A stretch of DNA of 62,345 nt, the filler included, from Bipalium vagum (lineage: Eukaryota): NCBI GenBank assembly GCA_037834085.1. It is 3 parts of 3 records of this genome, joined end to end, with 100 filler letters (N's around TTAATTAATTAA, not from the genome) between each part and the next. Parts side by side here need not be neighbours in the genome. Positions count along the whole stretch, not along the records: positions 1 to 23,813 come from JBBMKC010206155.1; 2 more parts are not named here. The stretch is one strand, 5' to 3'. Shown here piece by piece: positions 1-62,345 of this stretch. The position numbers and the translations under genes are program-made. The first letter of the stretch is position 1. Each line of letters starts with the position of its first letter. Under the pieces are notes generated by a model. It was not told the origin of the DNA and searched no databases. It saw nothing but the letters and a program-made list of their open reading frames with translations.

Positions 1-3000
1 GATTTAAAGTCATGCCTTCATTAAATTAATTGAAAAATATGATTGACCTTATCATTTCTTTACGCGCTATAGTAATAATATTATTCTTAATTTAATCAAA
101 ATTAATTTTATTATTATTAAAATATCCAATAATTTATGAAATGACACATAAAATTTCACTTTGATATATTCCGTCAAATAATCAATAGCACCGCGAAACA
201 TTAAACATAACCACCTAACTTTTATGTTAGGACCTGATGGTGTTAAAAATGATTAATTGACTGTCGAAGATAAGAATTTGAAATAAAAACAAAAAGTATG
301 TCGATCACAAATCTATTGGAAATTGAAGAGTCAATTTTTTTTATATGGGTAAAATTTGGAATTTCGTTTTGTCAAATTATTGATCGAAAATAGAGAAATT
401 TATAAATCAACTGATTTACTTTCGTTGTTTAAATTCCAAAATATTGATCAAAATTTTTTAAATCAGTAACTGCTCTGAATTAGGATTATTTGTTGAAAAC
501 AAATATAAATATATTATTTGAAAAGAATTTTGAAAGTTAAAAACGTGTTTCCCTTAAACAAATATTCGGTACTTTGAATTGTGTTAATATATTATTGAAA
601 AATAAAACTGTTACGATTTTAATCACAAATGACAACCAGCTAATTTGGATACATTAAAAAACCATTAAAATAACATTTAAGATTTTCAATGTGATTTTTA
701 TTAAGCTTAATAACAATCGCAAATCAGACGAAGATCAATAAATTGAAATCTATTAGTTAAAAGAAATCAATTATTTCAAATGTCAAAAATATAGAAATAG
801 AAAAAAAGAATAAATTTCGGAAATATAAAATATCGCCTGAATCCTTTTGATAATTTTTTAATTTAATTTACTTTTAATTTTAATTATTTTTCAAAATTTT
901 TTAAGTTAAAGATTTTTGATTGGATCAAAAATATTCGACATTCTGAATACTTCAAACTGATTAATCGATTTCGCTTAATTACTGATTTTTAAAAATGGAA
1001 TTAATGAATATTATTGAATTTTTTAAATTAAATTTTTTTATTAAAAGTTTTGTAATTATATTATCTAATTAATAATAAAAATTATTATTATCATTATTAT
1101 TATTGTTATTTTTTTATTATTATTGTTATCATTAATTAGGAATTACATCAGTTATTATATATATTTATTAATGTCATTATGTGAATTATTTCTTAATTTT
1201 ATTAATATTATAATTATATAAAAATTAGTAGTTTAATTATCATTAAATGCTTAAAATTTGTAATAAAAATTTTTTTTTTATATTAACTATATAATTATTT
1301 GTACATGTATTGTAAATTAGTGCTTAATCACTTTATATTAATTTGTTTTATTATTTTTTATTCTTTATTGTTTTTGCATAATATTTCTTTACTATAAACG
1401 AAATAATGAAAATTTATTGATTTGGATGAAATGATAATTAATTTTGTTAAATTTCTCTATTACTTCTTTATTTTTGAAGAAATTTTAATCTTTCCTAATT
1501 AAATTTCGTTACTCTTTCTGACATTTGACTCTGAATTATTTCTTTTCGTTCATCAAACTAAAAAATCAATAGAAAAACTAAAGTGATTTTTGTATGTTTT
1601 TAAAAAAAATTATCCACGGAAAACCGAATCATTAATTTCAATATCACTTTAAATATTTCAAAAAATTCTGATATTAGAATAGAAAATTATTATAAAATAT
1701 AAAATCAATTTGAAAAATAAGAATTGCACGTTTTTGTTTTAATATTTAAGAAATTTTATAACTTCTGAATATTTGATTCGGTATTAATTTAAATATTGAA
1801 GTTAAGAGTGCAAAATTTTGACCTGGATGACACGGTGGTAATTGCAACATGTGACGATCAATTCTTGTCACGATCAATGAAGGATAATGAATGAATGTGA
1901 ACGCACAAAGAAAGGTTTGACAATTAAAATGTGATTTGTAGAAAAAACGTTGGAATTTCAAAAATGAAATTTCAAAAAAAATATTCATTCTAAAGATTTT
2001 TTTTTATTTTATTTCTGAAAATCGTAATTAAATGAAACTTTAATTTACTCAATATCAATCAATTGTTAAGATAATCAACAATCGATTTAATTCATTAATT
2101 TTGGTTACCCTTTTTCGAATTTTTAAAATATTTTATCAATAATTTTTTAAAAACTTTCCATTATAAATTATTTATTATAAACATTAATAGTTTTCTAATA
2201 AAAAATTAGAATTTCCTTACAATTATTTTATTCTTATTTCCTTTATACGACATGATCACATAAATACGCCTACAGTGGTGTCAGTGTTGTGAAATGTAAA
2301 GAAATTATAAAAATCTAAAAAATTCCTTTTTTTAATTATTTTAGTCAATAATATTATATTTAAAAAATTATTATTATTATCAGCCAATCATAACAATGTA
2401 AAAGACAGAAAAAAAATTTTAATACTATTTGGCCGGTCGCCAAAAAACAAAGAATAGAATTTTCAGTTTATGAAAAGAGCTAAATTAGAGCTAATTTAGT
2501 TTAATTTTTCCTTTCCTTTAATTTTTAATTATTTTTTAAAATGTTGAAATTATGTCGAATAAATTTTTTTTGAGTGATAATAATATTATTATTATTATTG
2601 AGTGATAATATTATTATTATTATTGAGTGGTAATATTATTATCCTTATTATTATTATCATTATCATTATTATTAATGATATATATTATATTAATGGTACT
2701 ATTAAAATCATAAAATTAAAAAATTAATTTTTTTTAACTATATTTCTCTTAATTGCTATTATTATTAAATATTTATTTTACTTGTATTAATAATTTTTAT
2801 TTATTTTGCTAATTTAAATTATTTCTAATATTTCATTATAATTATGATTTATAATTATTTATTATTAAAATTATTTTTTTTAATTATCATTATTTGTTTA
2901 GACTTAATATTTTCTTATTTTAAATAATAAAAATGTCATTTCCAATCATTATCGTTATTTTTTATTTTTACTATTATTATTAAGATTAAGATTATCATAA

Positions 3001-3173
3001 TTATTTTTATTGTTTATATTTTTACTAAAAACATTATTAAATATTATTTTATTTTTAAAATATTTTCTTACTATTCTTTTATTGTGAACATTTAATATTT
3101 TTTATTACTCTCTCTATTTTTATAATTTAAGAATAACAATATTTTGACAAATAAATCAATATCAAAACATATG

Positions 3174-4499
3174 CTAATATTTACTTTTTTTGTTGAGTTG
3201 ATCCCCAAAAATCTCATTTTCCATCTGATCCAGTCGCTCGCTATCAATGAATGGAATTTTCACAACCGCGTCGGGAATAATTTTCACCAAATTGTCTTTG
3301 ACAATTGCTTTTTGATTGTTCCAGAACGAAGTTCGTTCTTTGATTCGTGTCTTTTTAAATCTGGATGAGTTGCTGGCGTTGTTGAAAAGAGATACGTGCT
3401 CTGGAACATCATTTGTGTTGCGAGACATGACAGACACTTGAACGACATTCGAGAAGATCGATGACAATTTTTGCAATTCCTCAATCATCTCGTCACCGCG
3501 CACAGTGTTGAGTTGATCGTCGTCGGAGCTGTTGTATTCGCCAGATTCGAAAAAAATGTTCCTATTCGAAGATTGCAAAGATTGAAATTTAGCCGGACAT
3601 ATTTCTTCGATTTCATCGTCCCCGGTTTCTGTATCGTCTTCGAAAGTCATAAAATCTTCTTTGGAATCATGGGAAAAGAATCCATTGGATCCCAAACCGC
3701 AGATGTTGCCACTATCCAAATTCTGATAGTGATTATTTAAATTGATCCCATCTGAAGATGGAGCGACGTTCTTAAAATCGTGATAATCAAAATTGTCTAT
3801 TGGTCTCTCGTGATTGGCTCCCACTCCACATGGGACTGTTGATGCGATTGTGGAGGTCGATGGCGGCGGCATCATTGTTGACGGCAAATAATACGGATAG
3901 TCTCCATTCATTTCCAAAGACGCGCTCATCATCGGCATCACTTGCGGAACGAGCATTACATTTTTCAAACAATCGCTTTGCGGATCGTAAATGACGTATG
4001 AATGCATATAGGAATTTGTGGAACAGTCGCCATAGTAGTAGGGAATGTTGGGACAAATGAATTCATTGAATCTTTGATTGAACTGGTTGTTTGAAATTTC
4101 AGCGGCTGACGTGGATGTGCAATGGGTGTGAGTCGATATATTGTGAGAATTGTTCGAACAAGACGTAGACGAGGAACAAGATGTAGAGGAACAGGTAGAA
4201 GAAGCAGAAGGAAAAGAATTGTGATGGAATAAAAAGTTCTTGGCTTCCAAGAAATCGTGATTACGTGAAGAGTCTTTAGATGAGTCATTAGATACCAACG
4301 GAGTGGAAATAAATCTTGGGTATGAGGTAGGATTACTGAAGTTATGCCGAGCGTCCAGAGCACCAGTATGTGATATATTGATCATGTTCCTAATAGAAGA
4401 ATTACACTGATTGGAGATGATTACATGGTTTTCCGAGAAAACGTTGGGAATGGCAGCATAGTCACTTTTCTTGGCACCGTTAACAAATTGTTGGTGGAC
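3174..4499 (-). CDS. Terminal coding exon of an uncharacterised low-complexity protein (Ser/Asn/Tyr/Pro/Met-rich, acidic tract, basic C-terminus)
   Basis: 442-codon open frame, much richer in GC than its flanks; the frame extends 38 codons upstream of the ORF-track Met to the acceptor ttcttaAG|GTCCAC. Confidence 0.85.
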   Translation of the reverse strand, partial: VHQQFVNGAKKSDYAAIPNVFSENHVIISNQCNSSIRNMINISHTGALDARHNFSNPTSYPRFISTPLVSNDSSKDSSRNHDFLEAKNFLFHHNSFPSASSTCSSTSCSSSTSCSNNSHNISTHTHCTSTSAAEISNNQFNQRFNEFICPNIPYYYGDCSTNSYMHSYVIYDPQSDCLKNVMLVPQVMPMMSASLEMNGDYPYYLPSTMMPPPSTSTIASTVPCGVGANHERPIDNFDYHDFKNVAPSSDGINLNNHYQNLDSGNICGLGSNGFFSHDSKEDFMTFEDDTETGDDEIEEICPAKFQSLQSSNRNIFFESGEYNSSDDDQLNTVRGDEMIEELQKLSSIFSNVVQVSVMSRNTNDVPEHVSLFNNASNSSRFKKTRIKERTSFWNNQKAIVKDNLVKIIPDAVVKIPFIDSERLDQMENEIFGDQLNKKSKY

Positions 4500-4884
4500 C
4501 TTAAGAAAACTTTCTCAACGCACACACACACACATAAACAGACAAACACAATTCTAATTATGTAAACAGCTTTGAAAGGCCATTATAATTAATCAAAGGT
4601 TATGAGGTTTTTCTTTGTTCAAATAAGTTTATAAAAGTTAACAGCAAAATAAAGTTTGTTAAGAGAATCTAAATGGCACAACATAAATTACCTGGGTATG
4701 TAACATAAATCAAAGCTGAAATTAAATCAAAGAAGACCAGTTTAAGGTTTAAGAATAATTTTATATCGTTTATTATTATTAAATATTATTATAAAATTAT
4801 TTTTTTATCATTGAATATGAATCTTTTTTACTATTATTTATTACTATTATTTATTACTATTATTATTTAATATTATTATTGTTA

Positions 4885-5711
4885 GTAAGTAATTTCCGGT
4901 GCATTTCTTCCAGTTCTGTACAGTTTTGGTCGGCTGCTATGGTCTCACCTGGATCTAGAGATGGAAAATGTATTACTCCACCCATAGACCACCAAACAGT
5001 GATCATTATTTTCTTTTGGTGCAAATCGGGCTTCGGCATGTGACGAGGAAGTTGAACGACATTTAACCATTGAGCTGAGCGTCGTTGATTATTATATAGT
5101 ATCCATTTTTCATCACAAGTGACAATACGATGCAAAATGGGCACATATCATTGCGGATCAGCAGGGAATTGCAATCTCCATACTTTGAAATTTTTGGAAA
5201 TTGTTCAACGAATGTGGGACTCATTTTTAGAGCTTTTTAACTTTTCTTATTGATTTCAAATGACGAGAAATGTTCATTGATGATACGCCAAATTTTCTTC
5301 AATCTTTGCCTGCAGATCACCATCATCAACAGTGGTGATTGGCATTCCACGATCTTCTCGACTATAATCATTGGAATTGAATTTTTTGTACCAACGTCTA
5401 ATGGTTATTTTTGTTTATAGCATGCAATCCAAATGCCGAATTTATGTTCCTGACAGCTTCAAATATCTTGTGGTCCAATTTCCATTCATAAAAATAAATG
5501 ATTCTTAATTCCGTCGGTGTTATGTTATTCATATTGATCGCTAAATATTTTTAAATATATTTTATTATTTAAACAAGTGATATTATAATATAAAGCAATT
5601 TCTAACCTTTAAATCGATATATCAAACTTTAATTTTCATCAATTATTACTGAAAATATGTTGCTTAGAAAAATTAGTTTTAAGTAGGAACATCTCATATG
5701 TTACAACCTAA
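4885..5711 (-). mobile_element. Truncated mariner element (5' half)
   Basis: One TIR (TA-TTAGGTTGTAACATATGAG... on the minus strand), degenerate VPH motif, IVTCDEKW, KKIMITVWW; frameshifted, with the 3' part replaced by (AAT)n. Confidence 0.85.
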
Positions 5712-6058
5712 TATTATTATTTAATATTACTATTATCGAATATTAAATATTACTATTGAATAATTTAACATAAACATTATTATTGAAAATTATCATCAAT
5801 CGATGTGATAAAAATGAGTTTTTCTTTATACATTGATTTTTACTCAATATGTTTTTTATTTGATAAATATTTTGATTTTTGATTTTTATTCTAAAATAAT
5901 TTTGCGGTATGGTTAATCAATAAAAATCAAAAATATTTTTTCACGAAATATTTCTTTTTAAATTGAAATTAACTTTATTTATTAAAAATATGTTATTTAA
6001 AATAGTTCAAAATATAGGACCAATCCATAAATTCTTGTATTGGGAAATGTTTATAATA

Positions 6059-7337
6059 TCAGGTAAAAAACTAGTTTTTTCGTTTTTTAATTAAAAACTA
6101 AACCAAGACTGAAGTTAAATTTATTTTATTAATCATAAAACATTTTTAAACAATTAATCATCCAGATATTCCCATCTTTTTCTAACTTTTTTTATATTAC
6201 TGCCTCCCATCTATTACAAGTTTATTGATCCCAGTATAACAGAAATCTCGATCTTTTGAATGAAAGAAATAAAGTACTTCATTCTTTATACCTTCGGAAC
6301 CCTTAAAATGTTTACCCGTCAAATGATTATATAATACCTGGAACAAATAAAAATCGGATGGGGCGATATCTGGACTATATGGCAGATGTTCCATTAGAAT
6401 CCACTTCAATTCCTGAATAACCTTCAATGTCTTCATTGATTTGTGAGGCTTGGTATTATCTTGGTGGAAAATCACTTGTTTTCAGCTTCTCAAACTGCTC
6501 TGGTTTTCCTTCATAATAGCTTGAACTCTTAGCGTACCACAATAGACATTAGAATTAATGGTTTCCGCGAATTTGAGAAACTACTGATAAATAATTCCAC
6601 GAGAATCCCAACAAATGCATAAAAGAACCTTGTTTCGTGTAAGGTTGCGTTTTTCAATTTTTGTGGAGGCTCTCCTTTTAACGACCACGATCTTCGCCTG
6701 GTTATGTTGTCATGATAGATCCACTTTTCATGGCAAGTGACTTTCCGGTCGAGAAAAGGATCATTTCGGTTTCTTTCGTGAAGTCTTTAACAAATTTCAA
6801 TGCGATCCAACTTGATTTTTTCAACTAGTTGGTAGGGAACCCATTTGTCGAGTTTACAAGTGAATCCTAATGCTTTCAGTCATTTTCTTATGGCTGTTTC
6901 GTTTATATTTAACTCAGAAGAGATTTGTTTAGCACTAATTGATCTATTTTGGTCAAGAAAGTCCATAGTTTGATAGTACTCCAATTCTTTTGGCCTTCCA
7001 GACCTCTCTTTCTCTTCCAATGAAAAATCGCCACTAATGTATTTTTTTAAACTAATTTTGCATTGCTCCTTCACCAAGCACCTCGTTAAGTTTTGAGACA
7101 GTTTCGTTTGTGCTTGGGTGTTTTTTCCATTCGTAATAAATAATTGCTCGAATTTTTGATTTGTCCAGCGAACTTTTGGAGCACCTATTCTAGAGGATAA
7201 TGGTTAATAACATTAATTATATAGTAAATTTGAACAAACTAAAACGAAGAAATTTTAAATCGGTAGATAAATGAGAATCTCAGGGGCTAACAAATTTAAA
7301 CAACTGAAAATACGAAAAAACTTAGTTCGTTACCTGA
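6059..7337 (-). mobile_element. Full-length but decayed mariner element, 1279 bp
   Basis: TIRs TCAGGTAA...TTTTTTCGT at both ends with TA target duplications; RSGRP, WVPY, TCHEKW (first catalytic D changed to H), HQDN and YSPDIAPSDF motifs. Confidence 0.92.
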
Positions 7338-7479
7338 TAATATAAATAGTTTAAATATAAAAATCCATATGCTTTAATCAATGATTTATTTTCCATCTCT
7401 TTTTTTTACAATATTTGTCATCTTATAAGAATTTTTTATTATCATACCTATAAAAGAATATCGAGATATAAAATATATA

Positions 7480-8105
7480 AGGTTATCGAGAAATAAACCA
7501 GGAAACCTTAGATTTAAAAAATCTGTCCAAGAGAATGAAATAAATCCAGGTTTTCTTGACATGCTTTCTTTCGCTTTTGTTGCATCTCCACTGTCAAAAA
7601 TCGTGGGACAAATCTGTTACATAATTTTCTGACTCCAATACTCTCTAGAATGTTCTGCACAGTCTTCTTGCTTAAATTAAGTTTAGTCAAAAGTTCTCTA
7701 TGTGTAATTTGTCTCTCTTCTTTGACGATTATCTTTAATTTTTATAATTTTCGTCCCCCAGTTTTTATAGTTCGTCCATCTTTTTATTCGTCACACACAT
7801 TGTTCCTGCCACAGGAAAACTCTCTGATCCAATTGTATACACTTCCTTTGCTTGGTGCTTTATTTCCTTATGTTTTCTCCAGTTGAAAAATAATTTCCTT
7901 CTTTTCTGTCTTCCTCAAAAGCAAAAATCGTATGACGCTTCAGAATTCCATTTCATGACATATTGTCGTACCTAATGTCAACAACATCTTACCACTTAAA
8001 ACAAATATCATAATATTTACCTATTCTATTAATTAATTTTTAAAATTTCATAAAATTCTTAATTATATTTGTTTACGAGTCTAAGTACTTTTTATCCACA
8101 CCAAG
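7480..8105 (-). mobile_element. Degenerate mariner remnant
   Basis: TIR-like TA-CTTGGTGTGGATAAAAAGTAC; decayed N-terminus (MEF*SVIRFL) and VPR motif. Confidence 0.55.
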
Positions 8106-8109
8106 TATT

Positions 8110-8640
8110 AATAGCCCATTTCGGTTAGTATAAAATCTTAACCATAATTAACAGATCAGTATCCAAAAGAGATTCGAGAGCGTTATTCACAATTTGACAA
8201 GGTTGATGACGCAAAACTGCTTTTTCCATCTTTAAATCTTTTGAATCATTTCTGTACCCTCTTATACCGACAACATTATTTTAATGTAGGAGTTCCAGTA
8301 ATATATTCTCCAAAAAGAAATACATATAATGGTTTCTGAATTCAGTGAAAATTTTCATTCAAAAAGGATATTTATTTTCCGATGCTTATAAAATGTAGTG
8401 ATAATCTTACCACGAGATTGTGGATTACAATTTTGATAGAATCATTTTACTAAGTTTATTTTCTTACGTTTACTGTTGAGACAAAACAATAATTTATTAA
8501 AAGCTGACAATTTCCAAAAAGAATAGATATTTTGGGTTCAATTAAATATTGACTGCTTGAATTGACAGCTTATATGAACCTTATTTAAACTAAATGGTGA
8601 AAAGTGAAGTCCAGGATTAATGAAACTTTTTAAGAGTAAA
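8110..8640 (-). mobile_element. Degenerate mariner N-terminal remnant
   Basis: Minus-strand RVQK*FKRFKDGK, the mariner HTH W-F-x-R-F-x-x-G pattern. Confidence 0.45.
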
Positions 8641-10038
8641 TATCTAGATACACCCAATCTATAAATTCAAACTAATTGTGCATATTGAATCATCATTGTT
8701 CTCAAACCGAAAGGTTTAGAAATTTCTTATCCCAATATTCTTTACATCCACAAAGGACGATTTTTACTATTTCCCTCAACTTTTATTTTATACATTATTT
8801 TTGTTATCACAATTTATATTACTGCTTCCGAACATGGCTATTAATAATATTGATCCAGTCTAAACTGCTATTTCTATAATTTAATTGAAAATCTAAGTTG
8901 CAAAATTTCCTTTGATAGTATCAGTAGGCACAGTTATCTGAAAAATATTAGTTCACATTGATTCAAATCTAAACACGCTTGTAACTCACCGACCTTAAAG
9001 AAGTAAACTCAAAATGCAACACTCAACCTTATAGAAAGCTACATTAACCAGAAACCGATATATAATTGGTATAATCGGATAATAAAATAATAATAATATA
9101 AGTTACGAAAACTTATTTTATTCTAAATCGAAATGTTTTTTTAACGAACAATCGACAACGAATTTAAAAACTAAAACTAGTATCCACTATTTTCAGAAAA
9201 AATAAGACTATACTATAAAATTGTTAGTGTAAATTTATAGAGATAGTTAAAATTATATAAAGAAAAAACAAGATTTCTTTAATATTTTTACTAAGTTTTT
9301 ATGGAAACTTGAAAATATAAATTGCTTTATATCACATTGTTGAGTAGAAAAAAGATTGGGACATTTTTACTGTTAAATAAAATCTAATATCAAACGTTCT
9401 TTAATTTAATGCACATGGCAAACTCCAATCACTAACAAAGTGTATTATGATTTTTCAATAAATCTGAATTAACTTTTAAATTTATTTATTAAAATATCCA
9501 TTTATTTATTTATTTAAAATTTAATTTAAACATTTAAAATAATCAATAAACAAAGATAAAACATTAATTAATTAGTTTATTTGTTAGTTAACGAAACCAA
9601 TAAAATTAAACTGGGAAATTGGTATATAAACACACCGCTAAACAGAATAAAATTACCGAATAATTCTGTTGAGCTTAAGTGGAATAGGTGATATTTGTAA
9701 TTCGTAAAAGGGAGTTATTATTGGTGTTATTTTTGTGTACGCGACTGGATTGGTATATTGTGCAAGAATACGACTATATAAAGAAAGGTTGTTCAGAACT
9801 TAATCGTTCCAATGTGATAAATAAGTACTTTGTGTTTGGTAATATAGTTAAGCAAGTAATTTTTAGTTTTACAATTATACGTGTAATGAAAACTTATTGC
9901 CTTAAGAGATGTGGTTGAGTTTCGAGCCATTTTAGTTGTCTATTCAGTGATAGTGAGCTATTTTGATAAATTATAGATATAACCCTAATTAAAATTGATA
10001 TTAGTCATCTGGGTCTTAATAATTTTCTCTTTTATATA

Positions 10039-11314
10039 CACCCTCCATTCCAAAAATAACCGAACTTTAAAAAAGGTAACCAATATTTATTTTTAAAAAA
10101 TAAATTTTTATTAATCAATTTAATCGCCTTCTGCATCAATACACACATTTTCACGCACTAACAAGTTGTCAAAAGACTTCTCTATGTCCTTTTTGGTAAT
10201 GATCTTTAGGACATCAGTCACCGTACTATTGATGGCCTCAACCGACTCGTGAAGCTTTCCTTTGATCGTCAAATGAAGCTTTGGGAGCAGATAGTAGTCG
10301 CACGGAGCGAGATCAGGTGAATAGGGTGAATTTTGCATAGGAATAATCTGATTTTTGACCAAAAATTCAGTCACAACTCTTGACCTATGTGAAGGTGCAT
10401 TATCGTGAAAAAAATCAAACTGTCGTTTTCTCGATATTCTGGCCACACAAGGCGAATTCTTGCCAGCAATCGTTTTATGACATCTAAGTAAGTCTCCTGT
10501 GATTGTTTGGCCGGGTGGAACAAACTCTTTGTGGATAATTCCTTTGGAATCGTAAAAGCAAATCAGCATAACCTTCACTTTTGATTTATCCAAACGAGAT
10601 TTTTTCGGTTTTCCCTTATCCAGCGATCTTCATTCAGCACTCTGCCGCTTTGTTTCTGGTTCATACCTAAAACGCCACGTCTCGTCACCGGTATCAATCG
10701 TTTTCAAGAAGTTTGGGTCCTTCCGAGCACTTTTAATGATGTCTTTGCTATGATCAATTCGAGCCATTCTTTGGTCTTCGGTGAGTTTGTATGGAACAAA
10801 CCGCGAATTAACCTTACGAGAACAAAATATCTCGGTCAAAATGCGGTATACAGTTGTTTGAAGAATGCCTAATTCAATTTCAATCAATTTCACCGATGAT
10901 TTTTTAATATTTTTGATAAACTCACGCATTTTTTCAATGTTCTCTTCCGATAATTCAGTTTTTGGACGGCCTGATCTTTCGTCGTCATTCATGGTTTCCC
11001 TACTCGATTCGAATCACTTGAACCACTCGTATACTTGCGTACGACATAGACATCCATCACCATATGCAGATTGTAGCATTTGATGTATTTACACAGAAGT
11101 CAATTGCAGCTCTTTGTTTGAAATTCATTTTCGAGAATTATTAAACAGGCTAACAAAAACGTAGCAATTACTCACGTTGCTTATATCCTAATGTCATGAA
11201 ATTTGTATCTGTTGTCAATGAATGACCACGTTATCTAGGGGTATATTGTTAAAATAAATGGCTCTTGTAGTACTATTTTTTTAAAAAGTTCGGTTATTTT
11301 TGAAATGAAGAGTG
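10039..11314 (-). mobile_element. Full-length mariner element, 1276 bp, transposase frameshifted
   Basis: About 30-bp TIRs CAC(C/T)CT(C/T)CATT(C/T)CAAAAATAACCGAACTTT with TA duplications; RSGRP, FVPYKL, TGDETW, HDNAPSH and YSPDLAPCDY motifs. Confidence 0.95.
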
Positions 11315-12022
11315 TAGCTTCGATTTTTTAACATTTTTTAATATAAATAGATTTTAATTGTTTAACCTCTTTCTTCTTCATTTTCTTTTCACTTTTTTCG
11401 TGTATATTTTGAGAATGAATGAAGTTGCTTTGAACCAACATTTGGCGTACTAATTGAATTGGTCAAGTTAAACTGACCGAAATCGACAAAAATTTATGTG
11501 AATGATATAATGGAAATTATGATAATGATTTTCTTCATGTTAATGTAAATTTAGTGTAACATTTTTTCATTTTAATTTCTAACTCATTGATCAGTCAATT
11601 ATTTTGATGAAAATAAAATTAATCTTTTGTTCTACATCTTATTAATTTCAAAATTGTATTCACTTTTTGAATCTGTGCCTTCCCCATTTTGAAATTTTAG
11701 TCAATATGAATATTGAAGAAATTTGAAAATTTATATGATCCGTCTTCTATTCGAAAATAAGGTGACACAAATAAAGCAGTAGATTAGTGGAAATGGTAGA
11801 GAAGCGGCCAACAGCAACAGTCTGAAACTTGGTTGGATAACTTTTTTGAATACCAGATTTGCAGACATCTGTGGCCGTGACATTGATAAGGTTGTGCAAT
11901 TGTCATAAAAACTAATTATTGATTAATTGAATAATTCTTTTTATACAAAAAAAAATTCCAAAGTTTTTGAATTTTCCTAATATATCATTAAAAAACGAAC
12001 GAAATTAATCAACAACCCAATA

Positions 12023-14035
12023 CAGTATAAATCGTCTAATCCGGATAAAAATTTTCGGTCCCAGAATAATTGACCATTAAACTCCTATAAATTATATTGC
12101 CTAATCCGGTTTCTCGTAATCCGGAATTCGTCAATACCGGATAAAATTTTTATCCTATTTACAAAAAAAATTTCCTATTCCGGATTTTCTATTTAATTTA
12201 AGACAAATATGTTTTGTTTAAATATTCTAAAATAGTTTTAAAATTTAAATTAAAAGTAATTTAATACGCTGATTATAAAATTTTAAATTATTATTTAAAA
12301 TGACAATAAAGCGATTAAGATGTGAAATTAATTTAGAGAAAAAATTTTAAATAATTTGCTTTTCAGAGCAAAACAAGAGTCTTAAAAATATCGATATTGC
12401 TAAGTAATTTAATATTAAGCCACAAGCGTTATGTGACATTTTAAAAAAAAATCAAAAATTAAAGAAATGTTCAAAAATGACTTAATAACCGGTAATTTAA
12501 AAAGAATTAAAATTACAAAATATGAACAAACTGCCAAATCCCTATTACAATGGTTTACTGGAATGCGAGTAAATCAGACAGAAAGTAACTAATTATGTAA
12601 GGCTGTTAGGTGAGTTAGACACAAAAGAAATACACATGAATTGGATAAGCAGATTCAAGAAGCAGCACAACATATCTTTTAAAAAGATTAATTGTGAAAA
12701 TGCGTCTTTATCAAATGAATCAGTTCGACAATGGAAGCACATTCTTGTCAAAGATATCATGACAAAATATTCATCAGACACCAGGTACAACTCACGCTTT
12801 CAAGAGTGAAAAGGTTCATGGTCGTAAAAATCCAAAAGAGCGTATTACCATTCTTGATTGTGTAGTATGTCAGGTAAAAAAAATTTAAGACCATGTTGTT
12901 TCAAGCATATCACTCAGCTTCCATTACCTACCGTGCAATTAAAAAGACATGGATGACTTGTGAAATCTTTACGGAATTTCTCTACTCTTTGGATAATGAG
13001 GTGAAATTTAAAAACCGAAGTGGCTTTGATTTTGGATAGGTCCACAACGCACCCAACAGTTTCTGGACTTACAAATGTTGAACTCTTCTTTTTAATACCA
13101 AACACTAGGTGAAATATTCAACCTCTTGATGCAGGTATAATTAATGTAAGGAAACAAAATTATCGAAAGCGAATTGTAAGGATTAAATTTTAATTAATAT
13201 TAAATAATAAATCATAAAGATTTTTAAAATAATTTTTAAAGTAATATAATAATAATAATAAATTTAATCCTTAATGTTTTTTAAATAATTTTAATAAATT
13301 TAAATCGTTTTTAAAAAATTGAATAATATAATTAATTTTAATAAAAGTTTTAAATAATTAATTTGTTTAATAAAGGATGAAAAGAAGGCACTTATTAAAT
13401 CTACACAATTAGATTATTCAAATAAAAATGTTAAAAAATCTTGACTTTTTGAATTCCGAAACTGTCGATAACGTGGCAGTAACTAACAAGAATAATTAAT
13501 TAAATGCTGGCATGTTATTTAAACAATACACGTTTTTTATTCAACTTACACTATTTTTATTCAATAAACACTATTAAGCAAGCTTGGGATGATGTTTCTG
13601 AACAGACAATAATTAATTGTTTTGTAACATGTGAATTTTTATGTGCCCATTGATTCATTAACCACTGTAATCAAAAGAGACGATAATATATTTTATCGAT
13701 TACGATCATTTTTACCAATACCAGTTGGCGTCACTTTTGAAAAGTATATTCGAATTCATGAATATACGCCTGGTTATTACAAACAGAAAACAATGATACC
13801 AAATATTCTTGAAAATCCAGAAGTTGATAATAATCTAGATGATTCTGAAGAGGTTCCTGTTCCTTCATTCAATGATGTTACTCAAGCACTGAAAACGGTG
13901 CATTTATTCCTTCAAACTAATGAGGGATTTAGTACAAGCTATGTAGATGCAATAGAGAATCTACAAAGTCAATATGGAAATGATTCAAGTTTTGAAATAA
14001 ACACAAATAACGGATTTTTTCAAATTGAATAAATA
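12023..14035 (+). mobile_element. Decayed pogo/Tigger (CENP-B-like DDE_1) transposon
   Basis: TA-CAGTA terminus with several subterminal TCCGG motifs; remnants LLQWF, WISRFKKQHNI, KERITIL, QPLDAGII, KQAWDDVSEQTIINCF; right TIR not identified. Confidence 0.85.
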
Positions 14036-15829
14036 TTAAATTTAAAATTTTTCGCTCTTGTTTATTTATTAGTATTCAGTATTTATTTATTAAGTATTTC
14101 GATAACCCCTTAATTATTATCATTATAAGTTTCAATCTGATTTAATAATTTTTTATTACTATCTAATTAAAGTGTTTTTTTTTAAAAAGTTGTGATGTAA
14201 TAATATTATTGCATAAGTGTTTTCAAGCTATTTATTACTATTGGATTGTAAAATAGAAGTTAAAATAATTAAATAAATATTTTAACTTCAGCAAAATTCT
14301 TAAGTCGATAATTTTTTAAGATAAATATAATACCAAAATTGGTAACATAAAATAAAACTAATAATAAATTTGACAAACAAGATCAATAATGAATAATTAT
14401 ATTTAATCCTTAATTTTTATTCAATAAAGATTTGAAAATATCATTGTGTGATAATTTGAATTGTTTGTCTTGTTAAGTACCGATTATTATTTCGATTTCC
14501 GAAATTAAATTATGGACCTGAATTTTCTTAATGTTAATAAATTTGTAATCATTTATTTATTTTTCTTAAACCAGTAAAACATATCGCAACATATTATCAC
14601 AACCAGTTTTGTTGAAGACCGCAAGTTAATCAATAAATTATTTTTCAAAAAGCAGTTTTAACTTTTTTACCGTGCGACATCAATGAGCCTACATTAAGTC
14701 CATTGTAAAATCAAAAAATAAAAATAAAATAATAAAAATATATATAAAATAAAAATTAAACACAAGACAAGACCAAATTTGTTGATGATTTTTAAACATT
14801 TAATTTTTAAAAAGTTTTGAATTTTGATTGATTTCACTTCTTTTATTGTTACTCTCCCCCTCAATTGTATTTGAGTATTGTAAAAATTAATGGTTTTCAA
14901 ATAAAATCTGTATTAGGAAGCGGCTTTTATTGGTTTGCCTCAAACTATCCTCTGTCCTATGTCCCTCCCTGTTACCTTGTCAGTCGTTCTTATATTATCA
15001 ATTCAAAAATTGAAAATCACAAAAAAATGTTAAAATCAATCTAAAGTTCGTTTCTTCTAATCAATAAAATATAGGGAAATCTACTTTCACAATATTGATA
15101 ACATAATAATAAAAATCTACTTTGATAAATTATTCATAAGAAAATCAATAATAATAATATTGATTAGTTTTAATTGATTTAAGTAAATCATTTTTCTGAA
15201 AATTAACAGTAGAATTTTATTTATGTTTATTTTTGTGAACTCAAAGGAAAATAAATCAAAATGTTTTTTCCGTCTGTGTGTTCGTCCGTCTGTCTGGTGA
15301 ACATTACCCAGTTAAAGGACATGAGATCAAGAGATGATCGAAGATCAACGATATATTTTTTCCGAGATTAAAGCGAGAGAGGGGCCGATAACAGTCCAAT
15401 ATAATGAAAAAAAATACTCAATAATCAATTTATTCTACTTGAATTAAATACCAAATTTTAAAAATTCTTTGAATATCTAACAACAGATAATGAATACTCG
15501 CAGTTTCAACAGGAAAAAGACAAAATAAAAAATACCCGAAAGAAAGTTGAAAAGAAATCATTACAATCATATAAATTGTTTACATTACCTATTATTATTA
15601 TTATTACAGATTATCATTTTAAGTATTATTATAGATTAATTTGTTGTTGATCTTTAATATTGATCTATTTATAATTATCTCAACATGGAAAATAAATAGT
15701 GAATTTCAACGAAATCAATAACGTTTCTTAAAAACTTACAAAAATCGAATTTATATAAAATCGAAATTAAGTAATAAAAATTCGATTCTATTTTTTAAAA
15801 ATCAATATTTATGATACAAAAAATTTTAC

Positions 15830-15997
15830 CATTGAACTTGGAGATTTTTCTTCGGAAATCGTCCTAAAATTTGAATTATACAAATTATTAGTCAATTCTT
15901 TTGGATATTCAAATCCACTGGCTGGAAATTTACGAAGATTATTGACGGAATTATTGGATCGTTTATCAGTGTAAGATGTCTCTTTTCCACCGTACAT
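15830..15997 (-). CDS. Probable first coding exon of the same orphan gene (MYGGKETSY...KSPSSM)
   Basis: ATG preceded by in-frame stops; 56 codons ending at phase-0 donor ATG|GTAAAA, matching the phase-0 acceptor at 4499. Confidence 0.6.
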
Positions 15998-16393
15998 ATT
16001 TCGTGGAATACGTTTTATTTATCAAATAACTCTAATGAACAGACTAACGAAATTTAAATCAACATAATCAGAAAACATTTAAATCATACTTGAAAATTCG
16101 AATGTAGCTATAATTTAATTTATATCGTTCATTTATTTAAACAAAAACAATAATAGAAAAATTTATTAAAATGAAAGCAAAATACATGATTAGTTTTTTT
16201 TACAAACAATTTTCTAAATTTATTTTTCAGTAATTAAATAGGTTTTCATTTTCAAAAATTTTATATTTATAAATTGGCATTTTTCTTTTCAACAAGGACA
16301 AATATAGAAACAACAAAATATAATAATTATTATTATCATTATTTACACAAGGCAAAATCTCAAATGAACATAATGTTTCGTTTCCAAACCAAT

Positions 16394-16516
16394 TCAAAAA
16401 AGAATTTGACTTTGATCCAGCTCGACAAGCTTTCTAATTAAATCTGGATTGATATTATACTCAAAATCACACAATATCTGATGATAATCTTCTCGTTCCG
16501 GAATGCAAGGTATATC
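16394..16516 (-). CDS. BET exon 10: C-terminal motif-like end (DIPCIPEREDYHQILCDFEYNINPDLIRKLVELDQSQILF*)
   Basis: Follows a 60-nt intron ending tttctag; 41 codons to TGA; QILCDFEYNI resembles the BRD4 CTM ending DLLSIFEENL. Confidence 0.75.
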   Translation of the reverse strand, partial: DIPCIPEREDYHQILCDFEYNINPDLIRKLVELDQSQILF

Positions 16517-19500
16517 CTAGAAAATAAAAAATCGCAGTTTTAATAATGAACAAAAATGACACGTTTTTGTTATTACTAAAGCTCTTTGTTTGCTATCATT
16601 GATGGACAATTCCTTCATTCTGATCATGTCTTCTTCCCGTTTAAGGTTCTCAGAAAAATGCTGTTGTTTCCTGGTCTCGTTTAAAGCCTGCATCTTAAGA
16701 ATATGTTGCATCTTTTGCTCTTCATCCTGCTTCAACCTCACCATCCGCAGTTCTTCTTCTTGTTTCTTTACATTTTCAAGAGCTTGTGCATTCTGTACAA
16801 TTTGTCTCAGGCCTTCACTCAGCTGTTTCGTGTTGGTATTGCTATACATCGGATGAGGTATGGAAAGACTTTTCGGTTTCAAAGAAGAGTTGTTGATCAA
16901 ATTTGTCTTGTTGTCTGCACTGGATGATTTGTTCCAAAGCGCTTTGTAGATCGGTCGTTTTGGGGTGTTGTCCTTTTTGTCGTCATCTTCCTCTTTATCG
17001 GACGAGTCTGATGAATCAGTCAGTCGCGATTCTCCATTGGTATTATTGGTACTGGCGACAAACCTTTCTGATTGATTTAATTGATTCAGTGGTTGGGCTT
17101 CGATAAATGGTTTTATTGATTCGGCTGGAATTTCGTTGCTGACACTCGCAGAAACGGTCTGACAACTCGGTTCGATTGTGATTGTGCTGCTGTTGATGGT
17201 TGTTGTCGTGGTGGTGCTTGTGGCAGTTGGAGCTGAACTTTTCATCAGGTTGTTGAAAAACTCATTGTCCGACGACGACGAAGCTGAAATGGCAAAAACC
17301 GCCGAAAAAGGTGAATTATTGACAAGCACAGAAACTCAAACAAAAACCAACCATCTGAATTCGAGTCTGATGCATCACTGTCCGACGAGTCTGAAGAGTG
17401 GGAATCACTGTCACCGTCATTATTCCCGACTAAAGACGATTTAAAAATGCCCCAACAGCCGATAGATGTAACGAGTTTGAAAGTTATGAATACAAACACA
17501 ATTATATTTCATTTCACATGCTGCTACTATTTTTTTGTTCAAACCCCACATCACAATCATTCATATAATCAAAAAATATTTCGATCAAGTAAAAACTAAT
17601 TTTTCTTTTCATTATTCAATTCCCGATAATATTTATCAAAACAAAATCAAAGGTAAGGTAAATGTAATAAATTAATTGAAAAAATTTATTGATAAACTTT
17701 AAAAATCGATATTTTGTGAAATTACAATTTTAGGCAGAAAATAGAACGATTATTTTAGTTAATTATGACTTTTTTAAAAAAATATTTCATGAATGAATGA
17801 AATATTTATGAGATAACATTTTAAAGTTTTTTATTTGTTAATTTATTTTTAAAAATTGCATTTTATGAAATAAAAGACTGGTTACTTTGTAAATCCAGTT
17901 GTAATTTTAAATATATAAATATCATTATTTTAATAAAATAACATTTAAAACAAAAAATATCTGTAATAAAATAGATTTTTTATGAAAATATTCAAAATGT
18001 TAATAAATACTAGATACAGACTACTTTTAGAGTTAACCAAGTTTTTAAAAATGAAAATGTTATTAATATTCATTATTGGTCGAAAAAATCAGATTGTGAT
18101 TTTTAAAAATTTCGATTGAAAAATCGAACTTAAAAGGAAAAATAACCAATAAGTTTTGAAGTCAAATAAATAAATAATATTGGAAAAAATAATCTTTTCA
18201 CAACAATAATTTTAATATAAGGTAAAAAGAAAACTATTATTAATTTAAATTTTTTTAAAATCAATAAATCAATATTTATTTAAAAAATTCCCAAGAATAA
18301 TAAAAATAACATACGAAAATTCAAAAAATGTGCCTTATAAAATTGATTCGAAGATTTACCGATTACATACATACACAGAAAAACAAGGTCGAAAAACAAA
18401 TTGATTTTTATATAGATTCCACATCAGGAAGAGAAAAGAGAGATGAAGTTGGGAATTAGAGAGAGGGAGAAACGGAAACGGAAAAGAAAGAAAAATAAGA
18501 AGCAATGTGAAATGAAATATCGCGCTTTCGACAACTTTCGTCTCGTTATCATAACCACCAATACCTGGTTGGCCAGTCGCCGTTGCTGAGGTAGACAGCG
18601 CACCCTTTTTCAACAGCCTCTCCCGCTTTTTCTCAAGATATCTGTCGGCAAACTCCCTCAAACTGTGCAACGTCACTAGTTTCATCGTGTGGAAATCAAT
18701 CTCGCATTCGCCGTCTAATGATTGCACGTCCTCGGTTTTCTTGTAAATATTGAGAATCTTTTCCGAACATTTCTCTCCCAATTGGCGCAGGTCCTGACTC
18801 AGTTGCATCCGGTCTTCGATTGTGAACTGTCTCAACGCTGGTTTCGATGATCCTCCCTGTCCCGTTGCTATGGCTGTTGTCATTACTTGATCTGAAAGGA
18901 TAATAATAATAAACCAAAAATATATTTATCAACGTACCTCTCTGTTGTATTAGTGGCGACGGTGTTGGTTCCGACATCATTTTATAGAGACCATTTAACG
19001 TTGCTGGCTTCAATTTCAATAGGCTGACCGAAACAACGTTCTGGTTCTCCGATTTGTTAATGAACTCTCTGACCTTCATCCCCATTTCCACCGATAGAGA
19101 TCCGATCCAAGTTTTGATTTCTTTCAAACGAGCGTTAAAAGCTTCTTTGTTTTTCGTCGATTTGGCTAAATTATAATAATATAACCTAATTTTCAAACTT
19201 GTTATAAAAATTTAACAAAATAAAATCGTTTTTTTTTATAATCAATATGAAATTAAAAAATATATTTTAGTATAATGTTCGAGAAAAAAAATTAGTCAAT
19301 GATATTTGGTAGTCTATCCTTTAAGAAACTCATTTAATAAATCAATGGATTCACGAAAAAATATATATTACCAATTGTAACAGATTGAGTTTTATTGATT
19401 GATTAATTATTCAAAGTTATTTAACAAAAAAATAAAATTAACTGTTTAATTATTAATCAATCGCAGTATTACCACTCATTATTAATCAATTATTTCGTGA

Positions 19501-22500
19501 TTAATGAATATCGATTTTTACTAAAAACATAATAAAAAAATGAATAAAACAGATTATCGATTTTTCTCTAACTGAAAGTAATATGAGGAAATAAATAGTG
19601 AACAATGAAGCGATTGTTTATGTTATGATTAGAAAATCAAAAAACTAAATTCCTTTATACTTACATATTTCATTTGGACTAGTTCCGGTTCCAACTCCGG
19701 TTCCAGTGGATTTCACCATGGTTTTTGAATAATCCATTGTCATTGTTGAATCAGAAAAGTTCGTCGACATCGATTCACGAGATTGACTGTGGTGTTGTGA
19801 TGGTGGCGGGGGCAACAAGTGACTAGTGTTACTGTTGCCAATGGTGCTGTTGTTGTTGATATGATTTCTAAAACGATATCGTAAAAAAATCAAAGACAAT
19901 ATCTTTTATTACAGTGTTCTTTTTGGAATCGATGTGCCACCAGCAACGCTACTCGTGGTGGAACTGAAAGCGGTCGCGGCGACTAATAACGTTGATCCCG
20001 TGATGGTTTTGTTCAACGAACTGACGATGGCAGAGGAAGAATTGGACGACGAGGACGATGCAGAGATAGAGGAGGAAATGTCGGCGGATGATGTTTTGAA
20101 TGGTTCTTCGTTTGACTGAGATTTTGGTTGTTTTATAGATCGTTTTGTGGTCGTGTCCATCGACCGATGATGATCCGATGTTTTGCCTGCGTCCGGTTTC
20201 TGAACCAAACCTGATTTCGGAGATTTGGACATAACACTTCTGCTTTCCAGCAATTTCAAAGACTGATTCGATTGGGTCTTTGTGAAATTATCGATGGTTT
20301 TAGAACCAGATGATTTCGATTTCATTAACGATTGCTTTGGTGAAAAAGTTTTCGACGAAGACGACGAAGACTCGTAACCGACCAATGTCGATGTCGATAA
20401 TGGTGGTTTTTTGGCAATCTGTTCTGTCATTCCCACAATTGATTGGGACATGTGGTTTTGGTGCACGGTTGCTTTGAAAAGTTTTATTAGATCCGACGCA
20501 TTGAGATGATCGATCGACTGCTGAATTTCTCTGTTTTGTTTGATGATATATTCGTGCTGAAATCAAAAAAACAATTATAGTTTTTAGTGAAGCGAAAGGT
20601 GAAATAGATTAAAGTTGAAAAGTAACGAAATTGAAATTTAATTAAACGAATTGTGAATTTTATGTTTATAAATTATAATGATCGATTATTATTAATATAT
20701 TATAATAAATTAAAATTATTATTACTACCGTCAATAATTATGTGTAAAATCAAAACCAAGGCGAAAATATATTATGTATCATTCCAAAATAATAAAAATT
20801 AACAAACAGTTACGTAACTCCTCTCCATGCAAACTATTTGTGGAACAATTTAAAGATTTAAATTGAATTGAATGAAATAATTCTATAAAAAACGTGTACC
20901 ATAGAATCAATTTCGGATTGTCGCTTCAAGATTTTTTGGAGCAGTGGTTGCAAATCGTCACAATTTGGCGGCGCCATTGCCTGAGACGACGATAACGATG
21001 ATGACAGTGGAGTTTTCTTTGTTACGTTATTAGAGAAAGCGTTGTGATACAGTTCCAGGAACACGGCTTCCAGCAACTTTCCACACCGGTTGACCTCGTG
21101 TCCCTCGGGGTTGTATAGGTAACAGTTGCGGAAGATTTGTCGAACGTCATCACCGAACTGCTCATTTGTCTGATAGCAGCCGTCGGATAGCTTCCGCTTC
21201 ACCGTTCCGAGATCCATTGGCTTCTTAACAACGTCGAAGTAATCATGTAGTTTCAGTCCCTCAACATCTACGGGCTCGAGAAAATATCGATTGATATTCT
21301 AAATATAGATTTCATCTAGGTCAAAAAATTTCACAAACAGTGTGTTTTAAAATTAATCGATAAAGTAAAAAAAATCGATATTTTTAAATATATTTAATAA
21401 AATATGATTATTTTTACACGGATAATTAATGATAAGTAAGGAAATTCTTTAACGAAAACATAATTTTATTGATTTTTTTTTCAAATTATCATCTAGATAA
21501 ATGTAATTTCGAAAAATTCAAAAAAATGAAATCAATAAAGAACCATGGCCTTTTTTAATCAGTGTAAAAAAATTGAAAAATCTCTCGTTATTATTTAAAT
21601 GATCAATATTCAAAGACAAAATATATCTATATAAAATATTTTTAATTTTATTGATTTTCTAATCAACTATCGTTATCTTCTCATCCCTCAATTGTAAAAT
21701 AATCAATAAAACAGAAATGGGGAAAAATTAATTTTAATATCAAATTATAACTAATTCAGAACAAGCTTTTCAGAATAAAAGATCTTTTATTTATTTATCG
21801 AAAGTCAATATTTCTAAAAATAACCTCAATCTCAATAAATAACCATTTTCAAATTGAAATTGGAAAAATAAAAAGATCGAATAATCTATCTAATGACTTA
21901 TTATTAAAAGATATAGACAAAAAAACGAAGCCCGACTCACGTTATATTTTTTCGAAATCAAACTCAAAATTATGTGTTTGCAAGCCTTGAGATCGATTCC
22001 GAACTTGGTCTTCTTCGCAGACGGCGGCTCTTCCCGAATCAATAAATTTCCGGCTTCTGATCGACTTCGCTTTTGACTGGAAACAGCACTTTTACCCATT
22101 TGAGCAATCGGCGTTCCCGATCCGCCATTAAGAACCACACTTGGCTTGGCATTGTTGTTGTGCAGTTTGATCGATTTCCGTTTCTTCACCCGGTTGGTCT
22201 TGGGAGTATGGAAAGCCGTATCGATCCCATAATGCTCGGGCACGGGTAAATCGGCCATTTTGCGCTTGAATAGGTTCTCCAACTTCAGAGCCATCTCCAC
22301 GTACAGTGAACCAGGCTCGTTGAAGATATAACAATTCCGAAATATGTCCAGAAAATCATTCTTGCATTCGTTGGCTGTCTGGTAGATTTGCTTATCCAGC
22401 TTCATTTTGATAGTGCCCAAATCCATGGGGCATTTGATGAGCTTAGGGTATTGCTAGCAGAAAAATCAGAACATTTTTTTGTTTTGCCAAACTTACAGGT

Positions 22501-22619
22501 ACATGGAGAGCTTCGGGGTTGACTGGGATTTTGAAAGGTTCGGAGTAAGAATTTCTCAGAAGTACATTTATGACGTTTCGTTTAATGTACAATAACTGAT
22601 TGGTGTAAGGAAGCTCCAT
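16394..22619 (-). CDS. BRD4: BET-family double-bromodomain protein (BRD2/3/4/T, fs(1)h-like), long form; 10 coding exons: 22619-22497, 22453-21941, 21298-20900, 20556-19913, 19867-19665, 19165-18938, 18891-18565, 17429-17352, 17283-16577, 16516-16394 (3345 nt, 1114 aa)
   Basis: BD1 (TNQLLY...PMDLGTIK...NCYIFN), BD2 (PVDVEGLKLHDY...PMDLGTVK...NCYLYNPEGHEV), coiled coil, ET domain (QLSQDL...EIDFHTMKLVTLHSL), SEED-like tract and a C-terminal motif-like end. All nine introns are GT-AG with compatible phases. The symbol indicates the family; one-to-one orthology is not established. Confidence 0.9.
16577..17283 (-). CDS. BET exon 9: C-terminal low-complexity and coiled-coil region
   Basis: tttcag acceptor; long open frame (ORF 16517..17329) with a charged helix (KKQEEELRMVRLKQDEEQK); donor GTAATA. 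Confidence 0.85.
17352..17429 (-). CDS. BET exon 8: SEED-like Ser/Asp tract
   Basis: tttag acceptor; GNNDGDSDSHSSDSSDSDASDSNSD; 78 nt, phase 1-1. Confidence 0.8.
18565..18891 (-). CDS. BET exon 7: canonical ET domain
   Basis: Follows a 46-nt intron; RQFTIEDRMQLSQDLRQL...ECEIDFHTMKLVTLHSLREFADRYLEKK; donor ccag|GTATTG. Confidence 0.88.
18938..19165 (-). CDS. BET exon 6: putative degenerate ET-like domain
   Basis: Symmetric phase 1-1 exon of 228 nt; EIKTWIGSLSVEMGMKVREFINKSE...VSVSLLKLKPATLNGL resembles the ET consensus. Confidence 0.8.
19665..19867 (-). CDS. BET exon 5: low-complexity region (PPPPSQHH)
   Basis: Follows a 45-nt intron; ttttag acceptor, GTAAGT donor, phases 2 to 1. Confidence 0.85.
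19913..20556 (-). CDS. BET exon 4: coiled coil and Ser/Lys/Thr-rich low-complexity region
   Basis: Acceptor tttcag; HEYIIKQNREIQQSIDHL...; phase-2 donor GTAATA at 19912. Confidence 0.85.
20900..21298 (-). CDS. BET exon 3: BD2 and start of coiled coil
   Basis: Acceptor tttag; NINRYFLEPVDVEGLKLHDYFDVVKKPMDL...YNPEGHEV; donor GTACAC at 20899; 399 nt, phase 0-0. Confidence 0.92.
21941..22453 (-). CDS. BET exon 2: rest of BD1, basic linker/NLS (PPSAKKTK), start of BD2
   Basis: Follows a 43-nt intron ending ctgctag; QYPKLIKCPMDLGTIK...; donor GTGAGT at 21940. Confidence 0.92.
22497..22619 (-). CDS. BET exon 1: start of BD1 (MELPYTNQLLYIKRNV...EPFKIPVNPEALHVP)
   Basis: ATG at 22619, donor GTAAGT at 22496; an acceptor (acgacag) lies 15 nt upstream of the ATG, so upstream exon(s), non-coding or in frame, probably exist. 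Confidence 0.85.
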
Positions 22620-23277
22620 TTTAAATAATTTCAACTGTCGTTAAATAGACTATTAAACTATAATAATATTAAAATATTATTAAGATTTTTATTATTGATT
22701 TTAGATGAAAAGTGATGGTTTGTACTTTTAAAAATAACCTACATATATATATTTAGCAATATAACTTGTTGAAATTTTCAATAATTTAAAAACAACACAT
22801 TAAACAAACAAATCTAATTATTAAAATGAATCATAAAATAACGATTAAAAACTTAATATGAATTTATAATTAAGAATAAATTTAATATAGTAAATTGTAG
22901 TAATAATATAAATTTAATATAAAACTTCTAGTTTTTCTTTTACAGAATTAAAGAGTGAAAATCGTTCACATTTTGGTTATACGTTAAATTAATTATTGAA
23001 TTAATGAGAAAAATTTAAACTATTTCATTAAAATTATTAGTCTTAAATAAAAAATAAGGTTAATGTTAATGAATATGAAATTACTGATAAATTTTTTATA
23101 CTCTAATTTTAAAATATTCATTTACAATAATTTAAAACTATTAATTGCGTTTATAGGTGGCTAATTGCTTGCTTTTGTAATATTAAATACAAGATTGATA
23201 GAAAAAAATGAATAGTATATATTATTAAAATAATAACAGAAATAAATATTTATCTCAAAGTTAAAATTAAGGTAATA

Positions 23278-23720
23278 TACACAACCGTCCATAAAAAGGT
23301 TACCACCTTAAAATTTTCAATAATTTAGCATTTAAATTGCTATAAAACAAAAATTTTAAAGATAATCAACAACGGTTTTTTTTGCATGTTATGGAATGTT
23401 TATTTACAAATGCAATACATTAAAATATGTTCAGTATTTTATAGATCCACCACACATCTGATTACTTCCTTCAAACGAGTAAGTTTATTCCAAATCATGT
23501 TACTGATGAATTCTCGTGGTATTGCTTCTAATTCTGACCTGACCAGTTTCCATAGATTTTTTTTTTGTTATTAATACCTTTTCTATGAATTCTTCTTTCA
23601 ATGTAGTCCCATCAATATTCAACCGGATATAAATCTGGATATTTTGGTGGCCAATCCAGGGTAACAGGTATCAAGTTTTGTTCCAGCCACATTTTAATAT
23701 GCCATACATCTACATATACG
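23278..23720 (-). mobile_element. Tc1-like transposon 3' remnant
   Basis: Minus-strand WPPKYPDLYPVE (degenerate SPDLNPIE) and a TIR-like end near 23280. Confidence 0.65.
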
Positions 23721-23813
23721 TCCATATAAACGTATATCAAAAAGTCAGTGCGTTTTTATTGCACAGTTTAAAAACATTTATTTAATATAACAAAAACAAT
23801 ATTAATCTATTAT

Positions 23814-23913
23814 NNNNNNNNNNNNNNNNNNNNNNNNNNNNNNNNNNNNNNNNNNNNTTAATTAATTAANNNNNNNNNNNNNNNNNNNNNNNNNNNNNNN
23901 NNNNNNNNNNNNN
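23814..23913. other. Assembly gap with synthetic linker (44 N + TTAATTAATTAA + 44 N)
   Basis: Exactly 100 bp; the 12-mer gives stops in all six frames; same layout as the second gap. Confidence 0.97.
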
Positions 23914-23953
<40 letters not shown>

Positions 23954-23954
23954 G

Positions 23955-23986
<32 letters not shown>

Positions 23987-24001
23987 CATTATTATCATTA
24001 T
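23914..24001. repeat. (TAT)n microsatellite
   Basis: Near-perfect tandem TAT run next to the gap. Confidence 0.95.
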
Positions 24002-25499
24002 GTAAAAATATTACAAAAAGTAAAATTGTAAATAAGAATTTTTAAAAATAGAATATAAGTAAAAATAAAAAAACAAAAATATTTTTAGTACATAAATACA
24101 AAAAATATATTAAATTATTATTTAAAGAAAGCAAACATTACTATAATTAGAAGTAGTGTTAAAATTCTTAATAAATAAAACATTCTTAAAAGTAAATATT
24201 ATAGTTTAACTTTAAAATCAGATAAAATTTATATTTTCTTTCTTATTTTGTTCGTAGTTCACATATAAGTTAGGGTAGTGAATTATAATTCATTGGGGTC
24301 TTTAAGATACTGGTGTTTATGTCAGTACGAAAGGATTCTCAACTTTAATTAATAAAAAATAACTTTTGGAAAATTTTCTTAAAAGGATTGTTGTTGCAGC
24401 AAAAATTTTGATTCTTGTAAATTACATATATTTGTTGGCGATCAGATTGCTACGATCAGATTGCTGTGGGCCTATCTAAATAGCTCGTATTTCACCCTCT
24501 AACAAAAACACTAAAACTGACACTCTAAAATTTTATCAAATTAAATGAAGGTAAGAACCTTTAGTCACAACAAACAAACTGCAACAATCGGCAGTCACAC
24601 TGAATCAACAAACTGTTCAGGTAGTCTAAAAATAACGCACTCCTTAATTAAAAAGCTGTGCCAGGGAAAACCCTGGTCAGCAAAATAAAAAATTACCTTT
24701 TTATTGGCAATTTTTTGGGCAAAAAATAATATATTTTCGCAGTCTTATATACTATATTACTGTTCATTTTAGCGTCTCTGATTGGCCAGTTACAATGTCA
24801 ACCATGATGTACTTTCTAAATTTAATTATTACTAAAAATAAAATTAATTTCTAAAAAATTAGAAAATTATAATTTTAGAAATATATGCTACTGATTTAAA
24901 TCAGTGGTTGATTTTAAAATAATATTTAAAATTTATTTAATTAATTTTAAATTAATAATTTTTAAAAATTACCAGCTTATTATTTAAATTTTATGTTTCG
25001 CCAAAATTTTTTTTACAGAAACTTATAAGATAGGATTCGAACCTCAACATATTTGCACATTTGTTAATCAATTTCAATATATTTGTATAATCTATGTTTT
25101 AGTTATTTTTTATTCATTTTTATAAAAATGAGTGGATTAGAACTGAAATAACAAAAAAATGTTATTTAATCTTAGAGTCTATAGCTCTCTTATTTTTTAA
25201 AAGAATTAATTAAAATGAATCAGTAGCCAGTTGTTACTGTTCCGTGAAAAAACGTTATGCTTAGTAATTCACAATAAAATGATAATTGTCACAAGACAAT
25301 TGTTTTATATCAAATATTTTTTATTCTGGTGTATAATAGTATTTATAAAAAGTATTTAACACCGTTGTTTTAATATTGTTTATAACTATCGTCCATAATA
25401 AGCAAAAATTTTAAATCCAATTTAAAATCAAAAACCGATTACAAGTATAAAAAATAATTAAAAAATTGTCTCATTAAATTTATTTATTAACTTAATTTA

Positions 25500-26180
25500 A
25501 TTATTTAATAACTTTTTAGAATTGAATGAAAATTTCACAAATGAGTTTTTTGGGAATCAAATGCCACAGTTGCTACCAAAAATATCAACGATGTTTACGG
25601 TGAAATGGTTGATGGTCGCAAATGTCAAAGATGATTCCACCGGTTTTACAATGGCGATCTCAGTTTGGAGAACAAACCACGGAGGCATTGATAATCTGTG
25701 GTAGATATTAATGTGATAAAGACTATCATCGAAACAGATCCTAGACAAATATTAGAAGAAATGTCTGTTCTATTAAACTATATTGTCAGCAATGTATGGA
25801 ACCACATAAAAAGATAGACAAATCCAAAGAGTATGGTGTTTGGGTTACTCATAATTTAATCGTAAACAGAAAAATAATCGAGTCCAGATCTGTCTCTCAT
25901 TATTCACTCGACATTTAAAGGAACCATTCTTCAAATAGATTGTGACTGGAGATGAAAAGTGGATAATGTATGAGAATCCACATAAAAAAAATCAATGTTT
26001 TTCTCCAGTCCAAACCAATGTACCAGTGGCGAAAGCAGGACCTCGTCCAAAGAAGGTCTTTTGGAGTTTCTTCTGGAATTGCAAAGGAGTAATTCACTTT
26101 GAATTAATGGAAATGAGTCAAAAAAGAAATTCCGATGTATATTGTAAAATTCTTGACCGTTTAAGAAATGCATTAATTGT
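25500..26180 (+). mobile_element. Truncated mariner transposase remnant
   Basis: GVWVTHNL, IVTGDEKWIMYEN, FWNCKGVIHFEL. Confidence 0.85.
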
Positions 26181-29100
26181 GAAACCTTTTTTTACTTTTC
26201 TAAACTCACATCTGATTCATTAATGAACGTGTTTTTTCGTCACTCATTCTCAACAATATTTTAGATACCATGTCAAATTAAATTCAAATAATGAATGGTT
26301 CATAAAATTTAATATCTAAATTACCGAAATGCAACGTTGTTAGATTACTATTTGAATTATTTATCAAACTCAAAAAGGAATACAATCTATGCATAGGCCT
26401 ATTAAAATCACTTCAGTATAAATTAACTCTAAAATTGAACGGTTTTGGTTATTTATATTGAAATTATGGTTAAATCTAACCACAGAAAATTTATACTATT
26501 TTTATCAGAATCACCAATCAAAGTTTTTCTGTTAAGTTTCTCAAATTTATTTACATCATCTGAATTGGTTTAGCCTAAAACTGATGTAAAATGGGAGTAG
26601 AAATAATCTGTCAGAAAGGTGTTCTAAGCAAGGTCAATTTCAATCCATTACAACTTTAATGAAGAATTCTTTAAAATAAAGTTAAACACTAAGAAACCGT
26701 TTAACTAACCAAATTTATGATGAATTGAGATAAATGTGGCCTATCTTTATATTTTAAAATTTCTACAGTCTGCTAACATGAAATAATAATAATTCTTTAT
26801 CCGTTTATCACAATGTTCTTGTTCATCTCATTATTTTATACAGGTAAGCCTTTAATTAACGAACACCAAGTTTTTACTGATGTTCGTAACAGAAAAGTAA
26901 CGAAGATGTATTACACAACAGCAAAATTTCTTTAAAATATTACACAATAATTGGAAAAATATCAGTATAAAAAGTATATTAATTATTGACTTTAACAGAA
27001 TAATCAAACAGAATCGAATTTCTTGATTTTCTTTCCAACAAAGTCGATTTTCTATCGTTTAAATTATTTATAATTTTTAAAAAATAATTAATTCTCAAAT
27101 GACACAAAATTTCAGGTGCCTGAAATTTTCATGAAATTTATTAAGCTTTCTGATATCGATGTTCCAACAGAACTATTGGACATGGTATGCACAGAGAAAT
27201 ATAATTTTTTGGTTCCAAAAACAGACTGGAACTGGAAAAATTGATTTCAAAGATTTTTCAGAAGGAATAAAATTACGAGGTTTATTAGTTAATTTTAGTT
27301 CTAAAACCACAAAAAGTAGATAAGGGAAAATGAGAAAAAGCAAAATTAATGTGAAGTTCACAATTGATTAAAATCTTAACAAGAAACATACTGAAACAGG
27401 AAAACAGAGATTTCTAGAACTGTTACACTTTAATTAATAATGAAATTGTTTTAACATTTGAAAATAATTTTCAGTTCTTTAATGTCATTGATACAGTTAA
27501 AATTTCAGCCAATCAAATATTTAAATAAAAATTCAAAACGACAGCATTTTTTCAGCTCAATCTTAAAAATTTAATTGAAATAAATTAAATTTTAGTGAAA
27601 GATCATTATTAACTAAATATTTTCCGGTTATCGTTTTTTTGAATTTTGACCGTTCAATTTGTACATATCACCGGAGAAAGGTCTGAACATTATCAATTTT
27701 TTAACAGAATGACAGACATCACAAAGAAACTTTCAACCAGAAATTTAAAATTAATTATAATCTTTACCAAAAAAAATTAAGAACGATAAATCTTTTCAAT
27801 TACTTTGATAAATTATAATCTCAAAATCATTTCACTGCTACGTTTCGGTCTCATTGACAATGATTTTTTTATGAAACAGAAAATTAGGCTCTGGAATCTC
27901 CAGGTTTTAAGAAAAAATTTCCTACACCAAAATTAATTAACTCCCAACTTCAATGGAAAAATTCCAATTCAGAACGAATTTTTCAAAAAATAAGAAGACC
28001 TCTTCTTTCATTCCAAACTGAAAAATAACTAAGTTTGTCTACCAACTCAATTGAATACATCCATATACAAACACTCAATAACCACATAAACACACAGACA
28101 CAACATACAAACATTCATAGTTATATGTACATGTCCACAGATTTACATGCATCGACTACTTGAAGTTTTACACACAAAACAAACACACACTCACACACAC
28201 ATACAAATCCATAGACATGCCCAATTCTTCCTGGTAATCAAAATGGATCTAATTTATTACGTGTTTACAATATACGAAAATACTCAGTACCTGATGACAC
28301 ACAGACTCGGTAAAAGAAAACCAGCCAATGAGAAAAGGGATTAAAATTAAAATTAAAAATTGATTCACTGGTTTTCTTATCATTGTTATTGTCTCTGCAA
28401 CTTTTCCAAAGAAATAATAAACACAATAGCTGAGCAAATTCAACCATCAACAAAATCCCAGATTCCAACGATCAGTGAACCGAATTATTGATTTGTTCAT
28501 CTATTTCAAAGCAAAATCTATTAATATTATTTATAACTAACTTGCGACTATTGGTCGATCGATTTGTCAGTGTAAAACTATTAGTAAGTGCAGTTTGTTA
28601 TTATTTTTTTTAATATAAATATATATAAAACATTTTAGAAATTATTGAATTTTCCTTTTTTATCTATTAATTATGAAAATGGGAATTTTTTGTATCAATT
28701 TATTTTGCTTAAAAATACGTTTGTAATTTTCAGTGGCAAATTACGTTTTTATGCAATGCCTATTGCTTGTTGTTGCCTTATGAAAAGAAAACTCTCAGAC
28801 ACTTTTTTGGAAAGCAGTGAAAAAGTCAGTGATTTTGTTTATGAAATAGAAATTTCATTTAGCTTGTTATGAAAGCTCCGCTTGTTCACGGATGTTTGTG
28901 TTTTCCTTTTGTAATGATTTGTTTATTTATCATGAAAATATTTTATTTTGTTTAATATCAGCCCTCTTTCATTGGCATTTCCAGAAACTAAATGGATAGT
29001 GTTATGTTCATGAAATATTACGTTCTCTACTTTTTTCTTTGATAAGAATGTCTCCTGCTTTTCAAATATCGAAAAAGTAATCGATTCTGTCTAAATAAAG

Positions 29101-30349
29101 TTGAGTTGATTAAAACAATTTAGTAATTATAAATATTTTGGTCAGTTTTTTCTGGGAAGCTTGGGAAATTGACATATGCTATTTATTGTGACAATTAAAA
29201 GTTAAAAGTTTGACCAACTTCTCCACAATTTTCAAGAAATTAACAGCTTAAATTATTTTAATTATGGTATGGGTTTCAAAATTAACTTCGTTACGTTACT
29301 ATTTATTTTTTTTAATCTTTTCAATATTGTTTTCTTTCTAAATAAATATAATTATTGTGGACATTATTCATGTATTCTTGGAATGGATCAATCTCTTCTT
29401 CGTTTTTTAAATATTAGGAACACATATCTAACATATATTAGTGGACTATTTCCATTGAAGTCATTTACTTTCTTCTCTAAGTTATCGATAAATTAGGCAG
29501 CCAATATTAGTTCTAAAGGTGATTACATAGTAACTTCATCTCTTTGCATGCACCACTTACTGTTGAATAAAAATGAAATGTCTTTCGTCCTAAATTAGAT
29601 AATCGCCCATACTAAATTCGTCCATAATCCCTTTATCATCTCTATTATTCCAAAGAGAAACACAGATCAATTTTTCAAAAATAAAGACATTCGTAAATAA
29701 ACTACTTACGTCAAATAATACCACATGGTCTTTTTCCGAGGTTTTCTCAGTTATTTATAAAATAATTAAATTTTTTTATTTCACTTCGTATTTGATTTCT
29801 TTTAATAGTTTTATTTATTCATCAATAATTTTTGATTTTTTATGTTGGGAACATTTTGTCATCGTCTTACTGGTTGATTGTGTATGTTTGGTGTTTGTGA
29901 CCCATGACATGTTAATCGTTTGGCTATTTCTCTTTTTCGGTCTCTTTTTTTTCAATATTGATAAAATCATTTATTTTGTATTTTTGCAGTCTGTAAATAG
30001 AGTTATGTTTAAAAAAATTTTGGAATTAATGGTTCTGGGAAAGTTTTTTTTAGAAATGTCATTTATGGAACAATTATACAAATAATATTCTGATTCCCTA
30101 ACAGATTTTCTTATCCAAAAATTGTGTTTATAATATCCATTGTTTTAGAAGTCCCACAGAGTAATCATTCACAACCCTCTTTATAATTTAAGAGTCTAAC
30201 AGTTGCAGGCCTAAATTACTTTCATTATGTTTTCACTTTCGAAATTTAATGTCGTTATTTTACCATTAAATGTTGCTCTGATCATTTTAATTGAAGTCTC
30301 ATTATATGTCCTCAAATAAAAAAAATTATTTTTGAAGTATTTGCTTTCA

Positions 30350-30660
30350 ACTGGTTGACCTAATTCATTTTCGAGGCCGCGATAATTTGAACGGAATTTT
30401 CTATACCAGCAGAAAACTGATAGTTCATTAATACCATTCTCTTCAAACACCAAACAGAAATAAATAATAAACAAAAACAACCCAAAGTCTTGGTCTTTTT
30501 ATTCTTTCAAAAATGGTTATGAATGTCAGTGTCTTCAGACATTGAGCTTATGTCCAGACCAAAAATGAAAGATATCAAGTGGTTGGCGTATTGTCACAAA
30601 TATAAAATGTCATACTTAGTCTTTCAAAAGTCTGATGTTTCATACTTGATCAACTAATAT
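30350..30660 (-). mobile_element. Mariner N-terminal remnant
   Basis: VFEENGINELSVFCWYRKFRS...LENE. Confidence 0.5.
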
Positions 30661-31725
30661 TATGTATGTGAAGCTTATAAGCACAAAATGTATTATGGTT
30701 AATCTTTATTAAATGTCACATTATAAAGTATAAATTGATAAAGATTGACACATTATTATTTGTTTCCTTAATTATCTAAAATATATAGTCCACAATTGGG
30801 ATAAATTTTGATTTAAATGTTGCATTTTCTGACCATGTCCTGGCGACCAAAGAATGGTACGAACTCAAATACCTATCAATCTGGAACTCCGGAAATTGAG
30901 ACCTATCCGTCAAGTGGTTGGGAGCTCCGATCCGTAGAGCAGCAATGACTATGGGAGTACAGAGTCTGACCCAATTACCAATAGAATTTCCTAAAACTAA
31001 TACCAGAAACATTAAACTTCAAAAAACCCGGCATCAATGATTTGGTTCTGCCTCTCGAGGTACCAAATCGCTTGAGTCTTCACAAGTCCATGGAACGCCA
31101 AATGTGTCCAGATTGTCAGAATCATAAAAATTATAAATGTGACAGTTAAATCAATTTTTGATATGCAATCGTAAATATATCAAAAAGAGAAATATTCAAT
31201 ATTTTATTTCAGAGAAAAATTTCTAAAAAAATTCACTTTACATCACTTTTTAAAATGTTTATTATACATAGTCAAGAACCTCTTCTCGAAATATTTTTTC
31301 AGAGAAGTCGCAGTTAGAAAAAATTGATTTTAAAAAATAACAGGGTTAATAAGATGACATTAGTAGCGTAATCATTTAAACAAACTAACTATTACATTTT
31401 CTTCTTTAAAGATGCATTTGATTCAGTGACGACACATAAAATCTTGGGACTTTCACTTTATCAAATATTTTGTACACTTGTAAAATCTTCATACCATTCA
31501 ATGCTTTCCTTTAAAAAGAAATATGAACATTCTATGTTTAAAAGATCAAATTTCCTCCTCTAAAAGGAAAATGGCTTATTATAGATAAAAAAAGGTTTGA
31601 AACCATAACGACTGATTTTTGAGTAGCTTTTTTTTGTAAAAAGTTAGGCCAAAAAAAACTAAAATTAGAAAAATTTATAGTAACAAGTATTAGAATTTTT
31701 ATTCATCGTTATTGGTTCATGACCA

Positions 31726-31726
<1 letters not shown>

Positions 31727-31788
<62 letters not shown>

Positions 31789-31830
31789 ATTAATAATAAT
31801 ACTAATATTATTAATATTATTAATATTTTT
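31727..31830. repeat. (TAT)n microsatellite
   Basis: About 60-bp perfect TAT run followed by degenerate AAT/TAT. Confidence 0.95.
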
Positions 31831-33534
31831 TTTAATTTTAATTTTTTAATTTTTTTTAAAATCCTTATATTTTTACCATTATTATTTTATTTTTTTTATT
31901 ATTATTATTATTTTTTATACTTGCTCTCTAAAATATACTTATTTAATAAAATCAATTAACACAAAATATATACGATTTTATGAAACCGAAAGACAGAAAA
32001 ACAATATAAAAATAATTTTAATTAAAAAATGATAATCCTGTAGAAATAATGATAAAAATTGATAATACCTGTTATTATGATAATATCCGATCAACGCCCT
32101 TATACATGATGTAAAAGAATAAATAAAAACACTGAGAAATAAAGATGGAAATCTTCACTTGCACACCAACAAGATGGAGACATGAAAAGTCTGAAGATTC
32201 ATTCATTATTTAAAAAGAAAGCAAATGTATTCCTTTATTGTTTAAGATTCTCTAGAAACCAAGGGAAATAATTTATTTTTCATATGCAGAGAAAGCCTTT
32301 TCTGATGAAATTCTTGTCAATTTACTTTTTTTGGAGATTTTTCAATTATTGGAGTTCCTGGATTATTTTATCTTTTCTGTTGTCTGAACCACCATTATGT
32401 ACGAACTCTTTAATCAAAATAAAAATAGAAAAGAAAAAATAATTTTAGAAATTATGAAAAATTCTGACTTTTATTCAAGTTTTTTCAAATTTTAACTGAT
32501 AATAATCGCTACCATTCTATTTACTAAGTCTAAAATCTCATTTCCTGAAAAATGAAGACAAAAATAGATGTTGATGATCATTCTGACTGCAAATTTTCCC
32601 ATAATTTTATTGATTTCTGCTTTTAAAAATTCTAATACCCGGAATGTTTAATTTTTTCACGGGATTCACGACCCTCCAGCTTCGATTATAAATGCTCTTC
32701 AATTTATTTAAAAGTCATTACCTCCACCTTTTCGAGGACCTTAACATATATAATATCCAGTTTTAAATATTCCTTAGTATTTCAATATATGATGCTTTTA
32801 AAAGTCTTTTTTGTTATTCGTCAATAAATATTAAAGTCTTCGAACTATTCATTCCAAACCGAACTCTTTTTCATTATGTCTCTCATTAGTTTTATTGGCT
32901 AATTTTTAAATGTAACTCATTTACTTTGGAAATTTCTAAAAACCAAATTTATTAAAAAATTATAATTATTTAAATATATTTTTTCTGCACTCTTTCATGA
33001 AACCCTCTGTATACACATTAATCGATACCTATTAAGTTATTTTGGTTTATTATTTTTATACTTTAACATTGTCAATAAATGAAAGTATTTAGTTTTGGCT
33101 TAAACCAAAGACAGAATTAAAAATATAAATATAATCTACTGTTGTAACCAGGAACGATCAGCTCAATCATTGTTATACTCCGCTCAATGAATGTTAGACA
33201 GAATAATCTGAGGAAATATAAATTGACTTCATTTCATGGATAATATGTTTTTCAATCTGTCACTTGTAATTATTCCAAAACATCATAAACTTTTATATGA
33301 TAATTTCACATTGTCTGTTAAAGTTTTGTCAATATTTTTGCAATCTTAAACTAAATTATCATATCATTTTTTTAGTGTTACCTAAAATTAAACAATTCAA
33401 TATTGGAACTGGAAATAATGAACCAACAAAAATTAAGGGATTTCTTTTGTAAAAAAAATATAATAAAAATTTAAGAAACAATGTATATGGGGTGGTTCAA
33501 AAGTGATGAGATTTTATCTATTAATTGATTTATT

Positions 33535-34215
33535 CAGTGATTCTCAATTTATTTGTCACGGCAGTTTTATGTGACGCAAAATTTTATAAAAAAATAATTT
33601 TTAAAAATGTTACTTGTTTAAAGAGTAAAATATCTTTGAAAGCTTTGTAGATTTTGAAGGTAGGTCTTTCAAAAAAAGTTAAAATGGATAAATGATGAAA
33701 AAAGAAAATTTCACGATGATGGTAATGACGATCCTAACGATCAGTCTTATGACACCACGCCCAATACAAGTAAAGATATTTACTACAAAACGTATCATAA
33801 GGAAATATAATGAGGATTTCGTACAATTTGGATTCCTATGTACAATGGAAAATAATATAATTGTTCCCGAGTGTCTGGCATGTTATTGTAAATTAGTGCT
33901 ATGGTTTCGAGCAAGTTCAGATGTCACTTGTTGACTAACCATGTTTCCTTTGTATCAAAGACATAAGCTACTTTCATAATTCTTATCGGCAAAATTCAGA
34001 CCAGAACACGTTTTAGAAAAACAATTTAGTGAGTCTGATAAAACTCAGATAGGTTCTTAATTGCCAAATTAATTCCAGTTTAAATAAAACTTGATAGCTT
34101 GGCTGAAGATTGGTGAGTTAGTACAAATTGATATTCGTAAAATACCACTTTCAAATGACACATCTCATCGTAGAATTAAAGACATCGCGACATATTGAAG
34201 AAAATAGAGCAAATC
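33535..34215 (+). mobile_element. hAT (Buster/Charlie, ZBED5/SCAND3-like) 5' remnant
   Basis: CAGTGATTCTCAA terminus; RKYNEDFVQFGF, PECLAC, MVSSKFRCHL, IPLSNDT, RRIKDIA. Confidence 0.8.
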
Positions 34216-37200
34216 TAAGATTTTAAATGAAGAATTTAATTCCTTTTTTTTAAAAGGAGAGATATTACCTTGATTAATTCTATTAAATATTTTTGTATGA
34301 CTCAATTAATTCGGGAATATTCAATAATTAGTTCTCAATTTGCGATTTATTGTGATCTTGTCACATTTTTTGTAAATAGAAAAATTTAATGGAGAATTTG
34401 GCAATCCTTCAGTTAAGCGGCGGAAAATATTTTAAAGCATCACAAATCTTCTGATACATTTTTAAGCTGTGCATAATTTTTGAATTTATTTCAGTTTTAA
34501 TTTAATCAGCCATGTCGCGAGGTAGACTAACTGCCCAAATTTCGACATATTTTATTTCGATATTTTGGAAGAAGACAAGTGTTTATTGAATATTGACTGT
34601 GCTCCGGTGGATTGCACCACTCCGGGTCATTTGAAACAGTATATATTTTAACCAGGATAACCGTCCATTTGGACTAAATGTCTATCAGGATGCAATGCAC
34701 AGTTACCGATAGTACTCCAAGTCCTGCAGAAACCGTCGAAGTGGTCACAGTGCACCTTTCATGTGGCGTTAACAGTTTGATGTTTTCGCATTCATTTATA
34801 GTTTTACTCGCCAGTATACCCTTTGATTTGTATACTCGCACCTTAATTGCAGCTTTTATTCAAATATCTTAGTCTTTTTTATTTTACGCCGTTCAGAAAA
34901 TTGGTGTCAAATTTTGTACTGCTTAACTGAAGTGTTACCAAAATTTAGAATTTCATTTATGACCAACCTAAAGAAAATAATGGCTTCAGTGCTTGAAAAA
35001 CAGAGCAAGTTCTAATAACACCAGGCATATTTTTGTGAACTGAAATCAACTTTATAATATAAAATGTCAAATCAATCTTTAATGTATAAAAGAATTTTTT
35101 TTGGAAAATATTTTCTGAATATGGATTTTGTGCGAGAATTATTGGAAAACCAATTAGAGAATAAAATCACTTATTAAAACAAATTAAGCAGGAAAAGGAA
35201 ATTTTTCCAGTTGCATGCCATAGCTGGTTACAAAGGAGACTTATCGATTCCGAATATAAATGCTTTAATTATATCTGTCACATTAGAAATGTTAAACAAG
35301 GTGTCTCTCAGTTTGCACAGTAAAAAGCAACATTTAAATACCTTTATTAAGTCAAATAACCGTAAAATATCTCTTAAACATTTTATAAATTGAATTATTT
35401 CGAGCTCTTCTTCTAATGAGACATAATTTAATAAAATATAATTTTTCTAAACGAAAACGAAAAGGAAAAATGTTGACTCGTAATTTAATTCGTTTTTTGA
35501 GCTTTCCTTATTTATATTTTGTAAACAAAATCTACCCATTTTGTTCTTTTATCCAAGTGTCACTGGAAAATTCCTGTTTTATTTTATTTGTCAGTTCTCC
35601 ATTTACGTTCTCATCAGAGGTTCAGAGTTGTTTATTTGATATGAAACAAGAACGAGATATCTTATTAGTCATAAATAAATATAAAATAAATAAAAAAGTG
35701 TTGTGTGTACTATTAACGGAAAATTTTTATAAAATAAAATGTAATTTTTTTTCTTTATTTTGAAGATTTCAGACTGGAAATCATGTTCTGAATTTTGAGA
35801 ATTGCAGAAATTCAAAAGAAATTGTCTAGCAACACTGACGATATTTTGTAAAACTTTTATTAAAATTATTTTTGCAATAATAATTTTTATTTATTTTTAT
35901 TGGATTAACGATGTTTGAAAAGACAAAGTTACTGTTGCCAGACAATTTTAAAAACCTTATTAAAAATTGTAATTTTTTTTCTTAATAATTTCAGACATTT
36001 ATATTTTACTTAAAAAATCGCAAATATTTGATTTTTTTCTTTTTTCTTATTAAAATCACTTTGACATGAAAAACTACTTTAATGATGTTACAAAACCTTA
36101 ACTCACTTAAAATTTCATCTTCAATCACATTTTGAAGCGGAAGGTCTAGTGTGGTCCAGAAATTTAATTCTGAAATACCTATTATCACTACTTATTGTTT
36201 TATTGATCTTAAAAATCTTATTCTGAACCACAAAGACAATAAATAATGTAATTTTACACTTAGCTTTGAAAATAATGAAGCACATCCAATATGTTACCAT
36301 TCTTACAAATGTAAAATATTTAAAACTAAATAGTCTGCCGAGGAACTCTTGAGCTTTTTTTATTTTATTAATTTTTTTCAAAGTCCAACACCTTTCATGA
36401 CCATATCACTATTTAATTACCTAATTTGTTTTCTATGACAACTTTTACCATAATTAGTTTCTGACATATAATTATTAATCCGAAATTGAAGATGAAAGGG
36501 GCTGCTTATCAGACTAATCCAAAATAATTAGTATCCGGGAATAATTATCTCCAAGAAACTCATTCCATCAAATAAATTAATTGGATCTATTTCTAAATTT
36601 CTTGGAAGAAAAAACCGTTTGGAGATTTCTACACCAGTTCTACTTTTTCTGTAAATCAGAGACTAATAATCCTCCATTCATATATTCGAAAAAACTTCAA
36701 AAATTCTGGATTTCAGATAAGATGGTTTAGTATTATTACTTATTTTAAAACAAAAAATAGTCTACCCTAATGGATGGAATTCATTTTTTACATAGACATT
36801 GTCCAATATCGTTTTTAAAAGAAAAAATTTTATGACAATTTTGATATTATCAAAGTGATGAAATTATTCGAGATTTTATTTCTACCAGTAGAATTATGAC
36901 TAGGGCAACTAAATGCGTTTTTAACACTTTTTGCACATTTTGCACTGTTTTGTAATGTAATATCATAAAATAAGTTTCAAAACAAGACTGCCGTTTTTTG
37001 ATAGAGTAACATTACTTTATTAAAATTTAATATTTTTCTACAAAGTTACCATTAACATCGATATACCTATGTAAACGATTATAAAACGTTTATAAAAGAT
37101 GAGTTTTTTAACGACAACTGTACTCCTCGACTCTGACGTAATAGGTTTTAATTATATAATTTTTTTATATGATATTGCGATTCCTCTATACTTATGCTTT

Positions 37201-38132
37201 TAAGCTTGAAAATAAATGAGATGACCAAGAATTTGAAATATTGATGTGAGATATAAAATAATAAATTTTGTATTGTATTCTTATTTTTCAGATTAGAACA
37301 CATAATTTCGATTAGTGGCTTTTTCTTCACGCAAACCGTTAAGACTCACAAACTTAAATATATCACTAAGGAGTTAAACTCTCACATCCAGGTCTACGGA
37401 AGACGGAATTTTACAAAATGTAGAAAAAATATGATGCTAAAATTATTAATTGGTTAAATTTGACACATTATTCTTTATTTAGTTTTCTTCACAAGATGAG
37501 AATTGAAAAATCGGCTAGACACATGAGAGAGTTCTTTTAAATAAATAAAAGAGACTTCACTCTTTCTAAAGAGAAAGTCACTCTAAAAGCCTTTCACTTC
37601 ATACTTTCTTGTGTGCAAATTAATATTTATCATCGTTACTTTTATCAAAATTGATTAAAAAGCTAAAATGAAAGAAATATTCTCCTTTAAAGATAATTAT
37701 GGCGAATTTGATAAAATTAAGTAAGGAGAAGCGTGAAAAGTTTTTTGTGTCATGATTTTCAAAGTTCTCTGTATCTGAATAAATTGTAAGAAAACTGGAG
37801 AATATTTCCGAAAAAATAATCTAAGTCTTTACAGTATATCAATCATTCTCAGAGGAAAATTTTTATTTAGAAGGCTAAAATAAGTATTCATTGTTTTCAT
37901 TTCCCTTGGATTAAATATGAAAAAGGAAATTGCATAAAATATTGCACTTAAATGAAATTTTTGACAATGTAATTAAATGAGCTAACAAAGTCTACCAATG
38001 AATAAAGTATATTTCATAAATTGCCATTATATTCTTAGATTTTATTTATACCTTGACAGAAAATATTGTGAAGGATAAAACAATATATCCTATTTGTTTT
38101 TAAAAATATATGTTTAAAAAATATAAGTAACA

Positions 38133-38963
38133 AAGTAGAATCCGCTTAATGTGATCATACTGGGACCAACTACTTTATATAACATTAACCGAAGGATATA
38201 ATAAATTACCATATCCATCTACTTTTACCAATTGTATGACATCAACATAACGGACAACAATTTATTTAAAGTTTATTAACTTTTCCTAAAGTCACATTTT
38301 ACAAAAGCACTATTTTATTTGAAATATTCATACTGTGTTTTTTGGCGTTTCTTTGAGTCCAATAATTTCCCAATGAATTGTTCATATTCATATTGTTTCT
38401 AAAAGTTTTTCGCTAGGTTGGTGGAGTTTCTAAAATTTCTTCTTTTTCAATTTTATCTTCATTGTTTAGTGATATATTGGAATCTATAACAGATTGACAA
38501 AGGTCTGATTTTGTCATTGCTGCCGCTTTCTGTGCATCATTTTCCATATTTAATGAATTATCAAATTTCTCTTTTGATATACAATGTGGATGCGATCCCA
38601 GATATCGCTAACGTCATCAAATTCTTGGAATTTAGAATCTGTTTTTTAAAAATCAACTCTTTTTGAAACAGTTTATAACTGAGTTCTCTGCGATATGCTT
38701 TCACGACAGAATTTGAACCCACAAATTTTAAATTGAGTGATAATCCGGCCTAATAATATTTTATAAAAATGTAATTGGCTGGTAAATTCTTTATTAAATG
38801 GTGACATTTAATTTTTAATAAGTTGATAACATAAACTGAAATCTTGATTACAATAAACAGCCTTTTTTAATAGATTTACTTAGAAAGAATTGGGACTTGA
38901 TAATGTTGATAACATTAATCATTTGATAGCATCAATCATGATCACATTAAGCGGATTCTACTG
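38133..38963 (-). mobile_element. Internally deleted pogo/Tigger derivative (non-autonomous)
   Basis: 25-bp identical inverted repeats AGTAGAATCCGCTTAATGTGATCAT; right end CTACTG-TA; internal minus-strand remnant VINCFKK. Confidence 0.88.
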
Positions 38964-41900
38964 TATATTTAAAAGATTTAGTTTGTTCTACTACTAACTG
39001 ATTAAAAAAATTATTTGAGGGGATTTCTAAATAAAATTAATTCTTTTCGTTCTTATCTGAGACGAAATGTTTTCTAGCCTGAAACTGGTTAAGTGCATGT
39101 TAAAATTATATTGATAATTATAAATATAAAGTGAAACAACATTTTTCCTTTTTATGACAGTCCAAATTTTTCAAGTCATTTTCACTTTAAGATTTCCTTC
39201 ATTTATCTTTTTATTTATCGCAATTAACGTCTTAAAAATTTTTAAAATATATAAATAATGACAAAAATAATTTCATGTCACTTAAAAGAAAAAAATCTAA
39301 TTCAAGAAAAAATAATTATTAAAAAAGTAGATAAGCACGTTGGTTTACGTGTTTCGCTCGCGAATAATTTTGGTTTAATAATGTATTAGTTATCACATTA
39401 GCAGCAGTTTTAAGTGACCAAACGAAACATCCGCAAATGCTGCCTTTTCGCAAACTTTCAAAATTTTTGCATAGCAGATTAGATAATGATGAATATTTAA
39501 ACAAAAGTTTTCACACTTAAATTGATCGATATTATTAATTAATTATAATTAATCACAATTAAAAGTAATATTTGTCACATTTATGTACTACCACACTTAT
39601 CATAATATTTTGTCGGATTCTGGAAATTAATTCGTACACATAATACAATCATTTGATAATTAATATAAGTATTAAAAATATATTGTAGGTAAAAATAATA
39701 AATTATTGGGGAATCGTGATTGAGAAATCAAATTATTTTTATTTTTGATAACTATATTTAGCAAATTATCAGTATTTGTTGAAGATGTGTTAGAATGTGA
39801 CGATTTATTTTTTTGTAAAACTGATATGGTAAAATATTTTTATTCATTTTTATGGAAATTTCCTCTTCAGAGATTTGAAAATCATTTTTTTCAGGAATTG
39901 CTTTTGGGACTGGGCAATATAGTTTCCTATGAAGAAATACCTGATGCAGTGAAAACAACAATTAATCGAGTATTTCCCAATAGTGTAAGATGTAAATTTG
40001 TTTTTTCATACTTAATTAACTTACTTTAATTGGCATTTTTGACCAAGTCATTCCTCAGATGCATTGTGGATCTAAAATTATACTTTTTAATTATACACCT
40101 TTCGTATATCAGTATCTGTGATCAGAGTTAATAAGGCTCAGAACTAAATGATATTCAATTCTATGTTTATTCTTTAAAATAATGTCTTGTCAACGGAAAT
40201 TATGGATCTTATGTGAATTTCGGCAGTATTTACGAATACAAATACGAATTATTGAATTATGATAATAATGTGACTTTTGGAAAAAAATAACAAAATCTTT
40301 ACTTTATTTTTTAAAGTAAAACTTCAACTCATTTTTAAAAAATATATGGGATAATTATTTCCCAATCGACTGTAATATGAGATCAGATGGATAACAGAGG
40401 CGGGGAGAACTGAAATTGCTTTTCGACTTCGAATATATATATATTCATTTTGTTTGAAAAAGTATGTGGAAAGAAATGTTGGATTTCAAGTAGGAATCAA
40501 GGCTATTTTATATTTTCCTGCACACTACCAATGAATGAAACAAAAGTAGCGATGTCGTTTTCACTATCGAATATTAAGAATTTTTTATAGGCCAGTGCTT
40601 TACTTAACTGATATTTTTTGCTTTTCATTTCCAAGTAATCTGTAAATATTAATGATATTGTTAGTTCCAATGGCAACCATATGGATAGGATACACCCTCT
40701 GTTTGTTTATATTTCTTTTTAAACAAAAGAGATTCATTTTTGCACAAAACCTTAGTAACTGCCGTAGAACTATGTTATCAATGATATATACATTGTATAT
40801 GTATTAGATATATATTAGCTGTGCGCTGAAAGTGAGCCTTTCTTAAGAAGACAATGTCTTTATTTATACACAAAAAAGATAAACACTAATTAAAGTTATG
40901 ACCAGCATCAGAAACGACATTTGACCATCTTTTATGAAGCTGTTGAATTCCTCGGCAAAAAATCTTCATTCTTGGTGACTACACAGTGAATAACCCATTT
41001 TAAAATCTCTTTAAAGGATTGTAAGTGCTGCTGCCCATGTAAGTGCACCATCGACCGAAGCATATTTTACCATATCGTGCTTCAGTGGCTCAATCAATTT
41101 ATGAGGAGTTAATTTTTGGTAATTGGTATCAAAAGTTTATGTCGGTTAATGAGAATCTGGAGTATGAAGAAGAATTCTGGAGGAATCTATTTGGGAAACT
41201 AGTTATTATTTGTCATAATTCTTAATGTTTTTTTAGCAATGTTGTGAAGTTATCATGCTAAAACGAAAAAATCAATAATTTATGCTCTTTTATGATCTTA
41301 TTTTGAAGTCAGTCCTGAATTAAAAAAAAAATTATTTTTCTATAATAATATTATCGATAAAATAACATAGTTATACAAATGAAAACTCTATGGATTTTAT
41401 AAAACTACAATGTTTTAAGCAATTAAAATAGTCCAGATTAATCTTGAACACCCAGCAGTTGCTTTTTTGAAGTTTCACGATTTTAAGTTACTTTTAACAA
41501 CATTGTAGACACTGAACTCTGAAATACATATGGTCAATTATCGAGAATTATTACCTTATCATAAAGGTTTTTCGTGTTCTATTGATTACTGATAGTGATT
41601 AAAGTTTCATAACAGAAAAACAAATAATAAGTTTCAGATCCAAATTCTTATTTTTTCATTCTCAAACAGATTCATGGTGAAAATAGAAATTTTTGCGAAT
41701 TTATAACAAAAAAAATCGGATAAGAATTCTTTCATACTTGAACACTGATACGAGTTTTGCACTTAACTCTGACTCGTTATGACGGCGGCTCGAGTATAGG
41801 AAAAGGAAATCTCAGTTTATTTCCTGTATGACATTATCTTTTAGTCAAATTTTTCAGTTTTCGACGGAAAATCTGCGAAAGCCATATATATATATATATA

Positions 41901-42097
41901 TATATATTAGTAATAAAATTGGTCATTAATTTCTCATAAAATGTCAAATTAAATAAAGAAATTCTATCTTAGATTCTTAGGCCTTGCAATTAGTTTGACT
42001 GTTCATAGATTTTTCGATCAAAATGAAAAATATTTATACGTTTAGACAGTCAAAGCTCACGTAAATATTTTATTGAGTGTGTTAGTTGAAAATGTAT

Positions 42098-42166
42098 CTG
42101 AGATACCGGGATTCGAACCCGGGACCACATGCGCATGCACTGCTCTGACCGCTGAGCTACATCTCC
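42098..42166 (-). pseudogene. tRNA-Ala-like pseudogene or SINE head with shortened anticodon arm
   Basis: GGAGATG TA GCTC AGCGGTCA GAGC A ... CCGGG TTCGAAT CCCGG TATCTCA; A and B boxes, D arm and T arm intact; anticodon plus variable region is 18 nt instead of about 22. Confidence 0.8.
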
Positions 42167-42189
42167 CGACTAATTTTCAATTTATCTCT

Positions 42190-42425
42190 CAGAGTGGAAA
42201 GAAGTTTTGTTCTGAAGAGGCTCTTAAAAATCATCTCAGCGACTTTATCCTAGAAAAACCAAGCGAATTTTAAAAAATCTGATATGAATAAACCTGTAGA
42301 TCGTTGGAAACTGATTGTAGAGAGAAATGGGGACCATGTTAATGATTAATAAAATCATTTTATTAAAATTTTCACCGTTTGCATTTTTTAATAAAATCTG
42401 TCACGAACTTTTGCAATGGTCAAAT
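42190..42425 (+). mobile_element. Mariner 3' remnant with right TIR
   Basis: GKKFCSEEALKNHLSDFILEKPSEF...DRWKLIVERNGDHVND*, then TIR-like TCACGAACTTTTGCAATGGTCAAA-TA. Confidence 0.8.
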
Positions 42426-42774
42426 AGTTTTAAAATATTTCCTATTTAATAAATATAACATTTTTATTGGTTAATTATTATTTTTTTAAATTGAAACAAT
42501 TAAAATTATTAATCATCACCTACACAACCAGAAATACATATTCAAGATAAAATCTTTGAAAAACACTTATCCGGATCCATACTGAAAATTGGAAACAGTT
42601 AATTACATTTCTTATTATGATAATTATTTATATTGAATTAAATGATAACAAAGATACGATCACAATGCAAAGTGAATTACATAAAATCGCGTGAGAAATG
42701 TGCAGATAAAATAAACAAGTTGAAAAGACTAACTCATTTTGATTAATAGATATGATTAATCTCATTTTGCATAT

Positions 42775-43550
42775 TTAACCCAAAAAGGGAATAAAAAGTG
42801 ATAATGTGAACTTTCGTGACCATAAAAAATGGAGTTCTTCCTTGACTTTATTCAAAAAATCAATTTCTATGCAAAGAAACCTTAAAAATCAATATGAAGA
42901 TACACTTGAATTCCTTATGCAATTTGATCAAATAAAATTTATTTTGTATCGCAAGTGGTCTTTTGTAATGTGATTTTTTGTACTGATAAAGGATCTATTT
43001 TAATTATAGAAAGATGTGACTTTCAAAACAATACACGACACGTAGTACATCAAAAACATTACAAAGATTTTTTATATTTTCAAATGGGTTTTTAATTTTC
43101 TTTTATTTTCTAATATAATTCAATCAAAATCCACGTCTAAATTTATTCCGAAAATTTTTTTAATAAGAATTTTCACGAGCTATGACTTGACCCATGGTTT
43201 GAATAAAAACGAAATAACGTAAAACAAAAATAATCATGAAGGAGCGAACCATGGGACAAAATCTTGTTTTATTATGAACACTTTGTACATATTTCCAATT
43301 AATCTCTAATTTCGAAGACATTTAGCCATATTTGGTTCCCTATTATGTAGTTTTATTAGGCAAAAGTTTTAAATAAAATGGAACAAAAGTTCCATTTGAT
43401 TATCCAAATAATAGCAATATTTATCACAATAGAACTTATTACAAACCAATTAAATTATCTTCACAATCTTGCCCAATATTGAAATTCTCATACTCTAATA
43501 ATAATTTGTAATTAGAATTCCATTGTTACTACAGGTGTGACGAGCTCACC
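42775..43550 (-). mobile_element. Probable piggyBac remnant
   Basis: TTAA-CCC terminus near 42775; minus-strand LPNKTT**GTK (like PNKPxKxGIK) and a CTTCRV Cys-rich fragment; heavily decayed. Confidence 0.4.
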
Positions 43551-44549
43551 AGTTTCATTGTGTTAGGTTGCGCTAATGTAATTTCTTTTTTCTATTATAA
43601 ACAAAGTCAATTTATTTTATTACATTACATAGTGACTGTTTTGGTCAAACACCTGACATCTTTCTTAGAAAAAATGACCCCATGTTCATAAAAGTTCTGA
43701 TTTTTACTTTAAAAAATTGATACAGGCTATTTTTGACATCTTCATTAGAGTATTAATTATTAATAATTATTAATAATTATTAATTATTAGATAATTAATT
43801 CTGGCTTTTTCTGTTTGATGTTGGTATTTATTTTGTATTTTTAATTACAGTACACTTTCGAATTAATTGTAGCTCGAAAAAAGAGACCATCACTTTTTTG
43901 ATCAATATCAGATTATTAAATATTCATTTTTTGTCTCCAATTATAAGAAATGTGGAGCATCCCAAAATAACGAAATTTTTGATAATTCTTTTTGTGATTT
44001 TTTTTTATTTTTATCTTTGTAATATGGGATCAGCAAGTCAAAAAACGAATATAATTATTGTTATTAACTATTTTTATTTATTATAAATTATCAATTATTA
44101 ACATTTCCATAAAACAAATAAACCAAGGATTTATGCTGCAAACAAATATAGAAACTGGAAATTACTAAAATTAGAAATTAATGTAAATAAGATAAAATGT
44201 TTCTAAAAATAGAATTCAGACAAATAAAATATGAATTTCTAAAAATAGAAATTACAGAAATTTTTTTTGTATATAAACCATCAAAAAATAGTAAGAGGAC
44301 ATACAATAATTCGCACCAAGAGCTCAATTGTAACACAAGTAAACACTCATAGAGGAACATTCACGAGCATTCAGCAGAGGACTATTTCCATCAAAGCTTA
44401 GTAAGGAATCTTTATTTATAGATAAACTCTGTACGAAATTTCGTGAGAGCAGTTTATTCTATTCTTAAAATTTATTATTCACTATCAAGCAATCTTTACC
44501 GATTGACTTGATATTATTATTATTATTATTATTATAATTATTAGTATTA

Positions 44550-44649
44550 NNNNNNNNNNNNNNNNNNNNNNNNNNNNNNNNNNNNNNNNNNNNTTAATTA
44601 ATTAANNNNNNNNNNNNNNNNNNNNNNNNNNNNNNNNNNNNNNNNNNNN
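44550..44649. other. Assembly gap with synthetic linker (44 N + TTAATTAATTAA + 44 N)
   Basis: Same 100-bp layout as the first gap; preceded by (TAT)n. Confidence 0.97.
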
Positions 44650-45084
44650 TATATTTTGTAAAACAAATACAACTCTTATCACAGTTATAATATTAATTAA
44701 TTAAAGTCTTCTTGGTTTTATGATAAGCGAAGAAGCCCTGATGTCAAAGATGCGTATTATGTCGCATAGAGCGAAACATTTCAAAATGTTTGTCAATTGT
44801 CAATAATGAGCTTTGGAGAATCATCCTCCATAAGCTCTTGCTCTGGCTTTGGCTGTTCCGGTTACTTTGCGGGTTTTAAATTGGAATTGATTGGTGCTGG
44901 GACCTGTTTTTCTATGGATCCCAACACTAGAGATGTTTTGAAAGCGATAGTGTTAATTTATCAATAAAGCAAAAATATGTTGGCCATCTTAATATTTAAT
45001 TCTAATATATTTTTAATATCATTTCCATATGTAAAGTCATTTGTTTTAATTACCTATTTTAATTTGACTTGGCGTTAATTGTAA

Positions 45085-45726
45085 AATGGAAAAATGTAAA
45101 AATCGAAGGATTATAAAATTCTTTGTACTGGAAGGATTTCTGACAACAGAAATTTGTACAAAGCTTTAAAAGAAGGTGCTCCTAGAGAGGCTTTGTAGTT
45201 TAGACTTGGTCATACGATGATTGAAGATTATCCGCAACAAGATTTCATCAGGTTATAACAAATGTATTTTGGATATAAAATGGTTTTGTTATTAAATTAC
45301 CTTAAGAAAAAAAAATTTTTTCTGTATTTAAAAAGCTTGTTGTACTTATCGGACGACAAAATGCTTGAAAAATGACCAAAAGAAAAAAATCATTTTACTG
45401 CAAGACACAAAAGCTTTTTGACCATAAAAAATTAAATGCATTTAAGTATGGCTTGCTTTATTATCAATCTTATTCACCAAATTTAGCCACACCAGACTTT
45501 TTTCTTTTCCCAAACCTGCAATTTTGTGATAAAAAAGAAGCATTGAAAGCTTTAGATAGCTTTTTTGCTGGTCTTTATGAAAGTTATTACAACCAAGGTA
45601 TCTTTTAAAAATATTGGACTAAATTTGTTGAGCTAAAAGGAGATTTTGTAGAAAAGTTATGATTTCTGAACAATACATGTTTTTTAATTCTATTAATTTT
45701 CAAATCTTTTCAAACCGACTTCGTAA
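45085..45726 (+). mobile_element. Internally deleted mariner remnant
   Basis: MEK...IIKFFVLEG start, YSPNLATPDFFLFPNL, right TIR-like CAAATCTTTTCAAACCGACTTCG-TA. Confidence 0.8.
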
Positions 45727-45739
45727 TTCATATTTTATT

Positions 45740-46100
45740 ATAGGATGTTTTTTTTAGAAAATAACAACTTTCGAAAATGATTTTTATTAAAATAAATAAA
45801 AGTAATATTCATTAATATTTGCCATTTAATAATGAATCATTTAAATATCGATCAATGTTATCAAATTATTAAGGTATACTTTGAAAATAATACATTAATT
45901 CGTGAAACGCATCGAAACTACGTCAATTTTATGACCAACATGATCGGCCATCAGAGCATGCCATCTGTGGAATTGTGGATAAACTTCGTAGGACGTATGC
46001 TCTTCATGATTTCAAATCACCAAAATGTCGATTAAATGTCCGTATCGAAGAGTCAATATCCATTATAAGGGACGAATATGTATTAATTCGTCGTCGGCCA
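45740..46100 (+). mobile_element. 5' remnant of a DD41D/rosa-like Tc1/mariner element
   Basis: MNHLNIDQCYQIIKVYFENN...RETHR N-terminal HTH pattern. Confidence 0.55.
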
Positions 46101-47199
46101 AATGAGCGAAATAATTTTTAAGAAATAATGGCATACATTCATTTTGTAATAAAATAAAATTTTCTTTAATTGTTTTTCCTTGTTTCTAATCACAAAAAAG
46201 TTGTAATGTGCTTAACAAAACACCCTATGCATACTTGTTAGACAAGACATCAGAAAAACTATTGTTATTTAGTAAAACAGCCTTAACGACTTTTATTTCA
46301 AAGTGTAAATTATTTCTTCAACATTTTCAACGTTATTTGAATTATATCAATACAGATATAACAAAAGAGGTTCTAAAAGTATTTTCTAAAATAGAATTTC
46401 AAAATTTTAAGAAAATCAATAAATATCCTAGGTAAAAGGAAATTTTGATAAAAGTTGTTATTTTTAAATAAAATACTTAATTTAAATAATAAATTACCAT
46501 TTTCATAATTTTAATATATAAAAAACCCCAAGAATCCCAATATTATTTTTTATTATTAATTTTTACTTTATTTATTTAACTTAAAAAATAAAATGAAAAA
46601 TTAAATTATTCTTGTTCATGACATTATATATTAACTTCAAACTTTTCTTTCTTTTACACACGCGCAAAATTTTTTGTTTATTTATTTTTAATTTTAAATT
46701 ATCGAAGAATATTAAATCGATTTAGAAAATTTTTCACAAGTGTAATCTTTGTAATAAATTATTAAAATGTTTGAAATTTATTTACAAAAACAAAATTTTT
46801 TAATTTCTTTTTAATTTATATTTTTTAAAATTGTACAATGTCACCTACATTAAAACAGAAAAGGCTTAAATATGTAGGCTGTGGGGAAAAATTGTGGAAT
46901 CTCGTATCTGAAGCAAAAAAACCAAACCAAATTACATTATTATTTTTCAAAATAATCGCTTTTAAACTCAACAAAATTTCGATTGCGATTTAATCAATCT
47001 TCGAAGCATTGAACCAATACCTCAAATTTTGTAATAATTGCTTAAGAAAAGGAAAAGCGCTCAAAATGTACATTTTGGTGATGACGAACAAAACAGTCAC
47101 AAGGTGACAGATCAGATGAATATAGATATGTCATTATATTATATATTAGTGGGTGCTGATAGTTAGCTTGAGCAAATGTATGTTTTCATGATGAAGAAT

Positions 47200-47850
47200 A
47201 ATTTGTCGATTTCGGTAGTTCTGTCTAATTTTGGAAACCATTTGTGTTAAGTATTAGTTCTTTGAAACTCTAAATTAATCGTTACTTGATTTCACATTTG
47301 TTCGCAGAAAGAGTCAGATATTTTATTGAAGCATGGCTAGATCGAAATTTTTTTTGGATTCATCTTTAAATACCCAAACAGTTGGTTGTTGCGTACTTTC
47401 AAAATTGTACAATTCCACTGTTCACTAGTCATGATATTGTAAACGATCTGTTATAATTTTTTGGAGCAATTTTAAGCATCATTTAACCGTATATTCTTTT
47501 TATTATTTGTGTCGAATTATGTAGGATTCCTTGACCGCACACTTCTGCATCGTTGTTCAAACTGGTTTTACGTGGTTTCATATAAATACAAATGATATAT
47601 GTTGTACCGATCTTTTTTGAATATTTCAGGCACATTATCAATATTAGTAGCTAAAACGAATGCAAAACTCATTAGATTCGTCCTCCAAACATGTGAGTCC
47701 ACGATATCACTGTACGAATTATTTGTATATATAACTTTTTGATGGTGCTTCATTTGAAAAAGCTAAATGAAATCGAAATGGACATTGTTTGCAAAACCAC
47801 ATTTAAAAACATGGTAAATCATGGAGCACTGATTTTCCAATGAAAGTTTT
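47200..47850 (-). mobile_element. Possible CMC (CACTA/Mirage-like) transposase remnant
   Basis: SDIVDSHVW...LATNIDNVPEIFK...IYHLYL resembles DIxDG...LNxDGxPxFK...WPxYL; downstream LYNFES. Confidence 0.4.
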
Positions 47851-50699
47851 TCGACTTTTATTTGTAACTTCCATTTCAAATATTTACCTATTTAAAACAA
47901 ATTCATGGATTTAGATTTGTTTTAATACTTATAAATGACGAATTTATGATTGATCCTAAAACTTTACTTGGACCTCGCGTAAATTATAAAATAACTTTTC
48001 ATCAATCAATATATGAATTTAATTATTAATTTTAATTATTTGTCTATTAACATAATAAAATTAGTGAAAATGAAAATTTTCACAAAGAATATGTGGTAAA
48101 ATAAAACATTTTGAATAAATTAAAAGTACAAAAAAGTTAGTTTGACATTTTAAATAAAAAAATGAAAAAATAATAAATAATGTTAACATATAAAATAAAT
48201 TATTTGGAATTTTATTTGTATTAATGTTTAAAAAAACATTTGTTAATTTTATCTTCTTCATTCTGGTCTAGGGGTTTTTCCTATTAGCTTTCACCTTCCC
48301 CATACTCCATATCAAACCTCATTCAATCCAACCAATTAAGACATTTTACCAATTGAAGTATTCCTCAAATACGTATTTGTATGGAAACCTCTTCAAAACC
48401 GTGTCTATTATCAATTTGTATCAATTCAATAAGAAAATCTGTTGAATATTGGTGAACATAATTTGATTTTCTCTTCAAAAGACGAATACCCATCGTTGTT
48501 CGATAATTATACTCCAATTTCAAAAGAAAGGAAATGGATACAATGTAAAAATACATATTTAATTCTATATTTATTTATTTATTTATTTATAACAATTCCA
48601 GACATTTTAATTACACTTGTGATTCTTTATTAGACGAAATGCAATTAAATCAATGAGCAAATAATAAATAAGGAAAATCTCATTTAATAAAATGTAATTT
48701 ACTTGAAGTTAAATTTAATTATTTAAAATTATTAAATAATTACTTTTGCAAATTTTCTGTACTAATTTTAAAATCTTTAAAAAATGTTTTCCCTTTTTCG
48801 GCATTTTGAAAATCATTTCCGACATGTCAAAAAGATATTTAAATTAATTAATTAATTAATTTAAAATTTGAAGTATTTTTTTCAGAATTTTAAAATAAAT
48901 AAATTAAAAAAAATTTTTTTGTCATTAAAAAAGATTTATCGAATTTTTAAAATTTGGACATATTTTAATTAAATCGCAAAGGAATTTTTTCAAATTGAAA
49001 TATTTAATTCTAAGGGGATTTTTTAATGATTTAATGAAATTAATTTTTTCTAATGAAAAATATAAATTATTAATAAATTATTAATGATAAATTTTATTTT
49101 TACTCCTGTGGAAAATTGATAGGATCATTTTTTATTTTATTGCAATTAAAATTGTTTTATTAAAACTACGTCTTTTTCTTAAAAGATGTCTTTCAATTGA
49201 CAGAAGAATTTGGATGAATTTATTTGTTTTGATAAAATAAAGAGAGATTTTATTTAAACATTTTCAATTCAAAATTAAATTAAATGTATTAATAAATGTT
49301 AGATTTTAATTAATTTAATAATAAATATTTTATTAACTATTTTTTTTAAAAATTAAAATTCAGATGTTCAGACAAAAATGGACTGTGTAAAAGATACACA
49401 GTCAAAAGTTCACTTGAAATTTAAGAAAAATAAATAATTTAATTAAACGAAATTTTTAATAAAAACATTTACGCGTTTCAAATGTCGTTCTCATGTAAAA
49501 TATCACAATCGTGAAAGAATGACGAGAAAAAAAATTAAAAATCGTTTTCATGTTAAATAAAATAAATTAAATGTGATATTGAATTTCTTTGTTTTAATAT
49601 AAATCTATAAATAACTCATTTAAACAATTTAAATAGGTAATTAATCAAATTTTAACACAATATATAACATTTAAAATTAATTAAGTTAATTATATAATAT
49701 TTTTATATGTTTATCTTATATATATATATATAGAGAGAGAGTAAGAGGGAGAGAGAGAATTTCTCAAACCAATAAAACCCTTAAGGAAATCCGATACCCC
49801 ATAAAATACCCTTACAAAATCTAAATTATTTGTTAATGCATTAATGGGAAAACGAGGAAGCAATTAGCTCTCCAACAATGTTCATCAAAGAGCAAATTTT
49901 GGAATTTGGTGGATGCTCGTCTCTAAACTGAGTAGTTTAAAATCAGTATATAAGGAGAAACATTTCATCACAATTCCATCCCTCAAAACCTTCCAAGAAA
50001 GTCGTTTGGATTATAGTGGTGAAGAGGTTATCATTTACAGTTTGAGAAGGAGATTCCAGTTTGAATTATTACGGAGATTATTGTTGTGAAAAAGATTGTT
50101 GCGTGAAGTTCGAAAAACAGATTTCATTTTTAACGCAATACGAAAGTTATCACAATATGATATTTTGGATTATGTTTAAGTTCTCCTCCAGAAAGCTATC
50201 TCTTAGCAACTGTAAAGGCTCAGCTAACTAAGCTAAGCTGTAAGATAGTTCTTGTTTTTCTATATTATTTTTCTTTAGCATTCTTTTTTATTGTTAATTG
50301 ATAATTATTATTTAAGTTTAATTTTTGTTTTAATATATTGAGTGTTTTAATTAACCTTTAACTTTAATAAGTATTTTGTTGACTTTTGTTGATTTTGTTG
50401 ATTTTGTTGACTGATATTAAACAAGATATTTATTCAAGGCATTATTCGTTTTAGTGATTGCTTTATTACGGTTGAAGATTTTGTTATTGTAAATTGTTAA
50501 TGCCATTGTGATATAATTACAAGTTATTGTTTTACTGATTGTTGTTATTTTGCATCACCTAAGAGTTGGAGCCAGGTTAAAGTAATTACATTAAATATTG
50601 AAAAAATATGTATATATTTAAAAATATATAGTATTTATCATATAAAATAAATAAAATTGGGTCTAAAAGTTTTTCCGCCGCTTTTAGTAATATGAAAAA

Positions 50700-51490
50700 C
50701 GTAAAAGTACTAAGACTTTCAGAACTTTATTAAACAACATATGTACCATTTTGGTCGATTATGTCTTGCCATCGTTTTGGTAAAGCTAGAATTCCCTCTC
50801 TGATTTTTCTCTGAAAAACTAGATAAGTGGTTTTCAGAGTCCTTCTTTGAATTCAATTTTATATCATCAAGGAAGTATTGCAGCGAACGAAACAAATGAT
50901 AGTATTACGGTGCCGTATAAGAACTATGTGGAGGCTGCAACAAAACTTAACAATCAAGTTCCTTCAATTTTTTCTGAGTTAAAGATACATGTGGTTTTTT
51001 GTTGTCATGGTGAAACACAACACCTATCCTATTGATCAATTCTGGCCTCTTTATTGCGATTGCTTGCTCTACTCTAGTTAATTTTTGAGTGTAAAGTCAA
51101 CATTTTGAGTATTTCTGGGTAGGTGATTCCTTTGTCATCTCACGAGATGCACAGCATAACCTTCGTCGTCTGTCACGGTTTGTGGGGTCTCACCACAAAT
51201 GTGTCCAAGATCCTTTTCTAACTTTGTTCTCGTATCTGATCCACTTTTTGTCAGCCGGAATAAGACGTTTCAAGAATGGTTTGATAGAGTTTCTTTTCAG
51301 CATTGTTTGGCATTTTGAAATTCGGTCTATTAAATTTTTCAATGTTAAATCACGATGAATTCAAACATCTAGTTTCTTTTTGAAACCAGCTATTTGATGA
51401 TGAATACCGAGGTCTTCTACGATTTCAAGGCTGCCAATATACCTGTAAAAATATTCTTGCTCAACTTTCAAAATAATTTGATCGACTAAC
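50700..51490 (-). mobile_element. Decayed mariner element
   Basis: Minus-strand PFLKRLIPADKKWI, *DDKGI and FHHDNKKPHV. Confidence 0.8.
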
Positions 51491-51539
51491 GGTTAGTCAC
51501 TAACCAATCTCAGAGTATCTATGAATTGTCGATGGAGTT

Positions 51540-52030
51540 TAGTATCAGCAAACAAACAGTGATAAATAATGTACCTCAAATAGTAAAGATGAAAAAGTTG
51601 AATAAATGTGTTCTACATGAAGTCCATGAAAAGCAGAAACAAAACCGTTTACAAGTTTGCTTAATATGGTCAAAATCTCGATCTATTTTTTAATATAATT
51701 GTCACTTTTGACGAAAAATGGATGAGATGTTCAGCACAGTTATCAGACAAAGATGAATCACCAAATCGTAACATTCATCTAAACTACTGGAATTGGAATT
51801 TCTTAATCACCCTCAATACTTATCAGATATACACCCTATTGACTACCATTTCTTTCTCAATTTGGACAACTTCCTATTAGGAAAGCAATTCAATTTCAAT
51901 AATGATGTAAAACTGCCCTTTCAGAAGTTCAATGACTCGCGTCTGCCAGGAATTTATATGAGCTAAAGAAGATATCTTTTATATGGTAAAAATGTATAGA
52001 TAATACGAATGAATACTTTAATGAATAACA
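51540..52030 (+). mobile_element. Internally deleted mariner remnant
   Basis: VLHEVHEKQKQNRLQVC, IVTFDEKW, HPQYLSDIHPIDYHFFLNLDNFL. Confidence 0.8.
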
Positions 52031-54397
52031 AGTCCTGGTATTTGTAATTCACCAAAATTATATTTCATTTCACAACACTCTTCATTGGCAACCTGGCAAA
52101 TATCGACTTATTAATAATACAGCTTTATAATTATTGTCGAGGAAAATAAAATTTAGCTTTGCCATTTCTGGAAAAGGGTTGGTTTATCATTATCACCTCG
52201 AGAGAAAAGCGAAATATTCATTATTTAAAAAAACCTAAAGATTTAATTTTTAGATTAAGTAGAATTTCTTTTCATTAACATTTTCCTACAAGCACCTTGG
52301 TTCATTCTGTATCTTCAATCATTGCCAATGAATATTGCAATTAAATAAAAAGGAGAAACAATGTCACTCTATTCCCAAATAGTTTGGTTCACCAGAGATT
52401 TCGTTTTTGTGGGTTGCGATCACCAACAGATTTATTTATTATTTCCTTTTTATTGATGGTTCAATTTATCATTTCTCCATTTCATCTATTTTTGATTGAT
52501 TATTTCTTATGTTTTCGATAGATTTTCATTCCTTCTCTGGACCAAATGAATAATTATAATTCCAACAATGAGAAAAAATAATTATAATGTAGAACTAATT
52601 AAATTTAATATCAAAACCGATTTAGACCACGAAACAGTTTTTACTTTTGATCATTAAGAATAAATTATAATAATTAAATTATTAATAATAAATAATAATT
52701 TAATTATTATTTCATTATTACCTTTTAATATATTATTTAATATTATTTATCATATTAAATTTATAAAATTTTATTATTATTATCTATTACTTGAGGATTT
52801 ATCATGTTTTATTATTATTATTATTATTAACAATGAATTCATAATTAATTTTAAATCTTCTTTTAAAACCGAAATCATTATTTCTTAGGAAACATTATTT
52901 CTTTTTAAACCTCTTGGACCTTCAAACCTTTGAGAAAAGAATTTATGGCAAAAGTCGTAGCAGGTTAATCAAACGCTCCACAGAAAAAATCAGAAACATA
53001 TTACCACCATTTGCTAAGAAGAAATAAAATCTGAAGAATGTGAGATGAAATACATTTCGTCAATAAATGATATGGATGAAATTCCACCACAGATGGTGGA
53101 GAAGAAAGACCAGAATTGATTAAAAGGAAAACTGACAAATAATAAAAGAAGAGTATTCTTCAAATATCAATTCTACAATCGAATTCGCAGAAAATGGAAA
53201 TATTTCATTCCAGGAGAATCAACGACTTTCTCAAAAATCAATTTAGGAGTGCTCTCAAATTGGGATTTATAAATTCCATTTTGGAATATTTAATAAGTAT
53301 AATGAACTTGAAAATATTTACCAATATTGAAAAATGAATAATTTCCTTGAAATTATCTTATCCCTCCGTGTAACGAAATTGAATTACTGACGAATTCCTA
53401 TGGCATTTTCAATAGTTAAGTCGTAATATGTTTTCATTTATTACCATTAGTGAACGTCTACCGCGCACAGAGGTAATGTGGGAAAATCAATATGTTGTTA
53501 ACAGTTGTCAACATAGCCTTTGAAGGTCATGTATGTGGAACGTCAAACAGATCAGTTGGTACTTGTTACACAATGTTTTCAGTTTTTTAGGAATTTCAAT
53601 TATCATGTAAAAGTAATATATTTAAAATGATGAAAATATTAATAGTAATTATCTTATTTATGATGGCAATAAAAAGTAAAATAATATTAAGAAATAAAAA
53701 AAAAATAATAAAAATAATAATAATATTATTAATAATAAAATTTATTCTGACATTAAATGGTCCACATGATTTTAAATTTAAAAGAGTATATAAATCAGAA
53801 GGCAATTATTCATATTAGGGACTATCCACAAGAGCCATGTCAAAATACAGTAAGTCTGTTTAATTCTGTCTGAAAAAATTTTTCTTCGAAAAATAATAAA
53901 TTAGAATATATTTCATATTTCCAGATATTGAAAATTTTTAAAATTCAATTTTATTTTATTTATATTTATTTATTTATTTATTTAGTATATTATTTAATTT
54001 TTTTCAAATTTATTATTAAAATTATATTTATCTAATTTTATTTTTTACAGTTATTTCTGTCAATTTGATAGTTTAATTTTTTTTTATCAAAATCAATATT
54101 TATAATAGCAATGCTTAAAAATTAGAGTTAATCATTGATATTGTACTCTCAAATTATATTTGTAAGTTTTGTTTAAATAAACGTATCAATGCCTTTTTGA
54201 AGTTCTGTGGTATTTTCTTCCATTGATAAAATCATAATTGCAAATTGAAGTATTATCGGAAAATTCTCGCTGCTCAATTTTATGATTTTAAAAACTTCAA
54301 TTAAATGAACATTTATAAAATGATTTTTCTTTTTATTTTCCATAAAAAGAAAGAAAATCTATTCTTCTTTTTTTCATCCATTATATTCCGCAAAATA

Positions 54398-54730
54398 TTA
54401 GGGCGAACCAAAAGTTTGTGCGGTTTTTTCACTATATATAAAAAGTAATATTTAAAGTTGATATATTTTATTGATTTCGGAAGACATTTTATAGACTTTT
54501 AAGTCATCTTTAATATGGATTGTAAATATTTCTCAAAATGTTGTTTTAATAATTAAGTTTATATCTTTTAGCAATAGGGAAAATTTCGGATGTCAAAAAG
54601 ACACTCTAAAGTTCTTTGATTTCAAGAAAAGGCTTGGCACAAACATGGTATCGAAGAACTTGCTAACAGATGGCTTCAGACTGTCGAATCAAAAGGCATT
54701 TATTTTGAAACTTGATTTTCATTTGGTTTT
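54398..54730 (+). mobile_element. Short mariner deletion derivative
   Basis: TIR-like TTAGGGCGAACCAAAAGTTTGTGCGGTTTT and C-terminal GIEELANRWLQTVESKGIYFE. Confidence 0.6.
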
Positions 54731-55274
54731 CATTAAATATATGTTGCAATTTCTGCTCTTGTTCACTCTGATGTAAATATATAAATAAATAAAAGGAAAC
54801 CATTTGTAAATAGATATGAAAATATATATGATAATCATCTCATAAGAATGCAGTAGTTATGGAGTCGAATTCTCAAAAATAATATTATTTATTTTTATTT
54901 AAATACATTAAAGAAAAACAATCTCCGTTTTCTTAAATACTCTTAAATAATTGAAAATTCTTTTTGTGCTTTTTTATGATTTAAAACAAAAAAGATATTT
55001 ATATACATTTTTCATATTCGAAAACAATAAAATGTGTTTCATGTACACAAAATGAAATAATCAGATATTGTGTAATATTAAATCAGGGGGGTGACTGAAA
55101 AAATATCACAGAGTATATGAAATGAACCGTCTAAGACTATGATAAGCAGTACAATATAAAATATGATACACATAAATACATAGGTCATACATATACACCT
55201 AAATGTTCGGCTTACACCGTCAGTGGATGAAAGGGGTTTGGGTTTCCCCTGAAAATTTCTACTTGTTAGTTAGT

Positions 55275-55784
55275 TTAGTTGGTCGTTAAAGACAGTCGGA
55301 AATCTTCTTTCTTGGTTCGAGTCTTTATAGAATCAATAAACAATGAATTATTATTTGTTTCAATCAACTGCGACTGTTCTGCACCCATGGATTTTGAATG
55401 TAAGAAAGGGAAGATGGATTTGAACATGCACTTGAATTCCCTTTTGAAGTTTTCATTCAACCATCCATACAAGACCGGATTGACACAGGCCGAACATAAA
55501 ACGATTAATAGACATATGGCCTGGATGCTCAACACCGTTTTAGCCTGCATCAGTGGCGAAACGGATCGCGACGTCATATTTTCCGATTTAAGAAAGACAA
55601 AATCAGATGTCGAATTTCTGCCTGGGTCTTTTCGGACATCGAATGAATTCAGTCGGAAATCCAATACCAAATTAACGGTATTTAACGGTAACCAGCTTAG
55701 AGCAAAAATGATGGCTAGGCAAGACAATAGAATGTTGGTTCGCCGTTGTCGCCTGGACTCTCTGATCCTGCGTTTTTCTCTAAC
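55275..55784 (-). CDS. NPFR: Last exon of a class A neuropeptide GPCR, NPY/NPF-receptor-like (end of ICL3, TM6, ECL3, TM7, helix 8, C-tail)
   Basis: Acceptor ctcattcAG; RRTNILL...IFALSWLPLNTVNLVLD (W6.48, P6.50, D6.59) and SACVNPVLYGWLNENFKREF (NPxxY and helix 8); earlier exons not found in the window. Confidence 0.85.
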   Translation of the reverse strand, partial: VREKRRIRESRRQRRTNILLSCLAIIFALSWLPLNTVNLVLDFRLNSFDVRKDPGRNSTSDFVFLKSENMTSRSVSPLMQAKTVLSIQAICLLIVLCSACVNPVLYGWLNENFKREFKCMFKSIFPFLHSKSMGAEQSQLIETNNNSLFIDSIKTRTKKEDFRLSLTTN

Positions 55785-56867
55785 CTGAATGAGAAGAAAT
55801 GGTTTTTCAATAGTAATATTTGGTGGATAGAGTTCGAAAAAGAACTGGTAACCATTTTCTAAAGATGTTTCGAAGTTTATCAATAATCACATCAAAATTC
55901 TCTCACACTATGGACATTGGAAAATCACCATATTTTTCATCAAAATATAATATTAAAATAATGTTTTGTTTTGTCTGGTATTTCATTAATGTTCTACAGT
56001 TTACTCCCTAAAAGTAATGATTTTCATAAGAAGACTTAATTAAAATTTTAATACATCAAAAAATGTTAAATATAATCGATTTCTTTTTGTCTGAAAGGTT
56101 ATTTCATAAATTAATATAATTATTAAGGGCTTTATTTAAACAAAAAACATTGGAGTTTGAACTTTTGAAAAGATTTACTTTTTTGGTTAAATATTACCTT
56201 TTAAAAACATAATTTACAATATAACTCAAAGGTTATTGGTGGATATTTAAATATACTATTTAAAATAGTAAGAATAATAACATTATATAATATATAGTAA
56301 TAAATAAATAATAAATAAATAAATTAGTATATATTTATAAATATAATAAAATATAAAAAAATAACCATTTATTGATTGAAATAATTTTTTCATTAACACT
56401 GAATTTAAATATTTTAAAAAGTCAATTTTATATTGATTATCATCACCACCTTAAAAACGAAAGGCCTTGTAAAAAATTACCCACCTTACTCCCCAGACCC
56501 ATCTCCAATAGATTATCATCTATTCTAATCCTTGACAATTCCCTACTAAAGTACAAGTTCAAAAATCAGGATAGATATTCAACACACATTATTTTCTTGT
56601 GTCCAATCCCGTGATCCGGACTTTTTAAAAAATCGTATTAATAAGTCTGTATAACGTGCTTGTTTTAATTCATAAAAATTTTTCCATGGAAACTTATCGA
56701 ATTTTGATTTTTAATATAAGAACGGGACAATACTTTTCTATCAACCTAATATTAATATTACAGGCAAGTAAGATCAACTATATATTGTTGCACTTTATAT
56801 AATTTAGATTTATTTCCTCGAGGTGTCTGTAAGTAAATTGAAAATTAAGGTTCAGGTAACCAAAAAA

Positions 56868-56930
56868 TATTGAACATAAGATATTGAACATAAAATATTG
56901 AACATAAATAATATTGAACATATTGAAAAC
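56868..56930. repeat. Short imperfect tandem repeat of ATATTGAACATAA
   Basis: Four to five copies of TATTGAACAT with about 13-nt period. Confidence 0.85.
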
Positions 56931-59529
56931 GGATAAATCAGTGGTTTAGTAATCCCTTGCAAAAGACATTTCTTGACTGGTCATTCAATGACGGGGGTGC
57001 TTTTGTTAAATGCTGACAATATGCGTACAAGGCATATAAGTTGAGAACTCTTTCCAGAAGTACCAACCAACCACTTTACAAGAGCAAATTGAAACATAAT
57101 TGGGACATAAATATCTTTTTATTTAAATCTGGTGGTGAAAAGAACCGGGTCTAAAATGTCCATCAATCATTTCAGTATTTTATTAATTGTAGTGATAGAC
57201 CAGACTAGTGCCATCTGCTTACACATATGAGTAAATGAAAGACCTCTATGATTAAAGAGGATCAGGAAGAATTTTAGCTATGGATGATCTGTAATTCAGA
57301 TAAGGTGACAATGGATGGATGAGATCAATAAAATAAAGTGTTAGGGTAATAATTTCATTTAAAATATCGAATTAAATAAACAAAAAAAAGTTAAAGAACT
57401 TTCTTGTATTTTTCTCATGTATTTCGTATAACCTTTGTGTTGCTGTTCAGTCTATATAATTTATACAATAATAAAATGGGATGTGATCCATTTTATTAAT
57501 AAAGTCTCTCTATTTTCAATTGCTCTCTGCTTTTATTTTAGTCTCATTTAAACAAATGACAGCAGGAAAAATAAATTAAATTAAGTCTTTGGAGAGAAAT
57601 AATTTCCCCATAATAAAATTAGTCGTAAAAATGGAATCGTAGTATGATATAAAAAATTCACAAAAGCATTTACAGAATAGAAACGATAAATAAAATAAAT
57701 AAAAACGAAAATTAATCAAAAAAATATTTTATTAATTCAAACAATGAGCGCCTTAAATTGATTAAGAAAGTTTATATTGTTGAATATTGACGTCTGTTAT
57801 TTTATCTATTAAACAATGAACGATATTATTATTAATATTATTATTTATTTTTTATTATTTTGTTTTAATTCTATCAGACTGGTTAATATTGACTAGTTGT
57901 ATCGTTGATGCTTGTGAAAAATAAATGAAATATTTTATAAAAATAAATACATAATTTCGAAGAACGTTCAGTGCTAGTAGATTTTGTAAAAATAATGATC
58001 ACTTCATATGCATATTGAAGTTATACATCAAATTGATGTTCTCCCAAATAGTTTCAGTAAATAATTGACTTTCACTACTCAATGTTGTCATTGCTAATGA
58101 GGGAGTCGACAAATGTTAAAATGGGAATTAATGATCATAAAAATATTTTATATGATAGATGATAACGCCTCTCTATTCACTCGATTCATAATATTTTATA
58201 ACTTTTATCTGTAGAAATAAATTATGAGAAAATGATAAAAGGAAATTACCTTGTCTATGAAATGACAACAATTAGTAAAACAAAAATCAAATATAATTTT
58301 TTTATTAATTTGAAAAAAAAACCTTTGGAAGTATTTTTCAAGTTAAAACTTAATTCTTGATATACAATTGATCAATAAGATGCATAAAAGTTATTTAATT
58401 AATGACGTCAAACCCGTCTGTGAATCAGAGGTTATGACTAAGCGAAGAAGCAAAAATATCAGATTTTACTGGACGAAGCTGAATCCGAACTCAGAAGACC
58501 ATGGTGCTATGATATTAGTACATTTATAATTGAAGTCGGAGAGTCGTACATCCCGTCAAACTTCCAAACGCTCTGGGCATTAGGACTTAAAAAGGCTGAT
58601 ATTAATACAATTATAAAATATATTTTGGTCACGACGATCATGAACACCCATAATATTGGGAATATATTCGTATCCAGAGCCAAGACAAACATCTAAAACC
58701 TTTTATGACAACCATATCCTTGATGTGAAATAAATAACTGGTTTTGATTTTAGTTTTTTTGGTGAAATAATTTTATTAGATAATATAAATTGGTTTAAAC
58801 AAAAATTAAATAATTATCATTGGATATTGAAAATAAAATCTAAAATTAATCTATGGTAATTAAATAATATAGATCTAAAAATTTATCGGAAAAATAAAAA
58901 TCATTTAATAATGAGTATTTATAATTTATAAATCAATACGTTCAGAGAATTATTTAAGTATATTATACGATCGTAAATAAGAATATTTCTGAAACCAGGA
59001 GTTATTATTATTTTTTAAAAAATTTTTATTATTAGTATTATTAAATTATTATTAAATTTTCTATCAAATAAATTTCCTGTGAATATGTTTAATATATATG
59101 TTTCTTTCTTGGAGACAGTGAAAAATGAATCTGGCCATGTTCGGGGAAATACAATGTTAAAAAAAATATCAAACCTGTACCAAGTAATAAACAGGCGCCC
59201 CATCCTGTTGGAAAATTATTTTCGATATTGCTCTGAGACGGCGTTTTAGCATAAGCTAAGACTTAAGCATCTCTAAATAATTAGCACTATTCAAATTTTT
59301 ATTAAAGAAGGAACCATAAAGATGTGGCATCGAAATACTTATCCAATACATAAACCTTGGACTGGAATGACATCTTGGGATTTAATGATTTAACAACAAT
59401 TTAACACTTACAGAAAATTTTTGAAGTCTTATTTTTATATAAAGTAAAATTACTTCAATGCAATTAAAATCTGGTCGTTACAGTTTGCACACCAATGATA
59501 ATATAAGAAAATTAATAATAAACTATTCT

Positions 59530-59800
59530 TCATTAGAATTTCGGGAAAGGTTTTAAAACATAAATCGTGTCATAAAGAAAAACAGGTACATCCTGCAGAC
59601 TAAGGTAAGCAAAAGCAGACTGTTTCGAACCGTCCAGCGAAAAGATTTTTTTCAAAGAGTGAACGCAGAAACAACGATGTTTCTTAAAATAAACGTATAA
59701 GACGAGAAATTTAACAGGATTTATGTTCAACTTTTCTGTATTTTCTAACATCCTGTGAAATTGCGAATATGTTTCTGTTGACATATGGTGGTCTGTCAGA
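59530..59800 (-). mobile_element. Possible Mutator-like (MULE) transposase remnant
   Basis: STETYSQFHRMLENTEKLNINPVKFLV resembles the MULE segment before the DFE motif; no catalytic motif intact. Confidence 0.3.
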
Positions 59801-61098
59801 TATGATCAAAGATAATCCTACTTTCATGGAATAACGGACAAAAATCGATTGTTCGGCTTTAGAAAAGTGACAGAAGAAACAAATGAAATTTTGATAAAAA
59901 TGTAATAAATTTAATAGAGAAAAGAAAAGAAATCAAAAAATATTTTTCATTTTGTTAACCCTCAAATTTGTTTTATTAATTAATTTCGACGTCAATTAAA
60001 ACAAAAGCATTCGTAAATCATTTTAAAGTTTACATCGGAGATCAAGAAACAGCAAACGGTATCATACCAATGTGTATATGTGTCTCATTGTTCGACCATC
60101 AGTCGAAATCTGAAAACATTGGAGCTGCTAATCGAAATTTTCTAGAAGATAATCGAACAACCAACGATACAATCTAGGTATCACTGAATATATCTGTAGA
60201 ATCTCTGAAATCAGGTACTTAAATGATATCTGAGTCTCATAACTTACGTAATCAAAAAGTCGACATTGAATTTCTCTAAATGATTTGAATAAATCTAAAT
60301 TGATTAATTGGTTTTAAAATAGGTAAACATTTGTGATACCATTAGTTTCCGTGTGATTAAGTTTCCGGATTCGGAATAAAGTCGCTGCAACGGAAGTATT
60401 GGTGGTAATAAATTAATGATATACATAACTTATTTGAAACTGTCAAGAAATATTAATATTAATTTCAGTATAAAAATTTTTGTTTAAATATTCATCATTT
60501 TATTATCCAATATAGAAAAAGTCGCGGAAAAAACAGCATTTGCGGGAAATTTTGATAGGTTTTTCCCTACGAAAACCGCTTTAAAAGTCATAATTTGAAA
60601 AACATGTCTTGTCAAGAACCCAATGTCTTAATAAAAATTGGTAATACTTTGAATTTTTAAATCATTTTAAACTAATAGGGATATTCTGTTAATTTTTACA
60701 ATTAAGTAAAATCTTTTCACATGAGATAATATCATTTTTAGTGTGGCAATTAGTTTGTGTTATACCGTATGTTACTTTTTCAAATAGTACATTCCACAAA
60801 CTGACCAACAAATAATTCATCATTTGGCAGATGGGAAACTGAAATTAATCTTTTAGACCTCATTCGAGACCAATTGATTTATTCACATTAACTAATATGA
60901 AAATGTATAATATGTGCTGATAAGGCTTCCAACTCCCTTTGGTAATACCGGGTTTTCATTGGAAAAATGAATCTTGGCTAATGAAAGTGCACAGATTATG
61001 ATGATTGATTTTCCGATAAAAAGTAATGTTCTGCATTTTTATAATTTTCGTTTTTCCATTTTTAATTTTAAAATAATTTACAGTTTTGTAATAATATA

Positions 61099-62345
61099 CC
61101 GGGTGTTCAAGTTAAAAGTTCATAAATAAAAGATTGTTCAAACTTCCTTCAGGTAATGAATTCATGAATATTTTCCATTTTCATAAAGATCAAAAATGCA
61201 GATTTATTTTTTTAACTAAGTTGAATTACAAGATATGTTGTATTTTATCAAAATAGTTACAAATATGATATGTACATAAATCATATTTTTATTCGAAGTG
61301 TCCACCCTCATTCTCTAAGCATGCTTTCAGCCTATGAGTGACATTTTTCACGATTTCTTGAAGGTTAATTTCTGTCACAATCTGTACAGCTTGGGTGATA
61401 CGTTCCTTCAGTATTTCAAGACTATTTGGGCGATTGCCGCCTGCATAAACTTTTTCTTTCAAGAATGACCATAACCAGAAATCCAGGGGAGTTAGATCAG
61501 GGTTTTGGCAGGCCATTCGTTAGGAGATCCTCTTGAAATTATTTTTCCAGAACCGAAAGTGTTTTCCAAGAATACTCTTGCGTGTTTGGCAATATAGGGA
61601 GCAGCACCATCTTGTTGGAAAATTAAACGGTTAAATTTCGGCATTGATTTGAGACTAGTAATAAGATAGTGAATAAGCATATCCAAATATCGTTCCGAAT
61701 TTATAGTCTGACTATTGCCATTATTCTCAAAGAAATATGGTCCAATAAGAAAGGAAGACGACATCGCAATGAATACGTGGAACTTTGCCGAGAATGTTGA
61801 GTATTCAACCACATTATTGAACTTTTGTGTCCCCCAAAATCGAAGATTTTGTCTGTTCACCCATCTATTGAGATTGAATGAGCATTCATCACTCCATACA
61901 ATTCTGGATAAAAATGTATCATCCTTGGACATATTTGACAGCATCCGTTTGCAAAAGGCATAACGATTTGCCTTATGTTTATCTTAGAGAGACTGCCTAA
62001 TTGTGACTTTATAGGGAAATAATTTCAATTCACGTCTGAGATACGTGCGAACTCATTCAATAGAAGAACCTGAAGCAGAACTCAGTTTCCTTATGCTCTT
62101 AGATGTTCCCTCTGCTTTCACCTGGTGTAAAACAGTATCAATATCCTTTTGTTTGTCTTCTGAAGCTCTAGGAGATCGCACATTGTGATCTTTATTAATG
62201 CAACCAGTTTACTGGAATTTAAAAATAATTTTTCTTATTTGCTGTACTGAAGGCGTGTCACTCTTTCTTTTTATTTTTTTTCGGTTGAAAATTTTCTGAG
62301 TTTCAGCGAAACTCTCAGTTTTAAAAAATAGCTCTACCAGCCTAA
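61099..62345 (-). mobile_element. DD41D/rosa-like Tc1/mariner element, frameshifted, running off the window
   Basis: TA-CCGGGTGTTCAA terminus; IVWSDEC, VNRQNLRFW, IGPYFF, FQQDGA, WPA.xPDLTPLDFWLW, RLKACLENEGGHFE. Confidence 0.92.

What the first reader, a model, noticed from the sequence alone, without database searches (positions are those of the whole stretch)
18565..19165. BET protein with an apparent tandem duplication of the ET domain
Seen: exon 6 (phase 1-1) encodes ARLKEIKTWIGSLSVEMGMKVREFINKSENQNVVSVSLLKLKPATLNGLYKMM. It aligns by eye along the whole ET pattern (BRD4 [28 protein letters not shown]...IEIDFETLKPSTLREL), including a near-exact LKPxTL. The next exon, also phase 1-1, holds a canonical ET. 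Established: BET proteins have two bromodomains and one ET, which recruits partners such as NSD3, JMJD6, CHD4 and MLV integrase through the acidic EIDF strand. Inference: exon duplication produced a BD-BD-ET-ET architecture. The extra copy has lost the acidic EIDF residues (VSVSL), so it may bind different partners or act as a scaffold.
Basis: partly seen in the sequence, partly recalled or inferred. Interest (0 to 1): 0.8.

Follow-up and report, generated by a model that had tools for sequence, protein, structure and literature searches.

The report
BET gene with a second, diverged ET-like domain
A fast-evolving chromatin-reader (BET) gene of an unidentified AT-rich animal carries, just before its normal ET partner-docking domain, a conserved extra exon that most likely encodes a second, strongly diverged and positively charged ET-like domain, an arrangement I did not find described, though no RNA data confirm it.

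Summary
On the minus strand, exon 6 (19165-18938, phase 1-1) encodes the quoted peptide. A 46-nt intron separates it from a phase 1-1 exon (18891-18565) that holds a canonical ET domain (Pfam BET 34.9 bits; BRD4/2/3 ET in PDB at about 1e-5), downstream of two bromodomains.

The only relative found (Logan contig L001) has the same two exons. Exon 6 is 67% identical and under purifying selection (dN/dS about 0.1), while the flanking linkers are about 31-34% identical.

The evidence that exon 6 is ET-like is mixed but net positive.
- **For:** The orthologue hits Pfam BET at E 0.033 across profile positions 9-63 of 64. The AlphaFold model of the window peptide (pLDDT 72) ranks BRD3/BRD2 ET, AF9 AHD and Taf14 ET as the top 5 of 48,161 chains.
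- **Against:** the window peptide has no Pfam, PDB-sequence or BLASTP hit. The orthologue's model (pLDDT 61) found no ET.

The acidic strand is replaced (VVSVSL) and the domain is basic (pI about 10). No RNA runs exist, so joint inclusion of both exons is untested.

Verdict: probable new variant of a known kind, of moderate interest.

The parts
22497..22619 (-). Exon 1: start codon at 22619-22617 and the N-terminal half of bromodomain 1. Followed by a 43-nt intron.
   Evidence: Reading of the sequence and the ORF table. Donor is CCT|gtaagt.
21941..22453 (-). Exon 2: the rest of bromodomain 1 (Asn of the acetyl-lysine pocket kept in the ...IFNEPG motif), a basic linker and the start of bromodomain 2.
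   Evidence: Pfam Bromodomain PF00439, 38.1 bits. Splice sites read.
20900..21298 (-). Exon 3: bromodomain 2 (YN motif kept) and a short helical motif after it.
   Evidence: Pfam Bromodomain, 39.5 bits. Splice sites read.
19913..20556 (-). Exon 4: Ser-rich linker. Only its first ~25 residues are conserved in the relative.
   Evidence: 34% identity with many gaps to L001. No Pfam family. Splice sites read.
19665..19867 (-). Exon 5: poorly conserved linker. Preceded by a 45-nt intron. Ends in phase 1 with donor T|gtaagt.
   Evidence: 31% identity over 35 residues.
18938..19165 (-). Exon 6 (the finding): phase 1-1, 76 codons. Encodes the basic, ET-like three-helix module, here called ET'.
   Evidence: Conserved in L001 at 67% identity, dN 0.24 against saturated dS. 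hhalign P about 5e-4. Orthologue hits Pfam BET at E 0.033. AF2 pLDDT 71.8 with helices 4-22, 25-39 and 53-64. ET, AHD and Taf14 ET are the top 5 of 48,161 chains. BRD4 ET Z 7.1.
18892..18937 (-). Intron 6, 46 nt (gtacgt...cctttcag).
   Evidence: Introns of 43 and 45 nt elsewhere in the gene show that this size is normal here.
18565..18891 (-). Exon 7: phase 1-1, canonical ET domain with the acidic ECEIDF strand.
   Evidence: Pfam BET 34.9 bits. PDB BRD4/2/3 ET at 1e-5 to 8e-4. Own-genome scan 35.7 bits.
17352..17429 (-). Exon 8: phase 1-1, Ser/Asp-rich acidic stretch, as follows the ET domain in other BET proteins.
   Evidence: Reading. The frame joins exon 7 and exon 9.
16577..17283 (-). Exon 9: C-terminal low-complexity and Lys/Glu-rich helical region. 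A likely further exon starts at 16516; the end of the gene was not determined.
   Evidence: No Pfam family above threshold.

Best explanation
The window holds a lineage-specific, fast-evolving BET paralogue on the minus strand. Its most likely product reads bromodomain - bromodomain - linker - ET' - ET - acidic tail.

Exon 6 encodes ET', a roughly 60-residue three-helix module. It descends from an ET domain through an old tandem duplication of the phase 1-1 ET exon. It keeps the ET scaffold: helix 2 ending in a conserved Glu, an alternating hydrophobic strand, and the L-K-P-x-T-L start of helix 3. It has swapped the acidic strand residues (E-x-E-x-D becomes V-S-S) and turned basic overall.

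Shown:
- The exon structure.
- Conservation and purifying selection in two species.
- A canonical ET next door.
- Weak but above-chance profile similarity in the correct register.
- An ET-like AlphaFold model for one of the two sequences.

Inferred:
- Both exons are spliced into one mRNA.
- The bromodomains tether the protein to acetylated chromatin.
- The canonical ET docks Lys-rich amphipathic peptides by strand addition.
- ET' offers a second groove that can no longer pair with Lys-rich motifs, so it recruits a different class of partner or packs against the acidic ET or tail.
For: Exon is real and selected:
- Identical exon phases and GT..AG sites in the window and in L001.
- 67% identity with no gaps in the core. 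dN 0.24 against saturated dS (pS 0.71).
- Flanking linker exons are only 31-34% identical.

Sequence similarity to ET:
- hhalign A1 against A4 gives P 5e-4 to 7e-4 over the strand and helix 3. The real score is 22.9; column shuffles reach at most 19.0 (0 of 400).
- The L001 orthologue hits Pfam BET at E 0.033, 14.7 bits, residues 15-64 onto profile positions 9-63 of 64.
- Smith-Waterman z is 5.3 and 5.1 against ET unit 4 of L013, and 3.0-5.5 against canonical ETs L002 and L004.

Predicted structure:
- AF2 model of the window peptide has pLDDT 71.8 and three helices.
- Foldseek's top 3 of 350,542 chains are BRD4 ET.
- In VIA-align over 48,161 chains, ranks 1-5 are BRD3 ET (Z 6.6, rmsd 2.6, 62 aligned), AF9 AHD (6.6), BRD2 ET (6.4) and Taf14 ET twice (5.5).
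- BRD4 ET 2jns gives Z 7.1 over 68 residues.

Context:
- ET exons of paralogues L002 and L006 also begin in phase 1, about 9 residues before the domain, as exon 6 does.
- Another gene of this genome (L013) is a tandem array of four phase 1-1 ET-like exons, so tandem ET-exon duplication happens in this lineage.
- Introns of 43-46 nt are normal in this gene, so the 46-nt intron does not force exclusion.
Against: - The window peptide has no Pfam family at E <= 10.
- It has no PDB sequence hit. A profile search of PDB gave only a chance-level F-BAR hit.
- It has no BLASTP alignment to exon 7 or to L013 unit 4.
- A scan of the window's own genome with the Pfam BET model did not flag exon 6.
- A narrow ET HMM gave only P 0.05 (window) and 0.017 (L001) against shuffles.
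- hhalign against the narrow alignment gave P 0.06.
- The second AlphaFold model, with the orthologue as target, was poor (pLDDT 60.6). It had four helices and no ET among its top 50 matches.
- Foldseek E-values are not significant (0.29 or worse), and Z 6-7 is common for small helical models.
- Only two sequences exist, so the profiles are thin.
- No RNA data were found.
Confidence: 0.6

Rival explanations
1. Exon 6 and exon 7 are alternative exons, either mutually exclusive or cassette. The gene would then make isoforms with either the basic ET' or the acidic ET, never BD-BD-ET'-ET.
For: Both exons are phase 1-1 and multiples of 3 (228 and 327 nt). They are adjacent, and skipping either one keeps the frame. 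Tandem-duplicated exons are the classic source of mutually exclusive splicing (established knowledge). No RNA data exclude it.
Against: The exons differ in length (76 against 109 codons) and share no detectable similarity, unlike typical mutually exclusive pairs. The 46-nt intron is not unusually short for this gene, which has introns of 43 and 45 nt, and it is 62 nt in the relative, so no steric block is implied. The L013 array shows that consecutive ET-like exons must all be joined to give an open frame.
Confidence: 0.15
2. Exon 6 encodes a conserved, lineage-specific helical module that is not derived from ET. The resemblance would rest on a short LKPxTL-like motif and a generic three-helix arrangement.
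For: No hit of the window peptide to Pfam BET, to PDB sequences or to its neighbour ET. The second AF2 model found only generic helical repeats. Z 6-7 and Foldseek E 0.3 are within the range seen for unrelated small helical models (notes). Most of the hhalign signal comes from 25 columns.
Against: The five best of 48,161 chains all belong to the small ET/AHD fold group. The orthologue's Pfam BET match spans the whole profile, not just the motif. No column shuffle reached the hhalign score. The position directly before a true ET, the same exon phase and the same acceptor offset as ET exons would all be coincidences.
Confidence: 0.2
3. Exon 6 is not an exon: it is an intronic open frame or a decayed pseudo-exon.
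For: No transcript evidence. Gene callers on the relative's contig read through it without splicing.
Against: It is 67% identical at the protein level with saturated synonymous sites and dN/dS about 0.1. Splice sites and phases are preserved in two species of very different base composition. The intron sequences around it are not alignable.
Confidence: 0.03

Closest known systems
ET (extra-terminal) domain of BET proteins (Pfam PF17035; BRD2, BRD3, BRD4, fs(1)h)
   Same: Size is about 60 residues. Predicted three helices with a long helix 2-helix 3 loop. Conserved Glu at the end of helix 2. Alternating hydrophobic residues in the loop strand (V-x-V-x-L against I-x-I-x-F). L-K-P-x-T-L at the start of helix 3. 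Location C-terminal to two bromodomains. Phase 1 acceptor about 9 residues before the domain.
   Different: Below the Pfam cut-off (none for the window, 14.7 bits for the orthologue, against 24.5). The acidic strand residues that pair with Lys of NSD3, CHD4 and MLV-integrase peptides are replaced by V/S/S(N). Net charge is +6 to +7 (pI about 10), against -3 to -7 (pI 4.5-5.1) for canonical ETs of the same genome. It is present as an extra copy beside a canonical ET.
AF9/ENL AHD and Taf14 ET domains (ET-like fold outside BET proteins)
   Same: They rank beside the BET ETs in the structure search (Z 6.6 and 5.5). Like ET', they are ET-fold modules with little sequence similarity to BRD4 ET that bind partners by strand addition (established knowledge).
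   Different: They follow a YEATS domain, not bromodomains. No sequence similarity to ET' was detected.
ET-only four-unit gene of the same genome (G000:C32367, L013 3236-4390)
   Same: Tandem phase 1-1 exons, each encoding one ET-like unit and split by 41-56-nt introns. Its units also lack most acidic strand residues (SSIDL, ATIDL). Unit 4 is the closest single sequence to ET' (z 5.3).
   Different: No bromodomains were seen on that contig. It has four units instead of two. Two of its units reach Pfam BET (25.1 and 17.2 bits), whereas the window's ET' does not.
Motif B / BID region of BET proteins (between BD2 and ET)
   Same: It lies between bromodomain 2 and ET and is predicted helical.
   Different: By my recollection of the literature, motif B/BID is a Lys-rich or coiled-coil segment directly after BD2. 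Here a motif-B-like helix sits at the end of exon 3 and the start of exon 4. ET' is a separate globular-looking module about 290 residues further on.

Membership tests
BET family (the gene as a whole) | Two tandem bromodomains with the pocket Asn | tested here: met
   Pfam PF00439 at 38.1 and 39.5 bits on exons 2 and 3. FN and YN motifs read.
BET family (the gene as a whole) | An ET domain C-terminal to the bromodomains | tested here: met
   Exon 7: PF17035 at 34.9 bits against cut-off 24.5. BRD4 ET 2jns at 1.4e-5.
ET domain (PF17035), for exon 6 | Profile match at or above Pfam's gathering score | tested here: not met
   Window peptide: no hit at E <= 10. Orthologue: 14.7 bits, E 0.033, profile positions 9-63 of 64, below the 24.5 cut-off.
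ET domain (PF17035), for exon 6 | Profile-profile similarity in the correct register | tested here: met
   hhalign P about 5e-4; 0 of 400 column shuffles reach the score. The strand and helix 3 align to the same elements of ET. Against the narrow ET alignment P is only 0.06.
ET domain (PF17035), for exon 6 | Three-helix ET fold with a helix 2-helix 3 loop strand | tested here: inconclusive
   Model 1 (pLDDT 71.8): ET, AHD and Taf14 ET are ranks 1-5 of 48,161 chains, with Z 5.5-6.6. BRD4 ET gives Z 7.1. Model 2 (orthologue, pLDDT 60.6): no ET in the top 50.
ET domain (PF17035), for exon 6 | Acidic E-I-E-I-D-F strand that pairs with basic partner peptides | tested here: not met
   The aligned residues are V-V-S-V-S-L (window) and V-V-S-V-N-L (L001). 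The hydrophobic positions are kept and the acidic ones are lost.
ET domain (PF17035), for exon 6 | Binding of partner peptides in the helix 1/helix 2 groove | not testable with these tools
   Needs pull-downs or NMR titrations.
Mutually exclusive tandem exons | Adjacent exons of the same phase with recognisable mutual similarity and similar length | tested here: not met
   The phase (1-1) is the same. The lengths are 228 and 327 nt. There is no protein or DNA similarity.
Mutually exclusive tandem exons | Transcripts contain one or the other exon, never both | not testable with these tools
   No RNA run holds the locus. The only holder is the DNA source run.

The most novel reading that the evidence does not exclude
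In this lineage the phase 1-1 ET exon behaves as a duplicating module. It has produced a BET reader with two ET-fold modules of opposite charge (a basic ET' next to an acidic ET). It has also produced a separate bromodomain-less protein made of four ET-like units.

The basic ET' would be a new specificity class of ET fold. It would recognise acidic or phosphorylated strand motifs, or fold back on the protein's own acidic ET or Ser/Asp tail as an autoregulatory switch. It would not bind the Lys-rich motifs bound by all characterised ET domains.
Probability: 0.25. Interest if true: 0.6.

Novelty: new variant of a known kind. Interest (0 to 1): 0.45.

Why it matters
As far as I know, every characterised BET protein has a single ET domain, which is the hub that recruits NSD3, JMJD6, CHD4 and retroviral integrases. 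Two full-text searches found no description of a BET protein with tandem ET domains.

A natural BD-BD-ET'-ET protein, with a charge-inverted copy kept under purifying selection, would show that the ET scaffold can be retuned to other peptide classes. It would be a natural experiment on what the acidic strand contributes.

The ET-only four-unit gene in the same genome suggests a wider, unexplored expansion of ET modules.

The limits are real. The organism is unidentified, only two species carry the exon, the homology signal is weak, and there is no expression evidence.

Tried and rejected
- **Pfam on the window's exon-6 peptide:** nothing at E <= 10.
- **phmmer and profile search against PDB sequences:** nothing, or chance hits to a Cdc15 F-BAR and PP2A B56.
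- **BLASTP of exon 6** against exon 7 and against L013 unit 4: nothing.
- **phmmer of exon 6 against 1.84 billion representative proteins:** one true relative only (P0001). The other two hits are low-complexity or repeat proteins.
- **Word searches with the ET' region and with the ET exon:** only the same contig's products, P0001 and P0004. The alignment could not be deepened.
- **Own-genome search with the ET' profile:** no paralogue. The three weak hits (E 1.5-5) are junk or mariner sequence.
- **RNA evidence:** no RNA run was found. The one holder is the DNA source, and laying it only confirmed the contiguity of the assembly.
- **ESM Atlas:** unavailable on four tries.
- **Replicate AlphaFold model of the orthologue:** low confidence and uninformative.
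- **DNA repeats between the two exons:** none.
- **Motif B/BID as an explanation for exon 6:** rejected on position and composition.
- **Organism:** it could not be identified with the tools, because names are coded.
- **Joined spliced protein:** All searches were exon by exon, by reference.
Full report
**What is in the sequence**

The piece is AT-rich (GC 16-38% per kb) and carries a multi-exon gene on the minus strand.

Reading the minus strand gives this gene model:

| Exon | Coordinates |
|---|---|
| 1 | 22619-22497 (ATG at 22619) |
| 2 | 22453-21941 |
| 3 | 21298-20900 |
| 4 | 20556-19913 |
| 5 | 19867-19665 |
| 6 | 19165-18938 |
| 7 | 18891-18565 |
| 8 | 17429-17352 |
| 9 | 17283-16577 |
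| 10 (probable) | from 16516 |

- The introns are 43, 642, 343, 45, 499, 46, 1135, 68 and 60 nt. All have GT..AG ends and T-rich (t/c)ag acceptors.
- Pfam finds bromodomains on exons 2 and 3 (38.1 and 39.5 bits) and the BET/ET family on exon 7 (34.9 bits, cut-off 24.5).
- Exon 7 also matches the solved ET domains of BRD4, BRD2 and BRD3 at 1e-5 to 8e-4.
Both exon 6 and exon 7 are phase 1-1.

**Is exon 6 a real exon?**

- No RNA run holds the locus. The single holder is a DNA run that is probably the source of the assembly. The evidence is therefore comparative.
- A phmmer scan of 1.84 billion representative proteins with the 75-residue exon-6 peptide found one true relative, P0001 (E 5e-22, 71% identity).
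- P0001 comes from a 1984-nt Logan contig, L001. That contig comes from a species with much higher GC3 (0.68 against 0.49).
- L001 has the same layout: a linker exon, a ~58-nt intron, the exon-6 homologue (792-1013, phase 1-1), a 62-nt intron, and the ET exon (from 1076), with the same splice phases.
- Exon 6 is 67% identical and gap-free through residue 63. Its synonymous sites are saturated (pS 0.71) and dN is 0.24, so dN/dS is about 0.1.
- The ET exon is more constrained still (dN 0.09).
- The linker exons 4 and 5 are only 34% and 31% identical, with many gaps.
- Exon 6 is thus a conserved island under purifying selection. This is what a folded functional domain looks like, and it rules out an intronic accident.

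**Is it ET-like? Sequence evidence**

The direct tests were negative for the window peptide:
- No Pfam family at E <= 10.
- No PDB sequence hit.
- No BLASTP alignment to exon 7.
- A scan of the window's own genome with the Pfam BET model did not flag it.

The more sensitive tests were positive but weak:
- The orthologous peptide from L001 hits Pfam BET at E 0.033 (14.7 bits). Residues 15-64 cover profile positions 9-63 of 64, that is, the whole domain in register.
- For a family alignment I used ET domains that the own-genome scan returned. These were five canonical ones at 79-92 bits, plus the window's and L001's own ET.
- hhalign of the two-species ET' alignment against that narrow set gave only P 0.06.
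- Adding the diverged ET-like units of a second gene (L008/L013) raised this to P 5e-4 to 7e-4.
- In my own control, 400 column shuffles of the query scored 9.4 +/- 1.85 (max 19.0) against 22.9 for the real alignment.
- Smith-Waterman scores with 1000 shuffles gave z 5.3 and 5.1 against L013 unit 4. They gave z 3.7 and 5.5 against the canonical ET of L004, and 3.0 and 3.8 against L002.
- Against the gene's own exon-7 ET, z was about 0.
- A narrow five-sequence ET HMM gave P 0.05 and 0.017. The same HMM also scores L013 unit 3 at P 0.06, although Pfam supports that unit as ET at 17.2 bits. This test is therefore simply insensitive.

**Is it ET-like? Structure evidence**

- AlphaFold2 on the two-row alignment, with the window peptide as target, gave pLDDT 71.8 and pTM 0.54. 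The helices are at 4-22, 25-39 and 53-64, with a long loop between the last two. This is the ET topology.
- Foldseek against 350,542 PDB chains put BRD4 ET at ranks 1-3 and BRD3 ET at ranks 5-6. The E-values were not significant (0.29-2.5) and TM was about 0.44.
- VIA-align against 48,161 representative chains does not depend on Foldseek. Ranks 1-5 were BRD3 ET (Z 6.6, rmsd 2.6, 62 aligned), AF9 AHD (6.6), BRD2 ET (6.4) and Taf14 ET twice (5.5).
- A second look gave BRD4 ET 2jns at Z 7.1 over 68 residues with 21% identity.
- The Z values are ordinary for a small helical model. What carries weight is that the five best of 48,161 chains all come from the one small ET/AHD fold group.
- The replicate, with the L001 peptide as target, was poor: pLDDT 60.6 and the strand region modelled as a fourth helix. 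Its search returned only generic helical repeats.
- The structural evidence therefore rests on one medium-confidence model and is not replicated.

**Context that bears on origin**

- ET exons of the canonical paralogues L002 and L006 also open in phase 1, about 9 residues before the domain, and appear to close in phase 1.
- Exon 6 opens in phase 1 at the same offset, to within one residue. This fits duplication of a phase 1-1 ET exon.
- Exon 8 is phase 1-1 too, so phase alone proves little.
- There is no DNA repeat between exons 6 and 7 and no protein similarity. Any duplication is old.
- ET' keeps the L-K-P-x-T-L signature that exon 7 has lost (MKLVTL). Exon 7 keeps the acidic ECEIDF strand that ET' has lost (VVSVSL; VVSVNL in L001).
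- Which copy is the 'extra' one cannot be said.
- Contig C32367 of the same genome carries a small gene (L013 3236-4390). It has four consecutive phase 1-1 exons split by 41-56-nt introns, and each exon encodes one ET-like unit.
- Units 4 and 3 of that gene reach Pfam BET (25.1 bits, E 1.9e-5; 17.2 bits, E 0.0056, profile positions 3-62).
- Tandem multiplication of ET exons thus demonstrably occurs in this lineage, and there the exons must be joined serially to keep an open frame.

**How it most likely works**

- *Shown:* this is a BET gene with intact pocket Asn motifs in both bromodomains and a canonical acidic ET.
- *Inferred from established BET biology:* the bromodomains bind acetylated histone tails, and the ET docks amphipathic Lys-rich peptides by adding a strand to its acidic loop. 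The PDB titles name the MLV integrase, NSD3 and CHD4 complexes.
- ET' keeps the hydrophobic face of that strand but not the acidic one. It is basic overall (net +7 and +6, pI about 10). Canonical ETs of this genome are net -3 to -7 (pI 4.5-5.1), and its neighbour ET is -1.
- My best reading, at 0.6, is a BD-BD-ET'-ET protein. Its second ET-fold module has lost affinity for Lys-rich motifs. It serves either as a docking site for another peptide class or as an intramolecular partner of the acidic ET or Ser/Asp tail.

Rivals:
- The two exons are alternative rather than joint (0.15).
- ET' is a helical module unrelated to ET (0.2).
- Exon 6 is not an exon (0.03).

The 46-nt intron does not argue for mutual exclusion. 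Introns of 43 and 45 nt must be spliced elsewhere in the same gene.

**Comparison with what is known, and novelty**

- The gene is a member of the BET family; its defining features were tested and met.
- ET' works like, and probably descends from, an ET domain. It fails two membership criteria: the Pfam cut-off and the acidic strand. I therefore file it as an ET-like variant, not as a plain PF17035 member.
- Full-text searches for two, second, tandem or duplicated ET domains, and for ET plus exon duplication, returned nothing on such an architecture.
- A search for BET-family architecture surveys listed seven papers. None has a title or abstract start pointing to tandem ETs. I did not read them in full.
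- I rate the finding a new variant of a known kind. Interest is moderate at 0.45. The architecture is unusual and selected, but it sits in an unidentified, poorly sampled lineage, the homology signal is weak, and no expression data exist.

**Limits and omissions**

Every query was a single exon given by reference.
- The organism could not be named.
- The ESM Atlas and the earlier-findings store were unavailable.
- One word search was left unused, because no remaining question depended on it.

Noticed in passing
L013 (G000:C32367) 3236-4390, + strand: A small gene with a 16-nt first exon and four consecutive phase 1-1 exons (3301-3597, 3639-3821, 3865-4119, 4176-4390), split by 41-56-nt introns. 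Each exon encodes one ET-like unit. Units 4 and 3 hit Pfam BET (25.1 and 17.2 bits). Units 1 and 2 align in the same register but only weakly. No bromodomain was seen on the contig. It looks like an ET-only tandem-array protein, flanked by integrase-like ORFs on the other strand.
   Followed up: partly
G000 loci L002-L006 (contigs C199621, C260516, C32065, C173145, C206776): The genome holds at least five further ET exons of the canonical, highly conserved type (79-92 bits), against 35.7 bits for the window's ET. The window gene is therefore a divergent extra paralogue. L002 and L003 are nearly identical over the ET segment (96%), so they may be haplotigs or a recent duplicate. GC content of these loci ranges from 27% to 40%.
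   Followed up: partly
window 4866-5147, 6200-7203, 7517-7741, 10123-11013, 23503-23755 (minus strand): Several decayed Tc1/mariner-type transposase fragments. Pfam Transposase_1 scores 34.9 bits on 10123-10629, and there is a weak HTH on 6883-7203. They fill much of the window next to the BET gene.
   Followed up: partly
window 3177-4514 (minus strand): A 446-codon open frame, rich in Ser, Asn and Thr, with no Pfam family at E <= 0.01. It may be a single-exon gene or part of a larger one.
   Followed up: no
window 20556-20480 and L001 136-220: The first ~25 residues of exon 4 (NREIxQSIDxxNxxxLIKxFKA) are conserved between the two species, while the rest of the linker is not. This may be a motif-B-like helix that continues from the end of the BD2 exon.
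   Followed up: no
window 16397-16516 (minus strand): After a 60-nt intron with good splice sites, an open frame continues the gene beyond exon 9. It has no Pfam match. The true 3' end of the gene was not determined.
   Followed up: no
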